Shown: positions 1 through 20,754, numbered from the stretch's first letter. The stretch is DNA of 20,754 nucleotides from Planctomycetota bacterium (GCA_045863855.1 BTVV01000109.1:1-20754); one strand, 5' to 3'. Notes: generated by a model from the letters alone, not told the origin. Made by a program: numbers and translations.

Positions 1-1621
1 CTGCATTCAGGTTGCCGACTTTGGTCGAACTGAGTACCGAGAGCGGCGCCTGCCCGTCCGCGACGGTGGACGCGAAGCGCACGGCCGATGCCGTCCCGTC
101 GCCGCTCACCACCAAGCGGTCTTCGCCGTTCTGCTGGAGTTGCAAAAGGGCGCCCGCTGCCGTCTTGTTGATGCGGATGCTCGGATGCGTCGTCGCGTCG
201 GTCTGCGCCGTGGCCGGTCCTTTCTGGACGTAGCTATTGGCGAGCGTCGTTCCGGCCTGCCCATCCAGTGTCAGCTCGTCGATGTGCTTCCATTCCGCGC
301 CGCCGTCCCCGTCGCTGGCCAGAACCCGGTCGGCCGAATGGCTTCCGCTGGCGACCTTTTCCTCGGTTACAGACTGATCCTTCAGGTGGTCGGTCCCCAC
401 CGCGCGAAGCGCGTCGTCGGTGGCGTGAGAAGCTAGCTTGGGGGACGTTACCGCGCCATCGGCGAGCTTCGGGGTGGTGACCGAGCCATCGGCCAAAGCT
501 GCGGTGGCTACGGCGTCGCCGGCCAGCTTGGCCGCCGTGACCGCCTGATCCGCCAGCTTCGCTTCGGTGACCGAGCCGTCAGAAAGCTTCGGTGTGGTAA
601 CCGAGCCGTTGGCCAAGGCCGCGGTGGCTACGGCGTCGCCGGCCAGCTTGGCCGCCGTGACCGCCTGATCCGCCAGCTTCGCTTCGGTGACCGAGCCGTC
701 AGAAAGCTTCGGTGTGGTAACCGAGCCGTTGGCCAAGGCCGCGGTGGCTACGGCGTCGCCGGCCAGTTTGGCCGCCGTGACCGCCTGATCCGCCAGCTTC
801 GCCTCGGAAACCGCTCCGTCGGCAAGCTTGGCCGAAGTCACGGCGTTGTCGGCCAGACTGGTGCTGCTCAGCGTGCCGAATCCGAGTGTGGGTCCGATTC
901 GTCGCAATACCGCGCCATCGGTCGAAGCCGCGATATCACCGGGTGAGCCGGCCGTATCGGCGGAGCGTCCCACTACGCTCAAGGCCGCGCTTGAGCGCAG
1001 CTTCGCATTCGAGACGCCTCCGTCTCTTACGCGCAGCGTATCTCCGGCGACTTCCAGCGTAGCGCTATCGGCGTTCACGGAGAGCGGTGTGCCGCCTCCC
1101 CCTGAAAGCCCGTCGCCCGCCGCCGAAGCATGAATCCGGCTCTCGTCCACGGAGCCAGCCGCGAGCTTGGGGGTCGTCACAGCGCCGTCAGCCAGCTTCG
1201 GAGTGGTAACAGATCCGTCGGCCAAGCCGGCAGATTGAATGTTCCCGATGCTGAAGCTGCCTGACTGACCCACCGCCTGGGTCGAAGCCGTAAGCGTGCC
1301 GCTGACCCGGATCGTGCACCGGCTGGATGAAATCGCGGGGACGGTCCAAGTTAGAGATTGGCGCTTCGTCTTGTCTACGTCGGATTTATGGATGGCGCCG
1401 ATATTCAACACTTGCTGGCCCGGCAGCCCTTGATCCACGATCAGTTGCACTTGGGTCAGTTTCGGTTGATTCTTTAGGCTGACGCGAACAACTTGGGACT
1501 GTCCTGGGACATACAGTTCGCCCCCGCGAGGCGCTTCAATCAGGAGTTCCTTGTCGGCACCCCAAGCGGAGACCGCTCCTAGCAGAAGGATTACCGCAAA
1601 TCGCAAAGCGTGGCGATGCAT
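1..1621 (-). CDS. Secreted fibre/adhesin-like repeat protein (tail-fibre-like, 10-aa repeats), partial: runs off the window start
   Basis: Not in the ORF track because it has no stop in the window. Manual translation from ATG 1621 is open for 540 codons: MHRHALRFAVILLLGAVSAWGADKELLIEAPRGGELYVPGQ (signal peptide), many LADG(S/A)VTxxKL-type repeats, ending FASTVADGQAPLSVLSSTKVGNLNA. RBS AGGAG at 1631-1635. Confidence 0.85.
   Translation of the reverse strand, partial: MHRHALRFAVILLLGAVSAWGADKELLIEAPRGGELYVPGQSQVVRVSLKNQPKLTQVQLIVDQGLPGQQVLNIGAIHKSDVDKTKRQSLTWTVPAISSSRCTIRVSGTLTASTQAVGQSGSFSIGNIQSAGLADGSVTTPKLADGAVTTPKLAAGSVDESRIHASAAGDGLSGGGGTPLSVNADSATLEVAGDTLRVRDGGVSNAKLRSSAALSVVGRSADTAGSPGDIAASTDGAVLRRIGPTLGFGTLSSTSLADNAVTSAKLADGAVSEAKLADQAVTAAKLAGDAVATAALANGSVTTPKLSDGSVTEAKLADQAVTAAKLAGDAVATAALANGSVTTPKLSDGSVTEAKLADQAVTAAKLAGDAVATAALADGSVTTPKLADGAVTSPKLASHATDDALRAVGTDHLKDQSVTEEKVASGSHSADRVLASDGDGGAEWKHIDELTLDGQAGTTLANSYVQKGPATAQTDATTHPSIRINKTAAGALLQLQQNGEDRLVVSGDGTASAVRFASTVADGQAPLSVLSSTKVGNLNA
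471..807. repeat. 120-bp tandem repeat (about 2.8 copies), each unit made of four 30-bp subunits
   Basis: 541-600 is identical to 661-720. 601-660 differs from 721-780 at one base. 481-540 is a slightly diverged copy. Each unit encodes a 40-aa block AKLADQAVTAAKLAGDAVATAALANGSVTTPKLSDGSVTE. Confidence 0.95.
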
Positions 1622-1676
1622 GTTCCATCACTCCTGAAGGTTCGAATACCGGTTACCCATGCACTGGAAAATGGTG

Positions 1677-1704
1677 AGCGTAAGTCCACAACATCCTAAG
1701 TCAA
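1677..1704 (-). promoter_or_regulatory. Putative sigma70-type promoter for the fibre-like gene
   Basis: Minus strand reads TTGACT-N16-TACGCT with an AT-rich stretch upstream. Confidence 0.4.
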
Positions 1705-1793
1705 CCTGATACAAAAATACTAACATAGGCGAACGCACACGTGCCTTTACGCCTTTGCAATAACCAACTCGCCAATCAGTACGCTCTACCGCT

Positions 1794-1829
1794 AAAACAA
1801 ACGCGCCCCGGGGATCTCCCGGGGCGCGT
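1794..1829 (-). terminator. Rho-independent terminator of groES-groEL
   Basis: 12-bp stem ACGCGCCCCGGG/CCCGGGGCGCGT (1801-1829) followed on the minus strand by a T-rich tail (TTGTTTT), about 50 nt after the groEL stop. Confidence 0.85.
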
Positions 1830-1881
1830 CGGCTTCGGCCGTTTCAGCTTTTGAATTACGAATGACCGATCTGGGCCGGTA

Positions 1882-3555
1882 CTAGAAGTCCATCCCGCCC
1901 ATTCCGCCCATGCCACCCATCCCGCCCATGCCACCCATTCCGCCGCCGCCCGGAGGACCGCCGGCAGGCGCGGCCTTCTTGGCGGATTCGCAGATCGCGG
2001 CATCGGTGGTGAGCAAGAGCCCCGCGACGCTCGCGGCGTTCTGCAGCGCGGCCTTGGTGACCTTGGCGGCATCGAAAACGCCGTCCTTCACCAGATCCGT
2101 GTACTCTTCGGTCATCGCGTTGAAACCGAAGTTCACGTTCTTGTTGGCGAGCACTTCGCGCACGACGACGGCGCCCTCGTGACCGGCGTTCTCGGCGATC
2201 TGGCGGCACGGAGCCTCCAGCGCGCGCTTGATGATCTCCTTGCCGACGTTCTCGTCGCCCTTGAGCTTCAGGTCGTCGAGCGTCTGAGCGGCGCGCAGCA
2301 GACTGACGCCGCCGCCCGGCAGGATGCCTTCTTCCACCGCCGCGCGGGCCGCGTTGAGCGCGTCTTCGACGCGGAGCTTGCGTTCCTTCATCTCGCTCTC
2401 GGTCGCCGCGCCCACCTTGACCACCGCCACGCCGCCGGCCAGCTTAGCGAGCCGTTCCTGCAGCTTCTCGCGGTCGTAGTCGCTCGTCGTGCCTTCGATC
2501 TGCTTCTTGATCTGCGCGATGCGGCCCTGAATCTGGTCGCTGTCGCCGGCGCCTTCGATCAGCGTCGTGTTGTCCTTGTCGATCTCGACCTTCTTCACGC
2601 GGCCCAGGTCTTCGACCTTGATGCTGTCCAGACCGATGCCCAGGTCTTCGGTGATCGCCCGGCCGCCGGTGAGTACCGCGATGTCCTGCAGCATCTCCTT
2701 GCGGCGGTCGCCGTAGCCCGGCGCCTTGACCGCCACGCACTGCAGCGTTCCGCGCAGCTTGTTGACGACCAGCGTCGCCAGCGCTTCGCCTTCGACGTCC
2801 TCGGCGACGATCAGCAGCGGTTTGCCGCCCTGGCTCACCTTCTCCAGCAGCGGAACCAGATCCTTGACCGTGCTCAGCTTCTTTTCGTAAATCAGGATGT
2901 ACGCGTTCTCGAGCTCCACTTTCATCTCGGTCGGGTTCGTCACGAAGTGGGGGCTCAGGAAGCCGCGGTCGAACGCCATGCCCTCGACCAGCTCCAGTTC
3001 CGTCTCGATGCCCTTGCCTTCTTCGACCGTGATGCAGCCGTCCTTGCCGACCTGCTCCATCGCATCGGCGATCTTGTTCCCGATCTCTTCGTCGTTGTTC
3101 GCCGCGATGCTCGAAACCTTCGCGATATCCGCGCGGCCATTGACGGGCTTGGAGGCCTTGGTGAGCTGCGCGACGATGTGCGCGACGGCCTTATCGATCC
3201 CGCGCTTCAGCGCGATGGGGCTCGCACCGGCGGCGATGTTCTTCATGCCTTCCTCGAAGATCGCCTCGGCCAGCATCACGCTCGTCGTGGTGCCGTCGCC
3301 GACCTGGTCGTTGGTCTTGCTGGAAACTTCGCGGACGAGCTGCGCGCCCATGTTCGCGTACTTGTCTTCCAGCTCGATCTCTTTGGCCACCGTCACGCCG
3401 TCATTGGCGACCGTGGGGCTGCCGAAGGACTTCTCGATGATCACGCAGCGCCCTCGCGGGCCCAGCGTCACGCGCAGCGCGCGCGCCAAAATCCGCACGC
3501 CCGCCCGCAATCCTTCGCGCGCATCCTGATCGAACACCAGCTTCTTCACCGCCAT
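1882..3555 (-). CDS. groL: Chaperonin GroEL (Cpn60), 557 aa
   Basis: Motifs [50 protein letters not shown] and a C-terminal (GGM)6 tail. Start moved to ATG 3555 (MAVKKLVF), 8 nt after RBS TAAGGAG. Confidence 0.99.
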
Positions 3556-3616
3556 GGCACACACTCCTTAAAATGGTTCCGGTTGCCCTTGGATTTCGTT
3601 CGCGATCCGAACCGAC

Positions 3617-3913
3617 TTAGCGGCTCACGACCGCCAGAATGTCTTCTTCCGGCATCAGCAAGTACTCTTCGCCGTCGATCTTCACTTCGGTGCCGGCGTA
3701 GCTCGAGAAGAGGACGCGGTCGCCCTTCTTCACCTGGAACTCGCCGCGGGAGCCGTCGTCCAGCGTCTTACCGCTGCCGAGCGCGATGATCTTGCCTTCC
3801 TTCGGCTTCTCCTTCGCCGTATCCGGAAGCACGATCCCGCCGGCCGTCTTTTCTTCGGCCTCCAATCGCTTGACCAGCACCTTGTCGCCGAGAGGCGTCA
3901 CTTTGGTTCCCAT
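3617..3913 (-). CDS. groS: Co-chaperonin GroES, 98 aa
   Basis: [31 protein letters not shown]...[18 protein letters not shown]...EEDILAVV. Start at ATG 3913 after a purine-rich AAGGGGG; lies directly upstream of groEL. Confidence 0.99.
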
Positions 3914-4214
3914 GTGCTTAAAGCCCCCTTCACACCTGTTGGTTATTGGACCGCACGCAGTCCGAAAATTATCGAACGGCTTGAAATAGCAACCCCAAGG
4001 CCACACGTGCTTTGGAGCTTAACTGCTTGCGGCTAAACCGGTTGACGATAATCGCCCGACAAGGCAGACCCGTTTGGACGAGTCATTTTGACTGCGTTCG
4101 GCGCTACCTGTCTGGTCGCTTCGCGCTAGGGAGTAGCCCATTTCGTGCACGAGGTGTCAATCGATTTCTTGATCGGACCTGCCGCTTTTTGCATGGTGCG
4201 TTAGACTGATCGGC

Positions 4215-5069
4215 ATGCGCGTCACCTTTCTAATGCTGACGATCCTGGCTTGCGCAGCCCTTTATGGTGGCGAAGCAGCGGATCCCGAAGAGGCGTTGCG
4301 GCAGGCGGGTGCGGAGGTCCGGCACGGAGCCGTGCTGCTGCGCGGAAAGGAAGCTGGAGAGTTCACGGCGCTGGTTCCGCACCTGAAGGCACTGCCGGAA
4401 TTGCGCATCCTGAGCCTCGCCGGTTCAAAGGCCAACGACGCGGATGTGCAGGAACTTGCCGCACTCCCGCATTTGACCTCCGTGGATCTGAGCGGCACTA
4501 CGGTCACCGACGCGGGACTGGCCGCGCTGAAGGGCCTCGGGCCGCTCGAAAGCGTGCGCTTGAACGATACGAAGATCGGTGCGGGCGCGCTCGACTCGCT
4601 TAAGGTTCACGCCGCCGCGCTGCGGGAGCTTCAGCTCGATGGAACGGCGCTGAACGACGCGGCCTTGGAAAGCCTAGGCCTGTTCACGAAGTTGACCGCG
4701 CTGAGCCTGCGCAAGGCCTCCGCGACCTCGGCGGGCTTGGCCGCGCTCAAGGACTTGGCGGCGCTGCAGTCGCTGGATCTCTCCGATACCGGCGTGGACG
4801 GCGCGGTTCTGGCGCATCTGGCGAAACTCCCGGAACTGAAGAGCCTGAAGCTTTCGAACACCAAAATCGACGACGCGAGCCTTGGGGTGCTGCGCGAGGC
4901 ACCGAAGCTCTCGTGGCTCTTCCTCGACGGAACGCCCGTCAGCGACGCGGGAGTGGAGGCGCTCGCGGCGCTGAAACTGGAAGTCCTGAACCTGCGCCGG
5001 ACAAAACTCACCGAAACCGGGCTCGCGAAGCTGGCCGAGTCCCTCCCCAAGACACGCATCTTGAAGTAG
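4215..5069 (+). CDS. Secreted leucine-rich repeat protein (about 9 repeats of ~24 aa)
   Basis: Hydrophobic signal peptide MRVTFLMLTILACAALYG. Repeats follow LxxLxxLxLxxTxVtDaGLxxLxx; C-terminal cap LPKTRILK. Confidence 0.9.
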   Translation: MRVTFLMLTILACAALYGGEAADPEEALRQAGAEVRHGAVLLRGKEAGEFTALVPHLKALPELRILSLAGSKANDADVQELAALPHLTSVDLSGTTVTDAGLAALKGLGPLESVRLNDTKIGAGALDSLKVHAAALRELQLDGTALNDAALESLGLFTKLTALSLRKASATSAGLAALKDLAALQSLDLSDTGVDGAVLAHLAKLPELKSLKLSNTKIDDASLGVLREAPKLSWLFLDGTPVSDAGVEALAALKLEVLNLRRTKLTETGLAKLAESLPKTRILK

Positions 5070-5075
5070 GCGAAC

Positions 5076-5110
5076 AGCCGCCCGTGCCGGCGCCAACGGG
5101 GGCTCTTTTT
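5076..5110 (+). terminator. Probable Rho-independent terminator after the LRR gene
   Basis: Bulged GC stem AGCC(G)CCCGT...ACGGGGGCT followed by CTTTTT. Confidence 0.6.
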
Positions 5111-5151
5111 GGCACTTCTGGCCTCCTTTTACGGGAAGCCTGGCAGTTTGG

Positions 5152-5180
5152 TTGACACACGTGCAGCCATACCTTAAAAG
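5152..5180 (+). promoter_or_regulatory. Putative sigma70 promoter of rpsB-tsf
   Basis: TTGACA (5152-5157)-N17-TAAAAG (5175-5180). Confidence 0.55.
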
Positions 5181-5184
5181 TGGT

Positions 5185-5392
5185 GGGCTTCCGCCGAAGT
5201 TTGGGCAAGCCGCGGCGAAGCCTGTGAGCCACACAGGGCTGCCCAGTCGTCTAGCCATGCGTCTGTCGGGTCGGAGTGGAGTTAGTGCGGGCGATAGCCC
5301 GAAAACGCTCCCGGACGGCACGGACCGTCCCGAACCCGTAGGAACCGCACAGGAACGCCCGCACCGCGCGGCGTTCCGGGAAAGGATTTTGC
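5185..5392 (+). promoter_or_regulatory. Long structured rpsB 5' leader (possible S2 autoregulatory element)
   Basis: Multiple hairpins: CCTGTG/CACAGG, CGGGC-GATA-GCCCG, GGACGG/CCGTCC, and GGAACGCC/GGCGTTCC next to the RBS (GAAAGGA). rpsB leaders are known autoregulatory sites in other bacteria. Confidence 0.5.
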
Positions 5393-6181
5393 ATGCCGAT
5401 CGTCAGCGCCAAGGACCTGCTCAACGCGGGCGCGCATTTCGGGCACAGCGCCAGCCGCTGGAACCCGAAGATGGCGCCATACATTCTCACCAAGCGGAAC
5501 AAGATTCACATCATCAACCTGCGCGAGACGGTGCGCGGGCTGGTGGCGGCGTACTATTTCGTGCGCAAGACGGTCAGCGAAGGCGGCCAGTTGCTGGTCG
5601 TCGGCACGAAGCGGCAGGCGCAGGAGATCGTGAAGCGGCAGTCCGAGCGCTGCGAGATGCCGTACGTTTCCGAGCGCTGGCTGGGCGGCACGCTGACGAA
5701 CCTGGCGACGATCAAGGAGCGCGTTAAGCGCCTGATCGAGCTGGAAAAGATGGAAGAGGACGGCTCGATCAATTCCGAGAGCAAGAAGATGCGTAGCGCG
5801 CTGAACCGCGAGCAGCGCAAGATCAAGCGCAACCTGGACGGCATCCGGCGCATGACGGATCTGCCGGGCGTCATTTTCGTCGTGGACCCCAAACACGATC
5901 ACAACGCCGTGGCCGAAGCGGTGACGCTGGGCATTCCGGTGGTGGCGATGCTGGACACCGACGCCGATCCGGACGCGATCAGCATTCCGATTCCCGCCAA
6001 CGACGACGCGCTGCGCTCCATCGAGACCGTCGTGGCTAAGATCGCCGACGCGGCCGTCGAAGGCACGAATCTGCGCAAGGCGAACCCGGATCTGGTGCAT
6101 CATAAGAAGGCGGCCGAACGCCGGCAGATCGAAGAGCAGCAGGGGATCGGCGCCGTGACGGTAGGCGGACGCGCGCGCTAA
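5393..6181 (+). CDS. rpsB: 30S ribosomal protein S2
   Basis: LLNAGAHFGH...WNPKMAPYI, VGTKRQA, RWLGGTLTN, DTDADPD, PANDDALRSI. Confidence 0.99.
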   Translation: MPIVSAKDLLNAGAHFGHSASRWNPKMAPYILTKRNKIHIINLRETVRGLVAAYYFVRKTVSEGGQLLVVGTKRQAQEIVKRQSERCEMPYVSERWLGGTLTNLATIKERVKRLIELEKMEEDGSINSESKKMRSALNREQRKIKRNLDGIRRMTDLPGVIFVVDPKHDHNAVAEAVTLGIPVVAMLDTDADPDAISIPIPANDDALRSIETVVAKIADAAVEGTNLRKANPDLVHHKKAAERRQIEEQQGIGAVTVGGRAR

Positions 6182-6332
6182 GCGCCCTCGGCGCCGCGTT
6201 GCGGGGCACGAGATCATGGCTCGCACCGTTTGTTTTCGCTGCGGGCATGTCTACTGAAGGGCTTCCGGGCAGCCTGATCCGGTGCGCTGTCCGCGCTGTG
6301 GGATGGACGGGCAGGACGAAAGGAACCGTACG

Positions 6333-7169
6333 ATGTCGATCGATGCCAAGGTGGTGATGCAGCTCCGATCCGAGACTGGCGCGGCGATGATGGACTGCAA
6401 GAAGGCGCTCGAAGAAGCCGGCGGCGACAAGGCCAAGGCGCTGGAATGGCTGCGCAAGAAAAACCTGGCCAGCGGCGAAAAGAAGCAGGACCGCGCGGCT
6501 GACGAAGGCGCGTTAGGCGCGAAGCTGGAAGGGGACGCCCTGACGGTGGTGGAACTCTCCGCCAACACCGACTTCGTGGTCCGCAACGAGCAGTTCAAGA
6601 AGCTGCTCGACGATCTGGTGGCGCTGGCTTCGGCGAAGGGGATCACATCGGCCGAGGCGCTGGGCAAGCAGGAACTGGGCGGCAGCGCGGTAAACGATGT
6701 CGTGCGCGAACTAGCCGGCAAGATCGGCGAGAATATCGGGCTCAAGCGCGTGCTGCGCTTTACCGGAGCGTTCGGCTACTACCTGCACCACGACTCGAAG
6801 CAGGGCGCGGTGGTGGAACTGGAAGGCGCGTCGGGCGCCGCGGCGCGCGAATTGGGCAAGGACTTGGCCATGCACGTGGTCTTCGCCAAGCCCGAGTACC
6901 TCAAGCGCGAGGAAGTGCCGGCCGAGCAGGTCCAGAAGGAAAAAGCGTTCATCTCCGATAAGTTGCGCGAGGATCCCAAGAACGCCAAGAAGCCGCCTGA
7001 GATCCTGGACAAGATCGCCGACGGGCAGATCGCCAAGTTCTTCGGGGAGCGCTGCCTGCTCGATCAGCCGTACTTCCGCGAGAACAAGATGACGGTCACG
7101 CAACACCTCCAGCAGGCTGGGGGCGGCGCGAAGATCAAGAAATTCACGTTCTTGCGAGTGGGCAACTGA
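6333..7169 (+). CDS. tsf: Translation elongation factor Ts, 278 aa
   Basis: LRSETGAAMMDCKKAL, TDFV, GKIGENI, YLHH, DLAMHV, LLDQPY. Start moved to ATG 6333 (MSIDAKVV) after GAAAGGA; follows rpsB. Confidence 0.98.
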   Translation: MSIDAKVVMQLRSETGAAMMDCKKALEEAGGDKAKALEWLRKKNLASGEKKQDRAADEGALGAKLEGDALTVVELSANTDFVVRNEQFKKLLDDLVALASAKGITSAEALGKQELGGSAVNDVVRELAGKIGENIGLKRVLRFTGAFGYYLHHDSKQGAVVELEGASGAAARELGKDLAMHVVFAKPEYLKREEVPAEQVQKEKAFISDKLREDPKNAKKPPEILDKIADGQIAKFFGERCLLDQPYFRENKMTVTQHLQQAGGGAKIKKFTFLRVGN

Positions 7170-7179
7170 CCCCGCTTCG

Positions 7180-7205
7180 AAAGCCGCCTCCGGGCGGCTT
7201 TTTTT
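7180..7205 (+). terminator. Rho-independent terminator after tsf
   Basis: AAGCCGCC-TCCG-GGCGGCTT followed by TTTTT. Confidence 0.9.
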
Positions 7206-7273
7206 ATGCCTTCGCCCGCTGCGGAAGGCCTCTATAAACGAATCCGGAATCGGGCGAAGGGAGGGGCGGGCGC

Positions 7274-8053
7274 ATGGCCAAGAGCGAGACCGAAGCGGAA
7301 GAGGTCGGGACGCGAACCCTGCGGCCGGTCTACACCCGGATCATGCTGAAGCTCTCCGGCGAAATGCTGGGCGGGAGCAGCGGGCAGGGGCTGGATACCT
7401 CGCGATTGCAGGGTTTTTGCGAGCAGGTGCTGGACGTCTGCGCTCTCGGCGTTCAGGTGGCGATGGTGATCGGCGGCGGGAACGTGATCCGCGGCCAGCA
7501 GGCCAGCCAGGACTCGGGGCTGCTGCACCGCGCCACCGCCGACTACATGGGCATGCTCGCCACGATGATCAACGCGCTGGCTTTGCAGGACGCCCTGGAA
7601 AGCAAGGGTGGGAAGACGCGCGTGATGAGCGCGATCGAAGCGCGCGCGGTCTGCGAACCGTACATCCGCCGCCGCGCGCTGCGCCACCTCGAGAAGGGCC
7701 GCATTGTCATCCTCGCCGGCGGCACCGGGCATCCTTACTTCAGCACCGACACCACCGCGGCGCTGCGCGCGATGGAACTGAACAGCGAAGTATTGATGAA
7801 AGCGACGAAAGTCGACGGCGTCTACAGCGCCGACCCCAAAAAAGATCCCACGGCGGTCCGGCACAAGCGACTGAGCTACATGCAGGTGATCGAGCGGCGG
7901 CTGGGCGTGATGGATACGACGGCGATCAGCCTGTGCATGGACAATAAGCTGCCTATTCTCGTCTTTAGCCTCGAGACGACGGGGAATATCCTGCGCGCGG
8001 TGACGGGCGAAGCCGAATCGATCGGCACGCTGGTGGACGAGAAGGGCGCGTAA
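7274..8053 (+). CDS. pyrH: Uridylate kinase
   Basis: [68 protein letters not shown]; canonical position after tsf. Confidence 0.99.
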
Positions 8054-8073
8054 GTTCGGACTGGCCGGGGCTG

Positions 8074-8307
8074 CTAGGTGTCGAGCGTCTCTTCCGCCAA
8101 GCCGTGCATCCGCATCAGCAACTTCACGTCGTCGAGATCCAGATTGAAGCGCGGATCGAGCGCCATCGTCAGCAGCGCGCCGACGACGGCCGGCGCGTAG
8201 GCGAGTTCGTAGCGAAATCCGTAACGGTGCCCGGCTTTCACGTAGGTGATTTCGCGCATGGAGCGCGGCGCGGACGGCGGCGGTGTCGGGAAGCGCGGGG
8301 CGTTCAT
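8074..8307 (-). CDS. Small hypothetical protein (77 aa, or 61 aa from ATG 8259)
   Basis: Core REITYVKAGHRYGFRYELAYAPAVVGALLTMALDPRFNLDLDDVKLL looks like a real beta-beta-alpha-alpha protein. From memory it resembles small conserved planctomycete proteins (VKG-x-RYxFxY). Start codon uncertain. Confidence 0.7.
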   Translation of the reverse strand: MNAPRFPTPPPSAPRSMREITYVKAGHRYGFRYELAYAPAVVGALLTMALDPRFNLDLDDVKLLMRMHGLAEETLDT

Positions 8308-8338
8308 GCGGGCTCGCGGCCGAACGAGGCGAAGTTGT

Positions 8339-8395
8339 AGACAGGAGCCGGGACACCGTCCCCCCCACGGTGACGGCGCCCCGGGCGTCCTGTCT
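8339..8395 (-). other. Long imperfect hairpin upstream of the small gene
   Basis: Outer 8-bp stem AGACAGGA/TCCTGTCT plus a 13-bp inner stem whose two A-C mismatches become G-U pairs on the minus strand. Confidence 0.65.
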
Positions 8396-8609
8396 TCCCC
8401 CCTCCACGATGTTCGGAACCGTGGCGGTTGCGGCGATGACAGGACTTTCATCGTCCGTTCTGGTGCGCGGGCTCAAGCGAAATTTTTCAGACCACCCGCG
8501 GCCCCTGCGTGAGCCGAGTCTGCATCGGAGGTCCGCCTTGCGCCGCATGAGGTCTGACGAAGGTTTGGCGTTTGGGGTTTGCCGCTAGAGGTTCATGTCG
8601 CGCATCAGC

Positions 8610-8882
8610 CTAAATGCCGCGATTCCGGCGCTTGATCAATTCGTCGCGCGAGTGCTCGGGCTTCGCCGGCGCTTGCTCCGATCGCCGCGAGCGTTCCTGC
8701 CCCGTCCCGTCTTCGCCGCTGCGCTTGCGCAGCAACCACGCGCCGCCGCCGCCCGCCAGCGCCAGCAGCAAGCCCGCGCCGCCCCACACCGGATCGAGCC
8801 CCGTGACCAACGCCAGCACCACGCCGCCCGCGCAGAGCAGGATGCCCAGAAGCTGGCCGAGGCTCAGGAGCAGACCTTTCAT
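8610..8882 (-). CDS. Small membrane protein (2 TM helices, charged C-terminal tail), 90 aa
   Basis: RBS GGAG just upstream of ATG. Two hydrophobic segments are followed by RKR (positive-inside) and a hydrophilic tail. Confidence 0.75.
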   Translation of the reverse strand: MKGLLLSLGQLLGILLCAGGVVLALVTGLDPVWGGAGLLLALAGGGGAWLLRKRSGEDGTGQERSRRSEQAPAKPEHSRDELIKRRNRGI

Positions 8883-9079
8883 GGGACTCCGTTCGATAAC
8901 CTTCGGAAATCCAAACTACCCGGCGCGCGGCGAAATCCAAGAAGGAGCGGGTGGAACCGGCGTCCGGCCTTCGAACCCATGCGCCCGGCGCGTCCGAGCC
9001 TCGCCCTCGTAGGACGTTCGCGCCGCCCGAACCGGACTTCGAAATTCGCGCAAAGCGGCGCGCGGAGGCCATTCGTGGC

Positions 9080-9108
9080 TTGGCAGCACGCTCGCGATTC
9101 ACTATACC
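9080..9108 (+). promoter_or_regulatory. Possible promoter for the dehydrogenase gene
   Basis: TTGGCA-N17-TATACC about 130 nt upstream of ATG 9241; imperfect consensus. Confidence 0.35.
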
Positions 9109-9240
9109 AATGGGGTAACGGCTGCTTTGGCAGGGACCCGCGGACGCTGTGCGCGCTTTACCCCGCCGTCGACACTACCGCCGTCCGCGGTTCGCTCCCT
9201 GCGCCGTATCATTCACCCGTGTACGGAGCGACGCGGAACG

Positions 9241-12200
9241 ATGCCCGAAACCCAGACTTCCTCGCCCAGCGGCACGGTAGCGGCTTCGGATCCGGAGCTG
9301 AAACGCCGCCTCCTGCAGCTCATGCTCGCCACCCGGCTTAACGACGAAGCCGAACAGGTGCTCAAGCGCCGCGGGCAGGGCCACTTCCAGATGTCCAGCA
9401 TGGGGCACGAGGCCCTGGCCGGCATCGCGCTGGCCATGGACGAAGGGGACTGGCTGCACCCGCACTACCGCGACCGCGCGATCGTTCTGGGCCGCGGCGT
9501 GACGCACGAACAGATCTTCCTGGATTACTACGCCAAGCGCGATTCCTGCACCGGCGGGCGTCAGATGCCGGTCCACTTCAACTCGCGCCGCCACCGCATC
9601 GTCTCGCTCAGCAGCCCCGTCGCGACTAATTTTCTTCAAGCCGTCGGCATGGCGATGACGTTGAAAGAGCGCGGCATTCCGGAAGCCGTCGTCGCCACGA
9701 TCGGCGATGCGGCCACGCGCGAAGGCGAAGTCATGGAAGCGATCGCGCAGGCGGTTGTCGACGTCCTGCCGGTTCTGTTCCTGATCGAAGACAACCGCTA
9801 CGGGATCAGCACCGCCACCGAAGGGCGCACGTTTTGGACGATGCCCAAGAGCGTCGTGCGCGAGCCCGACGGGAGCGCGTGGTGGTTCGGCTGCCGGCTC
9901 GTCGAAGTGGACGGCCTCGATCCGGTCGCCGTGTACGCGGCCGCTTCGGCGGCATTGGCGCGCGGGCGAGCCGGAGAAGGCCCCACGATCCTCGTCGCCA
10001 AGCTCGAGCGGCTCGGAAGCCACTCCAGTTCGGACGACCAGCGCCTGTACCGCAGCGAAGAAGACCTCAAGGCCGCGCACGCGCGCGATCCGGTCAAACG
10101 CTTCGTCGAACGCTGCATTCACGAAAAGGTGCTTTCGGCCGCCGACGTGGAAGTCATGAAGGGCGAGATCAAGGAAGAGATCGAGGCGGCGCTGGCGCGC
10201 GCAAAGGCCGCGCCGGACCCCGATCCGGCCAGCGTCCGCGACAGTGCCTTCGCTCCGCTGCCTGACGATCTGCCCAATCAGGAAGTCGGTCTCCCGGCGC
10301 CGTTGGCCAAGCGCACCGGCGGGCAGACCATGGCGCAGTGCCTCGCGCAGGTTTTCGAACAGGAAATGCAGCGCAATCCGCGCGTGAACCTGTTTGGCGA
10401 GGACATTGAAGATCCCAAAGGCGACGTCTTCAGCATCACGCGCGGGCTCTCGTCGCGGTTCCCGGGCCGGGTGAGCAACTCGCCGCTGGCCGAGGCCACG
10501 ATCCTGGGTACCGCCGTCGGCCGCGCGATCCTCGGCGACGTCCCGGTCCCCTGCATCCAGTTCGTCGACTTCATCGGGCCCGGTCTGAACCAGCTCTTCA
10601 ATGAGGTGGTGACGATGTACTGGCGCAGCATGGGCCAATGGAACTGCCCGATGGTGGTGATGGCGCCCTACGGCGCCTACCTGCCGGGTCTGGGCGCGTG
10701 GCACAGCCAGACCAACGAGTCGATCTTCGCGCATATTCCCGGCCTGCATGTGGCGATTCCGTCGAATCCCGGCGACGCGGCGGGGCTGCTGCGCTACGCG
10801 CTGCGCTGCAACCGACCGGTCCTGTATCTGTATCCCAAGGCGCTGCTGCACGGCGCCGAAGAGACGGTCCAGAAACCGGGGCCGGAATGCCTGGTTCCGT
10901 TCGGGCGCGCGCGCGTCGTTCGGCCCGGGCGCGATTTGACGCTGGTGACGTGGGGCAACGGCGTGGCGATTTGCAAACAAGCCGCGCAGCGCGCCGCGCG
11001 CGAAGGCGTCGAGTCCGAAATCCTCGATCTGCGCACCATCGTGCCGTGGGACCGTGCAGCCGTGCTCGATTCGGTGATGCGCACCGGGCGGCTGATGGTC
11101 GTCCACGAAGACGCCAAGACTTGCGGGATGGCCGGCGAAGTGATCGCCGAAGTCGTCCAACACGCGTACGACCACCTGCTCGCGCCGCCCGTGCGGATCG
11201 TCAAGACCGACGACCACAACCCGTACCAGTTCGCGCTGGAACTCTCCATCCTGCCCAGCGTGGAAGGCGTTTACCGCGGCTTGAAAGAACTGGCCGCGCA
11301 GTCGCACCGCCCGGTGGACGCGGTAGCTCGTATTTCCGATTACGTCGCACCCGCACGCGGCATGGCTCCGGTGCCGCCGCTTAGCGCCGTGCCGCGCCCT
11401 CAATCGGCCGCGCCGGAAGCCGCGCCTGCCGCTCCGGCCGCGCGCGCCGCCGGACCGCAGCGCGTGCCTGTGGTCATTCCCAAACAGTCGCCTACCGACG
11501 AAGACGCCACCGTCGTGCGCATACTGGTCCAGCCCGGCGCGCAGGTGAAGGCCGGCGACCAGCTTGCCGAGATGGAAGCGAACAAGGGCTCTTTCGAGAT
11601 CGAAGCGCCCAACGACGGCACCGTGAGCGAGATCGTCGCGCGCGAGGGTCAGCGCGTGCGCGTCGAGACGCCGCTGCTGTTCCTCGAAGTCGCGGAAGGC
11701 GCGGAAGTGGACGTCAGTGGCGTGAGCGCCGATCGTCCGGGCGCTTCGGCGCTCCAGGAAGTTCGCCTCAGCCCCGCGCAGCTCCAGGTCGGCGCGCTGG
11801 CGCTCAAGAGCCAGCTCGAGATTCCCACCGTCAGTGTGGAGACCGAAGTGGACGTGACCGAGCTCTCCCGCCAGCGCGGGGAGTTCAAGCGCGAGATCCA
11901 GGAACGCCACGGAATCCACGTCACCTACACGCACCTGATTCTCTGGTCCGTCGTCCAGGCCATGCAGGAAGAAAGCTACAGCGGCTTCCGGGGTCGGCTC
12001 AACGCCACTGCCGACGCGCTCCTCGTCGATCCGCACGTACACGTCGCCTTCGCCGCCGAAGGGCATCACAACGATCTGTTCAATCCGTGCATTAAGAAGG
12101 CCGAACGCCTCAACTTCGTCGAACTTGTCCGCCGCGCAGGCGAACTGACCGAATCGGTGCGCAGCGGAAGCATTAACACGCTCGACCTGCAAGGCGCGAC

Positions 12201-12489
12201 CGTCACCTTGACCAACATCGGCGCGTTCGAAGCCACCGGCGGCACGCCGTTCGTAATACCGGGACAGGTGGCGATGGTCTGTGCGGGCTCGCTCCTTGAC
12301 CGCCCGCGCTATGTCGCCAACGGCAAATCGAAAGAACCGCAGCTTCAGCATCGCCGCGTGCTGCCCGTCAAACTGGTCTTCGACCACCGGCCCTTCAACG
12401 GCTCGCACGGCGCCGGTTTCCTTCGCGCGATCAAGCACAACCTCGAGACGATGAATCTGCGGGCCATTCTGGATGCCTGCAATACTTGA
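9241..12489 (+). CDS. Fused 2-oxoacid dehydrogenase E1alpha-E1beta-lipoyl-E2 acyltransferase (branched-chain/pyruvate type), 1082 aa
   Basis: E1alpha: GHEA, PHYRD, GRQMPVHF, ThDP motif GDAATREG...IEDNRYGIST, RLGSHSSSDDQRLYR. E1beta: FGEDI, SPLAE, IQFVDFI, GAWHSQ, DLRTIVPWD. Then an Ala/Pro linker, a lipoyl domain EMEANKGSFEIEAP, and E2 motifs TLTNIG and FDHRPFNG. Start ATG 9241 after GGAG. Confidence 0.93.
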   Translation: MPETQTSSPSGTVAASDPELKRRLLQLMLATRLNDEAEQVLKRRGQGHFQMSSMGHEALAGIALAMDEGDWLHPHYRDRAIVLGRGVTHEQIFLDYYAKRDSCTGGRQMPVHFNSRRHRIVSLSSPVATNFLQAVGMAMTLKERGIPEAVVATIGDAATREGEVMEAIAQAVVDVLPVLFLIEDNRYGISTATEGRTFWTMPKSVVREPDGSAWWFGCRLVEVDGLDPVAVYAAASAALARGRAGEGPTILVAKLERLGSHSSSDDQRLYRSEEDLKAAHARDPVKRFVERCIHEKVLSAADVEVMKGEIKEEIEAALARAKAAPDPDPASVRDSAFAPLPDDLPNQEVGLPAPLAKRTGGQTMAQCLAQVFEQEMQRNPRVNLFGEDIEDPKGDVFSITRGLSSRFPGRVSNSPLAEATILGTAVGRAILGDVPVPCIQFVDFIGPGLNQLFNEVVTMYWRSMGQWNCPMVVMAPYGAYLPGLGAWHSQTNESIFAHIPGLHVAIPSNPGDAAGLLRYALRCNRPVLYLYPKALLHGAEETVQKPGPECLVPFGRARVVRPGRDLTLVTWGNGVAICKQAAQRAAREGVESEILDLRTIVPWDRAAVLDSVMRTGRLMVVHEDAKTCGMAGEVIAEVVQHAYDHLLAPPVRIVKTDDHNPYQFALELSILPSVEGVYRGLKELAAQSHRPVDAVARISDYVAPARGMAPVPPLSAVPRPQSAAPEAAPAAPAARAAGPQRVPVVIPKQSPTDEDATVVRILVQPGAQVKAGDQLAEMEANKGSFEIEAPNDGTVSEIVAREGQRVRVETPLLFLEVAEGAEVDVSGVSADRPGASALQEVRLSPAQLQVGALALKSQLEIPTVSVETEVDVTELSRQRGEFKREIQERHGIHVTYTHLILWSVVQAMQEESYSGFRGRLNATADALLVDPHVHVAFAAEGHHNDLFNPCIKKAERLNFVELVRRAGELTESVRSGSINTLDLQGATVTLTNIGAFEATGGTPFVIPGQVAMVCAGSLLDRPRYVANGKSKEPQLQHRRVLPVKLVFDHRPFNGSHGAGFLRAIKHNLETMNLRAILDACNT

Positions 12490-12649
12490 CCGCTTGGCGG
12501 CGGCTGAGTTCCGTGTCCTGGACTTATAGCAGCAGATAAACCCTGCACAGCGTGCTTTAGCGGGGTATGAAAGAGTGGGCGCACGCCGTGCCTCAACTGG
12601 TGCAAAAGGGATTGCAAGTACAGGCGAGAAGTCTGGTTGAGCGCCTAAG

Positions 12650-12678
12650 TTGAATCTGGTATTAAGATTACATAAAAT
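12650..12678 (+). promoter_or_regulatory. Sigma70-type promoter for the kinase gene
   Basis: TTGAAT (12650-12655)-N17-TAAAAT (12673-12678). An overlapping TTGAGC-N17-TATTAA lies at 12637-12665. Confidence 0.6.
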
Positions 12679-12707
12679 CCCAGGAGCCGCGCAAGCCTGC
12701 CGTCATC

Positions 12708-15494
12708 ATGTCCGCACCGGCCCAACGCCCATCCGGCGAACAGCCCACCCGCACCATGCTGGGCGACTACGAACTCCTAAAGGAGATCGGGCGCGGTGGA
12801 ATGGGTTCGGTTTATCTGGCGACCCAGGTTTCGCTGGGCCGACCGGTGGCGGTCAAGATTCTCTCCAAGGATCTGGCCAAGAACGCCGACTTCGTTCAGC
12901 GCTTCTTCCGCGAAGCGCGCGCCGTCGCGCAACTCAATCATCCCAACCTGATCCAAGGCATCGCCGTCGGCGAGATCGAAGGGCAGTATTTCTTCGCCAT
13001 GGAATACGTGGACGGTCCGTCGGCGATGCAACGCCTGAAGGACATGGGTGGGAAGCTGCTGGAGGACGAAGCCCTCGATATCGCGATCCAAGTCGCGCGG
13101 GCGCTGGAACACGCGCACAAGCACGGCATGGTTCACCGCGACATCAAGCCCGACAACATTTTGCTCACCAACGACGGCACGGCCAAGCTCTGCGACCTGG
13201 GCCTCGCCAAGCTCACGCGAGCCGAGGACGCGGGACTCACGCAAGCCGGGCAAGCCGTCGGGACGCCGAATTACATTTCGCCCGAACAGGCGCGCGGCCG
13301 CACGGATGTCGATATTCGCAGCGATCTCTACAGTTTGGGCGCGACGACGTACCATCTGCTGGTGGGCGAACCGCCGTACACGGGCAACGCGGCGGCGGTG
13401 ATCATGACGCAGCACCTCGCCGAGCCGCCGCGCGACGCGCACGCGGCGAACCCCGACGTCTCCCCCGAATTCTCCGGCGTGCTTCTGCGCCTGATGCAGA
13501 AGAAGCCCGAGGACCGCTACGCGAGCCCCGCCGAACTGATCGCCGATCTCGAAGCGCTGAAGCGGGGTGAAGCGCCGGCGCGCGCGATGGCGAACCCCGA
13601 TGCCAACGGCAAAGCGGCCAAGCGCCCGCGCGCGGGACGTCCCGCCGGCATGGGCATGGGACGCCGCACGCCGGCGCGCGGGGAGCGCTCCACCGGTGGG
13701 GTGGTGCAGCGTTCGGGCGCGATCACCGGCTCCAAACTGGGCGAAGACCGCGGGACCGGACACCGCAGCGGCGCGGTCACGAGCTCCAAGCTCGCCGACG
13801 AACGTGGCGGTACGTCCAAGCATCCGCTCCGGGACGTCTCCACCGACGAAGCCAAGCCCGTTCGCGAACGCACGCGGCTGGCCACCACGCAGGTTCCTTC
13901 GCGCGGCGGGATGCCCATGATCGCCGTGGCGCTGGTGGTGCTCATCGCGGGCGCCGGCGCGGTCGTCTGGTTTACGCGCGAGACACCCGCTTCGAACAAG
14001 CCGAACACGAAGAACGCCGAGGCCGTCAAACCCGATCCGTCCGACCCGGTGAAAAACGACTCACAGGTTAATTCCGCACCGGTCGAACGTTCGGCCATCG
14101 CGCAAGGCACCACCTTTTTGGATGCTTCCGGCGCGGGGCAGTTGGGCTTTGCGCTGTGCCAGGTTAAAGTGCCCGGGGCGACCGGGGTCGCGGTCGGCGA
14201 TCTAGACGGCGACGGCAAGTCCGATCTCATCCTCGCCAGCTCCGCGCAGCCGGTGCAGGTCTTCCGGCATACCGGAGCGGCGGGCTTCGCGGAAGATGCC
14301 CGTACGCGCGGGCTGGAGCCGTTTTCCGGTCTGACGGCGCATTGGTGCGACATCAACGGCGACGGCGCGGGTGACCTTTCGTTCCTGACGGCCGACGGAC
14401 TGCGCACCTACCTGGGCCTGCCGGGCAAGCCAGGCGCGTTCGTCGAACGCGCACCGCAAGCTCGGCCGCGGTTCGTTCAGCCCCAAGGCTCGGCGTGGCT
14501 CGATTTTGACGCCGACGGGCGCCCCGATTTCCTCGCCGCCGGGCAGCAAGGACTCTTTCTGATCCGCAACGGCGCGCGCCAGCCTCAAGATGTCAGCCGC
14601 GAAACCGGGCTGGGCGGCGGCGGTCCCGGGCGCGGCGTAGGCGATTTCCTGATCACCCTCGACCTCGACGGCGACGCCTACGCCGATGCGATCTACAACA
14701 CCGGAGCACAGGGGGTGGTCCTCCATAACGAGGGTGGCAAAAAGTTCAAGGCGCTCGATTGCGGCATTAAATTCAAGTCCGAGGCCGCGTTCAAGGTGGG
14801 CCTTGCCGCGGGCGACCTGAACGGCGACGGAGCGGTGGATATCTTTGCGCCGCAGAACGGCCGGCCGTGCCTCTTCCTCAACGACGGCAGCGGTCGCTTC
14901 TCCGAAGCCCTGGATCATTCCGGGGACCTGGCGAAGCTTTCCGGTCCCGTGCGCGCCGCGGCCCTCGTCGATGTGGACCTCGACGGCGATCTGGATCTCA
15001 TCGCAGCGCTCGCCGCCGAAGTCCGGCTCTACCTCAACGACGGCCCTGCGCGATTCCGGGACGCGTCCGCCTCGATTCTGAAAGATTTGCGCAAGCGCGC
15101 CAACGTCAGCTACGTCGCCGTCCTCGACGCCAATGCCGACCGCGTGCCTGACCTCTTCTTCTACGCCGAAAACGCGCCCAGCGCGCTCTTGCTCAACGAA
15201 CTCAAGCCGGGGGCGAAAGCCGCGCCGCTCGTCGTTGCCTTCCCGCCGGGGGGCCATCCGACGCCGTTGGGCGCACGGGTGGAAGTCGCTGATGCGTGGG
15301 GGCGCAAGCAGACGCAGTGGGTCAGTGGAGCCGACGGGCGCGGCGGGCAAGCCGGCGCGGAACTCTACTTCGGAGTCGTCGCCGAGAAAGCCAAGGTGAA
15401 GGTGGTCTATGCGGGAGGCAAGCGCAGCGCCGAGATGGTCGCGAACGTCTCCGCGCTCGAAGGCGCACGCGTGCTCGTAGCTCCGCCTAAGTAA
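12708..15494 (+). CDS. Membrane Hanks-type Ser/Thr protein kinase with extracytoplasmic FG-GAP/VCBS beta-propeller and ASPIC/UnbV-like C-terminus
   Basis: Kinase motifs IGRGGMGSV, VAVK, HRDIKPDN, DLG, GTPNYISPE, DLYSLG. One TM helix IAVALVVLIAGAGAVVWF. Seven DxDxDGxxD-type repeats. C-terminal PLGARVEV...GADGRGGQ...LYFGV. Confidence 0.93.
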   Translation: MSAPAQRPSGEQPTRTMLGDYELLKEIGRGGMGSVYLATQVSLGRPVAVKILSKDLAKNADFVQRFFREARAVAQLNHPNLIQGIAVGEIEGQYFFAMEYVDGPSAMQRLKDMGGKLLEDEALDIAIQVARALEHAHKHGMVHRDIKPDNILLTNDGTAKLCDLGLAKLTRAEDAGLTQAGQAVGTPNYISPEQARGRTDVDIRSDLYSLGATTYHLLVGEPPYTGNAAAVIMTQHLAEPPRDAHAANPDVSPEFSGVLLRLMQKKPEDRYASPAELIADLEALKRGEAPARAMANPDANGKAAKRPRAGRPAGMGMGRRTPARGERSTGGVVQRSGAITGSKLGEDRGTGHRSGAVTSSKLADERGGTSKHPLRDVSTDEAKPVRERTRLATTQVPSRGGMPMIAVALVVLIAGAGAVVWFTRETPASNKPNTKNAEAVKPDPSDPVKNDSQVNSAPVERSAIAQGTTFLDASGAGQLGFALCQVKVPGATGVAVGDLDGDGKSDLILASSAQPVQVFRHTGAAGFAEDARTRGLEPFSGLTAHWCDINGDGAGDLSFLTADGLRTYLGLPGKPGAFVERAPQARPRFVQPQGSAWLDFDADGRPDFLAAGQQGLFLIRNGARQPQDVSRETGLGGGGPGRGVGDFLITLDLDGDAYADAIYNTGAQGVVLHNEGGKKFKALDCGIKFKSEAAFKVGLAAGDLNGDGAVDIFAPQNGRPCLFLNDGSGRFSEALDHSGDLAKLSGPVRAAALVDVDLDGDLDLIAALAAEVRLYLNDGPARFRDASASILKDLRKRANVSYVAVLDANADRVPDLFFYAENAPSALLLNELKPGAKAAPLVVAFPPGGHPTPLGARVEVADAWGRKQTQWVSGADGRGGQAGAELYFGVVAEKAKVKVVYAGGKRSAEMVANVSALEGARVLVAPPK

Positions 15495-15503
15495 CTGAAT
15501 GCG

Positions 15504-16838
15504 TTACGGCAGCTTCGCCCCGCCCGCCGGCAGCGCCACGTATACCGGGCTCCCGCTTAATTTCAGCTTCAAGCGCCCGCCCGGCGTTTCCTGCTTGGCG
15601 CCCTGTCCGAAGAGGTCGAAGACTTCTGCCTCCGTGACGCCCTCCAGCGCCAGCTCGACGTCGTGCGCCTCTGCCTGATCCGGGCCTTCCTTCGCCTGCG
15701 GGGATGTCCAGGCCGCCAGCTTCAGCGCGCCCGCCGCGTTTTCGAAGACGAGCAGGAAATCCTGCGCGTTCGGCGTCTCGATTCGCTGCTTGAAGGCGTA
15801 CCCGCGCAGTTGCTCGGTCAGCGCCACCAGCGCGCGGTGCGCCGGCCGCTTCTCTTCGCCGCGCACCAAGCCGAAATCTTCCTTGTCGCCGGGCTTCATC
15901 TCCCACTCGTACCAGATCGAAAGCCGGATCTCGGCCATCCGATCGAGCAACGTCTGCCGCACCAGATGCCACGCCTGGAACGTCTGCGCCAGCTCCACCG
16001 GTCCGCCCGACCAGCCTTCCTTCGATTTCGCCACAGCGAATCCGCGCTCGCTGTTAATCAACGGGAAATCGGGCGCGCCGTGCTTCGTGAGCAGTTCCCG
16101 CACCTTCGCGTATCCGCCCAGATGCTGTTCGGGATGCCGGAAGCCGTACGGATGAATCGACCACGCCTTGATCCCGCATTTCAGGATGCCTTGCTCGAAG
16201 CACGAATTCGTCCAGAAGAACGAAGGCTCCCACAGGCACGAGACCGATCCGGCCATCACGAAGACGTCCGGATCCTCGGCCAACATCGCGGCCACCGTCT
16301 CTTTCACCAGCAGCGTGTACTCGGTGGCGAACTCCGTGTTATTCCCGGCCTTCACGTCTTGCCGCCAGAAGGTCTTGGTGTTCGGCTCGTTCCAGATTTC
16401 CCACAAGATCCCGCGCCCTTTGAAATGCTTCGCCAGCGCCGCGCCGAATGCCGCGTAGCCTTTGCGCCCCTCTTCCGTCTGCACGCCGCCGCGCTTGTCG
16501 TCCTCGTGCACGGGGTTGTTCCCGAAGAGCACCCCCAGCACGCGCAGGCCGCGGCTGTCGGCTTCCTTCAACAGCGCATCGTAGTTCGAAAAATCGTACA
16601 CCCCCTTCTCCTTCTCGATCGCCTGCCAATAGAAGCCGCGCCGAATAAACGTCGCGCTCGACTGCTTCACGCCATCCAGGTGCTCCGGCGCGCACGAATG
16701 ATTCTTGATGTTGATGCCCACGCATTCGGGAATCGTACGCGCCGGCATCTCGGACGCGCCGAGCGCGATGGCGTGCAGCGGCAACAGAAGCGCCGGAAGC
16801 AACGCAGCGCGGGCAGGGCGTTGAAGCTTCTCGGGCAT
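15504..16838 (-). CDS. Secreted clan GH-A glycoside hydrolase (GH5/GH39-like)
   Basis: Signal peptide, then FYWQAIEKEKGVYDFS, acid/base motif WEIWNEPN, SIHPY, nucleophile motif INSERG and a C-terminal beta domain ending LSGSPVYV. RBS GAGGAG. Exact family not assignable by eye. Confidence 0.85.
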   Translation of the reverse strand: MPEKLQRPARAALLPALLLPLHAIALGASEMPARTIPECVGINIKNHSCAPEHLDGVKQSSATFIRRGFYWQAIEKEKGVYDFSNYDALLKEADSRGLRVLGVLFGNNPVHEDDKRGGVQTEEGRKGYAAFGAALAKHFKGRGILWEIWNEPNTKTFWRQDVKAGNNTEFATEYTLLVKETVAAMLAEDPDVFVMAGSVSCLWEPSFFWTNSCFEQGILKCGIKAWSIHPYGFRHPEQHLGGYAKVRELLTKHGAPDFPLINSERGFAVAKSKEGWSGGPVELAQTFQAWHLVRQTLLDRMAEIRLSIWYEWEMKPGDKEDFGLVRGEEKRPAHRALVALTEQLRGYAFKQRIETPNAQDFLLVFENAAGALKLAAWTSPQAKEGPDQAEAHDVELALEGVTEAEVFDLFGQGAKQETPGGRLKLKLSGSPVYVALPAGGAKLP

Positions 16839-16933
16839 GGTTTCTTCTCCTCGATCCGCTCCTACTCTATCCTTTTAAGTAGGGGACGAACAATGGACGG
16901 AGCCACTCAAATCTTGTACTTTAAGCTTTTATC

Positions 16934-17845
16934 ATGGCTAAAAGGCAAGAGATCAGGCCTGACCCGCTCCCCGACATCGCCGAACCTCGGCGGCTCGAGG
17001 AAGCGCTGGCCGCCGCCGAACGCGCGATGGGCGTGCATCTTGTCGTCAACGACCACGCCGCGATCTTTCTCGATGCCGCGGGCGAACAGGCCCTCCCGCC
17101 CGCGCGCCGCCGCCACGAGAACCCGTTCTGCGAATTCGGGCGCGCGCGCCCCGGCTGGGATCAGGCCTGCCTCGCTCATTGTGGGCGCGACGTTCCGCTG
17201 AAGGCCGCCGCTTTGGACCGCCCGTTCATTCATACTTGCTGGAAAGGCGCCGCAGAGATCGTTGTGCCCGTGCACTACGAAGGTGCGCACGTCTGCACGC
17301 TCTTTGCCGGTCCTTGGCGCAGCCCCAAACCCTGCGCCGCACCGCTGATCCGCTCGATCCCGGCGGCACTCGCCGTCCGGCACAAACAGCTTCCTGCCTT
17401 CGATCGCTCCGAACTGGCGCGTCTTGCCGGTCCGCTCCAATTGCTCGGCGCGGGCTTGGTCAGCCTCTGGCTGGGGCAACTGCGTTGGGGCGACGAACCC
17501 GACCGCGTCGCGCGCATCCGCCGCTTCGTCCATCTGCGCAGCCACGAACCCATCCGCCTCGCCGACCTCGCCAAGTATCTCTCGCTCTCGTCCAGCCGCA
17601 CCGCCGCGCTCGTCCGCCAATACCTCGGCCAGTCGTTTCAGGACGCGCTCCTCGCCGAACGCCTCCGCCGCGCCCAGACGCTATTGACGCACACCAACCG
17701 GTCCGTGAAGGAAATCGCCCAGCGTGTGGGCTTCAACAGCGAGTATTACTTCAACCGCGCCTTCAAGAAAACGATCGGCCACCCGCCCGGCCGCTGGCGC
17801 CGCCGTGGAACTCCAACCGCCGGCGGCACAACCTCCCCCCCTTGA
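16934..17845 (+). CDS. AraC-family transcriptional regulator with N-terminal PocR-like sensor domain
   Basis: N-terminal Cys pattern NPFC...CLAHC...HTCWKGAAEIVVPV. C-terminal double HTH LADLAKYLSLS...RLRRAQTLL...SVKEIAQRVGFNSEYYFNRAFKKTIGHPPGRWR. Divergent from the hydrolase. Confidence 0.92.
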   Translation: MAKRQEIRPDPLPDIAEPRRLEEALAAAERAMGVHLVVNDHAAIFLDAAGEQALPPARRRHENPFCEFGRARPGWDQACLAHCGRDVPLKAAALDRPFIHTCWKGAAEIVVPVHYEGAHVCTLFAGPWRSPKPCAAPLIRSIPAALAVRHKQLPAFDRSELARLAGPLQLLGAGLVSLWLGQLRWGDEPDRVARIRRFVHLRSHEPIRLADLAKYLSLSSSRTAALVRQYLGQSFQDALLAERLRRAQTLLTHTNRSVKEIAQRVGFNSEYYFNRAFKKTIGHPPGRWRRRGTPTAGGTTSPP

Positions 17846-17870
17846 ACCGCTCGTTCCGCCGCTGTAGTCT
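17842..17870 (+). promoter_or_regulatory. Sigma70-type promoter overlapping the araC stop codon
   Basis: TTGAAC (17842-17847)-N17-TAGTCT (17865-17870), implying a start near 17876-17878. Confidence 0.55.
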
Positions 17871-18048
17871 TGTTTAAAATCCTTTCTCGCTTTGCTTGGG
17901 GGTGCTTTGCCGAACAAGCCCATTAATCGCCCAGGAGGGAGCCCGTATTCTATATCTCCCGTTTCTGACGGTCTGCGGAACGAGGAGGAGTACCCGTACC
18001 AACAGCCCAAGCCAAGGAACAGGATAGCAGCTGGTAAAACAAGACTGC
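17864..18048 (+). ncRNA. Candidate structured ncRNA, 6S RNA-like
   Basis: Nested complementary arms: 17864-17875/18037-18048, ATCCT/AGGAT and GCTTGGG/CCCAAGC. Internal motifs CCGAACA, GGGAGCCCGTATT and GAGGAGTACCC recall Firmicutes 6S RNA. Has its own candidate promoter and low coding potential. Confidence 0.45.
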
Positions 18049-18113
18049 TTATGATTAAGGCTCAACGAATCATGGATGCTTGAATCTTCGACTTCGCACT
18101 TGAGGAGCGCTCC

Positions 18114-19676
18114 ATGGCGGCCAAGAAGAAGCCCAAGTCCAAGCCGGTGTCCGAACCCAAGCTCAAACTGCCGCGCCCCGGCGGAACGTACTTCCAGCTC
18201 TTTAACAGCGGGCTGGAAGTCTGGCTCTACGACGACGCTCAGCAGGAGAAGATTCGCGCGAGCGGCGCGCTGGCCTTCGGAGAGAAAGGGCAGGAAGCGA
18301 AGTTCAAGGCTCAAGCCAAGAAGGGTCTGGTCGTCGGCTACAGTTTGCGGCAGGACGACAGCGTGAGTGTGGCCGTGTATGTCGGCGAACCGCTGACCGA
18401 GCAGGAACTTTCCGCCTCGCGCTGGCTGGAACCGCAGCGCGCTTTTCTCGATCTGCCTTCGGGGAAGCTCTGCGTCGAGTCTAACGACTCCTGCCGCGTG
18501 ATGCCCGAGGCGGAGCCGACCGATAAGGGAGGTACCTTAAAGGTGCCACCCGGCAAGTACCGAGTCACGCTGTATCGTTCGGACCATGAAGCGCTGGCGC
18601 GTGAGGAACTGGCCTGGCATCCGCCGCAGGAAGTCGTGGTGCTCACGCCGGGCGGGAAGCCCGCCGACGCCGCGAAGGCGCTCCTGCCGTTCCAGCCGCG
18701 CCGCGACCTGAGCTGGAAAGGGAAGTATGCGATCCGGGGCAAGCAGGCGGAAGTACTGGTCTGGTTCTACGATTACCGCGACTCGTTCGTGGTGAACCTG
18801 GACGCCGCAGCGGTCAAGCAGCTTGGCCTGAAGCACGGACAGTATTTCCAGACGCGGGTTCCCGAGTTGAAGGTGACGCTGGTGAGTGTCTTCGCGCCGT
18901 CCTGGCTGGAAGGCCGGAAGCTTCCGCGCCCGAACCTGGAGCCGTTGACCGAGTACGGCTTCGCGATGCTTTCTCCGCAAGCGGAGTGGAACGGCGCGGA
19001 GGCGCTCTTTGCCCGGCGCGAGCGGGCCAATTTGGCCGTGGACAAGAAGCAGCAGGGCGTCTGGTTCCCGGGTATCTTCGAGGTACTGGACGTAGGGCCG
19101 ATGGAGGTCAAGCCCGGCCCGCAGGGTACGAGCTTCGAGTCGCTTGACCTCGTGGAACTGGAGCACTGCGGCTCGGACTTCTTGGCGACGATCCTGGGCG
19201 ACGTGTTGAACGCAGGGGACCTGGACGAACTCACCTGGGCCGATGCGCTCAAGCGCTTGGACGCCGAGTACGCTCAAAGCGGGCTGAAGCCCGTGGGCGA
19301 CCTGCGTTGGAACGCTTCGTACGGCGACGACGCGTTGCAATTCGACCTGCGCCTCTACGTGGGCGCCAAGGATACGTTGGGCGCGCTCGTCACGCGGGAA
19401 CTCTCGATCGAACCGCTTCTGCTGAGCGAACGCGACGACGGCTCGTGGCTCGCCACCGGCCTGTGCGATACGTTCGAGGCGATTGTGACCGAACTGAAGG
19501 GGCGCGGGAAAAAGGTGAACGCGCGGATCGAGAATCGCGACGAGCCCTTCGAGAAGATCCGCACCGCCCACACCCAGCGGCTCAAAGAGGCGCCGGGGAA
19601 GCCGGTTGCCGCCGCGACTGACCTGGATTCGGCACGTGAAGCGATCGGGCGCTTCCTAGCCGCCGTCTTCGTCTGA
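18114..19676 (+). CDS. Hypothetical protein, 520 aa
   Basis: Long ORF with host-like GC3 bias, strong RBS GAGGAG 6 nt before ATG and a Lys-rich N-terminus. No family confidently recognised. Confidence 0.85.
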   Translation: MAAKKKPKSKPVSEPKLKLPRPGGTYFQLFNSGLEVWLYDDAQQEKIRASGALAFGEKGQEAKFKAQAKKGLVVGYSLRQDDSVSVAVYVGEPLTEQELSASRWLEPQRAFLDLPSGKLCVESNDSCRVMPEAEPTDKGGTLKVPPGKYRVTLYRSDHEALAREELAWHPPQEVVVLTPGGKPADAAKALLPFQPRRDLSWKGKYAIRGKQAEVLVWFYDYRDSFVVNLDAAAVKQLGLKHGQYFQTRVPELKVTLVSVFAPSWLEGRKLPRPNLEPLTEYGFAMLSPQAEWNGAEALFARRERANLAVDKKQQGVWFPGIFEVLDVGPMEVKPGPQGTSFESLDLVELEHCGSDFLATILGDVLNAGDLDELTWADALKRLDAEYAQSGLKPVGDLRWNASYGDDALQFDLRLYVGAKDTLGALVTRELSIEPLLLSERDDGSWLATGLCDTFEAIVTELKGRGKKVNARIENRDEPFEKIRTAHTQRLKEAPGKPVAAATDLDSAREAIGRFLAAVFV

Positions 19677-19866
19677 TTCAGATCGCTGCTCGGCAAAGTT
19701 CTGCGGTAGTACGGACCACCCTTCCCACCTCAGGTGAAGATGACACCCTTTAGAGCTTGGTGCCTCGGGAAGCGAAGACCGCGGTACAATGCAGAACCGG
19801 ACCGCAAGACGAGGTTTCCCATAGGGTTGCAGGATTATTCGAACAGGGCATCGTAGCGTTTCGCTC

Positions 19867-19885
19867 GCCGCATTTTCGATGCGGC
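19867..19885. terminator. Hairpin between convergent genes, possible terminator
   Basis: GCCGCAT-TTTCG-ATGCGGC about 30 nt past the regulator stop; no convincing U-tract. Confidence 0.35.
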
Positions 19886-19913
19886 TCTCCGCTGCGGCGC
19901 ATCTAGCTGCACA

Positions 19914-20754
19914 TCATTGCCGAAAGCGCTCTAGGGTCGGTTGGTCTTGCCAAGAAGTAGAAATACGCGAGGTTTCGACGTTTTGGCTGCAGAGTGTGGA
20001 GGCGGCCATTCGGCCCAGTGCATTGAAATCTACCTTGGGTCCCGAGAACTCGATCCCCGGACCTTCCATCCCTGAAAAGGCCACAATACTCAAATCCTGC
20101 GGAACCTTTAACCCCAGTTGCTGAGCACATCTCGCGACCAAACGAGCCCGATTGGGATCGACGCATAGAGCGGCGGTCACACGGTGGGGACCCGATAGTG
20201 CGCGCAATAGGCCTGTATGCGATCGGTCCCGCGGAAAGGTGCTCAGCACCGGGCAGTCCCGAATACGCAAGCGGTGCTTACGCAGCGCCGTGAGGATACC
20301 GGCTTCGCGTTCCTTTGAGTCCGGATCGGGCTGCTTTAAGATTTGACTGATTGCACGCACCATCGCGATTCGGCGATGGCCTAACGCGACGAGCCGCGAG
20401 CAAGCGTCTTCGGCCGCGCCTGCGTTATCAACCGCTACGCACGGCAGACCCGCTACCAGGGGCGGCACGTCCACTTGAAGCACGGGAATCGGCAACCGAG
20501 CCATTTGCAGGCAAAGCCTCCGCGTCGCCAGACTGCCCATCAAAATGCCGGTTAAGGGTAGAGATAGGTACTGGTCCGGCAACACGGATCGGAAGGCGAA
20601 ATCGTGCGCCACGATCACGTGGCAACTCCGTTGAGCCAGTTCGTCCAGCATGCCCAGTAGCATCGCATTGTATCCGGCATGCTGACGGACCTCCGCCAAC
20701 GGCACGCCGTATACGATCAAAACGATGCCCGAGTTAGGACGCGCGTATTGGACC
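19914..20754 (-). CDS. LacI/GntR-type regulator, effector-binding (periplasmic-binding-protein-like) domain; 5' end outside window
   Basis: VAVDNAGAAEDACSRLVALGHRRIA, EREAG, GLKVPQDLSIVAFSG. The frame stays open to the window edge (VQYARPNSGIVLIVYG), so the HTH probably lies beyond 20754. Confidence 0.85.
   Translation of the reverse strand, partial: VQYARPNSGIVLIVYGVPLAEVRQHAGYNAMLLGMLDELAQRSCHVIVAHDFAFRSVLPDQYLSLPLTGILMGSLATRRLCLQMARLPIPVLQVDVPPLVAGLPCVAVDNAGAAEDACSRLVALGHRRIAMVRAISQILKQPDPDSKEREAGILTALRKHRLRIRDCPVLSTFPRDRSHTGLLRALSGPHRVTAALCVDPNRARLVARCAQQLGLKVPQDLSIVAFSGMEGPGIEFSGPKVDFNALGRMAASTLCSQNVETSRISTSWQDQPTLERFRQ

Follow-up and report, generated by a model that had tools for sequence, protein, structure and literature searches.

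A planctomycete protein of 1082 residues carries the E1α and E1β parts, the lipoyl domain and the E2 catalytic domain of a 2-oxoacid dehydrogenase on one polypeptide chain, and this is a real fusion and no artefact of assembly. The E1 (alpha and beta) and E2 of 2-oxoacid dehydrogenases are normally three separate proteins. The gene lies in a window of 20,754 nucleotides (the whole stretch of DNA analyzed, from a Planctomycetota bacterium), in which the ORF list has a single frame at 9127..12489 (+, 1120 aa), with the first ATG at 9241 giving the 1082-aa product. The translation is identical in every letter to a database protein (P0002), and its five Pfam domains place E1α, E1β, a linker, the lipoyl domain, a second linker and the E2 catalytic domain in that order (Table 1). 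A sequence-only reading had proposed this arrangement in one ORF; the stop-free frame and the five domains bear it out, and its domain coordinates agree with Pfam to within about 30 nt. Full-text searches of the literature found no description or characterization of an E1α-E1β-lipoyl-E2 architecture. The protein is probably a functional fused E1-lipoyl-E2 2-oxoacid dehydrogenase that works with a separate E3, as judged by sequence comparison. The source annotation, ‘2-oxoisovalerate dehydrogenase E1 component’, is an automatic name of the fused protein.

Table 1. Features of the fusion gene, with nucleotide positions counted from the start of the window.
Feature	Residues	Nucleotides	Strand	Basis
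Whole gene	1082 aa plus stop	9241..12489	+	ORF list, translation, five Pfam domains
E1α module, E1_dh	27-329	9319..10227	+	Pfam PF00676, E 1e-57
E1β module, Transket_pyr + Transketolase_C	363-536, 555-676	10327..11268	+	Pfam E 1.6e-26, 1.9e-29
Transket_pyr	363-536	10327..10848	+	Pfam PF02779, E 1.6e-26
Transketolase_C	555-676	10903..11268	+	Pfam PF02780, E 1.9e-29
Linker 1, Ala/Pro-rich, disordered, E1-to-lipoyl tether	691-737	11311..11451	+	pLDDT below 50
Lipoyl domain	740-817	11458..11691	+	Pfam Biotin_lipoyl, E 1e-14
Biotin_lipoyl	745-813	11473..11679	+	Pfam PF00364, E 1e-14
Linker 2, short	818-838	11692..11754	+	low pLDDT over 828-836
E2 acyltransferase catalytic domain	839-1082	11755..12486	+	Pfam E 6.8e-40
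2-oxoacid_dh	840-1072	11758..12456	+	Pfam PF00198, E 6.8e-40

An artefactual frame could have arisen by misassembly, by a sequencing error that erased a stop or frameshift separating adjacent E1 and E2 genes, or by a GC-rich frame staying open by chance. The window comes from a MAG of 287 contigs, high-GC DNA yields long frames that are spurious (an antisense ORF of 1087 aa spans this region), and genuine two-gene versions of the system occur in other lineages. Against this, the frame is unbroken, with neither stop nor frameshift in the linkers where the sequence-only reading had suggested looking for them, in 13 of the 17 genomes from the organism's family, among them assemblies with 6 and 8 contigs, and also in one genome of a second family whose copy has 48% identity. 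All five domains are present in 108 of the 120 best database matches, which come from many independent sources. An independent metagenome DNA contig (run X3, record 16) spans 9592-12600, and thereby both linkers, with 0 differences and 0 gaps; two RNA-library contigs, which are no proof of transcription, span 9137-12597 and 9802-12268 without gaps. No indels across the gene are listed in any of the four sequencing runs compared, and where a related strain (95% identical) differs, third codon positions take 36 of the 40 differences listed (128 further differences lie outside this list). A point favorable to an artefact is the family member G004, whose frame breaks within linker 1; either a split form of the gene may be able to work, or an error may lie in this MAG. 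In another family genome (G008, 83% complete) the fusion gene was not found. An artefact is thus refuted for practical purposes, its remaining probability being negligible.

AlphaFold models the E1, lipoyl and catalytic domains of the protein with confidence (mean pLDDT of the model 85.3) and leaves only the linkers disordered. We compared 63 fused sequences with 35-70% identity to the window's protein, and the catalytic and cofactor residues, namely those for ThDP, the lipoyl-lysine (K782) and the acyltransferase histidine (H1049), are invariant among them. In the alpha module lie the ThDP/Mg motif G155-D156-A157...N185 (codons 9706-9708 and 9793-9795, checked) and an SHSSSDD loop with H261 (codon 10021-10023); no variation occurs at G155, N185 and H261, and conservation of D156 and A157 is nearly complete (90% or more). 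Their catalytic and cofactor roles are assumed here from known E1 structures. In the beta module, the equally invariant E418 of a PLAE motif (codon 10492-10494) is presumably the conserved Glu that activates ThDP. The best solved relative of the beta part is the beta subunit of the Thermus thermophilus 2-oxo acid dehydrogenase (1um9_B, 236 bits), and the alpha part scores 149 bits against 1um9_A. The best NCBIfam match of the beta part, PRK11892, reaches 264 bits and is below the cut-off of 454. By its domains and motifs, the fusion fits an E1 of the heterotetrameric type (alpha + beta).

The Ala/Pro linker noticed in the sequence-only reading was confirmed, with 16 Ala and 10 Pro among the 47 residues of linker 1, and neither its length nor its sequence is conserved across the alignment of fused proteins. 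In the lipoyl domain that follows, K782 (codon 11584-11586, AAG, checked) lies within EMEANKG and is placed by AlphaFold at the turn between strands 774-780 and 783-788. The (E)TDKA motif around the lipoyl-lysine is typical, not strictly required; planctomycete-type fusions have EMEANKG in its place, and those of the verrucomicrobial type have the canonical EVETDKA. The ANKG in place of the usual DKA was counted against a functional fusion. Between the lipoyl and catalytic domains there are only about 20 residues, and a search of the 1082-aa protein with Pfam gave no match for a peripheral-subunit-binding domain (PSBD; E3_binding, PF02817) at E up to 0.01. In ordinary E2s the PSBD sits between the lipoyl and catalytic domains, i.e. 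at the position of linker 2. The alignment (A3) is gapped in the fused protein exactly where two-gene relatives, in which an E1α-β gene is followed by an E2 gene, have a PSBD-like stretch. Loss of the PSBD goes with the fusion.

The E2 domain has T991 (12211-12213) in TLTNIG, H1049 (12385-12387) in DHRPFNG and N1053, and D1048, H1049, R1050, N1053 and G1054 are invariant in the fused sequences. We take the roles of H1049 and T991 to be those of the corresponding residues in the DHRxx(D/N)G and xx(S/T)NxG motifs of known E2s. A C-terminal hydrophobic 3-10 helix (the ExPxxLLL knob) joins E2 trimers into 24- or 60-mers. The C-terminal tail of the fusion, LETMNLRAILDACNT, is non-canonical: the Pro at His+22 of the ExPxxLLL tail occurs in 0 of 108 fused proteins, as opposed to 18 of 19 in a set of ordinary E2s drawn from relatives and carriers, and a double hydrophobic near the end is still found in 35 of the 108 fused tails. 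Among solved structures, the catalytic domain matches actinobacterial E2p best (9y6t, 90 bits; 6zzi, 84 bits), compared with 78 bits for Azotobacter vinelandii and 68 bits for Escherichia coli. The tail segment LETMNLRA aligns without gaps to LETANFEG of Corynebacterium glutamicum, in the region of a three-residue insertion. In C. glutamicum E2p this insertion has been shown to fold the terminal helix back and to block trimer-trimer contacts (10.1101/2020.07.24.212647; PMC12995895).

The E2 tail of the fusion thus appears to be devoid of the canonical inter-trimer knob, and the core may therefore be small, although no other part of the reading is less certain. Absence of the PSBD and a tail systematically unlike the knob of 24- and 60-mers are two results that support the idea of an unusual assembly. 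A small particle with E1 and E2 fixed at 1:1 is plausible, and we suggest tentatively, at somewhat below even probability, that its trimers are cross-linked by E1 dimers, e.g. into a hexamer, instead of forming a 24- or 60-mer. The linkers are long and disordered, and the clash between 2-fold and 3-fold symmetry is consequently no rigid constraint.

In the mechanism that we favor for the functional fusion, two chains would pair via their E1 modules (the two E1 modules together comprise ~1380 residues) into an α2β2-equivalent ThDP enzyme, as in homologous heterotetrameric E1s. The E1 would decarboxylate a 2-oxoacid and reductively acylate the lipoyl group on K782, held on the 47-residue disordered tether, whereupon the lipoyl domain could swing on linker 2 into the active site (H1049, T991, N1053) of an E2 trimer, which would pass the acyl group to CoA. 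A homotrimer of the catalytic domain is expected from homology. With E1 covalently attached, a PSBD would be dispensable and the E1:E2 ratio fixed at 1:1; E3, for which the fusion has no PSBD, would have to bind transiently or by another route. The lipoyl arm would be reoxidized by a separately encoded dihydrolipoyl dehydrogenase, and an Lpd is indeed encoded elsewhere in the genome (TIGR01350, 482 bits, cut-off 409). A second, partial Lpd adjoins a lipoyl ligase/transferase gene. The lipoylation machinery is also present, comprising lipA (346 bits, cut-off 310) and three genes with LplA/LipB catalytic domains.

As to the substrate, aliphatic or branched-chain 2-oxoacids are favored over pyruvate, at roughly even probability; pyruvate itself seems a somewhat unlikely substrate, and the same holds for any compound outside these groups. 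The E1 of the fusion scores highest against the branched-chain E1s of Thermus and Pseudomonas, a slight preference among solved structures. In addition to this ranking, the hints listed for aliphatic or branched-chain substrates are that the other E1α-β of the genome is PDH-like and that in a sister clade, the KAS III fusions, this E1-lipoyl unit is coupled to a starter enzyme of fatty-acid synthesis. The E2 domain is closer to acetyltransferases (E2p) than to E2b, which pulls towards pyruvate. No NCBIfam equivalog reaches its cut-off for the fusion, the best being PDH-named models below threshold.

Two other roles deserve consideration. The fusion contains the only PF00198 (E2 catalytic) domain of the source genome (G000, 94% complete), as it does in a relative (G002, 8 contigs, 94% complete), while both genomes have two E1s. 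The second E1α-β of the source genome (672 aa, contig C8) is PDH-like (PRK09212, 362 bits, above the cut-off of 321), and an orphan 166-aa lipoyl-PSBD protein with a TDKA motif is encoded on contig C37 and conserved as a short frame throughout the family, in 17 of 17 genomes. The fusion might accordingly be the organism's only E2 core and also serve this second E1, which would dock on the 166-aa protein, whose arm, once acylated, would pass its acyl group in trans to the catalytic domain of the fusion. A hybrid complex would result, akin to the actinobacterial PDH/ODH supercomplex. OdhA offers a precedent for providing the lipoyl arm in trans. We nevertheless consider such sharing unlikely: the second E1α-β and the lipoyl-PSBD protein also occur together in four genomes of two other families (G022, G024, G026 and G028, 77-87% complete) in which PF00198 was not found, so that the pair does not need the core of the fusion, and other members of the family have ordinary E2 operons.

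Four Verrucomicrobiota carriers have three ordinary E2 genes each besides the fusion, which is therefore not simply a compacted housekeeping complex; in these carriers it would not be needed as a PDH, OGDH or BCKDH, and its role may differ. This leaves room for a specialized fourth system, and the fusion could be a dedicated, non-catabolic biosynthetic enzyme that furnishes short or branched acyl-CoA as starters in the synthesis of lipids or secondary metabolites. It would then be the CoA-releasing counterpart of the E1α-β-lipoyl-KAS III (FabH) fusions found among the database matches (P0065, P0067 and P0071) and in two Planctomycetota genomes. The E1 tree joins these to the planctomycete-type fused proteins with a support of 98, and both types have the signature VP(K/R)xxP(T/S)DE at the N-terminus of the lipoyl domain. 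However, no lipid or polyketide genes adjoin the fusion gene in the 20 loci examined, and the sole E2 of the source genome fits a general role better; we regard a dedicated starter supply as improbable. The functional E1-lipoyl-E2 dehydrogenase remains the preferred explanation. A broader and rather doubtful proposal is that of a modular family, a ‘lipoyl-arm assembly line’, whose E1α-β-lipoyl cassette would be paired with interchangeable acceptors (an E2 core or a KAS III), the fusion being the CoA-releasing member. With both the PSBD and the inter-trimer knob lost, it would form a new type of small particle with strict 1:1 E1:E2, such as a D3 hexamer in which three E1 dimers bridge two E2 trimers, or an open network cross-linked by E1, recruit E3 independently of a PSBD, and move easily between lineages, including to the anaerobic eukaryote Anaeramoeba, because the whole E1-E2 function resides in one gene.

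Branched-chain and Gram-positive-type PDH complexes, of which we compared solved examples from T. thermophilus (E1b, 1um9), Pseudomonas putida (2bp7) and Geobacillus (PDH, 1w85/3duf), share with the fusion the ThDP-dependent E1 α/β, the lipoyl domain, a CAT-like E2 with DHR..(D/N)G, and separately encoded E3 and lipoylation genes. Unlike them, the fusion has one gene for three, no PSBD, no ExPxxLLL knob, a predicted fixed 1:1 ratio of E1 to E2, and no equivalog at cut-off. E1β subunits of the PRK11892 type, of which we take the Zymomonas mobilis PDH to be an example, also have a lipoyl domain covalently on an E1 subunit, but it is N-terminal to beta, alpha is separate, and there is still a normal E2 that has lipoyl domains, a PSBD and a core of its own. 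The KAS III fusions have the same E1α-β-linker-lipoyl front end, whereas their last module is a ketosynthase (PF08545/PF08541) that cannot release acyl-CoA, in contrast to the complete E2 catalytic domain of the fusion; membership of that group was rejected, as Pfam finds PF00198 but nothing of the KAS III type.

Among solved catalytic domains, the nearest are those of the reduced-core actinobacterial E2p, i.e. the C. glutamicum AceF trimer and the Mycobacterium tuberculosis DlaT hexamer. Both are separate E2 proteins that have lipoyl domains and a PSBD and whose partner is a homodimeric E1p, and the conserved Phe of their tails is Leu in the fusion. OdhA/KGD likewise has E1 and E2 activities on one chain. 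Its description (10.1101/2023.02.23.529587) gives an E2o-E1o order, no lipoyl domain, a lipoyl-lysine provided in trans and an 800 kDa homohexamer, in agreement with the sequence-only reading, which had named OdhA/KGD as opposite in order and without a lipoyl domain. The homohexamer reconciles 3-fold E2 with 2-fold E1 symmetry and so sets an example for the kind of assembly that we propose; the E1 is of the homodimeric SucA type, not α/β, the lipoyl domain is borrowed from E2p, and the domains are rigidly joined, whereas the linkers of the fusion are predicted to be long and disordered. The two catalytic domains match with 53 bits only. Classification as an E2-E1 fusion of this type was rejected on the order of the domains, which here is E1α, E1β, lipoyl, E2.

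2-Oxoacid dehydrogenase complexes are textbook giant machines, with a 24- or 60-mer E2 core on which E1 and E3 are docked via a small binding domain. To our knowledge, the only studied exceptions are actinobacterial, namely E2p in its trimeric or hexameric form and the fused OdhA. The fused family would be a second, independent departure, with covalent E1, no docking domain, an altered core-forming tail and fixed stoichiometry, and would directly test how much of the classical architecture substrate channelling needs. Its kinship with the KAS III fusions suggests natural module swapping on the lipoyl arm, and a one-gene E1-E2 would be a compact part for engineering. Automatic annotation says only ‘E1 component’ or ‘TPP-dependent enzyme’, and metabolic reconstructions may thus miscount the capacity for forming acyl-CoA. 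The fusion is widespread in abundant, poorly cultured bacteria of soil and water: as the sequence-only reading had anticipated for other PVC genomes, the database matches place it in Planctomycetota and Verrucomicrobiota, the latter including Opitutaceae, Chthoniobacterales/‘Spartobacteria’ and Ca. Udaeobacter MAGs. Recurrent neighbours among the 20 loci were a divergent aspartokinase (7) and a PALP enzyme (4), in Verrucomicrobiota only.

The gene encodes a 1082-residue protein, counted from the first ATG of a longer open frame, and P0002 in the public protein collection matches this protein letter for letter. As the sequence-only reading had claimed, E1α, E1β, lipoyl and E2 parts follow one another in a single frame, and Pfam recognizes five domains in that order (E-values 1e-57 to 1e-14; see the table); E3_binding, the Pfam family covering PSBDs (peripheral-subunit-binding domains), has no match in the protein. 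An AlphaFold2 model built from 63 homologues has a mean pLDDT of 85.3, and disorder in it is limited to the segments given in the table. The Ala/Pro linker noted ahead of the lipoyl domain was borne out: linker 1 holds 16 Ala and 10 Pro among its 47 residues and is disordered in the model. The residues expected of each active part are conserved across 63 fused sequences with 35-70% identity to the window's protein. In the ThDP/Mg motif, G155 and N185 never vary, and D156 and A157 are nearly invariant. Also invariant are H261 (loop SHSSSDD), E418 (PLAE), the lipoyl lysine K782, placed by the model at the turn joining two strands of the lipoyl domain, and, within the acyltransferase motif, D1048-H1049-R1050, N1053 and G1054. 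Judged by sequence, the parts of the fusion protein thus look functional.

Coordinates of the fusion gene, its protein features and related loci
Feature	Location	Strand	Source or remark
Open frame of fusion gene	window 9127..12489	+	ORF list, translation; first ATG at 9241
E1_dh	residues 27-329	+	Pfam
Transket_pyr	residues 363-536	+	Pfam
Transketolase_C	residues 555-676	+	Pfam
Biotin_lipoyl	residues 745-813	+	Pfam
2-oxoacid_dh	residues 840-1072	+	Pfam
Disordered segment	residues 1-12		AlphaFold2 model
Disordered segment, linker 1	residues 691-737		AlphaFold2 model
Disordered segment within linker 2	residues 828-836		AlphaFold2 model
Disordered short internal loops	residues 482-485, 858-860		AlphaFold2 model
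Frame break in G004 ortholog	contig C124, L143:2200-2450		inside linker 1
Two-gene relative	L082:3938-7130		E1αβ gene then E2 gene
Two-gene relative	L079:3686-7238		E1αβ gene then E2 gene
Two-gene relative	L047:792-4222		E1αβ gene then E2 gene
Second fused E1αβ of G000	contig C8, L002:415-2433	-	672 aa
Orphan lipoyl-PSBD protein of G000	contig C37:36465-36962 (L015:1495-1995)	+	166 aa
Second Lpd gene of G000, with adjoining ligase/transferase-domain gene	contig C286, L005:24-698 / 691-1575	-	contig of 1575 bases
ORF in the window	window 7232-8548	-	438 aa; no Pfam family
ORF in the window	window 8595-9341	+	248 aa; no Pfam family
Ser/Thr protein kinase with FG-GAP/ASPIC repeats	window 12708-15494	+	928 aa

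The single-frame fusion is no artefact of assembly. In a comparison across 41 related genomes, the window's family accounts for 17, the window's own genome (G000) counted, and 13 of these encode the complete protein in one frame without stops; two of the 13 are assemblies of 6 and 8 contigs. A second family adds one such genome, at 48% identity. Independent DNA, a contig of run X3 (record 16), spans 9592-12600 with 0 differences and 0 gaps. Two contigs from metatranscriptome libraries, which do not prove transcription, span 9137-12597 and 9802-12268 without gaps, with 167 and 114 differences, respectively; third codon positions of the fusion frame take 36 of the 40 differences listed (128 further exist), and no indels over the gene are listed in any of four public runs. 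All five Pfam domains are present in 108 of the best 120 database matches, the remaining 12 being truncated records, E1αβ-only proteins and variants ending in a FabH-like ketosynthase (KAS III). A stop or frameshift in the linkers, which the sequence-only reading had named as a refutation, was absent from the independent DNA contig, the RNA-library contigs have no gap there, and a frame break appeared in one family genome alone: in G004 the frame of the orthologous gene breaks inside linker 1, and the lipoyl-E2 part runs on in a different frame with its own possible GTG start. The gene is intact in the sister genome, G012, and the break in G004 is either a real split or an error of the metagenome-assembled genome. 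In the other three family genomes the gene is cut by contig ends (G009, G016) or was not seen in the whole-protein comparison (G008, 83% complete). An apparent joint skipping 160 bases (9524-9685) was discounted: it stems from an unrelated contig of 3 kb, and its sides are 21 bases long. No significance attaches to dips in the contig coverage of runs X3 and X4.

The sequence-only reading had also supposed that the architecture may occur in other PVC genomes, and it was indeed found in many Planctomycetota MAGs (52-71% identity) and, as a second subtype of 35-38% identity, in Verrucomicrobiota (Opitutaceae, Chthoniobacterales/'Spartobacteria', Ca. Udaeobacter and Verrucomicrobiae); a partial Leptospiraceae record bears it as well. 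When 301 Planctomycetota genomes were sampled evenly, only the window's family showed the full fusion (7 of 7, including G000), and long open frames outside the family were E1αβ alone or KAS III fusions; since the first look in this search was stricter, the prevalence counts are a floor. The E1 phylogeny that had been proposed as a check was built by a quick method from 28 rows and gave three groups: E1αβ-only proteins, the verrucomicrobial fused type, and, with a support of 98, the planctomycete fused type together with the E1αβ-lipoyl-KAS III fusions. The planctomycete fused type and the KAS III fusions also have a lipoyl-domain signature in common, and this grouping suggests that the acceptor module at the C-terminus was exchanged during the history of the family. 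A eukaryotic copy from Anaeramoeba ignava (P0049; 1204 aa, on a contig of 284,621 bases), extended at its N-terminus and carrying a pair of lipoyl domains, nests within the planctomycete clade of the tree, which suggests transfer of the fused gene into this anaerobic protist.

Five-domain proteins carry automatic database names ('thiamine pyrophosphate-dependent enzyme', '2-oxo acid dehydrogenase subunit E2', '2-oxoisovalerate dehydrogenase E1 component'). A full-text search of openly readable papers found no published description or test of an E1αβ-lipoyl-E2 fusion, and the possibility that the architecture was already biochemically described found no support there. The fusion is a variant architecture within a known enzyme system, its chemistry is not new, and it should interest specialists in multienzyme complexes. 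Further uncharacterized fusions of E1β with E2 surfaced as Protein Atlas leads, of ~686 aa in Actinomycetota (Transket_pyr, Transketolase_C and 2-oxoacid_dh) and of ~774 aa in Pseudomonadota (Transket_pyr, lipoyl and 2-oxoacid_dh).

Four loci taken for full-length fusions (L047, L048, L079 and L082) were rejected, each being two adjacent genes. In L047, L079 and L082, a stretch resembling a PSBD (IPPRTRKYL...), uncalled by Pfam, separates the lipoyl and catalytic domains of the E2, and it is precisely here that the fused protein has an alignment gap. The E2 of these relatives stops right after the last core helix and has no terminal helix. Ordinary E2s from the related genomes and carriers finish in the classical ExPxxLLL tail, with Pro at His+22 in 18 of 19 and a double hydrophobic just past it in 15 of 19; the corresponding counts for fused proteins are 0/108 and 35/108. 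The closest solved relatives of the catalytic domain are actinobacterial E2p enzymes (M. tuberculosis 9y6t, 90 bits; C. glutamicum 6zzi, 84 bits), followed by the chains from A. vinelandii (78 bits) and E. coli (68 bits). In the HMMER alignment, LETANFEG of C. glutamicum E2p pairs gap-free with the fusion tail LETMNLRA. The C. glutamicum stretch is described in the study of that enzyme as a three-residue insertion that folds the terminal helix onto its own subunit and keeps the protein trimeric (10.1101/2020.07.24.212647). The resemblance of the two tails is suggestive of a reduced core in the fusion, though not proof.

The analysis shows the domains, the conserved residues and both tethers, the lack of any PSBD, and genes for Lpd and lipoylation in the genome; the catalytic steps, the oligomer and the access of E3 in the following scheme are inferred. 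Two chains would pair via their E1 modules, and E1 would decarboxylate the 2-oxoacid and acylate the lipoyl group on K782. The lipoyl domain, connected with E1 through 47 residues and with the catalytic domain through ~20, could then bring its acyl load to H1049 in the catalytic trimer, where acyl-CoA would be released, and free Lpd would reoxidize the lipoyl arm. With E1 requiring 2-fold pairing and the catalytic domain 3-fold assembly, one E1 of a trimer is left without a partner, and trimers have to be cross-linked. The resulting particle may be a hexamer as described for OdhA (10.1101/2023.02.23.529587), a closed core of larger size, or an open network.

The window's genome (6.9 Mb, 94% complete) has no E2 catalytic domain other than that of the fusion gene, and the same holds for G002, G004 and G012; four Verrucomicrobiota carriers have three ordinary E2 genes each besides the fusion. 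G000 encodes an Lpd, above the equivalog cut-off, away from the window; a second Lpd gene is cut by a contig end, with a lipoyl ligase/transferase-domain gene directly after it. Elsewhere are lipA and two more ligase/transferase homologues. A second, very divergent fused E1αβ looks PDH-like, and a small orphan protein combines a lipoyl domain, with the motif TDKA, and a PSBD but has nothing else, hence no catalytic domain; it is encoded next to acpS and a panE-like gene. The orphan persists as a small frame throughout the family (17 of 17 genomes), and the class has 10 more genomes with it. It co-occurs with an E1αβ of the 672-aa type in G022, G024, G026 and G028 (77-87% complete), in which no E2 catalytic domain was found.

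Aliphatic or branched-chain 2-oxoacids are favoured as the substrate, with about an even chance of being correct, and the evidence is mixed. Branched-chain E1s rank closest to the fusion E1 among solved structures, the other E1 of G000 is the PDH-like one, and the fusion partner in the sister clade is a fatty-acid starter enzyme (KAS III). The counter-evidence is that acetyltransferases are the group with which the E2 domain ranks, and that no NCBIfam model reaches its equivalog cut-off for the protein. No aceE was found in G000, and three 2-oxoacid:ferredoxin oxidoreductase alpha-type genes are present, so that oxidation of pyruvate and 2-oxoglutarate need not depend on the fusion enzyme.

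Among 66 flanking ORFs from 20 loci in two phyla, the fusion has no conserved neighbour of the E3, lipoate or pathway kind. Its neighbours in the window (groES/groEL, an LRR protein, rpsB, tsf, an unknown gene and a Ser/Thr kinase) are housekeeping or unrelated genes, none functionally linked to it. Of the 20 loci, 7 from Verrucomicrobiota (L058, L062, L063, L084, L098, L100 and L104) have a divergently oriented aspartokinase gene upstream of the fusion, and 4 (L063, L098, L101 and L104) have a PALP enzyme there, three of them also with the aspartokinase; this recurrence is probably plain synteny. Two ORFs of the window have no Pfam family, and the shorter, which overlaps the start of the fusion by 101 bases, may be no real gene. 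The next gene downstream of the fusion is that of the kinase, which is joined to FG-GAP/ASPIC repeats.
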